From: Paragordius varius
Lineage: Eukaryota; Animalia; Nematomorpha
DNA: 64,000 bases
Direction: 5' to 3'
NCBI GenBank assembly: GCA_964247055.1
Contig: OZ176054.1
Location: 2,542,001-2,606,000, forward strand
Position numbers and translations under genes: made by a program. Below the pieces are notes generated by a model, which saw nothing but the letters and a program-made list of their open reading frames with translations, was not told the DNA's origin and made no database searches. Numbering within the stretch: the stretch's first letter is position 1; each line of letters begins with the position of its first letter. Positions 1 through 64,000 of the stretch are shown piece by piece.

Positions 1-363
1 TAATCGATTCGGATATCCGGAGACAATCTTAACTTCTTGTTATATTTCTCATAAATGATATTACAATATTATGTAATTAAATATTTAATAAATTTGTGTT
101 ATTACATTATTTTATTGAGTTAGATAATTTAATAAAATGGTTGATTTGAGATATTGTATATTTAGTTGTTCTTGTAAAATATTAAATATGAGGAGAGGCT
201 ATGAGACACCATTTTTAACCCGTCCGTGCTTTTACGGGTAGATATGGCGCCACTTGTATTACTCTATTGTCTTGGGATGTCAAAAATTTATCCACCGTAA
301 TTTTTCTGCGGTCCTCACAAAATATTATAATTGTTGATATTATAAAAATAAAAAGATTCTTAC

Positions 364-1042
364 TTTAGAAACAATTTGTAGACTCGTTCTTTTAAAGACT
401 TGTAAGCAACAGAGAATCCTGATACATTTTCTGTAATAAGATTATATGTCTCATCAGGATATATATATGTTTGCATTGTATACCAGAAAAGAAACAATTT
501 CAGTTTTTTTATACCAACTATCTCAAGAGAGGCGTTATTTTTTTTCTCAATACTCTCGCTATAAATTATGACTTAAGCTTTTTCACAACTGGCATAAAAT
601 AAATTTATTAATAATTTCCATTTAAATAAATATATATCAAAAATAATGCTAAATTGTAATAATTAATTTAGAAACCAATTTAAAACCTTTTAATTTTTAC
701 AATTATTGCGTGATGGCATCGTAATACAAGACTAGTATGTAAATGTAATTATGTTTATCAAGATCATCATGCAGAATAAAAAAAATTCAAATTTAAATAA
801 ATATTATAAAAGTGAGTTGAGTATATATGGTATTCTTTGGGCATTGTGTTTTCATGATAATGTAATAAATATAAAACTACTACTGCAATAAATTATATCA
901 ATATAAATGTTACATACATTATTTTAATTACTAGAAAAATAATTTAAATTATATTTGTCTTCATCCGTGTCTGATGTTTTATCCAGGAGTGAACTGTGGT
1001 ACGAAATTGCGATATTACCTTCATACTTTGTTGTCTCTGTGC
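364..1042 (-). CDS. Putative internal exons (1042-932, 430-364) of an unidentified gene that probably continues past the left edge
   Basis: Two AG/GT-bounded segments with compatible phases (1->1, 1->2) read TETTKYEGNIAISYHSSLLDKTSDTDEDKYNLNYFS-KNVSGFSVAYKSLKERVYKLFLK. I recognised no homologue. Confidence 0.3.
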
Positions 1043-1540
1043 CTTGTTATATATAAAAAAGTTTGTAATTTTATTTAATTATGCGGCTTTAACCCAAAAC
1101 ATTTAAGAATTGACCATATAAAAAATATAAATATAAAACACTGCCAAACAGCTGAATAAATCATCAGTACATTCGCCATAATTGATTAAAATATAAATAA
1201 AAAGTATTTTAACGCAAAAAAGTGATAATATATATATTGATACAAACATGAATCAGAATTATCATGGTTGGTTTGGACCTTACGTGTGTTTTTAGGAAAG
1301 TTAATTTTACTTATGTGGTATTTTTCCATATCAATTTCAAAATTACTTGGTGAAACTTAAACTCTTTATTCAAAATATCGATCAAATATATCTATCTATG
1401 TATTAACAAAGCAATAGAATATTTATGCTAATTTTATTTTTTTATATAAGCTCCAATGTCTCAAAATTCTAAACCCTTTCTAAAATCGACTAGTTTTCTT
1501 ATAAATAGGCAAACTCAGGAGATTGCACGATAATAAATTA

Positions 1541-1775
1541 CAGTTTAAATTCACCCTTGAATAATTCAATACCCTAAAATAAATTGTGTGTTTATCTACG
1601 ATTAAAAATTACCTTTATTTATGAAATTCTTAAAATATAAAATTCTGTTTAAAATTAATTAAATGCTGAAAAAACAATAAACTATGTCGTAAAAAAATGA
1701 TGAGTTGCATTAGCCCCAAAACACATTATTCAATTTTAGGGTGAATTTCAACGGTTCAAGGGTGAATTTGAATTG
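1541..1775. mobile_element. MITE of about 235 bp with TA target-site duplication (Tc1/mariner-type)
   Basis: TA|CAGTTTAAATTCACCCTTGAA at the left end and TTCAAGGGTGAATTTGAATTG|TA at the right end form terminal inverted repeats; the interior is non-coding. Confidence 0.7.
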
Positions 1776-2819
1776 TAAATGGTATATTTTTAATATATGT
1801 CAAATTATAGCAAAGCATCATAAAAAGTTATTTAAAAAATGCATATTTTGCTTTTGAATATATATTTTAGCAAAATTTTTAGGGACGTGTTTTATGGTCC
1901 AAACGGTAACACTTTGAGATATTATAAAAATACTTTCATTATATAATACGATGGCTGTAAAAAAACTAGCCAATTTCAGAGCGTTCCAAAATTTTGGGAT
2001 TCCCACATCTAAATTAACATTTTATATAAATATTGTTTTGTGTTTAAAATAAAGTTTTTTTTATAAATTTTTCAGGTATTTCCACCAAAAAAATCATTTT
2101 TCCGACTTTTTGTTCAATCTTTACAAGGGTGTAAATAATTTGTGTAGTAAAACCCGAATCCAAAAGCTCCATGAGATTTTTATCAGAGTATGTACATTTA
2201 TTAGGATATTTATTATGTACACTCATGTAAAATATCAAAACGCTTGATAAAACTCCAATATTTTTAAAGGCGTTTTGAATGCTCCTATAAATTTTAATGT
2301 ATTTATAGCAGCTTCGGTCAAAAACTAAAATTTAGGCCAAAATAGGCTGTAGATTCTTAGCTCTCCTTATATTTATTAGTGTAAATGACTTAGAATTTAG
2401 GAGCTGCATTTTTCAAATAGAGATAGGTATTTTTATTATGTTTTTAAAAATACAAGGCTAAATATTTTAATAGTTTTAAAATTATATGCCACATCTAACC
2501 AAAAGTTTACTTAAGTTTTAGTAGCGTTTAATTAAAATTTGTATACTTTTATATCTTGAGACATAATTTAAATATATTAAGTTTAACAAAACTCCAAAAA
2601 CGCTGTATAAAAATTAATGGAGTTATATTTAAAGCCTTCTGCATTGATAATATCAAGCTTTTTGATGCACATAATAATTAATTATAGGCAAAAATATTAT
2701 TTGATTGGAGTTTGGGTTTATATGGAGTCTGACCCATTATTCTATCTATATATAATTTTGGTCTCTTGAACCATTCAAACAAAATAAATTTGGCCCACCA
2801 ATATTTATATAATATTAGC

Positions 2820-5800
2820 CTAGATAAAACTACGTTTAACGACAACAAATCCAAAAATGGAAAAAGATATGCAAGCGAAAAAAATCAAAACGATCGAGAC
2901 AGCTGAATTATAATATTTTACAAAAATTAGGAACAATTTGAAAAACATCTGGTTAATATTTTTAAAAGCCAAACCTCCAAATGTCAATCCATGTGTTGTT
3001 GCATTTGTATTTATATGACTTGTGGCGTGATAATAAACTTCGCCTTTTTCCATATTATTATTATTATCGGATGGATCGTTATGTAGAACATTTTTAAAAC
3101 TATTAATATTATCATTGAAGTGGCTGGTATCGCTAAGGTTGATAAAAGTTTCACGTTCATAGCTGTTAGCCAATTCAGAAAAGGGTAAAAAACTTTTACG
3201 GTTGATACCTACGGTGATATTATCTTTATTGGTATTTGTATCAAAATAAAAATTTGGACCAGAACCCATTTTATAGGTTGATGGGTTTGGGTTGTGTGCC
3301 ATGCCTGAAAATTGATTTTTTATATTCTCAGCATTATCAATACCTAACTGTAAAGGCTGATTCTGAAGCAGGGCTAAGGGAACAGATGTATCTTCTTTAT
3401 TTAAATTTAGGGCTTGTGAAGGCATTTGTTGGACGACTTGATCGCAATTAAAAATATTGCCTATATTTATAATGATTAACAATTATATATATGATATTTA
3501 ATGAGTTTATATGATTATTTTATATTTATTCCTTAATCTTCTTTTATCGATAAATAATAACTCTAAAATTTATTATTTACGGCTTAAGAAATTTTAATTC
3601 CTCTGTATATATATATATATACATATATATTTATTTTATTGATTTTTGCCACCATGAATTTTTTAGCGAGGTCCTAACTTTTTGATAACGAATGCTATAT
3701 TTAAAAAAAACAGCATCCATAATATATGCTTGTTTAATAGAAGTCTCTGCATTAAAGTATGACTGATAAAAGATCATTAACTCAATAGTAATTTCGTTAT
3801 AAGGCAAGTAAGTATATTGTACTAAAAGTTTTAAGCTTATTAATAAACCATTTTGTGATTAATTTTTTTAGCTTTTGTATCAGTTGGTGCATTTTATAAT
3901 TTTAAATTAATTAAAGCGTTGTAAATGTAAGTACAGCGATATTAGAATTTAAGAAATTAAATTAATAAATCTTCTTTCTTTCTTATACCGCTATACGACA
4001 AGTAGCTTAGGTACCTTGAATGTAGATTAAAATTTGTAAAATCAAAAATTATTCTTCCTACTTCCCATAGTGTTTATTAATCCGCTTCCCCCATTAATGC
4101 TGTGTTGATAATCGGGGAGAGAAATTTCATCGATGGCATCAGTATTTGGTATGCAATTATCAGTAGTATTTCTCGAACATAAAGGGTTATTTCCTAGCGA
4201 AAAATTGGTATTAATATTATTATTTATTAGCGTTGAATGAGATGTGCCTTGACCAACAGTCGTCGATGATGATAAATCTATTGGCCTCATCACTGGTCTA
4301 ATACGGCGACTATGACGAAAAAAATGCCGTCTTGCCCCTAAAGCACTCAGCTGTTTCATACGTCGTTCTTTAGATCGGCGATTCTGAAACCAAACCTATA
4401 AAAGCAAAAAATTCTTAGTTAATATGATGTATATGTCCCACTTAAAATTATCGGAAGGGGCGTAAAAGAGAAGGGATTAATAATCGATGACGCTTCTTGT
4501 GGGCAAAATATAAAATCGTTTTTACAGGCCAATAAAAATTTATTAAATATAAGGTAAACGTTTTATTGAAATTAAACATTAAAAGGTTAATTTAACCTAA
4601 AATTGCATTTCCCATTAAATTTTAGGAATATATTAATTTATCCATCCGTTTTACTTTTCTCAACTTATTGAATCACTGATGTTACAAAGTTGTCTGCTGT
4701 TAAGCGTTATTGCCTTTAATTCGCTTATCAGCCGTTTACTTCCAAGCTTAATAAAGAGTTTATCTTGGATTTTTTTTAAAAAACGGTTATATCAGAAATA
4801 TTAATTTAAATAAATTATAAATTACATTACTCTTAATTGGTTTTTTCTCATAATTTAATTAAAAAATCATTGATAGAATCATAGCGTGAAACATGCTTTG
4901 TAAATCATAACTCTTTTAATTTTTTTCGATAAATTTGCAAACATAACAAATATGTTGTGAAAATTTATCATGAAAAGCAATTCGTAACATTTTTAATTAA
5001 CCAAAACACTTAGGAATGAATAGCTCATTTTATTTCGGTTAAAATAATATAAATTTTAATTAGTAAAATATAAATTTTGTAACAATTATGTTACCATATA
5101 TTATCCTATGTGATGAAAAACTGTGTAGATGTTGAATTAGAAACAATTTAGCAAAGTACGGTGAATTCATTAAAAAAATTTTCATATTATTCTAATAAGA
5201 AAATTAAAAGCTTCTATTGTTACAACATATTTTTAAATAATAATTTTGGTAATACAAAATCAGCTATTTTAAGACAATTCATATTGTATTTGTTTTAAAA
5301 GAATCATGTGTTTTACCTGTATAACTCGCATATTAAGTCCTGTGTCACGAGCTAATTGCTCTCTAATGTGTCTCGTAGGTTTTGGTGTGTTCGAGAAGGC
5401 CGTTTTTAGCGTTTCAAGCTGTTTGGCTTTTATGGTGGTTCGCGGACCGCGGCGTTTATTATTATTAGTACTGCTGCTACATCCTGTTCCAGCAATCATT
5501 AAACTACTGTTACTACTTGACAAACCACCGACAGAATTCGGAAAATAATTTCCATCTATTTTTGCAAAATAAATGGTTTTTAGTTCACTTATATTTAAAG
5601 TTTTTATTAGCCAAAACGCAAAAATTGTTGGGAGTTAGTTAAGGAATTTAATTGTTAAATATGATCGTAGATAAATGAATAGGTAAATTATTTATCGACT
5701 GTGTGGCATAATATCATATTAGTAAATCTTTAATTTAACAGATGCCTTTTCAAAAAATAATTACCGAAATGGGTATTAAACAAAAATTATGGGGAATACT

Positions 5801-8800
5801 ACAGATTTATATTTTAGCCCTTTAGAAATTCTTATGTGCAAGCCTATTTCGCTAATTTTTTTGTTTCTATAATTGGTTCACAATCAATTATAATCTTAAA
5901 AATTAATAATGTTTTATCATATCATAGAGTAAAATTATAAATTTTACCTTTGTTAAGATTGTAGGAAGGATGTTTGACGTCTCCAAGGCCGCCCCCAGTT
6001 CCCAAAGGATACATTGCTTGTTGTTCATTAGCACCGTTTGTATTGTAGTAGGAGGCGGAGGACGGAACGGCATTACCAGAAAAAGCTACATTTTGTGACA
6101 TAAGCTCCTCTCCACCAATTCCAGTGATGGTCTCATTTTTAAGGCCTTTTTTATTGTAATAAGCAGGATGGCGACCAGTTAATAATTCACTGTTTAGTGC
6201 ATACAAGTCTGTACTAGTTTGATCATCTGAGAGATTATCAACCTCATCATCTATATCTTCGTCTGGGTCATCCAGAACGTCATCAACTTCATCATCGGAA
6301 AATTCGTCGTTTAAATCGCCCTCCATTTTGTCGTCGTAATCCTGTTCAAATTCGTCTTCTTCGGTTAATGGTTCTTCTACTATGGTATTTTCGTCTAGAT
6401 CCGATGAGACATCATTTGCTTGAGCGACATATGTTGTCTTTTCTTCACTTTGTTGTCCATCTTTGTTAATAGTGTTTGTGGCTAAAAATTGATGTTGTAT
6501 ATTTAAATTGTATTCATATCATTGCATTAAAACGGAGTTTAAGATGTCGTTTATACCGCGCATGGAAATCGACCTATCGTGCCAACAATTTTTCACCCAT
6601 TGATTAAAAAAGGTTTTTTTATATTGTCACAATTTTTTAAGATTTCCAAAAAAGCCCGATGATATCCTACAAAATAAGCCATATGACTAAATAAAATGTA
6701 AAATAAATCATTTAAATATCCCTCTACCTTTTGTCATCTCGATGGAAGAGGTGAGTGTTGGACATTTACTGGTCTCATTTGTGTTTGGATCAATGCTACC
6801 CGTTTTATTTTGGACTTTTTTACGTTTCGTATTGGTGATGCTAGTTGCAACATTGTGTTTTTGTTTCAAATGTTCAAATTGATTGATAAAACTGTACTTT
6901 GATAGGAATGGCGAAACATTCTTAATACCTTTGCTAGTTTTGGGTGAATTTTTGCTAAAATCCCCAATATTATTGCTTTTGTCAAATGTATTTATAGTGT
7001 CTTTAAAGTTTTTGCAAGTGGTGTCACTCAATGTCTTGTCATTATTGGAGACATTTTTGGTATTTTGAAGTAATACCTGTGGTGCGGAAGCGTTTTTATT
7101 CTCTCTTTCAGTATTATGCGTAATATTATTATATATATCGTTTGTGTTGGTGGCTATTTAAATAATTTATAAAATAGTAATGATAAAATAAAATTATTAT
7201 ATTTCCAAAAAAATTAATGACTTACAACTATTTGAGCATGAGAAAAAATTTAAATAATCATCGCGACAAATGTATTGTTTCTCGTCAAACACATAAAGTT
7301 GTTCTCCGGTTGAAACTTGCCTCCGACAAATCATGCAAACGAAACATTTGATATGGAAAACGGCATTCCTTGCTCTTCTGACCAAATCTGTAGGACTGAG
7401 TCCTAAACCACATCCACTGCACTTTGTTCCATACCGTCTAAAAAATAATTTATTTTAATTTTATTATCATTTATCTGTTTTAAATATGGATTTGAAAAAA
7501 TTTTTTAGATACACTGAACAATGGGCTTTCAGAATTGAAAAATTGAAGTTCAAACGCCATTTAGGAAAAATAAATGCAAAAAAGGTCGCAAACACCTTAT
7601 TAACAATATTTTAGCTATATTTATATAAATATGAAGTTAAACGCCTTAAATATCTTCTGCTTAAATTAAACCATCCAACGTAACCCCAATAATTTTAAAA
7701 TTAAAAAAATACTTTTTTGGGATTTTGCTAAATATTGTCAACTCTTATCTCAAAAGCCTCATAACTTGGGGAAACATACAATTTAGATATAAAATTTACT
7801 AGTATAATCATGAAAATTTTAGTCAATTTATAATTTTGCCTAAGTAACGCTAAGTTTTGAATACATGGCATCCTTTATTTATTTATCAGCATAGGAATAC
7901 TATGAGAAGTTTTTTTAAAATATAGGCTGTATTTTATCCATTGTAAACTTATTATTTAATTTAATTTTTAAAAATACCGAAGCTTTTACAAAAATAGCAT
8001 GTAAAAAAATTAGTAAACAATCTTTTTTTAGAAAAGCTTAGAGTTTTACCTATTTTAGGCTTTGACAATTCTAAATATTATTATGTTTACCGTAAAAAAT
8101 TTGAGCGGTTAATTTTATGTTTCAAAAAATTAAAGAAAACGGATAATCACCTGTTTGGCACATTTATTTGCATTCATTTCTTTTATATGGCTTACTGAAA
8201 AGCCCACCAATTATATTTAACTCTTGAGTCGCCAAAACGAACAAACTGATTCCAAAAATTGGCCGCTATGAATAGCATACTTGTGAAAAAAAATTATTTG
8301 TATTGCTTCTAGTACCCTAAACTTAAGTCTCAATTAATAATTAGGGATGCATTGATATTTTGTGCTTAAGGTAATTTAAACACAATACAATTTAATATAT
8401 TACATGCTAAATTTTATAATATAATGACGCATGATATAACCCACTTCCGTTGAAAAAATATATTTCCGATTTTTACAATTAATGCGCTTGTATTGTCCGA
8501 ACATTTCTTAAACTTTTGAATAAAAGTATATCCAGATTGTTAAAAAACCTTTTGAAAATTTTACATGTATACTGTGTGCCAGATTGCAAACAATATACAA
8601 AATTACAATACATTGTTTCGTTTTGGGTCTAGCAAGTCTAGTCAAGCAAAAAGTAATACGGTAAATATTTGAATAAATTATACCATCATCATATTATAAA
8701 AAAAGTAAAAGATATAATTTATTAAGTTGTTAACAAACATTTATTTATTGCTTTGGAGTAAATTATTTTTAAGGTTAATAATTCATATAACCTCTAACAC

Positions 8801-11725
8801 ATATGTTTCAAGTGCATAGACATACACCAATTTTTTTCGGCATTTTTTCGTCAAAGAAAAAAATGCCCTAAAGCTTTTCACAATGTGTGTGAAACTTACA
8901 TATTTATTGATGTAATTATGATGCTTACTTTAACTAAAACAAATTTATTTAAAATTGAATCTAAAACAATAATAATTTATAGGCACTTAGAGCCAGTGAA
9001 TGAGCAATAAAATGGCTGTGATAACATACGTTAAAATGAAATGGAAAATAGTCACCATTTTTATGGCTCAGAAAAATTAAAACCCTTTAACTAAAAAAGA
9101 TATGGGAAACTATGAATTTAATAAAGTCTATTTTAAAACGTGGGATGGTTCTTACTATAAGCATATCGGCTACATAATATATTATGTCCCAATTGGTCAA
9201 TTTTTTAACATTCTAATTAGCTAATCAGTTGAGTACTTTCACTCTTTAGTCGGTGTTGCAAATGTTGTTCAGCGTTAGACTATTTCAGGATAATATATCA
9301 GAATACTGATCTTTTAGCAAAAATATTGAATGAAAGAGGAAGCACATCCTAAATAAGTTAGTAAACACCCTCACATATTTATTGAAAAGTAAAAGCTATT
9401 CATGATTATGTGGTCGCTTTGACTGTCTTTTTTGCAAACGCCATCAGTCTATATCGCCGACGAGTTTAGTAATATCGTTAGTTGACATCAAATAATATGT
9501 TTAATATAGTATATTTTATATGGTATTTAACATTTTATGAAATATTTTGGTAATTATAGATTTAAATATATATAATCCGTATTTGATAATTAACTATTAT
9601 ACTTTTAAATTCATAATTTTTATACAATACGGTTTAACAAATAATACTGGAACTAATAAATTATGATTGGTCGAATTAACTTGGACCCTTTTTTTATACA
9701 AAAATATATAATTTTAAAAATTGGTTCTTTGTTATTGTGAACTCTTCTCTCTAGCCATCATAGTATTTATTATTGATTGGGATTGATTTTAGATTTTGAT
9801 AAAAAAATCATTTCCGTTTCCTCGAAATCTATATATTTATAAAAATGGAAAATGCTGGCTTTGTGATCTGGTACAGGAAAACCGGTAGACCCAATCAAAT
9901 CCAAATATCGAAAAAATATAATCATTAATGAATGCCCCGACAATAGCTTCGCCCTTTTTTTGAAATAGGCCCCCAGTTCGGGCCCACCCCGTATGAAAAA
10001 CGGGTTTTTTTTGAAAACAGAAGTCCACAAAATCGTGTTTTTGAGACAATTTTCCGGAGAACGTGTTGGACCATTCAATTTCAAATATGATTTTTGTTTA
10101 CTTATTTTCGATTGCGCCGAACATAGTCGAGTCACTTTTTTGATTTAGGCCCTCTTTTTACCCGCTCCCCCCGTAAAATGCCATTTTTTTCAAAAAACTA
10201 AGTCCACAAAAATAATTTTCTAAATCGATTTTTCGCCCTAGGTATGAGACCGTAAAAATTCAATAAAGATTCCACGTATTCCCTGTTAAAAGGCAAAAAT
10301 TTTAGTCCACCGTTTATTTGATGATAGCTGCTGGGTAAGGAGCTACCCGCTAAAAACTGATTTTTCATATAACTTTGTGAACTGTTTCCGGAAAACCGGT
10401 GATCCCAATCAAATCCAAATATCGAAAAAATATAATCATTAATGAATGCCCCGACAATAGCTTCGCCCTTTTTTGGAATTAGGTCCCCAGTTCGGGCCCA
10501 CCCCGTGTGAAAAATGGGTTAAGTCAATTTTTTGGAGAACGTGTTGGACCATTCAATTTCAAATATGAATTTTGTTTACTTATTTTCGATTGCGCCGAAC
10601 ATAGTCGAGTCACTTTTTTGATTTAGGCCCTCTTTTTACCCGCTCCCCCCGTAAAATGCCATTTTTTTCAAAAAACTAAGTCCACAAAAATAATTTTCTA
10701 AATCGATTTTTCGCCCTAGGTATGAGACCGTAAAAATTCGAGAAAGATTTTTCGTATTGCCTGTTAAAAGGCAAAAATTTTAGTCAAGCGATTCTTTGAT
10801 GATAGATGCTGAGTAAGGAGTATCTATCATATGCATAGCATGTTAAAAGATATATGGATATCAATACATTATTTATCCTCATCTATATATTTATAAAAAT
10901 GGAAAATGCTGGCTTTGTGATCTGGTACAGGAAAACCGGTAGACCCAATCAAATCCAAATATCGAAAAAATATAATCATTAATGAATGCCCCGACAATAG
11001 CTTCGCCCTTTTTTTGAAATAGGCCCCCAGTTCGGGCCCACCCCGTATGAAAAACGGGTTTTTTTTGAAAACAGAAGTCCACAAAATCGTGTTTTTGAGA
11101 CAATTTTCCGGAGAACGTGTTGGACCATTCGATTTCAAATATGATTTTTGTTTACTTATTTTCGATTGCGCCGAACATAGTCGAGTCACTTTTTTGATTT
11201 AGGCCCTCTTTTTACCCGCTCCCCCCGTAAAATGCCATTTTTTTCAAAAAACAAAGTCCACAAAAATAATTTTCTAAATCGATTTTTCGCCCTAGGTATG
11301 AGACCGTAAAAATTCAATAAAGATTCCACGTATTCCCTGTTAAAAGGCAAAAATTTTAGACAAGCGTTTCTTTGATGATAGATGCTGAGTAAGGAGTATC
11401 TATCATATGTATAGCATGTTAAAAGATATATGGATATTAATACATTATTTATGGTAATCTATATATTTATAAAAATGGAAAATGCTGGCTTTGTGATCTG
11501 GTACAGGAAAACCGGTAGACCCAATCAAATCCAAACTTCGAACCCCCCCCTCCCCAGAAGTCCGAAGGACTTCCTCGGGCTGCGTAGCAGCACGAGATTC
11601 ACGCTAGTATATAATATAATCAATACTAAATTTACATTCATTTGTATATGATATTTATATTAACCTTATTTTTTTAACAATTTTTTAAACTAAAAAACAG
11701 GCCATTAACCCTTGACTGTTTTTAT

Positions 11726-11767
<42 letters not shown>

Positions 11768-14700
11768 TTAGTTATGATGGTAATTTTAAAATAGTCGTAC
11801 TACATATATCATTATAAATATTTGGATTTTACCTGTTGTAAAAAAATGTGTAAAAAAATCCCGAAAAAATTTAATTTTCCAAAACAACGCAATAATATAT
11901 TTTATAGTGTTTGTTCTTTCCCTCAAAATATTCCCAATTCACCACACATACCCTTTTAAATCTTTAAATTCCCTTTGAAATGCAAAAAAACCCATAAAAT
12001 CATGGTTAAATTTGCTTTTTTATATGAATTAAATTTTTTCATTTCGGCTTTCGATTTACCTGTAAATTTTTATATACTCTATCTCTACGATATTTTATCA
12101 TTACATTGGATTTTGACTAAGCACAGCAAAAGATTGCTTCAATTCAAATGCGTTGCTTAAAAAACTACTTTATTTAAAACCCCATATATTTTGCTACAAA
12201 ACTAATCAAATTTAGAGTTTTTTAAAGTTGCCAATTTGTGTACCAGAGTTATGGTGAAAGCAGTAAGTATGAAAATTCATACAATGTTTTATTTTATGCT
12301 TGAAATACGAGTCTTTTATTTTAAGAATATTTTATTGAAATAATGACGCTCTGTATCAAAAAGGAAATAAATCAACCCAAAAAGATAAAATCTTTTATGA
12401 TGTAAGTTAAAGGAAGAACGCTAAAACAATGACTGCACTATCTATTGTTAATCATCCCAAAATCTAAAAGTTAATTTTCTTGCCCAAATTTTTCCACATC
12501 ATATTGTTAAGGGGTTAGTGACGCGTTCGTTTACTATTTGGCTTAATTTATCTTAGCTAAAAAGACATAACCAACCAAGCATGCATATTTTATTTAGGAA
12601 AAATAAAAATTTGATATCTCTATTTTTAATCGGAAATGGTTGTGGCTTCAATATTATTCATATGTATCGTTTTGGTTAAGCTTTTAAGTTTATTCAGAAT
12701 CAATATTTTTAAAGATGGCTTGCTTCTATCGGAAATCGTTTTTTTAGTAGCCATCAAAAAATTATTTATTTTTTAGTAAAAATAAATATTCTATTGAGGA
12801 AAGTTTTAAACAAATATTTAAAAAAATGTCTATATTTGCCAAAAAATGAATGATAAAATTTTTATCATTCCAATCTAAATTGATTTTTAATGGACATTCT
12901 GTCTTTCTTCCTTTTTAATAGATTTTTAGTTATTTTGTTGACAATGTGTTGAAAGACTATCTCTAGACACACAAAAAATGTCCAAATTCTGTCCTCTATG
13001 CTACTGAGGCAAAAATTTATTCACCATAGGGAATTGTAAAAAAAACTTTTGTGACTATATATACTATTTAACACAAAATTATTTCTAGAATATTTTTATG
13101 TACTCTAAAAATTTGTTTGCATAACATTCCAAAGAATCAATTAATATATATATTGAAATGCCAGAATGTATCATGCGCTTAAGTTTTATAAATAAAAGTG
13201 TTAAATAATAGATAGAGATTGAACAGTCTGCTTGGTTAAATGACAAAAAAACTGTGTGCCGCAAACGCTTTTAAGATTGTGATTAACAATCACATTAAAA
13301 ATTGAAATTATACAGAAAAAGCGTAAAAACCAAAAGAAAAATATTTTTTTCTAAAAGAATACTATGTTTTATTAAAATTGATTATTACTAATCGTGTTGG
13401 GTTAAAAAATAGGAATAAAGTTGTAAAATACTTTGAACATTTCATAACCTTTTAACTTTTTGTCCGCGATGACATATTGCAGTAGTTTTTTTATCCCGGA
13501 ACTCGATGCTGTAAATAAACTGCTGAAAACATGTCAGTTAAAATTTTATTATCAAACATTCTTCTTTTCTATTAGATAAAAAAGCTTATATTCTTTACAA
13601 TTTTCATAGCTTCTTGAGTCTAAAATTTATACAGAACCAAAACACGATTAAATTAAACAGCTGATTTTAAAATCACTAAATATCCACTTTTCATGGTAAA
13701 ATGCAATCCGAAAGCTTACTAAATATATACATTTTTTAACCATAATAAACATTTATTTGCCTATAATATAAGCGTTTTAAAATAAATTAAAGATAAAAAA
13801 TGGCGGCGAAAAAGTTTGAGATGGAAATTATATTACAATTTGCATTGTTTTAAAAAAAAATTTTATGCGCCTAGGCTAAAGAAAGCATATTGTTAAATTC
13901 GGCCCAATACCTTAAATACTTTATAAGATATTCAAATTTAAAATCGCTCTGGAATATAAAACTAACCCAAAAGGTCATGAAGTGTTATTATACCATTTAG
14001 AATCGTAATTAACAGTGTATATGTGAGAAAAATCAAGGTTAGAAAATGTATAGCGGTTTTTTTTGAAAAAAACATATTTATCTTTATGTTTTTTGTCTAC
14101 ATTACTTTCTAAAATATTTTGTATTAAAGTAAATAATTGTCAAAATTTTGTGGAAAAAAATTAATTATCTGTTTTCAAAAGGAAGGTGTCTAACCAATAT
14201 TACATTATTTTCCCTCTTTCTTTATCTAAATTCATGAACTCCGCACACAACCAAAACAAAAATAATTGGTTTTTTTTGCTGTTAGCTTTAATGCAAAAAA
14301 AATTAATTTTTATTAAAAAAATAATTATAGGGTTGATGATTTTTTTGGTTTAAATATAGTGTTTTTGAAGTGACAAATGTTTATTTCATATATATAAATT
14401 ATAATTAGTTTTTTTAAAAATGTTATATATACATGAAACAGAGACAGCCAAAAAAGCTATTAAAATTTAGACAAATTGACTCTCAAGTTATATTATATAG
14501 TGTGTGAGAAATAAAATAAATTATATATACATCTTTTTTCTTTTGAGAGGAAAACACATTTTTTTAAAAGCGGTGGTAAATTATATCTCTTAGCTTTGAA
14601 AACTTTAAAAAACCAAACTTTTATATTTGATGACACTTCATAATGGCAAAGACAAATATTTCAATTTTAGCATTATATAATATTTTTTAATTTAATTTTT

Positions 14701-15992
14701 TTGAGCCATATCAGATGTGTTAAAGTTAAATTTATGAATGCGATTTATGATAAATAAAAATTGTTCTTTATTTATGGAAAAAATATTTAACAAAGGATAA
14801 TGATGTTTTATTTAAAATATGAGGAATGGTTTAACAACTATAAAACCAACTAATTTATTTTATATTAATTTATTTGGTAAGGCATGGCGTTTGCCAAATA
14901 AATGATCAGTTAATATCTATTTTTGCATATAAATGACAAATTAAATATATATATCTTATGTGGATCACATAACATAGAAAGGACACAAAGTTTAAGTATT
15001 TTTTGGTTTTTATCTAGAATTTGTAATTAAACATTTATAGTAAAAAAATATTTTATTGAGACTCCAAAAACCTCGAATTAGAGGGAAAAAATGGTTAAAA
15101 AAAACTTCAAACATTTAAAAAAGTAAAACCACATTTTTGTGTTTGTTTAGCGTAGTTAGGTTTTGAGCGGTTAAAAATATCACTCGTTATTTATTTGTAT
15201 TAAAAATAATTATGACCGCTATATTTTTTGAGCTTTGAATAAACATGAATTTAGAAATCATGGTCTCAAAATTAAATAACCTCTCACAGAACATATAATT
15301 AAATGGCCATTACCTGATATCATTTTATTACATTGTAACAATCAAAAATAAAATTGGGTTAAGTGGCAAAATTTCGTTTATTGTCGAAGTAATACTAAAC
15401 GATATGTTTTAAAGGTGTTAGTTACTAATTAATTTATACTATTAACAATTGTAAATATTATTGGTAAAAAATGGAATCTGAAATGATATTCATTAAATGT
15501 ATTATTTATAATACCATCTGAATGAATTGTATTGTTTTGAACTTTCTAAAAATGGTTTAATTAAAGACCCTATATGGTGAAATTTAATAGTATATAAAGT
15601 TTAATATTAAGTGGGAAAATGATTAATAATACCTTAGTATACGAGACATAAAATTTAATGATAATTTATTAATAAAAATCCAAAATATTGGTTAATAAAA
15701 TTAAAAGTACATTGAAAAAATCATAATAAATATAGTTTCAGATGCAAAATTATAGGTTATAACTGATTTTTTTTTCCTATATAATGTTCGCTAAAACGTT
15801 TAACAATTTTGCCAAAATTTACTTGAAAAAATCGGATCGACAATACACATATCCTTCACGGTAATAACATTTTTCCACTAGCGGAATGTTACATTCTTTG
15901 CAGGTTAGGCATTCTTCATGCCAGGATTGATCTCCTACGCGGAATAAATATTTATCTGATATAATCTTTTGACATCCTGTACATTCAATCAT
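2820..15992 (-). CDS. LHX1: LIM-homeobox transcription factor Lhx1/5 (Lim1/lin-11 class), 7 exons, about 851 aa
   Basis: Exons 15992-15823 (LIM1: [34 protein letters not shown]...CRSDFF), 7437-7226 (LIM2: RYGTKCSGC...[48 protein letters not shown]), 7153-6728, 6481-5948, 5555-5317 (homeodomain [47 protein letters not shown]), 4395-4062 ([27 protein letters not shown]) and 3460-2820. All junctions are GT-AG and in phase. The homeodomain and the [11 protein letters not shown] tail are diagnostic of Lhx1/5. The end of the last exon is less certain. Confidence 0.95.
9828..11607 (+). mobile_element. Non-autonomous Helitron concatemer in Lhx1 intron 1 (three 5' ends, one 3' end)
   Basis: A|TCTATATATTTATAAAAATGG 5' termini at 9828, 10882 and 11458. 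The 3' end has hairpins gaagtcc-gaa-ggacttc (11557-11573) and ctcgggctgc-gta-gcagcacgag (11574-11596), then CTAG|T at 11604-11608. Internal tandem units are about 510-575 bp. Confidence 0.85.
11725..11764. repeat. (TA)n microsatellite
   Basis: Nearly pure TA run of about 40 bp. Confidence 0.9.
13450..13990. repeat. Dispersed repeat family (probable MITE), copy 1
   Basis: Shares blocks such as aaaaatggcggcgaaaaa and atcgctctgg..ataaaacta.c.caaaaggt.atgaagtgtta with 57960-58170, and matches 28260-28550 and 29040-29525 in inverted orientation. Boundaries are approximate. Confidence 0.55.
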
Positions 15993-18900
15993 AAAATATG
16001 GGATGAATTAATTATGTTTGGTATTGAATATAATATTTCACAAATATCAAGAGCTGAATTAAAATTCAAATGGGATTTGATTGGCGCGAGAAATGCCTAA
16101 TTTTTACTTTTGTACCCTTGATATTTCCATCTCATATTCTTTAAAGATAAAGGAATATCGATAGTAAAAATAATGATGGAAAAATGTCGGTCAAACAAAA
16201 AAATAAAAAAAAATCGAGGTTTAAAACTAAATTTTGACTTTAAAAAAAGTAAGTTAGGATCCCTTAAAATATGGAGGGAGAACTGGGCAATATATATCAG
16301 TTCTGAATTAATTTTTAGTTAAGAGAAATTTTTTGTTTTAAAAGACTAAAAAATTGTAATATTATAATATAAAATTTATAACAAATATATATTCATTATA
16401 TATGAGTGCTCGTCTTCTGTCATTCATTTTTATGTAAAAATGATAATTTTTTATTACTTATTGCGAAGTGTGGCAAAACTGGTATACTTACATAATAAAA
16501 ACCAATATATTAATTTGTCAATAAAATTATCATTATGATTGATGTTTATCATAATATCATCTTTAATAAATTAAATTTTATTAATTCATTTAAGAGCTAA
16601 TGTACATTTTTGTATCCCCCTCTAAATTAAAATAAAAATTGGATAGTGATAATTCAAAATAAGGAATATTTTGGAAAATAATTTGTTTTATATTCAGGAA
16701 AACGACTCCGCAACGATATTGGAATTAGGCTATATAGTTTTAGTTTTATCAAAATATTTTTAAGGATGTCCAAAACTTTAAAAAGAGAATAAATAAAACC
16801 ACATAAAGAATGTTCAAGAATAAAATTCCGGTCAGATATTAGTTTAATGTATCAATCTTTTTAACGGTGTGTTAATTGTTGCTCAATAAATCATAATGAT
16901 GAAAAATTAGATACTCTATAAAGTTGTTTTAAGTATTGATGAAGAATTTGCAAAGTAAATTATATAAGAATAATATAATACAGTCGATACTTTTAACTTA
17001 ATTTCGTTATCTTGATTAAAAAATTATTGTTCTTTTTTAGAGAATCATATATAAAATATATAGAGAGAAAGTGCGCTTAGACGCGCAGCTTTTATAAAGT
17101 TTCACAGAAAGATACATAAAATACATATACAGAGCAACAATATTATATAATTTACTAATGTAATTTAGATATTAATTTTAACAAAAAAATTTTTTTTTAT
17201 CAAAAACTCGTTTAAATTCTATTCATGCTGGGTTAAACATTTTTACCGCAATCGCTACTTTTTAGTATATAATTAGGTGTATATCCACAACTAATCGATT
17301 AGTTAGTAAGAAATTAATTTTAAACCTAAAAAGCTTTTAGTTTAAACTTTGTCTAATTCAAAACTTTAAAGTAAAAATGTTACAATTAAAACAATACATT
17401 ACTTATATATATTATCAGATGGTTAGATCTAATGTTATTCTCGCTATTTTAACACATTAAAACTATATCCATGTTATAACGCAATTGTAAAGATAAAAAT
17501 TAAAAATTGTAACATATATTATGTATATTTGCATATATTTAAGTATATTTCTATCCGTGTTTTAATAATTTTTTCGCTTCTATCGTGAACAAAAATTTAC
17601 CTTCATGCATAAAGTATTATATCGTTTTTCAAATATTATTCAATGTCATTTTTTCAAAAAATGAGAAATATATTCTAAATATCTCATAATTTAGCGGTTA
17701 TTATCCATGAAACCACAAAAACACACATAAAAAATATCGATAAATTGCGAAAATTGATAAATTGTTAATTTAAATAATGTTATAAATTTAAAAATTAAAG
17801 TAACCTTGGGTACGATATAAGCAATTATAAGTCTTAAAAAAGCCTGAATTATTTTACCCATATAATTATTTCAAATGAGTAGTATGCATTCATTGAAGGC
17901 TCAGGTTTGTGTTATCCATTGTAATGTGAATGCTGTCAAAACGGTCCAACCTTATTCGTTAAAGCTAATATGCATAATAATGTAAAAATATATAATATTT
18001 TTTAAATTTGTTGTTTGAAATTATAGTTAACTGTTTTGGGTTGCGAAACACACTCGATTTCATATTTCACAATTGTAATTATGTGGGTTATTTCGAAATA
18101 ATCAAGGATGAGAATATATAATTTTCTTTATAATTATTATTTCTATATTTTGACCTTATAATATCAATATTTTACAGTAATGGGTTATATAGTAATCTAC
18201 AATAAGAATATATGGTATTTTTAGAAATGAATTAGTCTTTAAAATAAATTATAGTAATTGAACCCCTACTCCTTATTTATGGTACCATCAAGCTCTATAT
18301 TTATTTACATGTCCTGATTGATTGTAACTGATGAGATTTCTACCCTCTTTTTAATGTTATAACTATCTCCTTTAAACATTAAGGATAACTTTTTTGTAAG
18401 TTTTCAAATAAGCTGAGATTATTTTTTTCCAGTGTTATCGGCTGTGTATCATTTACAATACAATATTTTTAATTCTATATTTTATTGTAACGTTTAATTT
18501 AAACATTCGAATTTCAGTTATTTCGTATGTTGTGAGCCTAAATCAAACTGATCACTGTATTATACTCTAAAAAATATTTTTATCACATTTTAATTATTAC
18601 ACTATATATATGGATTTAAATATGTTATAATATGGACCATTAAAGAAAGCCTAATCAGGGGGACTTTAAAATTAATTTATTATCTTTTATTCAGGTGCGA
18701 AAATGTATAAAATTAATTCTAATTCTCATACCTTATAGAAAATTTACAGTTAAGTTTATGAACCGCTAAAAATGTTTAGTAAAAACTAATAGACAGAGCA
18801 AATGCATATTTAAAGCATAATTAGATTTTGATTTATATATAGGTCAATAAAGCTCACTCTTTTCATATTAGCTGAAACTCGATCACAAAAGGATCTCCTA

Positions 18901-19974
18901 GTACACATCAGTGATATATTGAAATTATATACACACTATGCTATATTATAACCATTTACCATGACTAATGTTCAAAAAACAGAATTTTGATTAGAGTAAT
19001 GCAGATGAGGCATAAAGAAATTGATTGGTAAATATACTAAACAACATTATTATTTGCGTGCAATTACCGCGCGGTAGACAAAATTTGAAATTTTATATAA
19101 TTATTTTATTTTAACGTTTTTTAGCTCAAAATTATAATACACAAACCAATGTGTTTAAACTTTGTTGAAATTTAAATAGCTCTTAGATTTTGCTGTTTAT
19201 GGATGATCTTTTGAGAAACAACCAAGTACATATTTAAAAAATGAGAGAGGTTGATAAACCTTATATATTCCATATAAAAATAACGAAATTGTGCATACAA
19301 TGTTATGAAAGAACCATAGCATTCCATTCCTAACTTCATTTTTTGTAAAGATATCATACAGTTAAAATATAAGATGGTTTTTACATTATTTTAGGTACAA
19401 CCTTGAGAAATTATGATCAGCCAAACATTCATAGGCTTCTAAAAATTTAAGAAAAAATATTCATCTTATATATATCTTTTGCTATAAAAGGTGGTGTTTA
19501 TGGCAAAACTAAAATTCAAACAGCCAGCACGTATATGGATTACTGCTCTCATAATTTTATGCTACTTTATTTGAAAATTCGAATAAGATATGTGAGATTG
19601 GTTTTTAAAGATTTTTGGTATTTAAGAATATAAATCATACTCTATTATTCCTAATAAAAAACTATACAAAATAAAAATTTGCCATGGCAAAATTTTTCTC
19701 GTGCAGGGAATCATAGATATTTACATTTTACAAGCCTTTAATAAATTAAGTACACCCATGTTTCCGCTAATTAATTGGTAAATGTAATACCATTCCATTA
19801 TATTTTAAATGGTAAAAGGTAAACACTGTATGTGTTTTATTGCAGCTTAGCTTAGCAAATTAAACTGATGCTAAAGTTTATGGCCATAAAAAATTATTTT
19901 TGGTTATTTCATAATTTTGGTGATGTTGTAAATTACATGACAATATCAGGCAATTATTTATGGATACATGTTTA

Positions 19975-20930
19975 CCAGGCGTAGTCATAAGTTACAACCG
20001 GTTTTACTAAGAGAAAAGTCGGCGAAAGCATGATTTTTCACAGACACCATTGTTCATTAGATATTAACGACATATACACACAAGTTGAGTTCGCCAAAAA
20101 GTAGCGTCTATATTTTATCATTCAATAATATCGAATTTCGTGCCTGAAAAAAAAACGTGGGCGGCGATTTGCCATTAGAAGAAAAAGGATAAAAGTTATC
20201 GTTGAATGGCAGTAATATATGGTAAACATGCTCTATCGTTTAACATAAAATATGATTTCGAAATACTAATTTTATGTGATAGTGACCTCTCTAACTGCTA
20301 AGACGCCAAAGTGAAAGAGTCATTGGTTTATGACACAACCTAAACTTAAAAACAATCGGCAGAAGTATTACGTGCATCATAAAAAACAATCGATAGATGC
20401 CTACGAGCCATGAAAAAGACCAATAAACTCGGTAAGTGGGTCCCACACAACTCGAATCAACGTCATATTGAAAATCGCAAAGTGACTTGTGAAATCCTGC
20501 TTCAACGACGAAAAGAAATCTTTTTTGCATCAAATTGGGACGAATGTTGAGAAATGACTTTTTGTAAATTTAAAGAGTCGTGGCTTTCACCATGCCAACC
20601 TGATCCATCAACGCCAATACCAAATCGCTTTGGCAAGAAGATCATGCTCTATATCTCGGGGACCAGAACGATATTTTGTATTTCAAACGTTTAATACTCA
20701 GTGAAACTGTTGATACACAATGCTTTCGCCAACAAATGAGCAATTTAAACCATGCATTAATCGAAAAACGACCACAGAATACATATTGTATTAGTTGGGG
20801 CAAATTTTTTATCTTTCTTCCATATGCTCTCGTGAAAAAACTGTTTGCAAATATGATTTTTTAAAAATCCAAAATTGGCCTTGCTGTCGCCAAAGTAGAC
20901 TTAGCCAGAAGATTCTTTGTTGGCCACCGG
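19975..20930 (+). mobile_element. Degenerate mariner (Mos1/mauritiana-like) remnant
   Basis: Left TIR TA|CCAGGCGTAGTCATAAGTTACAACCGGTT. Frameshifted transposase motifs [25 protein letters not shown] and ETVDTQCFRQQMSNLNHALIEKRP match Mos1 motifs WVPHEL, TCEILL and PNRFGKKTML. The right TIR was not found. Confidence 0.9.
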
Positions 20931-22067
20931 TTATACATAAAATTGTAATACTCAAAGTGCTTAAAAACACGATTTTTAATCGAAAATAAAAATTAGACAT
21001 TTAACGATTAACATTTTTGTTGAAAATGGGCTTTTTTTAAATCTCAAAATTCAAAAATAATCGTAAATTAAATTGGCTCCTATTAATAACAAATTATAGA
21101 ATTTAGAAATATAATTAGTTTTTGTTTATGATATATTAACCAATTGAAAGTAGAATTGATTAACTATAAACCAAGATTTTTTTACAAATATTTTATTAAA
21201 AGCATTCATAAGAGTAAAATCAGTCAAACCTTTTGGTGCTAAATGTATGTGTTAGGCACAAACCCTTCCAAATATACGTTTTTTATAAAATATTTGGCTT
21301 AATTAACAGTAAAAATTGACAGAAAAATCAAATCTTTGAAATCGATATATAAGAATGGGATATTATTTTTTGATTTATTGACATTAAAATATATATATGA
21401 TGTATGAATTCATGGTTATCTCATAGACAGATGATCTAAATATAAACAAAAAATAAACAATTAATAAAATAAAAAAATATCAATATATATAAACAAAATT
21501 AATAAAACTTACAGATTGCAAATATTCGAGAAGGCACACTCTGACTTTCTCCCAAACACGCAACGCGATTTGATAAATTTCATGGTCGGATGAATTAAAC
21601 ATTATAGCATTCTATGAATATAAAAAAAGTAGTAATAACTAAATGTAAAGGTTATAGGTTATTTAAAATATCCTAAAGTATTATAAGCTTTTTTTAAAAA
21701 AAAGAATTTTATATGTGCCCACTATATTAAAATAGTTAAACGATTTATACCGCTATTGATTGCAATATATTAGTAGCTCTTTTTGTGCGGCTTCGTTTAC
21801 TGTATACGAAGTTTAAATATACCCCAATTTTTAATTAATGTATTGTGATAATTAAACCGATAGGGTTTTTTCAAATAGCTTAAATAAAAAATGATCCAAA
21901 CCACACTTGTTAACTATAAAATGAATTTTCAAAACTATGTGCCGATAAATATCAAATAAAATATCATTTATATCATACAAATGGCCTATTAAAAAGGTAA
22001 TAACCACTGATAAATAAAAACTAAATATTCAATTAAATAACCTTAACTACTTAAATTATTTGTTTTA

Positions 22068-24872
22068 TCATATATATATATATATCTTTACAATAAAATT
22101 GTTGAAATTGTTTAGAAAATATAAATGGCAAAAATGGCCAATTTTTACCGCATGCATGACATAGATGTGATATACTAGTTCCAAATCATTCCGTATTTTA
22201 TCCATGTTAATGAACGTGAGGATATGTTTATAGGACAATGGGAACCGAATACAATCCACATACCCAGGTATATGGTCGACATTTAATTGCAAAAATATAT
22301 CATTCTCGGGTATTATGCTTAACCGTTGTAAGAAAAATTTGCTTCTAGATTTCCAGTGCTGATTGAAAACCATAATGTTGTTTGTTATAACCAACTCATT
22401 GTTGTTTGGAGAAAGCAAAGTAATACTATTATCATTGGATTCCAAATTAGGGGTCAGTTTTCGTTTCCGGCTTCGACGATTTAAAACGCTACTGATTTTC
22501 CGTTTAATTTGCCTCTTTGGCGGTTTCAGCAAGGTTGAGGTGGAGCTTTGTAAAAATAATGTATTATTATGTTTATTCATGGTGCTTAAGTATATATGAA
22601 AGATGATGTATAATCATTTATGTGAATAAAAGTCAATTGTATAATTGGAATGAGGTTAAGTATTTGATTTGTCAAACAAAATCAAATTGATATATATTAG
22701 TTAAGTTTAAAAATTAACAGAAAGTTGTGGAAATTTTGATTCATACCTTCATTTTATAGTTAAATCAGATGATATGTAAAATATTTTGACTGATCATATT
22801 TAAAAAGGTTTACAGACACGGTAACAAATGTAATATAAAATGAGATTATAACCGGTCAGACTTAACCCTAAGTAGAGCCATAAACTAAAAAAAATTATTT
22901 TGATATATCTGAATTCAAATAAATCATACCTGGGTTTTGAAACTATGGTATAATCCCTTATAAGTCCATCATCATCATCTTTATATTCAATAGTTATAAC
23001 ATCGAGTTTGTTCGGGTTTTCATTTGTTGGCATTATATCTATGCTAGGTAATGATATGGTGCTCAAATTTCTTTTCACATCTAACATATTGTTGAATGGT
23101 ATTGAACATTTTTTATCCTCATCATATCTATATGAAATTATAGCGGCATAATTGGGGGTATGCATAGCGGAATTAGCCATGGAAGTTAATCCATTTAAGG
23201 GTTGTAGTTTTAGATTAGGTGGTGGTGGTAGTGGTTTTAAACAATGTTGGGCTGGTTCACTGAAAAACTTCAAAGAATTATATTCACGATTTTTAACATG
23301 GATTATGGATTCAGCTGGCGGCGTTAAAAAGGGCGAAATTACATTTGGGTAGTGAGACGATTTATAGTTGCTAATACTAATATCATTAACATTATTTACT
23401 AATTTTGAGATATATGTGTTTGATTTGGGGACTAGAGAAGAATTAATAGAATCACGATTGGGGTAATGAACTGGAACTAAATTTTGCAATAATTCTGTTT
23501 GTTTTGATAAAAAACGATTATGGCGATTCAAATTTAGTTTCACATTTTCAAGCGTTATTTTTGGCTCTTCAAACTGTGGTATATTATCACATGGACCTTT
23601 ATTCACATCGGCGTTAAAAGCTCGTAATTTTGTGTCAAGCATATGCTTAATCCACAAATCCGAAAAAGATGTATACTTAATACGTTGCCCAAAAATTTGG
23701 CCAAATACTCGCTGCGGTTTAGAATTTTGTGCATAATGAGTTGCGTTGGGTATTATTTGATGCGGACATAAAAAATCACACCTAGTTAAAGAGAATTGTT
23801 GAAATGAGATAGGATCAGTGATCGGGGATGAAGAACATTGTAAAAACGTTCGACCTTTTGCCGTTAAATGCGAAGGTAACCGTAACCTAGGAGCTCTTAA
23901 AAATGTGTCCATCTCATTACGCATTGGACATACGGGCCAAGGTTGCGTGCAAGGTAATGTGTGTAAGCCCTTTAGTGGTGGAATAAAATCGGTAACCAAC
24001 TTAAATGCATTATTAATCATATTTACGGTTGGGGGTACCTTATTATATAAATTCATATTGCCATTGGATAAAATGGAAAATAAATTTTGTTGATTAAGTG
24101 ACTGGTTATTGTAAATGTTTATATCATCAATATTTTGAGCATTTAATGATGATTCTTGATAGGCAGAGCCTATTTCTAGCATCTGTCCAGTATTCAAATA
24201 TTCAGTTTGAGATTCTTTTATATTTTGCTGCTCATTGCAATAACTTAAATCAGTCGTTGTTAAATAACTGGAATCGCATTGTACCACTTTATCCAACAAA
24301 TCCATAACACAATAATAGACTTGTTCGTCATTAAACAATGTTGCATCCTCATACATGGATGATGTGGTCGAATAAATATGTTGGTCGGATCCAGTACTGC
24401 TATTTTCATCATCTTCACATACATTATCTTTTTCAAATGGAACAGAGGCTGTAAAATCTAGGTGATATATAAACATATGGAAAATTAAATTTATCATCAA
24501 TAACAGTGTGGATAAAATCTCTTTTTTTATTAAAAACCAAAAATTGTAATAGAGATTCAAAATCCTCTTATCTAGGGCTGACGGTTATGAAAAAATTGGA
24601 CAATTTCCGGTAATAAACTGTAGCACATCAATTAAAATTTTAATTAAAAAAGCGTAAATATTAATCTTGTCTCGGTGCAAATATTTGCTCAATTTAAAAA
24701 TTTAAGATTCTTTAGTAATATTAAAATATTATTACGGTTAACGTTCTCAATCGTGGTAATAGGGTTTTCTGCATGTTTTGCATAATTTTCCAATATACTT
24801 TGTTCTGCCTTAGCTTTTAGTTTGGTAGTTAACCATTTCGGTAAATAGCGATCACCAGAGGACTGATATGGG
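22068..24872 (-). CDS. Unidentified multi-exon gene: long low-complexity exon followed by a possible degenerate bromodomain; 5' end unresolved
   Basis: In-phase exons 24872-24799, 24457-22930 (about 509 codons open) and 22545 onward (stop 22068, or a donor near 22150). The last exon encodes FLQLNVDHIPGYVDCIRFPLSYKHI...IRNDLELVY. Further candidate upstream exons (for example 26963-26884, GYVFVCTVC) could not be joined with confidence. Confidence 0.7.
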
Positions 24873-25100
24873 CTAGAGTAAATTTAAATATTTACTTTGG
24901 GATAGCATACAGTAGTTCAATAAATAATCTAATATGCCCATTTCTCAAAACATTCAACAAATTGATGCCAAGACTTTATATAATTATGCAATATTACTTT
25001 ATTTCATATAATTGATCAGTTTGATACTTTGCATACTGGTGACATGTGAGATTATGAACGAAGCTTAGAGTTTTAAATTCCAGATCCCGCGTGGGGCGCA

Positions 25101-25907
25101 TTAACACTTGGATACAACACATTCATTTAATTCGATTCAAATTGGGCTTGTTGGATACCTCAGGCTTGTTTAAAATTAAATATTCCAAAAAAAATTGAAT
25201 AAATAAAATTCAGGCCAAAATTTTGCACTTATTTAACATTAATGACTTTTCTTTTTCTATCGAAGTATAGATATGATAGAAATAAAAAATTAGCTTTAAA
25301 TATAGCGTCACAATCAATTAACACTTCGATTCAAATTGGGGTATCTAAATACCCCAGACTAAATTTAAATTAATATTTTCAAAAAACTACTGAAGGAAAC
25401 GGTCCCAATTTAAATTTATGCTTCTATCCTGATAAATATTATGTAAATATGCCAATATATCTTGATAAAATTTTGTTTTGAAAAAAAAGCTTCATCTCAA
25501 ACTACTTCGACGCCATTTTTATTTTAAAAAATTTTTGCAAAATATCGAGTTCATTTAATTTTAAGGGTAAAACTAAAGCTAATTTTTTATATAAATTACA
25601 TCTAACATTGATAGAAATAGAAAAAGCGGTTTAGTTTGTATAATTTTTTAATTTTACAATTTGACACATGTCACGTTGACGAAATTTTTACCTTTCGGTT
25701 TTAGCTTAAAATAAGTAATACCAAGTATTTTTGAATAAAATTTTTTATATATTTCGATTTATTAATGTTAGATGAGTGCAAAATTTTGCCATGGTTTCGA
25801 TTCCTTCTATATTTTTTGAAGAATTTAATTTTAAACAGGCCTGGGGTATTTAAGTACCCCAATTTGAATCGGAGGACTAAAATGAGTGTGTTGTATCCAA
25901 GTGTTAA
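25101..25907. mobile_element. TTAA-flanked (piggyBac-like) MITE composite: partial copy plus inverted full copy
   Basis: TTAA|CACTTGGATACAACAC at 25101 and GTGTTGTATCCAAGTG|TTAA ending at 25907. An internal second end type, TTAACACTTCGATTCAAATTGGGG, lies at 25318. Confidence 0.8.
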
Positions 25908-27694
25908 ACACGATATTTACAAATGTTGTAGAATAAAAATGGCGTCGATAGTTTAATTCGGAACTTTTTTCCAAAACTAAATTTTATTTATATATTTTGG
26001 CTTATATATATAATTTTTGTTAGGATAGAAATAGAAATTAAATTGTGATCGTCAGTAGTTTTTTTAAAAATATCAACTTAGATATTATCTGGGGATTTTG
26101 ATACCACAGTCCGAATCTTATTGTTAATCAGAAAGTAGGGCCTTTAAAATTCCCAACCCTTTTTTTCACGCCCTATCAATTGCAAACAAAAATTATTGAT
26201 ATAAATATGTGTAATACTTTATAATATCATAAAACTCCCATTCAATGAGCTCCTTATATTTCCATTTTTTGTTTTTTAATATCGACAAAAGTGGTATCGC
26301 CGAAATCCTTAAATTTGATTCTAGTTTTTTTTAAATTAAATCCTCCAAATTTTTCGTGCTCCCATTAAATTTTCCCCCCTTGAGCTGCCCCTTTTTTGGC
26401 AACAACTGCTTTTGAAGCTCTAAACAAAAATTAAGAACACCATCAAATTTTCGCAGAAAATTACATTTGATTGTAGTTTTGTACTCCAGAGCTCAAACAG
26501 TTTTGTTTAACTTTTATTATCTAATGTTTTCTCCTGTATATAGAAAATTATTTTTTAAAAAGTTTTGACCTTCTAGGGCCCAAAATGAGGATAGCTCACT
26601 CTAGTAAAATAACTGTTAAAACTATTATATATATTGATTATTTGCGACTAAAAAGTTTATGAAACTATAAGATGATGATTTACATTTTTAACAATATATT
26701 TTTGGCTTGTTGAGCGTTAAATATATAAGGAAAAAAAATAAGGATGAAAAAATTAAATTATTTTAATCATGGACCAAATAGGCTTTTTCATATTTTTATA
26801 TATGGCCTAATATATTAAAAAACATTGTAATATTTTGTAAAAACGCTTTAGGATACAAAACTAACTAAATATAATGGTTCTACCTGTGATTTTTTGTCCG
26901 CCTTAATTATAACTCCTGGGTTGCCATATCGCATACACACAGTGCACACAAATACATATCCTACTGAAATTATATTCTGGAAAAAATAAGAATCATGATA
27001 ATATCTTTTTTTGGCCTTACCAGATATATTAAAAAGCTATTAACAATTTTTTGGAAACTGTTCCATATCAAAAAATCATGAAATTTCACACATTATGCTG
27101 AAAAATTTTTTTTGGCAAAAGATAAATGATTCATTCCAAAAAAGATCCTTAAAATATATCATAAATCATACACGATATAAAAATGTCTCAGGATTATCAT
27201 AATGCTTTGGTTTTGGGGTTTACGATGAGTTTAATTTTATAAATAACTTTTGTGGTGTTCCATATCAAAAATGGGCGTGTTTATTCATATTTTGCAAATA
27301 AATTGTAAAACTGAAAATCTTCATGTTGAATATGACTAAAATAATAATATATTTAAATTTTTTTTAAAGTTTAGATGTGGGGTCCAAATCTCTTAGATTT
27401 TTACGTATATGTCATTTATTTAACCAGCGCAAAATTCCGATATTTTGTTAAAAATTATGATTATTCGCTAAATTTTTACTCCATTACCTTTTGGGGTAGT
27501 CTGTATCCCAGTGTTATTTGAAAATTGAACATCCTAAAGAGTATAGCTAATAAGCCGCATTTATCTGCTTTCTTTAATCTTTTGGGTGCATTACACAGTG
27601 TACAAAATCAGGGGTCATGAAAAAAATATCTCGATAAAATAAATATACTCTGATAGAAAAATGTATCAGAATTATCATTTTTGTGCTAAATGCT

Positions 27695-28115
27695 CTATAT
27701 CAGAAAACGGCAAAATCTGGCCCATAATTTTTTTGAAAACTAAATACTTCATTCCAAAAAATATTACTTAAATATATCATAAATTACTTATAAAACACAA
27801 ACCAATATTTTTATAATATTTTAATTTTTAGAATTCCAAAAGTCCTAAATCTTTTTCAAAATTTAGCATATATTTAAAATTTTTATCGCGTAATGCCGGC
27901 ATTTTATATCAAAGGAACTAGCCCGTTTTATAAGAGTAAAAAAATTTGGACTGTATGATGATCCCAGATCTAAAAATTGAAATATTATAAAAATATTGTT
28001 TTGCTGTTTATAACTAGTTTATGATATATTTTAGTAAAATTTTGTGGAATGAAGCATTTATCTTTCATAAAAAATTTGTACAAATAATGTGTATAAATTT
28101 TGCCACTTTCTGATG
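27695..28115. repeat. Degenerate inverted repeat (arms about 140 bp); related blocks near 27060-27200 and 31090-31270
   Basis: cttcattccaaaaatattactaaatatatcataaatta...atttttataatattttaatttttag is mirrored by ctaaaaattgaaatattataaaaatattg...tatgatatattttagtaaaattttgtggaatgaag. Confidence 0.55.
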
Positions 28116-28259
28116 TGAAACACAAGCCCAAAATACAAAAGAAAGATGAGAATCATTTTTCTATCAGTTCATTATAATATTTTTTGTTATATACAAAACA
28201 TTTTTACATAAAATGTAAAAATGTGAAAAATTCTCATCTTAAATCCTCATTTAAATATT

Positions 28260-29525
28260 TTTTTCCGCCATATAGGCAGATAAATACTTATTATGGTTGG
28301 AAAATGTAAATAATTAAATTTAAGAAGCTTTCAGGCTACATTTTACCAGCAAAAACTTGATATATATGATTTTAATATCAGCTGTTCGTTTTCGTGTTAT
28401 GGAGATGTGTCAATTTTGACTCTAGAAGTCACAAAAGCGTAAAAAATATAAGTTTTTTTATGTAATACATGAGAACAATGTTTAGTATTTAAATTTTTAA
28501 CTAAAATAATTTATGAAACTTTATTATTTGCAAAATCGAACTCTGGAAAACTAGTAAACGCAAACGAGGACGGGAGAATGAAGATGTAGCGAAATATTAA
28601 AAGCAGTTTTTTTCGCAAATAGATTAGAAAAATTTTGTGAAAGTGTTAGCGCATACATGGTAAAAACTATATAGAAACCTTTAAGGTTAAACTTGTTCCT
28701 GCCGCTGAATGTTTCTATCATCTTAGATTTACAAATATAAAGGTGTGCTTGCATATTGGTATTTGTATAATACACAATTTATATTTAACACATAATTACA
28801 ACACATTTATTTCCTTTCTGCGATTTTTGGGGTCTTAGGGAAGCCCCTTAAAATCGAATATTTCTAATAGAAACCATTGCAAAAATTTGCAGTTAATGGA
28901 TGCGGAATATAAAATTAGATTCATTTTAAATATCATGTATATTTTATGAATAAACGTAAGGTAAATATTTAATTATTGTGACATAGGTTCATTAGCTAAA
29001 TTTAAATATGCAAAATAAACCACTTCTGTTTATATCAATGTTAACAATCCATTATATTTGGGGTATTTTTTTATCCCAGAGAGGTGAAATATTTTAAAAG
29101 GTAGTAAACCGAATAGAAAGGCTTTCTTAGGATTTTAAGCGCATTATACAATCATTTTTTCGTAAAATTGTATAAAAATCCTTCTCTCAAAAAACGTTTT
29201 CTCGCCATTTTTTTGTTTTATTTTTAATAAATCGCTAATGCTAGGCAAATAAATGCATATTATGGTTAGAAAATGTTATTAATTAACATTTTTAGGCTAC
29301 ATTACGAGCAAAAACTTTATATATATTGTTTTTAAAATCATCTGTTTATGGAGCCGTTTTAATTCTAGAATCTAGAAGTCTCTCAAAACTTGAATAATAC
29401 AAGTTTTCATCTAACATGAGAAAATGTTTGATATAAATTTTGACCGAAACATCAAAATAGTAGTTTATTTAAAAGATTGAGCCCTGGGATAAAAAACTAC
29501 CAATGGCCGCGCGACTAAAAAGTGA
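28260..29525. repeat. Two further copies of the 13450-13990 repeat family (28260-28550 partial; 29040-29525)
   Basis: Both copies share ataaat.c.tattatggtt.gaaaatgt...aggctacatt...agcaaaaactt and ctagaagtc...catgagaa.aatgttt. Confidence 0.55.
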
Positions 29526-30025
29526 AAATGTAGTGAAGTGTTAAATAAAGGCTCTGTTAAAGGGTATTTTATACTATTTTGAGGCATGGTGAATATAGTA
29601 TGGCTTTATAATATTACAAAATACTTTTTCTATCAAATTTGATCTTGCTAAACATTTTTAATTTTAAAATTTGATAAATAATTCGTTCGGTTACAAATAT
29701 ATATTAAATAAAATTGTGCTTTGCAAAACAAAAATTTGTTAGCAGGAACCTTTAAATTAAATTTTGAAAATATATGTTCAACATCATCGCTTTTATATAG
29801 AATAACTTTTAATATATCTTAAAGCGTTAGTTATCATATTGCCCCAAAAAGTGTGAAGTACGCTTTAACAAAATTTTGTAAAACATTAATTTTTAGAAAA
29901 AGTATGGATTTTTTAGTTGATATCAAGATTGGAAATTCATTTTACCGATTTTTAACATTTCGATTCTATTGAGATGTCCAATTATGATATTTTTTTAAAA
30001 AAATATTGAAAGAAACGGTTCAAAT

Positions 30026-31015
30026 TTAACACTTGGATACAACACATCCATTTTAGTCCTTCGATTCAAATTGGGGTAGGTAAATACCGCAGGCCTGTTT
30101 AAAATTAAATTCTTTAAAAAATATGGAAGGAAATGAAACCATGGCAAAATCTTGCGCTTATATAACATTAATAAACCGAAATATATAAAGGATTTTATTC
30201 AAAAATACTTGATATTCCTTATTGTATGCTAAAACCGAAAGGTATTAGTCAAGGTGACATGTGTGCAATAGTAAAATTAAAAATACAAAATAAACCGGTT
30301 ATTCTATCTCTATCAATGTTAGATGTAATTTAAATAAATTAGCTTTAATTTTACCCTTAAAATTAAATGAGGATGATATTTTGCAAAATTTTGTAAAATA
30401 AAAATGGCGTCGAATTAGTTTGACATGGAACTTTTTTTCAAACCAAAATTTTATTTAGAAATTTTGGCATATTTGTATAATTTTATTAGGATAAAAGCAT
30501 ATTAAATTGGGACCGTTTCCTTCAGTAGTTTTTTAAAAATCTTAAATTTAGGTCTGGGGTATTTAGATACCCTAATTTGGATCGAAGTGTGAAATTTTTG
30601 CTCCAATCCTAATAAAAAATATGTAAATAAGCCAAAATATCTAACAAAATGTAGTTTTGACAAATAGATCCGTTTAAAACTCGACGCCTTTATTTTACAA
30701 TATCTTTGCAAAATATCGTATTTATTTGATACTCTAAATTTAAAGCTTAAAATCTAACATTGATCGAAACAGAAAAGGTGGTTAGTTTTTATTAACACAC
30801 ATGTCATGTTGACTAAATTTTTACCTCTTAATAAGTAATATCAATTTTGATTAGATATTTCTATATATTTCGATTCATTAATGTTATATGGAAACTTTTG
30901 CCATGGTTTTGGTTTATTCCATATATTTTGAAATATTCAATTTTAAACACTGCGGATCCAACTACCCTAATTTGAATCAAAGGACTGAAATGAATGTGTT
31001 ATATCCAAGTGTTAA
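30026..31015. mobile_element. TTAA-flanked (piggyBac-like) MITE composite: full copy plus inverted partial copy
   Basis: TTAA|CACTTGGATACAACAC at 30026 and GTGTTATATCCAAGTG|TTAA ending at 31015. The internal end GATCGAAGTG is near 30590. Same family as 25101-25907. Confidence 0.8.
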
Positions 31016-31456
31016 GATAAGAGGTAAATAATTTGGCATTTTCGGAGCGCGCATCTAATAAAATTTTTTATAATATATTTATTGTGGTTTATGTATTTTA
31101 GTCATATTTATTGGAATGAAACACTTTGCTTTCACCAAAAAAATTTGTTTTACTAAATGTTTGTAAACTTTTGCCATGCTCTGATATGGATAATCTATAA
31201 AAGAATATTTTATATCATTGGAAAGGGCCAAAACAAAAAGGATCATATAATCTAGATATATTTTCCATCAAAATTTATGTATTTCATCACGATAACTTTT
31301 ATTCCCACCGATTTTTACGCTGTGTTATAAAAAAACAGCTCAATACTATCAGCGCATTTGTTTATAAATGATAAATTTTTATTTACAAAATAAGCGAGCC
31401 TACACTTTTTGAAAATGTCTAAAACCGACATTATGCATCTTCATAAAAGATATTCA

Positions 31457-32031
31457 TTAACATTTCGATTCAAATTGGGGTATCTAAATACCCCAGACTT
31501 AATATAAATTAATTTATTTAATAAACTACTGAAGGAAACGGTCCCAATTCAAATTTATGCTTCTATCCTGTTAAATATTATATAAATATGCCAAAATATC
31601 TTGATAAAATTTTGTTTTGAAAAAAAAGTTTCACCTCAAACTACTTCGACGCCATTTTTATTTTACAAAAATTTTGCAAAATATCGTCTTCATTTAATTT
31701 AAAACTAAAGCTTATTTTTTATATAAATTGCATCTAACATTGATAGAAATAGAAAAAGTGGTTTATTTTGTATTATTTTTTAATTTTACAATTTGACACA
31801 TGTTACGTTGACTAAATTTTTACCTTTCAGTTTTAGCTCTAAATAAGTAATATCAAGTATTTTTGAATAAAATTTTTTATATATTTCGGTTTATTAATAT
31901 TTATAAGTGCAAAATTTTGCCACGGTTTCGATTCCTTCCATACTTTATAAAGAATTTGATTTTAAACAGGCCTGGGGTATCCAACTACCCCAATTTGAAT
32001 CGACTAAAATGGGTGTGTTGTATCCTGTTAA
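31457..32031. mobile_element. Solo copy (about 570 bp) of the TTAA-flanked MITE
   Basis: TTAA|CATTTCGATTCAAATTGGGGTATC at the left end and GGGTGTGTTGTATCCTG|TTAA at the right end; colinear with 25318-25907. Confidence 0.8.
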
Positions 32032-32080
32032 TAGATTGCATTTTCAAATAACACATGGGGAAAAGAATGTAAAATAAGCA

Positions 32081-34429
32081 ATGGGCGTGAGAGGCTTATC
32101 AACATTTTTAAGAGAATTTTCCGAAGCTTATAATAATTCGTATAAATTATTTAATTGTACTGTTATTATCGATGGATGGAATTTAATTCATTACCTTTAC
32201 AAAAATATTATGCCCAAAAATCTGATATTTTGTGGTGATTATGTATCTTTTGCTGTGATTGTTATTAGATTTTTTTATATATTGTTTAAAAATAAGATAA
32301 TACCACTATTGATATTTGATGGTTGTTCAGATCCCGATGGTCTAAAATCTGAAACAATTATGAAGCGCCATGCAGAATTAAACGCTAAATGCCAAAATCT
32401 AGTTCCTGCAAATTTACCATATATTTGTGAATTTCTTTTTTTAAATATAATGAAAAGTTTGGACATTCCATTTTATCAATCAATATTTGAGGCAGACAAT
32501 GAAATAGCAAGTTTATCTAATCAATTAAAAGCTCCAGTTATCAGTAATGATAGTGACTTTTTTATATTTCCCTTAATGCATGGATTAATTCCTCTTTCGA
32601 GTTTGAATATTGATCAATATTTATATATTCCATATACAATTGATACCGATATTTTATCTATCCCTAAAAAATGTCAATTAACTTGTTCCATCTACCTACA
32701 AACTAGGTTATTTAATGAATATCCCGGTTTACATCCAAAAACATTGGCTGTGTTTGCGCTTGTAAATGGTAATGATATATCTCACAAATATGATTATTCC
32801 TCTTTTGTTAAAATGTTAGAATCTCGAAAATCTTGTACCCGGCACTCAAATAGCGGTCACAAAATATCGGGTTATCTCAAATGGTTTAGTCGATTTCCAT
32901 CCTCGAATGATTGTATAGGTGCAATAGTCGATTCACTTAAAAAAGAGGATAGGGAATCAGCTAAATATCAATTGGATACCTTAATTACCAGTTATGACGT
33001 TCAGGAGATACCAACTGAAAGAGTGCACAACATCCAATCAAAAATTAAGAGTTTTACCAACGCCATGAAAAATCAAAACTTTTTGACCACAAAACTAAAC
33101 GGTTTATGTGAATTATTACGACAATTCCCATCCAATGAATTCATTGAAATTCCACATAGCTTGCCGAGTAAAGAAGAAAAAAATGGTTTACAACCATTAT
33201 CATTCGTAATGCAAAATGAGCAATTTGCTCAACGTGTCTTACAAAATATTGCAACTATTTTAAACATAGAACCATACTGCCTTCCCTCTGACTCCATATT
33301 AAAAGATTTTCCAAATTTCGCGACAACCCTAAATGATTATCAGGCTAAAATTGAATGTATGGACTTTAATTACATTCTGTGTCATTTGTTGATCAAACGA
33401 AAAATTTACCTTTCAATACAAATCGAAAATTTCCGTTTACCCAGTGTACATGATGTATCAGCACCTCTAAGACGCTTAATATATGCTAAACTGTATGAAC
33501 CCATATTCTACGCTCTTGGTATAGATTTCAAAAATCTTAACAGATGTAATAACAGTACATTAACTTTACCAAACTTAATTAATTTGGATATCACGGAAAT
33601 AAAACGTAAAGATAAAAATTTAGTTCAATCTATCATACCCATTACCATAACTGAAGAAGATCTAAATAGTTATAATCATATGAATGCATTGACCCCTTTG
33701 ACATTTAGTCAATTAGTCTTGCCTGAAACGTATGAAAAAATACGATTTTTCCCGGAATCCCTTAAAGTTTTTTGTTTAAGTACCATATATTTTATTCAAG
33801 CTAAAAATACGAATCATAAAACCAATATGGATTACATGGATAAGTTAACTTTCTCATTAGCTATGACTATAACACTCTTAACATTTCCCCTTCTTATTAA
33901 TACTTTTTATGGCATTAAACGAAGCAATGATGAATGTACTACCATAGAAGATTTTCGTGATTTTGCACTTTCCTTCAATAAATACAAGGAAAAAATGTCA
34001 AAACCGCTGAAATTTTTTCCCAATGATTCCACTTACAACACGTATGCAAACATGAGGAGTGGCGTTAATTTGGACATTATTCATTTGTTTGGGGAATGGC
34101 AGAGCTGTTTCCTAGCCATACTGCTGTTAAACCAAGTGTGTGATGGCCCCTTATACACAACCGACTTAATCCTAAGTATCCTGACAACTTTGAATGGCTC
34201 ACTAATGCATAATGTATGTCAACATATATGTAATGAAATCTCTGCTTGTTCTTTGTCTAACAGTTCAAGTTGTCCCCAAATTAATATGGCGCGCAAAATG
34301 GTTGACAAATTTTTTGCCTACATCAATAAACATAAAATTTTTGGGCAAAATATACGACTGCCCGCTACGAGTATCTCGCCAAATATTACAGATTTATTTC
34401 ATATGTGTATCAAAAATTTAATTTTGTAA
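32081..34429 (+). CDS. ASTE1: Asteroid homolog 1 (XPG/PIN-family nuclease), single exon, 782 aa
   Basis: Starts MGVRGLSTF. PIN/XPG acidic motifs IIDG, IFDG, FEADNEIA and VISNDSDFFIF are present, and the C-terminal LDIIHLFGEWQSC...LNQV is typical of Asteroid proteins. Confidence 0.9.
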   Translation: MGVRGLSTFLREFSEAYNNSYKLFNCTVIIDGWNLIHYLYKNIMPKNLIFCGDYVSFAVIVIRFFYILFKNKIIPLLIFDGCSDPDGLKSETIMKRHAELNAKCQNLVPANLPYICEFLFLNIMKSLDIPFYQSIFEADNEIASLSNQLKAPVISNDSDFFIFPLMHGLIPLSSLNIDQYLYIPYTIDTDILSIPKKCQLTCSIYLQTRLFNEYPGLHPKTLAVFALVNGNDISHKYDYSSFVKMLESRKSCTRHSNSGHKISGYLKWFSRFPSSNDCIGAIVDSLKKEDRESAKYQLDTLITSYDVQEIPTERVHNIQSKIKSFTNAMKNQNFLTTKLNGLCELLRQFPSNEFIEIPHSLPSKEEKNGLQPLSFVMQNEQFAQRVLQNIATILNIEPYCLPSDSILKDFPNFATTLNDYQAKIECMDFNYILCHLLIKRKIYLSIQIENFRLPSVHDVSAPLRRLIYAKLYEPIFYALGIDFKNLNRCNNSTLTLPNLINLDITEIKRKDKNLVQSIIPITITEEDLNSYNHMNALTPLTFSQLVLPETYEKIRFFPESLKVFCLSTIYFIQAKNTNHKTNMDYMDKLTFSLAMTITLLTFPLLINTFYGIKRSNDECTTIEDFRDFALSFNKYKEKMSKPLKFFPNDSTYNTYANMRSGVNLDIIHLFGEWQSCFLAILLLNQVCDGPLYTTDLILSILTTLNGSLMHNVCQHICNEISACSLSNSSSCPQINMARKMVDKFFAYINKHKIFGQNIRLPATSISPNITDLFHMCIKNLIL

Positions 34430-35044
34430 AGTAAGCTATTATTTTAGCTGGTATTTATTACGGTATACTTTTTATAGGTTTTGTAAATTGAATAATAAAA
34501 CAAATACACGGTTATAAAAAATATAAATCATGATTCAATATAAATTATAAATATATATATAATATTGATTCCTAAAATATTATTATATTCTAATTCATAA
34601 GCTGGCTTTATAATTATAATAAATCATTCGTATAAAAGTAAAATATTTCAATGATTTTAATTAAAAATAATTAAAAAATTAATTTAAATTAAAATCATCA
34701 CAGTATAAATCTATTGTTTGGTCCTTTGACCATATAAGCGTATATGATATATAGATAAGGCTAAATAAAGATATGAGTTGATCCCATTATTTTATATGGT
34801 TAAGAGAAAAGCTTTAAGATCTAATATATCACATTGATGTAAAGCGAAACATGTATTATGTTTGCATATTTAATTAAAATATAGTTAGCTTACAAAAAAA
34901 ATATTTCAATCATGAATAGTTGTAAAAAGGCTTGGTTATCTATTAAATTTAAATAAATGATTAGATATGTAATTAAAGAGAGCCTATAAATAAACTAAGT
35001 ATAAAACACCACCAATTATAAAAAATATATATATATATAGGATT

Positions 35045-38000
35045 TTAATAATTGGGTATATTAGTTGTTGATGATGATATAGCATCTTTCAATAAAATTG
35101 CGTCCTCATCGATTAACACCATTTCATTCGGTTCATAATGTTCTGCGCTCTTCTTATCAACATTAGATTGTTCATTAGTTGTTAATAAGGTATCAATAAT
35201 GTTTTGAACAAAAACAGTATTTGGGGGAGATCCAGCCAAATATTGTTGAGAGGCGGCTAATATATTTATTATTATAAGATACATTGGAATTAAAATATTA
35301 TTTATGGCTTAACAGATATTAAAATAATGATTTGATAACAAAATTAAAACCTGTCCCAAAACTTCGTATGCTATTGTTTCCATGGCAATCGGAATCATGT
35401 ACATCAAAATTTGATCCCAAAGATTCATGTTTAAGGTTACCAATACTTCCACCTTGATAAAATATTAATTGTTAATGTATATAACTGAAAAGCATATTAT
35501 ACCATTTGTACTTCTAGAATGTCCTTGACTACTTCAAGAATCTCCTTGAACACTTCAAGGTCCTTGATCATTTCAAGTTAGTACTAAAACTATTCAAGTT
35601 TATTTTTTTAACTTTTATCAATCGAATCGTATATCATTCATATGTTTTATTGTTTTTAACCTATTTTCTATTATTTAACATGGATTTTTAATCCTTATCA
35701 ACTTTTAATCAATCAGAAACCGTATATCCTTATTAATTAAATATTATTTTGTATATTTATAAGATTTTAACACGTAATCAAAAAATATAAAAGTTTTCTG
35801 GGTTTATCAACAATTTTTCATTGAAAACCTTAATTAATATTTTTTGGAAAAAAATTAGTTTGAGTGGTTTTTAAAAATATTTTTTTTTAAATGAATAAAA
35901 TATATAATAAATAGAGAAAATTATGTTAAAAAATATGCAAAAATTATGGTTAAATTAAAACGTAAAAAATTTAAAGACTTGAAACCAGGACTAACTTGAA
36001 GTGTTCAAGGACATTGAAGTGTAACTGGTATAACATACTGATTAAATAAGTTAAAATGATATATTTTTTGAATTGCAGAAGACCACAGTTTTTCAGCCAT
36101 TTGGGCTTTTATTCATTATCGAATTCCATTTTAACACTAAATCTAAAATAAAAACTGTCATCTAACTTAAGTATTTTTTTGCTTTAATATAGGTAAATAA
36201 TTTTAAGATTACAAATCAATATATGAATATCCTATAATTAATATCAGGTGTAACCATAAGTTATTACCGGTTGATTATAAAGACGTTAGCAAGTACGCAG
36301 ACGATTGATTTGTTACATCAATATTGTTCATCTATAATTAAACTACAAATCCAGAATTTAAGTCCGCCAAAAACTAGCGCCTTATAATAATTCAGTAAAG
36401 ACATTTGCGGCACATTCTGCCTTCTGATGAAATAGACCGTTGAAAGTTATCAGATGCTGGCGAAAACATATGGTGAACATGCTCTATCGATAGTTTGGCG
36501 CTCTGGTTCACCCCACAAATTAGCTGTCAAGACGCTTAAGTGCAAGAATTATTGAGTGTTGACCTAACTCAAACTTAACAATTGGCAGACGCATTACAAA
36601 TATCAAACAATAAATGAGGTCTACAAGCAATGAGAAAATCAAACTTGAATGGGTCCCACACATTTTGAGGGACGCTAAATCTGAAAATCCTAAAGTAACT
36701 TGTGAAATCCTCCTTGAACCACACGAAAAGAAATCATTTTTGCATCAAATAGGGACAAGATGATCGCTATCACTAATAAACTATCCAAACTTCTTCTCAA
36801 GATTATACTGAAAAGAATCTCATCCTCGCTGGACTATGAAATATCTGAGGTGCAGGCTGGCTTTAGAGCAAAGAGAAACACTACCAATCACATAGTTAAT
36901 CTTAATACAATAATTCAAAGATACAATGAATTTGGGAAAAGTCTATATTGCTGCTTTTTAGACTTCAGTATGGCATTTGATACAGTCAACCACGACTGCC
37001 TATGGAACATATTACGATCCTCCGGAGTTTCCCCGCACATAATACTCCTGCTTCAATCGCTGTATTCTAGACAAACAGCTGCGATTAAAACCCAATTCGG
37101 TCCCACTGACTGGTTTCCTATTCTCAGAGGTGTGAGTCAAGAATGTGTCCTTTCTCCCCTCCTATTTAACTTATACACAGAAACATTAATACGCAATTGT
37201 AACTTTCCACAACATATTGGGGCACGGATCGGTGGTCTTACTATTTGCAATCTCCGGTACGCCGACGACACCATTCTCTTGTCAGAATCCCACACGGACA
37301 TGACCTATCTTTTAAATAATCTCACCATCGAAGCAAGTTTGATGGGTCTTAAGCTGAACCAGGCTAAATCTAAAATAATGATCCTAAACGCTCCACAACT
37401 ACCATTTACAATCAATAACTCCCCCATCGAACTAACCGATCACTGTAAATATCTAGGCTCCATAATTACATCCGACGGTAGCTCGGATCCCGACATACGA
37501 GCACGACTAGCATTGGGACGTGCTACTATGGGTAAACTGTCCAAAATTTGGAACTCGTCGGTCATAAGACTTCCAACCAAACTTGCCATCCCGAAGGCGA
37601 TGATATACCCCGTGGCAATTTATGGGTCCGAATCATGGATATGCAAATCCATTGACAAAGCCAGCATAAACTCTTTTCAAATGTGGTGCTTTCGAAAAAT
37701 ATTGAGAATCTCCTGGAAAGCCCACATCTCCAATTCTTACATACTCAAATTCATTAAACCCGAATTTTTACTTTACGATTTAATAACCTTTAAACAGCTA
37801 AAATATCTGGGTCATATCCTGCGATCCGACTCATTAGAAAAAAGCATACTCTTTGGGTTGGTAGATGGCACCCGCAGAAGGGGCCGACCCAAAAAGCGGT
37901 GGATCGACATGCTTAAATCAATAGCAAATCTAACCTTTCCTCAATTGTTGAGAGAATCACAGGACCGCCTAAAATGGAGAACACTAATCTATGAGAAAGC

Positions 38001-41000
38001 CAAGAGTCAGTATATGACTAGCTTATAACAACAACAGGGTCAAGAAGGAGTTTTATTTGTAAATAAAAAATAGGTTTTACCTTGCCAAGCCGGACCATCA
38101 ACACCAATGCCAAATCGCTTCGGCAGAAGACCGTGTTCTGTGTCACGTGAGACAGATTGTTATATATTATGAATCCTTGACACCCCGTTAAACCGTTAAT
38201 GACCGGAATTGCCCAAAAGACCTTGCACAATGATTGTGCTACATGACACTACCTATCTCACATAGCAAAACCAGTGAAAGACACCCTGAAATCGCTTCGA
38301 TAGGAATATCTTTCGCAACTGAACTCTCCTCACCTTACGCCATCTATCTTTGATCAATGGCGGTAAGGCAAAGCTGTGCTTAATAATTTGGACGATGTTG
38401 AAAATGGCTCTTCTGGCACGGTTCATATATTTTCTGAGAGATCGGCGAAATGTGTACGATATATTTCAATAATAAATAATTTTCTTTTAAAATTACATGT
38501 TTTTTACCGAAACCGGTAAAAACTTATGGATACACCTGGTTTTGGACATTATAAGTGCAAAAGAATACAAATATTTTGCTATTGCTAAAACGGCCCTTAT
38601 AGTATATTTGTTTCTGCAATCTCTTATTTTATTGGGTATAAACTCCTTACAACTATAAAATATGTTTAATAAAGATTGAAGTGTCACTGTTACCAAAATA
38701 ATCCAAATCACTATTCGAGGTAAATGATCCATTTTGTTTTTGTCTCGATTCATGGATAGATTCCAACAACATTTCGGTTAACTTTGACCCGTTTTCTCTT
38801 TTTTCTATAAACGATTATAAAATCTGAACTATAAAATTCTAATCTTGAAAATTGGTTAAAATATCTTAAACTAATCACACATATTTGTAATAAAGCTAAA
38901 GATTTTCATGTGTTTATGAGAATTGTAATATATTTTTTATATAATTTGGTTCTACCTTCAATCATATGGGAAAATGGTTGATGATTAAACCCTTTACTTA
39001 TTCCACCATTTTCGATATAGTTATTGTTAAAATCCGTACCAACATTTTTATTGTTATTGATCAAATTTAAGTGTTCGTTAGAAGCAAGTAACAACATTTC
39101 CAGCTCTAAATCCGTTATACTTCCGTCTGTACAATGCCTTAATTTATTGGTATTATTATTATTATTATAATTGCTGACAAGAGGAAAACCAATATTAGTG
39201 GATGAACAAGCAGAAAATGAGGAGTTACATCGACTCCTAGGTAATGATTTTGTATGAATATTGCGTTGATTCAAAGCTATGCTAAAATCAATGTTTTTCG
39301 AGCGAAAATTTGACATTTGTAAATTATTAGCGTTAGGTTTTTCGGACATTTCTGCTACATTATCCCAGGCCGATGATGGGATAGGGCAAAGGGCCCCGCT
39401 TAATAAACTTACATTCTTGTTTGATGAGTTAATATCTAGATTAAAACTACAACCATAATTATTGTTCGCTGTAGAAATAGAGTAAATTGATGATTTGCTA
39501 TGTTGTGTAAGTGATGAGATCAAAGTTAAATTATTCTTATCGATGCTGCTTCTATCATTTTTCGTCATATCGGGTAAATTAGCATGGCCAAGCCCATTAT
39601 TATCTAAATTCTAAAAAATAAACCAGGAAATATAAGTTTTGTACGCAAAACCTGAAAAAAGTATAAGTTATATAAAATATTTTAATTCTTGCAACTAAAA
39701 CTTTACTTTATTCTTTAATATGAACTGGGCTTTATATCCCAAAAATGGAAACTTTAACCGTTATTTCATTTAATTCACCTACGTTCATCTGGTAAAAACG
39801 CACTACCAATCAATGAATGATATGTTAATTTTGAATATTTACCAATGTAGCTTCTCCATTAATAAAACCACTATCATTATTATTTGTCGCATAAATGTGT
39901 TCACCACACCCTTCAAAAAATGATTCCCCATCTCCTTCGATCAATGACTTTAACCTCAAATCATTTACGTTTTGACACAATGAGCTATTTCTCGATCGGG
40001 TTCCAGTTATAACGGACGCCAATGATTTTTGGCTAAAAGTGTAGAATAAGTTATATTATATGTTTTAGAATTTGAAAAATCTCAAAAAAAACAACATTTT
40101 TTCCAATTTTCAAAATTATTTAATTATATGGCAATGTAAATACTTGAAATTATTATCATGATGAGCTCTTGATTTATTATCTAAACTAGCAGGTGAATTC
40201 AAATTATCCCCACCATGATGTTGATGCGATATGGATTGTTGTTGATTAGATATAATTTGATTAGGGTACAATGGAAAATGATGTACTAGCTTATTCTCCC
40301 CTACATTAAGGGAGCGATGCTGATTCATTTGATTTTGTAGCAATAAAGCCTATAGTTAGGAGATATATGTTTCATAGAAAAAAGATAGACTATTATATTT
40401 TTTTAACTTCTATTTTAAAATCGTTACTAATATTACTTGTTGAAAATATGCTTGTAGATAAGGCATTTCATGATGTCCGTTAACATTTCCCCCATGGCCA
40501 ATGCCAAAATGAAAGGGGAGTTGGTGTGGAGGTAAAGATGCTTCAATATTTGGCTTATTTAATATCGTGTGGTGATCTAAATAATAGGTTAAGTAAGGAT
40601 CATATGTTTAATTTTCAACATTCAATTACATTTGACTTTATTGCTAAATTCTATCCATCACAGACATATTCCTTGTTATTTAAAAACACTCTAAATGTCT
40701 TGTTATAAACTTGGAGACAATAAGTAACGCGCCATAGAATTTGTACAAAAAAGTTGACTATAAGATTGATGCATGAGGCGTCAAACAAAAGATGTGATAT
40801 TTTTACACTGCCTTAAATTGTTGTGCCGATATGTCCGTAAATTAATAATTAAGCCGAACATTCTTAAAATTGTTTATTATTCAAGTTCCGTTTTGTAAAG
40901 AAAATATAATAAACAAATTATCAATTTTCAAAAATTTTATAGATAAAAACGCCTATAAAATTTTATATTTAATATTTATTCACAACTGAGGAATGCATAT

Positions 41001-43482
41001 TGTGATCAACCAAATTTTTTGGAGTATACAAAAATACTTAAACATAATTTATTGAGGCCAAATAATTGAAAAATAATCAAACAATAATTACCATGAAATG
41101 GTGAATAGTTAACATGGCTATGATTAGAATCACCTAAATTTGAGCCCCCACCTGATTCCGCAAGTCCAGTATCCTAAAATTGAGGAATATTAATTTATGT
41201 AATTCAGAATTAAACAAATTATTATTATTGCAAAAGTTTTGTAAATTGTATATTACATTAATTGTTTTTATGGGAGTTACGGAATGATCAGTATCATCCA
41301 AATATTCCAAATTCGACAAAATAACACTACTTGTATTTCTGTCTTTCGTTGATTCTATGAAAAAAAAATCAGAACAATATAGATAAGAGGGTGTAATGAA
41401 AATCTGAAATAAATTTAGGATAACAAGACAAATGCTGAAAATCAACCTTCAAAATTTTTTAGGTATGGTTGGATGATATGACTGATTATAAGAGTATTCA
41501 TAATGACCGTGACATCGCCAATAAGTTTTAAACTTTCGATAGATGATAAATAAATTTTAAAATAATGGTAATTGAATTTTAGGTAAGAACAATAAAATTT
41601 GAACTAATCTCAATTTTTTATTTAATTGTCATATATTGAATGTGTAAAAGTTAAAAATATAGCTAATCATTAAGTTTGTCTTTTTGATAATAAACGTGAA
41701 TCACTGCTAGTGGTCAGCCGATTTTTAACTTTTGTGTGTTAATAGTCGAAAATCGATCAATCGCTATTTTTAGCGCAAAAAATTAATAAAAATATATACA
41801 TACTACCTTCATAATTTTCATGAGTTTCTAATTTTGATTCGCTTATGGCATTATTACTATGTATTTGTCTAAGTGGTGCAAAATTATGGAAAGATTTATA
41901 ATTCGTATTATGGTGTTGCATGGCATAAGCTGCCGCTATCGCCGAATAATATGATAACATGTATTGCGAATAATTTTGAAAGTGAATTGGAACTTGTTGT
42001 TGGCCATTAGCCTGATAAGTATGTAATTTATTTTCAAAAACGTGGTTAGGTTTAACATTAGCCATATCTTCAACACAATTGTTATTATGGGGTAAGAAAA
42101 AAGTTGGGTTTGTCATTGAATGATTCATTTGAGTATAATGGTATGATGATCCGTAATATGGGTTAAAAACACTAAAATTATTATGATTGATAAGGTTATG
42201 CGAATTTGCGTGCTTCAGAATTTGTGGATAATGTTGATTCTGTAAAAGGGCGTATGGCTAAGTAAAATAAAAATTGGCTTAGAAAATATTTGAATTGATC
42301 AAAAACCTATTAGCGCCAGTCACTCTCGATTTTAAAGGCATATAAAATCAGTCCATCCAATTGAACTAAGCTTTTTTATGTAGGTACCAAATATAATACC
42401 ATATAAATTCAATTATGGCTCTAGGTATTTTGTTTATTTTAAAACTTCCGGAAAGCAAAGATCTATCAAATTTATAATGTGCAATTAATTATACTCGACG
42501 ATGAACCAGATTAGCTTATATATTAATAATAATCGCGAAAACTCAAAATTTTTTATAATTAGACAATTTTTTATAGATATAATATTTAATCTAACAATTA
42601 AAAATGTGTCTATGAACAATTTTCTGGAAAAGGACTCACATTATTTCCACCATAATTATAACCGTTTATGATAGCGGCCTTGTTTGACTTTTTAATTACC
42701 TAGATTCAATTAAACCTAAGTAGAAATGAAGTTCGATAAAAATAAACTATAGTTTGATCACGATTTTATGGAATTTTCTCGGAGTATTATATATACCTTA
42801 TTAATTTACCATCAGTTAGTCGCAGATAACAAGTTTTTAAGCGACGCCTACATGGTTTAATTATAATAATATATACAAATGATGGTAGACCATTTGCACT
42901 TCAAGAGTGTCCTTGAACATTTTAAGATAGTCCCTTGAACACTTCAAGTTGGTCCTTGAACACTTTAAATTGGTCCTTGAACGTTTCAAGTTGGTCCTTT
43001 GATTTTTTTGCTTTATTTTTACCTTTTATCAAAATCGTATATCATTCATCTATTTTATCGTTTTTAATCTGTTTTTTATTATTTAACATTAATTTTAAAT
43101 CAATATCAACTATTAATATATCTTTATAAATTTTTTAAATTAATTTTGGATATTTATAAGATTTTAACAGGTAATTAAATATATTTATAATTTTTCATTA
43201 TAAACATCAGAAAGCCAATAATTTTGTTAAATTGGAAAAAAATTAATTTGAAACAAAAAAGTGTTTTTAAATAATATATAATAAATAAAGAAAATTAGGT
43301 TAAAAAATAATTAAATAAAAAAATACTCGGGAAAATTATGATTTAATCAAAATTAAAAATTTTAAGGACCTACTTGAGGTGTTAAAGGACTAACTTGAAG
43401 TGCAAGGACCAACTTGAAATCAGGGACACTATTGAAGTGAACATAAAAAGCAAACCATAGAATGAATTATGCAAAAGTCATA

Positions 43483-43519
<37 letters not shown>

Positions 43520-46500
43520 GCCATTTTCAAAAATAAATAATCATTCTTTTCACATCTCGATAAAATATTAACTTGTATTGCCCCATTAATTTTATGTAAT
43601 AAAAACCCAAACGTCCGTTAAAAATAATAGTCGTCTGCCTTTCTTTTAATTACAGTTTTTGATTAAGGCAACAATAAACAATAATATTCATTAAAAATAA
43701 TTACCTGTGAAGATAAACCAGGTATATCTTGAAGATGTAATGGTGTATTTATCAAACTAAAATTTTGGGGATGATGTGCTAAACGAAAAAGTATATAAGA
43801 TATTTAAAATTTAGATAATATGACCAATATAAATTTTACGTTACTTTAATTAATGAAATGAAAAAACAAAGAATTTAGGAGAGACAAACAATATAAACAT
43901 TTTACTGTTGTTAACACCCGCCAACCCTATCCCCGGTAAAGCCGACGGGTTTGTAGGAAAAAACGAAAGATGCGCTGGTCCCATCACATTTGTATTCAGT
44001 GGATGATGATGATTATTAGAATCGTTTTGGCCAGGATTTATGTGATTGACCATATTGTAAGAGTGAGGAGTTAAACCATAAGAGCTAACGATTGTGGAAA
44101 TGGTAGGGAAAGATGATGGTAAATTATCGAGAAAGCTGTTGAAATTATAGGGATTGTCGCTATTCGTTGTCCAACTGTAATTGGTTGAAGAAATGTTTGT
44201 TGATGATCCAATATGTGTCGACGCTTTCCAGGTATCTGTAAATGTTTTGAATGCTCCGGCCATTTTACTTGAAGAGGGCAATGGGGATTGGGAAATCACA
44301 TGTTGAGAATAAGTATTATTAATTATTGGCACATTAGTTGTGTGTATAAGCGCTTTTCCAGACCCGAGCAAAGTATTACCATGATTTTGATTTACATGGT
44401 AATATGGAGGAAAATTATTTTGATGATGGTGAAATGGAAATGAAGGGTGACCGCTACCATAATAACCGAATGGAAAAGGTATACCTTTAGAACTACTATG
44501 TTGAGGCAGGGGGTAACGAGAAGCAATAAAAAATGGATTATGTGGTAAGAGATTATTTAAGGGTGTGGAGTTTGCCTTTGGCCCAAGATGAGCAGAAGCT
44601 GTAGGATAATGCTGAAAATTATTTCGATTGCTGTTAGGATTATTAATATTATCATTGCTAGTATGGTTATTGTGTTCCCAGGGTTGAGCATTAGCATAAC
44701 TTATGCGGATAGAAGTGTTTTTCAAAATGAGATCTTCCCCAATCAACTTTTGTGCCACGTCAGGGTCGGCAAAAGTTACAAAAGCAAATCCTCTACACGG
44801 TTTAGGTATAAACACTTCAAGGACCCGACCGTACTGGGAGAAAAAGGTTAAAATATCATCTGACGTTATATCGTCCGTCACTCGGCCTACATGTATTTTC
44901 CCATTGCCGTGCGGTAGGGAAATTACCTGCAAAATAAAGGCAAAGTTATACTGTTCATTGTATAATGATACCCGTATAAAAGAGTAAAAATGTAACCATC
45001 ATATATTTACAAAATTTTTTTATAAATATAATATCTAATGATTTCATGCAGGCAAATTTTACATTGTTATAGAATAAAAAAATTTTCAATTTAATATTAA
45101 TATGTTTACTATCTGAGATCATAATGTAGGATTATGAAATATATTGAGGATATAAATTAGTCTCTAAAATAATTTTATATTACAACATAAATATTTATAT
45201 TGCTTATGGATATAGCATTAATTAATGAATTAGTTTTAGATTAAAAACGGACCGATAAATTTAAATATTCTCACAGTTCATATTCATTCACACGTACATT
45301 TAAATAGCGAAGAAAATGGATAAAAAATAGTTTTGCTTGAACAAAAATATTTATTTGAAACATACAACATAATCTATATAAATATAACACAAAACATATC
45401 ACATAACATATCGCATCTCGTATCATATCACATATCAAAAATTAGCAAAAAATAAGAAATATACAAAAGTTTGACAATTGCTCTATCAATGTTGTCATAT
45501 TCAATATGGTAGAGCGGTATTGTTATGAAATTTAAGTCTCTTAATAATATTATTCATATTGGGACTCAGTACTTTGGAATAGGGGATACGGACTTCACAC
45601 ATCCTTCCATCAATATTATGTTTTTGGGCCATGCAGAGAGTTTGAGCGTTTGAGTCAGAAAATCGAATAAATCCAAATCCTTTGGATTTACCAAAGGCAT
45701 CACGTTTGACCTAAAAACGAACGAATGACTAAAAAAACCAAAAGTAAGTAAAAGAGCTATTAATCATCAAAATAATTGCGTAATATATTTTGTCACTTAT
45801 AATTAAATTGAAAGTTAAAAACAAATTAGATCTAATATAAAGACGATCGTGAATACTCTTAAAAATATATGTTTAAAAGATAAAAGTAAAAATTTTGGCC
45901 ATGGCGTGACGTTATTATTATTTGCAAATTGACTAAACTGCGGAAATTATGCAAGCTAATCCATGGTTTATTACCACATTATACCATGAGATTATTTTAT
46001 CCATGTTTCATTAAACAATTGTGTATTTAGACAGGTGTTAAAAAACGCAAATATTAAATCGCCTATAAAACCAATAAATTTAAAGGTTAAAAATTGGTTA
46101 TATATTATCAAAAAATCAGCCTAACTAATGGGGATATTATCCGTTGTTTTTTTAAATAATATAAAATTAACAACGTTAAGACAAAATGTAAAACTATACA
46201 AAACTTCCATGTTTTAAAAATAGATGCGCCGCATCAAGATAATGTTAATCTTTAAAAATGCAATATTAAAACAAATTGTGTCATCTAACCTGGACAAAAA
46301 CTAAACTACCAAAAGTAGCAAAGTAGTCTCTAAGCGAATTTTCATCGGTTGCCCATGGCAACCCCAATACAATGAGATCACAACATTTTTTGGCTTCATC
46401 CGTTTTTTCTGTTAGAGAAGTTTTCTCAATTTTTTTATCTATAGTAATAACGAATATTTTATTTAGAGACATAGTAAGTATATTTAATTTAGAAATAATA

Positions 46501-46881
46501 AGTTAATAAAAAATAGCGGGTCACCTAAACAGAGTTATGTTGGGGCTGACAATTTTTGAAATAAAATGTAATCTTCAAACTTATATAATTTCGATTAACC
46601 AATTAATAGTTTTTATGGTTGAAGAATTTTTTACCTGATTTGGGAAAAACAGCCCAATATATACGATCACCCCAGGCATTTGTGTCAGGTGGATAAAGCT
46701 TTCCATCTTCCAATCTTATACCTCTCCAAGCACCGGATTTATCATTTTTATAGCGTAATCCAGTAATTCCTGGATATTGAGCAGCAAGTGTAGATAATAA
46801 AAGGGCCCCGTCTTTTTCAACAGGTAATTCCATAAAATCATCTTCACTATTATCAGTTACACGAATAAATTCGTCTTCCAT
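35045..46881 (-). CDS. TARDBP: TDP-43 orthologue (NTD, RRM1, RRM2) with a very long Asn/His/Ser-rich C-terminal region; up to 15 exons
   Basis: Core exons 46881-46635 (NTD: FIRVT...[27 protein letters not shown]), 46438-46290 (DLIVLGLPW), 45710-45573 (SKGFGFIRF) and 44926-43906 (RRM2: [20 protein letters not shown]). Tail exons 43778-43705, 42239-41804, 41354-41281, 41173-41092, 40576-40437, 40349-40144, 40032-39843, 39610-38956, 38804-38694 (or read-through to stop 38653), 35452-35351 and 35256-35045 are all GT-AG and in phase. The core is certain; the tail is inferred from phase consistency. Confidence 0.88.
35502..36028. mobile_element. TA-flanked MITE with subterminal repeats of about 22 bp
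   Basis: TA|CCATTTGTACTTC at the left end and GAAGTGTAACTGG|TA at the right end, with GTCCTTGAACACTTCAAG-type subterminal repeats. Homologous to 42890-43439. Confidence 0.75.
36244..38539 (+). mobile_element. Internally deleted mariner (Mos1-like) with both TIRs, interrupted by an RTE LINE
   Basis: Left TIR TA|TCAGGTGTAACCATAAGTTATTACCGGTT and right TIR AACCGGTAAAAACTTATGGATACACCTGG. Transposase remnants [13 protein letters not shown] and KKSFLHQIG lie before the insertion; PNRFGR lies after it. Confidence 0.9.
36761..38035 (+). mobile_element. 5'-truncated RTE-clade (BovB-like) non-LTR retrotransposon; reverse-transcriptase ORF 36760-38028 (422 aa)
   Basis: RT motifs [31 protein letters not shown] and KYLGSII, plus the RTE/BovB-like tail YGSESW...[14 protein letters not shown]. 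The element ends in a (CAA)n tail and is flanked by a 10-bp TSD, AGGGACAAGA (36751-36760) and AGGGTCAAGA (38036-38045). Confidence 0.93.
42890..43439. mobile_element. MITE in TDP-43 intron 5, same family as 35502-36028
   Basis: CCATTTGCACTTCAAGAGTGTCCTTGA at the left end and CAGGGACACTATTGAAGTG at the right end, with tandem GTCCTTGAACACTTCAAGTTG repeats and a shared internal aatcgtatatcattcat block. Confidence 0.78.
43488..43515. repeat. (TA)n microsatellite
   Basis: Pure TA run. Confidence 0.85.
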
Positions 46882-47040
46882 AAAACAAGCAATCAAGTAA
46901 GCAAAATATTATATAAGAAGACACACACAACACAAACAACTTTTGCAAACACACGTTTTAAAAATTTATTTTCGAGTGAGTCTCCAAAATGTGCAACTGA
47001 TGTTTTCGTGTTGATAAAATTAAACACCTCGTGGTTTAAA
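46882..47040. promoter_or_regulatory. Probable bidirectional promoter and 5' UTRs shared by TDP-43 and CWC21
   Basis: Only 159 bp separate the divergent ATGs at 46881 (-) and 47041 (+). Confidence 0.7.
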
Positions 47041-50000
47041 ATGTACAATGGTATCGGACTCCCCACCGCTAGAGGTAGCGGTACAAATGGATTTGTTCAA
47101 AGAAATCTTTCCTACATTAAAAATGTCAAAGAACGATTAGATTACAAGTTAATTTTTGGTTTTTAAATTTTAGACCTATAAGCCGAGAAGATTTGGATAA
47201 AGCTTTGCTGAAAAAGCCAAACGATGAATTACTCCTACATGATCATAAAAGAAAGTTGGAAATAAAGTGTTTAGAAATGAAAATATTGATGGAGGATCAA
47301 GGGTAAATTTTATATTTTGCGATTTTTAATCCGAGATATTGTGATATAAATAAATTTTTTAGATTCGATGAAAATGAAATTGAAGAAAAAGTTTCTTTGT
47401 TTCGCAAAATGTTGATGAGCAGTTTAGAAAGCGTTGGAAAAAGCGGTGTTTACATTAGCAAAGATGATATTGAAGAAGACGCTCTTGGAAGACCTATGTA
47501 TTCACAATTTTTGTATAATTACAGTCATGTCTATATAGAATTGTCAGAAATTCGTATTTAAATGATTATATTTTTTTTTAATTGTTTTGATGTTTGTTAT
47601 GTCAACTTTCAACATGCGCATTTTTAAACCTTAAAATAATAATAGCCTATTTATTGTAAGAATTTTTAATTTATAAATTAAAAGATGTTGCAAAATATTA
47701 TTCTTGAACGTTTTATCTACAACATGCGCATGTAATTTATGATAACCATTGATATTTGTTTTCATTTTCTAGGGGTTTTTAACATGCACTTAAAATATAA
47801 AATAAACCCAAGCAGATGTCCATTTAATCTCTATATATATATATAAAAAAATAAATCATACTAGAGTTATTTTAAAAAATTATGAATATCAACGATAACC
47901 CATTATTTCTTCTTTGCTCGGCAGCTAGTGTACTTGAAGGTTTATATTAAAAAATAAAAAAGAACGAAATCTAAGGAAAACATAGCTCCCTCAGTTTATA
48001 CTAAGTTCATAGTTTGCGATAATGCACCTATTCACAAAGCCGCGGTGGTAGGTGAGCTAAGGAATAAAATTGTTTATTTACCTCCATATTCGCCACAACT
48101 GAATCCCATTGAATGTTTTTTTCATGAGATTAAACATCAATATGATAAAAAACCACGGTGTAGTACCCCTCAGGAGCAGCATAACAAAATTGCAAGACTT
48201 TGCTAAGAGAGAAGGGAAAAAAATCTAAAAAATTATTATAATTTTTCTTCACATATTTTGTTGGAATGTATACAAAGAAAACCCCTATAAAATGAAAACA
48301 ATTATAAATTTATTTAAAAATTATAATTATCAATAAATATTTTTATCTTTCAAATTATACTTAGGTTATGTGTGTTTAAACTTTGAGTTAATAAAATTTT
48401 ATAATTAATATTTTACAAAAGATAAAAATTACAATATGCGCATGTTGTGCATCAAGAATAATATTTTGCAATATCTTTTAATTTATAAATTAAAAATTCT
48501 TACAAATAGGCTATTATTATTTTAAGGCTTAAAAATGCACATGTTGAAAGTTGACATATCAAACATCAAAACAATTAAAAAAAAATATAATCATTTAAAT
48601 ACGAATTTCTGACAATTCTATATAGACATGACTGTAAATAACGTTCATGCATGATTTCTATAATAATATAACTTTTTTAATAGAATGAGTAGATATGAGA
48701 TATTTGACCAATAAATAGGCATTTTAAGTTAACTGATTTTATTTGCAATTAATTAATTTACATATAAACCTTGCTAATACATAACAACATAAATTATATC
48801 TTTCCATTAACGTTAAGCCAATAATAATACCTGCCCATTTACTGTATCTACAAATATTCCCGTAATAAAACATTGATTTTTACATCCCCAAAGTTTTATT
48901 ACAAAATGAAAACATATATAATTCCTTTATAAAATGTGAGAATCATTATCTTAGTTTTATTTTTCTTACTATATTTACGTTGCAATCTCCACCAAACACT
49001 GCTAATGCTATGATATAATTTCCATTTAACTTAAATTTTAGCACTAAAAATACGCATCAAATGATGCGTGCCAACGAAAACAAGAATCGTGTCATAGCAG
49101 ACGCTTTTCGCATCAGCAAAACTTACAAACCAGGTGATTCATTCGCTCAAATGAACACAACGGCCGAAAAAGAAAAGCTGTTAAAACTAAAATCATCCGG
49201 GACAGAAACTTCAAATGAACCGGAAAAGGATTATCCAGCTATTCAAAACACAGCTGATGTGAATGTCAATAATCTATTATCCCAATTAGGTAAGGAATTA
49301 GTGTTTTATATCTCTATATATATAACCCCGATTGTGACAAAATACTTGGTACACACATCATGAAGCTTTTTCAAACAAAATATAAAATTTTGATTGTATT
49401 TAATTAATATTAATATATATAATGTCCTATCATTGTTGAAAAAAGTAATTTAACCTACTTAAGAAATCGGAAGCGGTTGATTAGCATAAGGTTATTTGTT
49501 TGTATTAAAAAATCTCATGATTAAAGCAGCTCAACTCTATATATGTTATTTGGGAACGATAGTTTTTACAGATAAATCCAATAATCGAGTAGTAACCATA
49601 AAATGTTTATATAAGCTATCTTTGTTTTAATAAATTAACCATCTGTTAAAATTATATTCTTTAAAAAACCTATCAGAATATTGTTTTAAATGTGTAATTC
49701 TATTTATATTGCTGCTTTTTTCACCCTTATTATATTAAGGTTATATGGTATAAAGGAGGATTCAAGAATATAGTTTTCTTTGTTAAAATGACAGTCTTAA
49801 TTTTTCTATATAAAATTATTTAAGTTTATACTTTTCCCATTTCTTTTAAATTTTTTGTATTATAAACAATATTCAAGTTTTTTCAAACCTTGATTATATT
49901 ATAGAATTTAAATATTTTTTGCAGATGCACCTAGCGACATAGAAGTTACTATTATGCCGGAAGATATAGCCAAGTATGGATTAGATATATAATATATAAT

Positions 50001-51940
50001 TTGTTTTGATTTGTTTTTCAACTATATAATAGATTTATATTTTTTGTTAACCTTGCTGTTATTACAGTTAGTTTAATAAATGATTATTACGAAAATAAAT
50101 GAATATCCAAAAGCAAAAATGATTATCACATGTTGAAATATACTATTTACAATTCAAATTCCTTGAACAATTCAAATTCATCCTAAAAATATATTATGTG
50201 TTTTCGGGCTAATATAACCCATTATTAAGATGAAATGGCTAAGTTTATTATTTTTCAGTATTATTTTAATTACAAACAAAATTTTAATTTTTTAAAAATA
50301 TAGGTAATATTTATCTTAAAAAGCACATAATTTTTTTTAGAGTGAATTTAAATTGTTCGAGGGGGAATTTGTAGTGTAAATGGTATATGTTAATGTAAGG
50401 GTCGTATATGGTGTATTTATTATATATTTTTTTAACCATGTACTAATCATTTTTTTTCTTTTAGATATTCATTTGTTTTTTCGTGATAATCATTCGTTAA
50501 TATTACTATATCTTTTTTGTTATGTGTTTAAATATCTGATATAATATTTCAGTTAAAGGATTACATCACATAGATATATAGATTTAAAATGTCAGCTAGA
50601 TTAGAAATTTGGAATTAAGTCTTATTTTGACTTTAATTTGGATATTTGGTAATTTATATATTATGCAGTTTTGATTTTACATTTCACTCATGTAATGAAT
50701 AATCATATAGGAATTATGTAAAAGTTGTAGGTTTTTGATTGAAATCATAAGACATGGTCGTCCTGGATTACCTGCACATCTAAGAATGAATGAATTGTGT
50801 TTTTATATTTAACAGTGAAATGTTAATTAAAAGGATTAGAGCTTATATTAATTAAAAATGGTTATACGTATTCACATAGTAAACATATTATCTATCCACT
50901 TAACGGATATAAAATTTAAGTTGTAATTTTCAATGCTTAATTTGTTACTTTTGATAAAGGTTAATTATCTCATAGGCTAGTTCCAATTCAATTATTACAT
51001 AAAAATTAATAATATATTTCAAATTTTTAGATATGATAGTTCCGATTCAGAAATGCCATCACTCCCCAAAAAATCTAAAAAGAAACGGGAAAATGACCAA
51101 TTTGAAACTTTACATACTACACATAAATCAAATGATGATAAAATGCCTCATCATGATGAGCAACACCACCATCGTAAAAAGCGCTCCTACGAATCCGTTC
51201 AAAAATCACCCGACGATAAACCCGTTAACGTTAAAAAGAATAAAAAGGAACATAGCCCTAATGATGCATATAGATTATCTCCGAAACAAGATTATCAAAT
51301 GAATAATTCTAAAAAACGTACTTATGAATCAGATCAAAGAACGCAGCCGCCAGAAAAAGATGTTTGTCCTAAAAAGCAGCATAAAAGGAAGCATAGTACC
51401 AAAGGACATCGAGTATCATCAAAAAAAGATTATGAAATGGAGAATTATAAAAAGCAATCATCTTCCGAATCAGTCGAAAAAATCCATGTTAAAAAACATA
51501 AAAAGAAACGCAGCCCAGATCATCGAATATCATCGAAAAAGGACTCTGTTGATGACATTGAGAATTATGAAAAGCGTTTTTACGAATCATCCCAAAAGAT
51601 ACTTGAATTAGCTGTGAGTAAAAAACAACAGAAAAGGGAACTTCCTAGTCCTCACCATCATCATAATCATCGATTATCACCCAAAAAAGATTATAAAATG
51701 GATATGCAGAAAAAGCGTTCTGAAACAGATGTCAATCCTAAAAAACATCATAAACGGGAACACAACAGCTCTTACAACCAAAAAAATGATGGGAATAAAG
51801 AAACTTATAAAACGAAACATTCCACCCAAAAATCGGAACCGACAACCACCAAACCTGTAGAAAAACATAAAAAACGTCGAAAAAGGTCACCATCCTCCCC
51901 CTCATCTACCTCTTCATCAGCTTCGACGTCTGATTATTAA
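47041..51940 (+). CDS. CWC21: CWC21/SRRM2-like splicing factor (cwf21 domain), 6 exons, about 525 aa
   Basis: Exons 47041-47147 ([23 protein letters not shown]), 47174-47302 ([28 protein letters not shown]), 47363-47497, 49042-49289 ([25 protein letters not shown]), 49925-49973 and 51031-51940 total 1578 nt and are in phase. Confidence 0.92.
47522..48634 (+). mobile_element. Internally deleted Tc1/IS630-like transposon with inverted repeats of about 210 bp, in CWC21 intron 3
   Basis: TA|CAGTCATGTCTATATAGAATTGTCAG at the left end and CTGACAATTCTATATAGACATGACTG|TA at the right end. The DDE remnant [10 protein letters not shown]...[16 protein letters not shown] lies at about 48000-48205. Confidence 0.92.
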
Positions 51941-53780
51941 ATTATGTTGTTTTGATTCATTGCACACATGGTTTTGCAGAAATTTATAAACTATTATTTA
52001 GATTTATGGTATATATATGAATATATAAATATATATGAAGTTATCATTTACTGTTGTCATACTTGGTGGTTAGCCTTTGTTGGCCTTCTATGATTAAAGT
52101 GTTTTGCAACTTGGCCAAAGATTTCATAATGCTAAATATCAAATTTGTATATAAGAGTACATTTTGGGGATTTTAAGTTAGCACTTAATTACCGTCCGAA
52201 GAAGCTTTCTAGCCCAGAGCCATTTTTAATTTAAATTTTTTTAAAAATGGGACAAATTTAAAATAGGCATTCTATGGCCCTGGCACATAAAATAAAAAAT
52301 GTTATATAACTGCCGCATAAACAATGTTTGGTGCCTGTTGTTAGCGATTTTAGCTGCGAAAAGAGATAGGGATTCCTACAAATTACATTTTTTACTTTTT
52401 TTATATTTGGCCGAAAAGGCATATGCACGTATAAAATTGGTACAACATGAATAATAGTTTAGTTTGTTATAAATAATGTAACGAAATGTTTAAAATTACC
52501 CAAATTCCTATATAAAATTAAGATATGTACTAATTTACGAATATAAAATTGGATAATATGGCTAATAATAATGAATAGGGTGAAGAATAAAACAATCTAA
52601 ACGATAATCATGTAAAAAATTAAGCTTTCATAAGGACAAATTGTGTGCTGAATGATATGTGTTAAAATAGGATTTAATTAGATGATTAAATAACAATATC
52701 CACTATAAATCATATGATAATATTCCCTTTTATTGGCAATGTAGGTAACTACTGTATTAATTAATGTTTCCTGGTGGTTATTCGCTTGCAGAAATAATAT
52801 TTTGAGTCTTTAAGCGTATAAGATCTTATCTTTCGTAGATTTAAATTAGGGTTCTTAATATATCAATCTTTAATTCTAATAAATTTGGACCATAATATAT
52901 TGCCATCAGTAGGTTAATCTCAAAAAAAGTCTGTACCAAGTTAGTTCCTGTCTATCAATAACGTTTGATCGGTGTGCGACCGATATGGCAAAAATATATA
53001 AATGGGATTGGTTATCTTAGTGAGCGTTGATAATTTTAAGGTTAGTTTAGACAGTTTCCAATTTAATGTTGGCAAGTTTTACAGTTTAACTTTAAGACGT
53101 GTCCAGGACAAAACTCTACATGATTACTGTTGAAAAATCACACGTTATTGCCATTTGTGATATTTTTTGTCAGGGATACGTATTCCGGATTGATGCAACG
53201 CCATCCCACACTCTCAACTCCCTTTTATCTTAATTGAAGGCCCATTGATGAGTCAGAAGACTTTGGGAAACGTGTGCCCTGGATGATTTGCGCATAATGT
53301 ATCTTTAAAAAACTTTGAATGGTTTTGAGTGCTCAAAACTTATGCCTCTTGCATTCCTTTAAATTGACCCCCTACATTTTGAGTTTTAGTAGTGCGTGCG
53401 TAATTAATTCGTTGCCTGATTGCATCTTCCACCTTCTCTTTTTTATGTATTCTAACAGACGATATTGTCCCAATAAGGGGAAATAATTTGCAAGGTTAGG
53501 ACTCTTCGATTTTTCCTCATAGTGTCGTGAGTGTTTCGTAGATGGCACACTTTTCAGCTGCCTCTTATATTTGACATCATGCATGTCCTTGTTATACTCA
53601 ACCTTTTGTCATCATATTTTTGAGATGTTAGATGTCCGCTATCAATGGTAATTCCCTCCCATTCGTTCGTTATAAAGTTATTTTTGCAAAGGCAATCATA
53701 CATGTATCCGCTTAAAAAAATTGGTTTTTAAACCCGATAAAAATATTTTATAACAGAATCTGTAATTTTAGATAAAATAC

Positions 53781-56700
53781 TTTTGAGTAGGAATATCTTG
53801 GTGTTCCAATGCCTTAATCATTGTATCCATCCATAATAAATTAGTACACATATCGTGACTTACTATCATTTGATCGTGTTTAAGTTGTTTAAATATAGGT
53901 TGGATCTTTTCATGAAAATTTTGTCCAAATTTTTCTGCATTCTATGATAAATATTATATGTGATAAACTTGTATTTCGTTTGAAGTCATAGAATTTTTGT
54001 GCTTTGATAAAAGTTTGCGTTTTCGTTCCTCTTTTATTCTTTGACTGTCTAATTCCTGTTGCTCCTATTTTAATTTACATATACAGTAAAAATTGAAATT
54101 ATACGGACAAAATGTGAAAATATAAATACAAATATTTTTTTCCAAAATACAACCATATTTTTAATCTTGATTTTTTTAATTATAACTCATTGTTTTAAAC
54201 TACAAAGTTTATAGATTGCTAATTGGCAGAACAATCAATTATGTATTTTACCATTGTAATTAAAGGTTTTCACACGATAAATAAAGGTTTAAAAAAGTGT
54301 GGTTATCTTTTGAAAAAAATTGTTATTTACATTTTGTCCGTATAATTTCAATTTTTACTGTATCTTTTTAACGAACCAATATTTTGTTGATAATTAAAAT
54401 TAACAAAAAATGGTTGATATTATTAATAAAACCATAATTTTGTAAACTTTAATTTGATTAATATACTTATTTATAATAAAGGTTTCGATAAAACTAATTG
54501 ATATGTAAATTTTTAACATACTCAATTTTATTAACCATCATTCCGTGATATAATGTTTGAACGAAAATTAAACTGAAAATTAAATTTTAATTTAAACTGA
54601 AAATACTCTTGATAAGCACAAAACTAGTCTGCCATTATTATTGAATAAGTTTCATTGATATAACTTTGTAATTACAGTATTTTTGTTAATATTATTTTAC
54701 GGTTTTAAAGATTGTTATAAATACAATTCTCTAATCCTATAAGTTAAATCAAGAATTAATTAAATCTTTATAGTTTGTTTTTATAAATTTTCATAGAACC
54801 TGAACCATTAAAATTATTTGAGTAGAACCAAAAACAGCTTAATTTTAAAAATATGCGATAAATTTCTGTACTCGGTGAGCGGTCAAAGCATTATTAATGT
54901 TCATCACTATAACGCCCGTAAATATATTCATCAGCACGAAATTTCCAATGACGACAGCTACGATAGAAAATGGGCGGCTATACCTTGAGCTAGTCCTATC
55001 TAATTCATCCTGGATGTCTGACCAACCTTCAGCCTGTTAATTAATTACAAATCATTCTTTATTCATTAAAAAATTTTTGGTTATCGGTAAAGAATAGTCG
55101 ATATTATAAAATCGAACCATCTAAAATATTAGCAATCACCTTATATCGGTAAACAAATACCGTTATCATAAAATCGAGGGATCCAAAAATTTAAGAAATC
55201 AGATTTTTTTAAATAAATTAATTATTTACAGTAAAAATTGAAATTATACGGACAAAACGTAAAAATATAAAGACAATATTTTTTTTCAAAAGATACCATA
55301 CTTTTTAAAACCTTAATTTATCCTAAAAAATCATTTACTTTCAATTGTAAAATAAATAATTGCTTGCTTTACCAATTTACATATCTATTTCGTACTTTGC
55401 AGTTCAAAACAATGTTGTATTTAAAAAAACTAAGGTTTAAAAGTATGGTTGTATTTGAAAAAAGAACGTTTGTCGTTATATTTTTACATTTTGTCCGTAT
55501 AATTTCAATTTTTACTGTAAATAAGGTTAAAAATTTGTTCTAGGGATTTTTGATGATGATTCTTATATGCCATAAAATATAATATGATTTATTATTTAAT
55601 ATTTTGAGATGGTGATATAATTGAAATAAGAATTAAGAAATAATCCATAGAAGTAAAATAGTTTGGCATACTATAACAAACGACGGATCTCAACATTAAA
55701 TTAAAAGGCTAGTTGAGAATCACAATGAAAAGGAATAAGTAGTAATTAGTAGATGTAGAGAACTTTTGATAAAGTCTTTGTGGCAAAAATGTGTTAAATG
55801 GTTTATGAAAAAGCCATTGCACATCTATCTCCTTTAAAATTATAACCAAACATAGATTAGATGTTTTTGCAATAAAAAGCTCTTACGAAGGTTCATCACT
55901 TACGCTATTTCATAAGGTGGCAAAAATTGTTGACTGAAAGTTAGGTTGGTGTTTATGCATACAGACGGAATAATTATTATATTCGATTAGCTAGTTTAGC
56001 TAAAATAAATTGCATATGATAATGAATAAATAAGATTTATAAACTAAAGTAAAAATGGATGGCTCAAATCAGAAATTTCAGCAGTTGGATCGCTAATATT
56101 GGGGGGTAATATGGTTACTGATATAAATTCCGTGGAGGTAATTAATTGAATTAGTAAAATTAAACTTATTGTGTGACAGAAATATCTTATCTCAGATCTG
56201 CTTATCACAATATTTATTTCACAGAAGGCTACATCAAGGAATTCGAATTAAGCTTTAATTTTACAGAAACAAAAAAAGAATGATGTGTGGTATCACACAC
56301 GAAAGAACAAAGCCGAATGGATATTTGTGAAGACCGGGATGTTTTAACGGACAATGGACGTCCCCTCATAAGGATCCCGATTGTCGGAACATATACATGG
56401 GTCATTATCCGGATCATGAACCTTTTTAAAAAATATATTAAAATATTTTTTGTATTAAAATTTTATTAATTTTAACTATTACAGATATTTGAAAAAATTT
56501 TAACGATAAAATAAATTATTTTTTATTTATTTTTGACACATTAGGAGATTGCGTAAGGACTTTATAAAAAATGCAGCCTATCATGTGAACTCCAAAACCG
56601 GTTAAATTTATTTTGTAAAGTAAATGATTAAAATCTATTTGAAATAAAGGGCTTATTTCCCATATTTTTCTTATGCGGAAAAACAGTGACTGTTGATAAT

Positions 56701-57493
56701 ATTATACAGTTTTTTTGCCATAAACCCTATAAAATAATTGTTGATTTGCGAATGATTAGCAAACTGAGTAAAGGTAAACAGTGTCGCTTCAAGAGTCATT
56801 GATTGAAAAAGTCCAACGTAAAAATCAAATTAATTACTGTTTAATTTTCTAACAAAATATTAGGCAAATATGGCATCATCCACATACCGTTAAATAAGTC
56901 ATCGTAGCAAGAATCGATTCCCACAAGTTTCGCCAATGACCTTCGTGATTGTTCACATGTCCAAAAAGGTAATGGCCCATAATTGCGAAAATGAAGGTGA
57001 ATAAAAATATTATTATTAAAACGTAGACAATGTATTGGGATAGGGTGTTTAACAAGGCCTTCATTAAGATACTCAACTCATCTATACAAGTTATAAGTCT
57101 AAGGGTGCGTAATGTTTTAACGCATCTTATTATAGCTTGAATGTTTTTAATTGCTGTCACTTGTCGTAAATTGGTCCAGGATCGTACAAGGTATATCATT
57201 ATAAAAAGAGTGTTCTGTATGGTAAAGGCCAATAAAACTAAAAAATCAACGATATTATAAATACTGTGCCAATATTGAGTTTGCAACACATATATTTTTA
57301 GCCCGAATTCCAGAATGTATAAAACATAGAAACATACATTGGCTATTATGAAATATAATTTATAGGGCTCTCGATATTTTATATCAGATTCAAAACTAAG
57401 GATCACAGCATTAACTAAAATAAAAAATATAATAAAATTATTAAAGTGTGGAGAGTTAATAATTTCTTCACATGTTTTTCTATAATTAGTCAT
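53781..57493 (-). CDS. CATSPER3: CatSper3-like cation channel alpha subunit (6TM plus coiled coil); last exon unresolved
   Basis: Exons 57493-56888 (ESDIKYR, LKIYVLQTQYWHSIYNIVDF, FIFAIMGHYLFG, HWRNLW...YLT), 55033-54872 (AEGWSDIQDELD...SRPF..V...GNFVLMNIFTGVIVMN), 54064-53969 and 53941-53781 (LKHDQMIVSHDMCTNLLWMDTMIKALEHQD). The last segment aligns with the CatSper3-specific tail LSHTDPMVLDDFGTSLPFIDIYFSTLDYQD of the mammalian protein, recalled from memory. Confidence 0.85.
54084..54360. mobile_element. Tc1/mariner-type MITE (277 bp, TA TSD) in CatSper3 intron 2
   Basis: TA|CAGTAAAAATTGAAATTATACGGACAAAA at the left end and TTTTGTCCGTATAATTTCAATTTTTACTG|TA at the right end. Confidence 0.9.
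55229..55517. mobile_element. Second copy of the same MITE (289 bp) in CatSper3 intron 1
   Basis: Identical 29-bp TIRs and TA TSD. Confidence 0.9.
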
Positions 57494-57903
57494 ATAAAAT
57501 GGATTTTATAATTAAGATATGTATTAAGTTAACAATCGTTATTTGGCATCAATAAAATTTGTTTTTTATCTTTTTATAATTTAACAGTTTATTTTTTTGA
57601 CCGATCTGAACAAATCATGGATTATTTAAAAGTCGAAGAGACTTTCTTAGATTATTTAATTTTAATTTTAGCGACTACTTTTTTGGGTTAGTTTATTACA
57701 CCAGACCTAAATTTATAAATTAATTACTGTTTTAAATGTTTTAGTTAAGATTTGATCATAAATTTTTTCCGTCTTTTAACTTCTAGTGTTCATAATTAAG
57801 ATAGCTCAAAACAGGGCTAAAATACACCTCTTATTTTTTCACACTAAATATCCATAATTTTCTGTTAATTTTTTTTTAAAAGCTTTAAAAATTATAGATT
57901 TTC

Positions 57904-57910
57904 ACTTTTA

Positions 57911-57943
<33 letters not shown>
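57904..57943. repeat. (TA)n microsatellite
   Basis: TA run of about 35-40 bp. Confidence 0.85.
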
Positions 57944-57947
<4 letters not shown>

Positions 57948-57959
57948 CCTCTTGTATTA

Positions 57960-58170
57960 GCCATCAAAAAAATCGGAGATAAAAAAATTGCGGCGAAAAA
58001 ATGTTGAAATGCGTATTTTTTACAATTTACATTATTTAATAATTTCTTTTAATAACATGCGCTTAAAAAGCTAACGAAAGCACATGGCCCAATACCCTCT
58101 TTTAAGGTATTGAATTTTTAATCGCTCTGGGTATAAAACTACCGCAAAAGGTAATGAAGTGTTAATTGGA
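57960..58170. repeat. Partial copy of the 13450-13990 repeat family
   Basis: gcggcgaaaaa..tg...atg and atcgctctgggtataaaactaccgcaaaaggtaatgaagtgttaa match 13790-13990. Confidence 0.6.
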
Positions 58171-59624
58171 TACTTGATTTTTTGAAATATCGATTTTAAT
58201 TTTATTTTTGTTGAGTCCATTTTGTATTTAATTTACTGTCACCCCAACTAAATTAATACTGTACAAAAACAATTGGTACAGTGCCCTTATGTACCTCCCT
58301 CCTCTGATAAAAACATTTATAGCGCCTTAACTAGATCATGTAAAACAAAATGCATTTTTCGATCTTTTAATAGCCAAAAGTTGAGCTTCCCCTAAACTTT
58401 CTTTGTGAGCATGAGCCAATTGTTAAAATGTATCATAATGACGGTTAATTTATTAATATTTAAATAATCATAGCAATATTCGTTTTTAACTATCAAGGAA
58501 TAAGAATAAAATGAAGTATCATTAAAACAGTTAAATTAAACAACGTTTCAGGGCTGGGAGATTAAAAAATAACTTGGGAAAGGAAATGGTCTCTTTTACA
58601 GAAGCTAATATTGAAAGCGATAAAGCAATACTACTGATAAAAACGTGACCAATCAATTTTTAAATTTTGATAGTATTTTTATATTTGACAACTTCTGACT
58701 CGATTTATCCCATCTGTAACATTAATACTCCCAGTCAGTTTCTATATCTGAAAACATGCAATCGATTTATTTTCTGGCATCTACAGTTAAAAGTAAATAC
58801 TCAGTGATTCAAAAAAGCGAATTAGCCTATGTATGAAATGCAATTAATAATATTTCTTAACAAATGGCCCAGGTCCGAGAACTTCCTATTTGAATATAGT
58901 AAATCTTATTTAAAAAAATATCGCAAGTATATAATAAAACGCGGATGTGACCCAATATGCCAGCTCTATCTCAACATTTTAATTTTAGACTGACAAATGA
59001 TCAGACAATACTCAGTTCATGATCATTTTGATTAAAATATATCTTCAGTAACATTGTTGCAAAATGTCTCGAATATTTTATTAATTAGAACTTCACGATT
59101 GACTCACGTATAAAATGTATGTTTTATAAAAAAAACCCTTAAGTAGTCATGTTATAAAAATAAAGGTATGCTATGTTTATTATAATAAAAACTTGGAAAT
59201 TTTAGATATTCGAATTCTAAAATAAAGACTGCTATTTATAGAACCAATATATACCAAAAAATATACTATTATTTTCGCATTTTCATATGTCTATAACATT
59301 TATATATTTATTGTAATAATTACATATATAATTGATGTGATTTTGAACATTCCATATAACTGATAAATGGAGATTGGGTTTTAAATAAAGTAAATTTTTG
59401 ATTTAATATAGTATGTACTATATACAATATGAACAAAGCAAATTAAAATAATTGTAATATGATGATTAATGATGATTTTTTTGTCAAGAGAAGCATTTTC
59501 AAATTTATAATATAAATTAATTATGTTTATATAAGTTAAATAAAAAATAATTATCGCCATTTCGAATTAAACTTCTGCATTAGTCCGCCATAAAAGAATG
59601 TTTTCGCGAAATTTGTATATGGGT

Positions 59625-62600
59625 TTATTGGTTGTCTGTTGCTCCATTCTAAACACATGAATTAAGATTATTAATACAACTAAAAAAACTTTAAGTTAGT
59701 TAATAATTCTTGAATATTAAGTTATGAAATAAACCTGAACAGTGCGAACCATGGATTTTATATCCATATCAAGAATATCATTTTCGGATTCGACATATAA
59801 GCCAAAAGCACAATCAACGTTTCCTGTGTCATTGCTTACGCGACAAATGTAAGCACCTTTAACCAAAAATTAAATATTTTCGACTTAATCAAATAAAACA
59901 GATAATTAATCTGAAACAAATTTTACCCGAATCTGTGGGCATTGTATTTTTGATTGTTAGGAAATATTCTTTACCGTTACTTTCGATGCTATATCGATCA
60001 CCGCTTAACACGCTTCCATCCTTTAGCCATGAAACTAAAATATCGCATATATATATGTATATACAGTATAAAAAATTTTTGAAAGAGAGATTTTCATAAC
60101 TAAACGTAATATAATTTTGTTATACCACTAGCTTCCTGATCCAATTCGATGTTAAAAAGTGCCGGTTGATTTTCTTCAACCGAATATGATTGAGGGAATG
60201 TCAAAAATTGAGGACCAATGATGGGTGCTTCGGGATCTTTATTAGTAATGATATAAATATAATAATTTACCATAAAAATCTCAATAAAAAATTAAAATTA
60301 TATGGGCAGAACGTATAAAGATGAATATTTTTTACAAAAAATAACCATAAACATTAGTTTTCCTATATAATTATTTAAAATGTAAAATATATAATAGATT
60401 GTGTTATTAATCAACTCTATTTTATACTTTGCGATTTAAAACAATTAGTTATAAAAAATCAAGCTTGAAAATGTACTGCAATCTTTTTAACTTTATATTT
60501 GCCCGTTTTGTCCGTATAATTTCAATTTTTACCATAATATACCTTATATGATTAAAATATTATCTAATAAAAATAAAAATTTAAACTAGAATCAAATTTA
60601 ACTTACCTCTCACAAAAAGTGACATATAACTCGAAGATTCTCCCAAGGGATTAAAAGCTTCACAACTTATAATGCCGCTATCTTCGGGGAAAACTTCATT
60701 TAACATTAACCGATAAATATCGCCCTCTTGTTCAAACTTAAAATAAACTCCTTCTTTAAGTTCTTTATCATCTTTGAGCCATGAGACTTCGGGTTTGGGA
60801 TTACCTATTATTTATAACAATTTATATAAATTTATGCAGTTACACACAAGTATTAAAAAAGATAAAAGTCAAAAGTATATAGGGGGAAACATTTTTTATG
60901 ATGTTTTTTCCTTAACACAATTTTGCTGTATATTTTTTTCATTGGATATATATTTTAGCACTTATCTATTCCGGGTGACATGGAAGAAACGGGTTATATA
61001 GGTTGTACTTGATTATATAATTGATTTAGTTGAAAACAGGAAAAATATTAAATATAATCATCCAATTTTATATTTTTCAACAACCAATTTTGCTTATCCT
61101 GAAATAAACAAAAAACAAAAAAGGAAAAAAAATACCGATAATACGGCATTCAATAGGTATGCGTTGTCCATCGGAGACATATCGACTTTGCAAATGCATC
61201 ACAAATTTTGGTGGGCTCTCAACAAAAACTGAGGTAGATGGTTCCTCATCTAACGTTCGTTCTTCGTTGGTGTAACCTTATAAGAAAAAAATAAAGATTT
61301 TTATTTATCTCAGTAAATTTTTAATGCAAAATAACTGAATCCCTAACTAAATTTTTGAATAAGATTAAAAAGGGGAATAATAATATTAATTAATTACTTT
61401 CAACTCGTAAATAACTTGCCGTTTCGACCAAACCTTCCGAGTTTTGGGCACGGCAAATATATAAACCCTCATCTTCAGGGAATATTTCTACTATGCCAAG
61501 AGTGCAAACGCCTTGTTTAGTTTGTATGTCAATTATTTCACAGTTATGAAGTTCCTATCATTCAGGAAAAAAATAGTTAACATCATATTTGAAGGCTTCG
61601 CAAATTTTCATTAAATTTTTTTTTTCAATCATATACCTTTCCGTCTTTGAGCCAAACTATGTCTGGGGTAGGATTTCCAGTAACTTGACAAGTAAAAAGT
61701 ACTGTCTCACCATCAGTTACAACCATATCATGTAATGGTTCAATAAAAACGGGAGCTACTTTGCCCTCAATAATTTCCGATTTATCCAAAACGGATTTTG
61801 TAGGTTTGAAATCAGAACTCTGTACGGGAAGGGATATAATTGAATCATCTAAAGCAGTTATTTTTGTGTCAGGTAATGCACGAGTTATGCTCGTTTTGGG
61901 TGGAGATCGATCTTTTATTGTGGAAAGGGAGGTATCATACCTTACATTATTTGCCTTTGTGAAAGAATTATTTAATGAAGATGTGCGGATAGAAAGGGAT
62001 GATCTTCGTTTTATCGTTTCGTAATCTGGAAAAGTATTTATATTCACTATAAATCTCTTTCTGCGAAAACCATGATTTTTTATTTAAAATTATAATTTTA
62101 AGCGAAAAATCCCTTTTAAGTTATAACCTGATAAAAAATCACAAAACGCAATTTGCCAAAACGTAAAAGTAAAAAGCGAAAAAATTAATTAAAAATAATT
62201 TATTAAGAAGCTTCTGTTAGATTTTATAAGTAACGAAAAATTTGCTGAAAATTAATTTTACCGTAATCTCTGGATGTGTGCCTGGTATATTTAGATGAAA
62301 GAGCTTCAGTACTTTGAAGCATGGGACTAACCCTGGCAGATCGACTGAAAGATGGGGTTAATGAACCAGCATATCTAAATCCTCGATCACCATCGCCTAA
62401 TGTTGCCGTTAAAAATCGAGAAAATCGACGACCTTTAAACGAACAAAAAATTTTCTATTAAATACCAATTATTTAATATTTTTAAACATTCAAAATATCG
62501 AGTTTTGACACATATTACCTTCAACGATAACATTACATATCGTTTCAGCCTCTCCCAACTGATTAACTGCTGTGCACGAATACTTTCCTGCATCATCTAA

Positions 62601-64000
62601 TGTTGCGTTGGAAACTTCGAGAGAACATACCCCATATAATTGTCTGATAGAATAATGATCGCTTTCATCTAACATGCGACCGTTGTGATGCCATTCAACC
62701 TATTTTTTATCAACGAAAAGAAAATGAATGTTTAAACTAAGTTTTACAGATAGTACATTTTTCAATTTTAAACAAAATAAATAAACCTCGGTCATAATGT
62801 ATGAAACAAATACATGCCTCATTAGACGTATATGTCACTTTTAAACAATTCGGAAACTATCTTTTACAAAAAATAATTAATGCTAATAAAATGTAAACCA
62901 TATTCTAAGAAAGATGGAATAAAAAATAAAAACTAATACCTTAGGTATAGGATTTCCAACCAGGGTGCAAATCAACTTGAAAGCCTGTCCCTCTTGAACA
63001 ACTCTCGGCCTCAAACAAAATGTAAATCTAGGAGGTATTAACTCTTCTCGGTATGAAAAATCAAGATCAGCAAATAATTTTTTGCGATTAAAACGATCTG
63101 TTGCCAAGTTTTGACTAATAAAGCTTTGAGACATTAAGTCCAGCGCGGATTCTGGCAATTTTTCAACGTTTAAAAACACGGTAGCCTCAATTTTACCACT
63201 TTTATTAGTGGCTTGCACAGTGTATTCCCCATGATCACCCGTGGTACATTTTTTAATGTGTAAAATGTGGCGATCTTTTTTAGTTTTTTTCAAATACTTA
63301 ACACTTTGTCTCAGCTCCATGCCTTGACGATACCTAATAAAATTACATAATGAATTTTTAGTTAAAAAAGCCATATGCATTTAAACACTTTTAATTTTTA
63401 TTTTGGGGTTTTCGTATATAATTTAGTCAAAATATTTCATATATATATATATACCAAGAAACGGTAACTGGTGTAGGTGATGATATGGTACAATCGAAAT
63501 CAGCACTTTGTTTTTCCTTAATTGTTACGTCATGAGGTTTGACCAAAAACTTGGGGCCTGCTTCTTTGCGATCTAAATAAATTATTATTATGGAGTTTAA
63601 TTATTTTTGACAGTCAGCTAAATTAATCTCGAAAAAAATGATTGGAAATTAATAACGTACAAAATAAAAATAAAAAATATAATGTTTTATCAAATATAAG
63701 TATATACAATCCATATTAGGGATATTTATTAATGAAAGTAATTACCGAACGTGCTCTCATAAATGTTATATTGATCTGGGTGTAATTTGCATAAAGCGCT
63801 GAAATTAGCAATGATTCCAAGAGCTGGATTAGGTTTAGGCCATAAATCCTAAATTAATTTTATGATTTTAGAAAAAGGATAAAATTTTATTAATTAATTA
63901 ATTATTTAAAAGAATATCTTACATATTTTTTCTCAATATTTTTCCATGTTTTGGCATATTTGGACGATGGTATTCGCTCAGCTCCGCTACGATCCATTTG
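59625..64000 (-). CDS. unc-22: 3' part of twitchin/projectin (giant muscle kinase): kinase regulatory tail plus five C-terminal Ig domains; the gene extends beyond the right edge
   Basis: Exons >64000-63923 (RIPSSKY), 63848-63746 (WPKPNPALGIIANFSAL), 63572-63455, 63333-62940 (ELRQSVKY...GEYTVQA; PRFTFCLRPRVVQ), 62699-62519, 62432-62262, 62025-61637, 61554-61398, 61276-61136, 60804-60607, 60236-60126, 60034-59927, 59856-59735 and 59648-59625. The RIPSS, WP.P.PA.G.IANFS.L and ELRQSVKY motifs match the twitchin kinase tail and the first post-kinase Ig domain. Confidence 0.93.
60290..60535. mobile_element. Degenerate third copy of the CAGTAAAAATTG MITE, in a twitchin intron
   Basis: The right TIR TTTTGTCCGTATAATTTCAATTTTTAC is at about 60505-60532; the left end is eroded. 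Confidence 0.55.

Follow-up and report, generated by a model that had tools for sequence, protein, structure and literature searches.

The TDP-43 gene and its exon chain

The minus strand of the window (the whole 64,000-nucleotide stretch of DNA analyzed here) carries an orthologue of TDP-43, whose core of about 260 residues comprises an N-terminal domain, RRM1, and RRM2 (Table 1). The Pfam profile TDP-43_N (PF18694) matches exon 1 with an E-value of 2.5e-24, spanning profile positions 1–74 of 74, and in the PDB exon 1 matches the human TDP-43 N-terminal domain (6t4b, 5mdi; 1.7e-20). RRM1 is split across exons 2 and 3, where the RNP-2 and RNP-1 motifs can be read directly; each half falls below the Pfam cut-off because each exon carries just half a domain. 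The top PDB matches to the RRM2 of exon 4 are all TDP-43 (human, 4bs2 at 2.1e-26; 7py2, 1wf0, and 3d2w), with the next family, Hrp1, reaching merely 3.9e-08. Judged from these sequence matches, the identity of the gene as a TDP-43 (TARDBP/TBPH) orthologue is secure, and the canonical core described in an earlier sequence-only reading of this DNA is borne out. The gene belongs to an AT-rich ecdysozoan, probably a gordiid horsehair worm.

Table 1. Exons and key intron of the TDP-43 gene model, in order of transcription.
Feature	Coordinates	Strand	Description
Exon 1	46635..46881	-	Start codon and TDP-43 N-terminal domain; 82 codons + 1 base; donor CAG|GTAAAA
Exon 2	46290..46438	-	Linker and first half of RRM1; RNP-2 LIVLGLPW; Pfam RRM_1 partial, 0.0028; phase checked
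Exon 3	45573..45710	-	Second half of RRM1; RNP-1 KGFGFIRF; Pfam RRM_1 partial, 0.0011; phase checked
Exon 4	43906..44926	-	RRM2 (~82 aa), then 258 aa of low-complexity tail; donor ACA|GTAAAA
Intron	43779..43905	-	127 nt, 18.9% GC; between exon 4 and exon a
Exon a	43705..43778	-	74 nt; no Met; phase 1 in, phase 0 out; strong donor CAG|GTAATT
Exon b	41807..42239	-	433 nt, low complexity; within 166-codon open segment; donor AAG|GTAGTA
Exon d	40437..40576	-	140 nt; phase-compatible with b and e; only Met near its end
Exon e	40144..40349	-	206 nt; preceded by 87-nt intron, 19.5% GC
Exon f	39843..40032	-	190 nt; preceded by 111-nt intron, 18% GC; 21% charged residues
Exon g	38956..39610	-	655 nt, Asn/Ser-rich; within 234-codon open segment
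Exon h2	38653..38804	-	Terminal (stop 38655-38653, 1,134 aa) or spliced at donor 38694
Exons i0 + j (tentative)	35351..35452 + 35048..35307	-	Phase-compatible only; followed by stop 35047-35045

Downstream of exon 4 we built a chain of open segments by taking the best GT-AG boundary site of each, and across every junction of this chain the frame is uninterrupted by stops. The best sites at eight consecutive junctions are all phase-compatible ((1/3)^8 ∼ 1.5e-4), in agreement with the phase-matched exons and open frame noted previously, although under loose criteria that ignore site quality many donor-acceptor pairs are in phase. Two junctions singled out in that reading, 43906/43778 and 38694/35452, are both found in the sequence. 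The predicted protein is 1,134 aa long in an 11-exon model ending in exon h2, or 1,242 aa in a 13-exon model ending in exon j; an exon-by-exon check thus places the lengths proposed before (1,187 and 1,278 aa) off by 36–53 residues, and replaces the suggested tail of up to 12 exons with whole-gene models of 11 or 13. The last two exons (35452–35045) are the weakest part of the model; they sit past a 3.2-kb intron containing a retrotransposon, and the start of exon j is intron-like in composition.

An open segment at 41173–41092 (segment c) was rejected as the exon following b: its phase does not match, and four of its five listed SNPs are nonsynonymous. This segment could fit solely as an alternative to exon b. 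An alternative acceptor for exon b lies at 42257. Poly(A) signals and UG repeats at the locus were uninformative.

The downstream exons are coding

Base composition, open-frame length, and polymorphism all bear on the coding status of the downstream segments. The exons have a GC content of 30–41%, versus 18–25% for the intervening introns, and GC falls sharply at the 127-, 87-, 111-, and 151-nt introns in steps that coincide with the splice sites (from 38% in exon 4 to 19% at 43905, for instance). In 2,000 Markov simulations the 99.9th percentile of open-frame length was 161 codons, a value exceeded by the segments containing exon g (234 codons) and exon b (166 codons), and the total of open codons is above the maximum among the simulations. 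The segments of 65–77 codons, taken alone, are within chance, and a 104-codon open segment at 41448–41137 appears non-coding.

Polymorphisms were taken from four independent genomic DNA runs, with 40 variant sites listed of 117. Among the listed variants, 10 of the 13 SNPs in exons d and g are synonymous (P = 7e-5; 3/3 in exon d, and 7 synonymous to 3 nonsynonymous in exon g), while the same 13 SNPs read in the other two frames give 3/13 and 1/13. Four SNPs are listed within the tail portion of exon 4, most of them nonsynonymous. All listed frameshifting indels lie within predicted introns, and both exonic indels are in-frame, one being a GAT insertion at 44001 in exon 4 and the other a net 3-nt deletion at 38787–38790 in exon h2. 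The downstream exons are coding and under purifying selection.

Tail composition and a predicted helix

The disordered low-complexity tail of the model extends over ∼875–980 residues encoded by 8–10 exons. Its overall composition (N 15, S 12, H 7, P 6, G 5, and Q 5 per cent, Q being 4.6%) is Asn/His/Ser/Gln/Pro-rich and not Gly-rich, just as had been described from the sequence. The Gly-rich feature of TDP-43 tails is absent, with Gly at 5.4% in the whole tail and 1–11% per exon from the exon 4 tail to h2, the tentative 33-aa i0 alone reaching 15%. Within exon 4, the 258-aa tail portion contains 16% Asn, 13% Ser, 10% Pro, and 8% His, and 5% of its residues are charged. The proximal ∼540 tail residues, from the exon 4 tail through exon e, abound in Asn, His, Ser, Pro, and aromatic residues; charged residues make up 4–12% of each exon there, and the region is prion-like by exon-wise composition. 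The composition shifts at exon f, and the distal portion (f–h2) is richer in charged residues. A check for duplicated modules within the tail gave none. AlphaFold2 predicts disorder for exons b and g, with pLDDT < 50 throughout exon g.

Embedded in exon b is a candidate for the conserved helix of TDP-43 tails, which occupies residues 319–341 of the human protein (10.1101/640615; PMC10491227). We fixed the helix core as A-M-[MILV]-A-A-A-Q-A-[AM] from orthologues alone (12 orthologue representatives) and compared it with the 66,154 nine-mers of the window. The best match, SAIAAAYAM in exon b, keeps 6/9 positions, where 0.02 such matches were expected. Through this match, exon b would link the downstream chain to TDP-43. 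AlphaFold2 places a helix at residues 90–108 of exon b (19 residues), with low confidence (pLDDT 50–59); it contains SAIAAAYAM and is the only long, best-scored predicted helix in the exon. Scanning the six-frame translation with an HMM profile built from that conserved region gave no significant score for exon b (E = 88). Based on the core match and the structure prediction, the SAIAAAYAM helix, located ∼400 residues after RRM2, probably corresponds to the conserved TDP-43 self-association helix. Both of the helix-like strings quoted in the sequence-only reading are present, the first within a predicted helix and the second straddling the d/e junction, and the tail may hold several helix elements.

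Extent of the transcript and comparison with known tails

The coding status of the downstream exons and the helix-like motif in exon b favor a hyper-extended tail, and we consider it fairly probable that RRM2 and the tail exons belong to one transcript of a single giant TDP-43 gene. In this model, the main coding transcript would bypass the in-frame stop at 43852–43850 by using donor 43906, 54 nt upstream, and would continue through exons a, b, d, e, f, g, and h2 to yield a protein of ∼1,134 aa, possibly 1,242 aa. Such a protein would combine a normal RNA-binding core (the N-terminal oligomerization domain and two RRMs) with the disordered tail, and the exon b helix, if homologous to the conserved helix, would act in self-association. 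The claim of a hyper-extended TDP-43 made in the sequence-only reading thus stands with respect to TDP-43 identity, coding exons, and the exon b motif, while the evidence for its one-transcript link is indirect, and we infer the joining of all exons in one mRNA from their sequence. RNA-like sequencing runs of the species contain next to none of the window's sampled words, and the four genomic DNA runs covering the locus show no GT-AG joints.

Reading on past donor 43906 into the 127-nt intron after exon 4 adds 18 codons, intron-like in composition, before the stop at 43852–43850, so that retention of this intron would give a 536-aa short form. That length is what one would expect if the locus held two genes instead, an ordinary TDP-43 ending at 43852–43850 and a separate same-strand orphan gene made of exons (a/)b–h2, whose low-complexity product would start at the Met of exon b (42128) or later. 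The 26 orthologue representatives are at most 550 aa in total, with tails of 76–289 aa, which makes 536 aa typical; ATG-started ORFs are present in b (41757–42128) and g (38906–39568); and tight spacing of genes occurs here, as a divergent plus-strand ORF begins within ∼130 nt of the TDP-43 ATG. We nevertheless regard two genes as unlikely. Exon a, which resembles the exon 4 tail in composition (LLR of +0.46 per aa), has no Met, and in exon b the first Met is preceded by 43 open codons that are tail-like in composition. Moreover, donor 43906 and acceptor 43778 are in phase, GC and composition turn intron-like exactly at 43905, and the sole strong helix-core match in the window falls in exon b.

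A tail of intermediate length, in which TDP-43 would run through exons a and b to a stop at 41759–41757 (703 aa) and exons d–h2 would form a separate gene or a minor isoform, is in our view improbable. The link to TDP-43 through the helix motif extends no further than b, the intron between b and d is long (1,230 nt), the composition shift lies further on, at f, and an AATAAA is found 135 nt past the stop. Exon d is coding yet has no usable start, however, and donor 41807 is in phase with acceptor 40576, while the 16 codons read through past exon b are strongly intron-like. Finally, chance open frames in non-coding DNA, with the phase match an artefact of abundant GT/AG dinucleotides, would account for the unremarkable 65–77-codon segments, for the many in-phase pairs found once site quality is disregarded, and for the non-coding appearance of 41448–41137, but this explanation is very hard to reconcile with the 234- and 166-codon segments beyond 99.9% of simulations, a synonymous excess confined to the predicted frame (P = 7e-5, listed variants), GC steps at splice sites, and listed indels that are in-frame in exons and frameshifting in introns.

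Given a single giant gene, donor 43906 might act as a switch between an ordinary 536-aa TDP-43 and the 1,134–1,242-aa form, the latter alone carrying the self-association helix, a proposal that we regard as speculative and rather doubtful. If true, splicing would decide whether the protein can assemble through a helix ∼400 residues from the RRMs. The arrangement would parallel, within this lineage, the exon 6 alternative splicing and the autoregulation of TARDBP in vertebrates, and no TDP-43 low-complexity domain known from nature would be longer than that of the long form. In human TARDBP, alternative donors inside the last coding exon likewise change the C-terminus.

Comparison with TDP-43 relatives revealed no similar tail in any of those sampled. 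Among 26 full-length orthologue representatives the tails measure 76–289 aa (the longest 242–289 aa), and the full-chain tail is ∼3 times the longest of them. The exon 4 tail alone (258–276 aa) is within this longest range. Invertebrate TDP-43 orthologues, Drosophila TBPH (531 aa) among them, combine a conserved core with a divergent C-terminal region that exceeds the vertebrate one in length (PMC3337594). When exon 4 was searched exhaustively with HMMER, RRM2 alone was matched and no close relative came up; word searches using segments b and g gave no homologue, the ESM Atlas gave no usable match for exon g, and Pfam placed no domain in any tail piece. An intronless 782-aa ORF of the window is absent from protein collections, so the window's assembly is not represented in them.

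Human TDP-43 (TARDBP, 414 aa) shares with the predicted protein the order of N-terminal domain, RRM1, and RRM2, with close matches, a disordered low-complexity C-terminal region, and, probably, a short Ala/Met-rich helix in the tail, for which SAIAAAYAM within the predicted helix is the candidate here. The two differ in that the human tail is ∼150 aa long, Gly-rich, and derived from one exon, whereas the tail modeled here is ∼875–980 aa long, Asn/Ser/His/Pro-rich with 5% Gly, and encoded by 8–10 exons; the candidate helix here lies ∼400 residues after RRM2 with 6/9 core positions kept, and the proteins do not align past RRM2. Asn-rich low-complexity expansions are known from proteins of Plasmodium falciparum and Dictyostelium, whose genomes are AT-rich. 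The present case is similar in that the genome is ∼27% GC, the tail is dominated by Asn, Ser, and residues with AT-rich codons, and it is an orphan with length polymorphism (in-frame indels in exons 4 and h2). It differs in being built from a succession of separate exons under purifying selection, without internal duplication, rather than from homopolymer runs placed within a conserved protein. This genome may commonly harbor long low-complexity regions.

In TDP-43, phase separation and the aggregation seen in ALS and FTD are governed by the low-complexity tail together with its short helix, and natural variation in the tail has mostly been sampled across a narrow size range. An orthologue whose tail is six times as long as the human one would, if true, reveal features that evolution retains; its composition differs (Asn/His/Ser, not Gly), and the helix is perhaps retained. 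The tail could then serve as a natural experiment in solubility and as a ready-made construct for the effects of length, composition, and helix position on it. The locus would also call for caution in annotating AT-rich genomes: when a donor looks weak and an in-frame stop follows it within a few codons, half of a protein or more can be lost. A possible relative, P0145, shares an 11-residue stretch.

TDP-43 gene and its proposed exon chain

The minus strand of the window, AT-rich animal DNA (~27-28% GC) in keeping with the 26.93% GC of the published Gordionus montsenyensis assembly (10.1101/2023.06.26.546503), carries a TDP-43 gene. Exon 1 matches the human TDP-43 N-terminal domain in the PDB (1.7e-20), RRM1 displays the motifs LIVLGLPW and KGFGFIRF, and the top PDB matches of RRM2 are all TDP-43 (2.1e-26). 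The core measures 260 aa, as the sequence-only reading had estimated, and is followed in exon 4 by ~276 further open codons before a stop. Among 1.84 billion library representatives, which include no close relative with protein predictions, the nearest TDP-43 proteins align to RRM2 only.

To delimit the downstream exons, each stop-free minus-strand segment was assigned the best acceptor where it opens and the best donor ahead of the first stop. An exon-by-exon check found the selected sites phase-compatible throughout the chain from exon 4 to exon j, bearing out the splice junctions proposed earlier; the accompanying lengths of 1,187 and 1,278 aa were wrong and are corrected here.

Exons of the proposed TDP-43 chain and the products of alternative models
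Feature	Position	Strand	Remark
Exon 1	46881-46635	minus	TDP-43-specific N-terminal domain (Pfam PF18694, 2.5e-24)
Exon 2	46438-46290	minus	RRM1 part, with exon 3
Exon 3	45710-45573	minus	RRM1 part, with exon 2
Exon 4	from 44926	minus	RRM2 at start
Exon 4 donor	43906	minus	Chain start
Exon a	43778-43705	minus	Phase-compatible
Exon b	42239-41807	minus	Phase-compatible
Exon d	40576-40437	minus	Phase-compatible
Exon e	40349-40144	minus	Phase-compatible
Exon f	40032-39843	minus	Phase-compatible
Exon g	39610-38956	minus	Phase-compatible
Exon h2	38804-38694	minus	Phase-compatible when spliced at 38694
Exon i0	35452-35351	minus	Phase-compatible
Exon j	35307-35048	minus	Phase-compatible
Model, 127-nt intron retained	stop 43852-43850		536 aa
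Model, read-through past exon b	stop 41759-41757		703 aa
Model, h2 terminal	stop 38655-38653		1,134 aa
Model, through i0 and j	stop 35047-35045		1,242 aa

The least secure part of the chain is its distal end, exons i0 and j, which lie past a 3.2-kb intron. Inside this putative intron (38694-35452), a plus-strand ORF of 422 aa (36760-38028) encodes a reverse-transcriptase domain (RVT_1, 1.3e-28) in a locally GC-rich setting (36-41%), and is likely a non-LTR retrotransposon.

Coding status of the downstream exons

For eight junctions picked by site quality, phase agreement by chance has a probability of ~(1/3)^8; under loose site criteria in-phase pairs are numerous, and we therefore sought independent signs of coding. 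The proposed exons have 30-41% GC and the introns 18-25%, with a steep fall at each of four short introns (127, 87, 111, and 151 nt). Against 2,000 first-order Markov simulations, the open segments of 234 and 166 codons lie above the 99.9th percentile (161 codons), and no simulation reaches the summed open codons; segments of 65-77 codons have no significance taken singly.

Variants were drawn from four genomic-DNA runs aligned to the window, whose contigs span the introns and have no GT-AG joints. The variants listed include 13 SNPs in exons d and g, of which 10 are synonymous when read in the predicted frame, as against 3 and 1 in the other two frames, an excess over the neutral expectation of 0.235 (P = 7e-5). 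The listed frame-shifting indels all fall within predicted introns or past the exon 4 stop; the two listed in exons keep the frame, one inserting GAT at 44001 (exon 4), the other removing a net 3 nt at 38787-38790 (h2). Thus the exons past exon 4, or at any rate d and g, are genuinely coding and subject to purifying selection. The length of the low-complexity tail varies in the species or sample; both in-frame tail indels come from one DNA run.

One further open segment (41173-41092, minus strand; 82 nt, 41.5% GC) has good splice sites, and was rejected as a chain exon as it fits only in place of b (a-c-d, where c is this segment). It is probably non-coding, since four of its five listed SNPs are nonsynonymous, in agreement with its misfit to the chain; it may be a rare alternative exon.

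The tail and its proposed attachment to TDP-43

The predicted 989-residue tail is, as first described, rich in Asn, Ser, His, and Pro rather than Gly (N 15, S 12, L 8, H 7, I 7, P 6, G 5, Q 5%). The proximal stretch, running from the exon 4 tail through a, b, and d to e, resembles prion-like domains: 4-12% of its residues are charged, and the aromatic share, 4% in a and e, reaches 11-15% in the other three segments. Charge is higher past this stretch, at 15-27% of residues from exon f on, and exon g is predicted to be disordered along its full length. Of the helix-like strings in the sequence-only reading, the second straddles the d/e junction. Searches with the tail pieces yielded neither a Pfam family nor a homologue, nor a similar entry in the Atlas, and the tail has no internal duplication. 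In 26 full-length TDP-43 representatives the sequence past RRM2 spans 76-289 aa (total at most 550 aa), so that the full chain would have a tail about three times the longest.

The species' RNA-like runs contain next to no sampled words of the window, and the evidence on whether the tail exons belong to TDP-43 is indirect. Coding-type GC and composition stop exactly at donor 43906, beyond which 18 codons of read-through are intron-like. Neither exon a, which lacks Met, nor exon d offers a usable start, and exon b has 43 open codons of exon 4 tail-type composition ahead of its first Met.

Exon b also contains the nine-mer SAIAAAYAM, which we compared with a nine-residue helix core (A-M-[MILV]-A-A-A-Q-A-[AM]) defined on 12 orthologue representatives alone, from the helix conserved in their tails. 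Of the 66,154 stop-free nine-mers that the window yields over all six frames, it is the single best match, agreeing at 6/9 positions (expected number, 0.02); elsewhere in the six-frame translation Ala-Ala-Ala occurs in only two places, on opposite strands of one locus near 51,340. In an alignment-free AlphaFold2 prediction, exon b is disordered save for one long helix (residues 90-108, 19 residues), its top-scored stretch (pLDDT 50-59). In human TDP-43 the helix at residues 319-341 is a conserved element tuning self-association (10.1101/640615; PMC10491227). A profile HMM built over a broader stretch around the helix gave no significant match, so the case for the motif as a putative counterpart of this helix is moderate, not strong.

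The donor and composition boundary, the missing starts, and the helix motif together favor one gene, and we regard a giant single-gene TDP-43 through exon g or h2, the core of the sequence-only reading, as somewhat probable. The sequence-only reading is thus partly supported; its further proposals are that the tail may have several helices and could serve as a natural experiment in solubility. An ordinary TDP-43 with a separate orphan gene downstream is unlikely, even though 536 aa would be a usual length among orthologues, given the lack of Met in exon a and the tail-like opening of b. A form ending after exon b by read-through is quite improbable, exon d being coding and lacking a usable start. 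That the downstream open segments are non-coding products of chance is, in view of the coding signs, very hard to credit.

Neighboring elements

In the intron between a and b, a 21-nt unit, CACTTCAAGTTGGTCCTTGAA, is tandemly repeated in two arrays (42897-42999 and 43364-43418) that face in opposite orientation ~365 nt apart and look like a foldback or MITE-type element. Their word depth in the DNA runs is at least 10^5 versus 10^2-10^3 in the flanks, placing them among the genome's most repeated sequences.

A GU-rich tract, GTGTGTTTG...GTTGTTTGTGTTGTGTGTGTC (46920-46960, minus strand), lies 40-80 nt upstream of the TDP-43 ATG and includes the sole (TG)4 run on the minus strand across the window. 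Because TDP-43 binds UG repeats, the tract could serve the protein as a self-binding site within the 5' leader of its gene, or just as well belong to a shared promoter. A divergent plus-strand ORF (~47008-47166) starts ~130 nt from the TDP-43 start codon, a spacing that suggests a very compact bidirectional promoter. This ORF has no Pfam match at E ≤ 0.01, and its 23-residue peptide is reminiscent of the N-terminal Cwc21/SRRM2 motif.

An intronless plus-strand ORF of 782 aa (32081-34429), whose exact protein is absent from the public gene-call collection, converges on the TDP-43 locus at its 3' end; with its XPG N-terminal nuclease domain (XPG_N, 1e-07), it is perhaps Asteroid-like.
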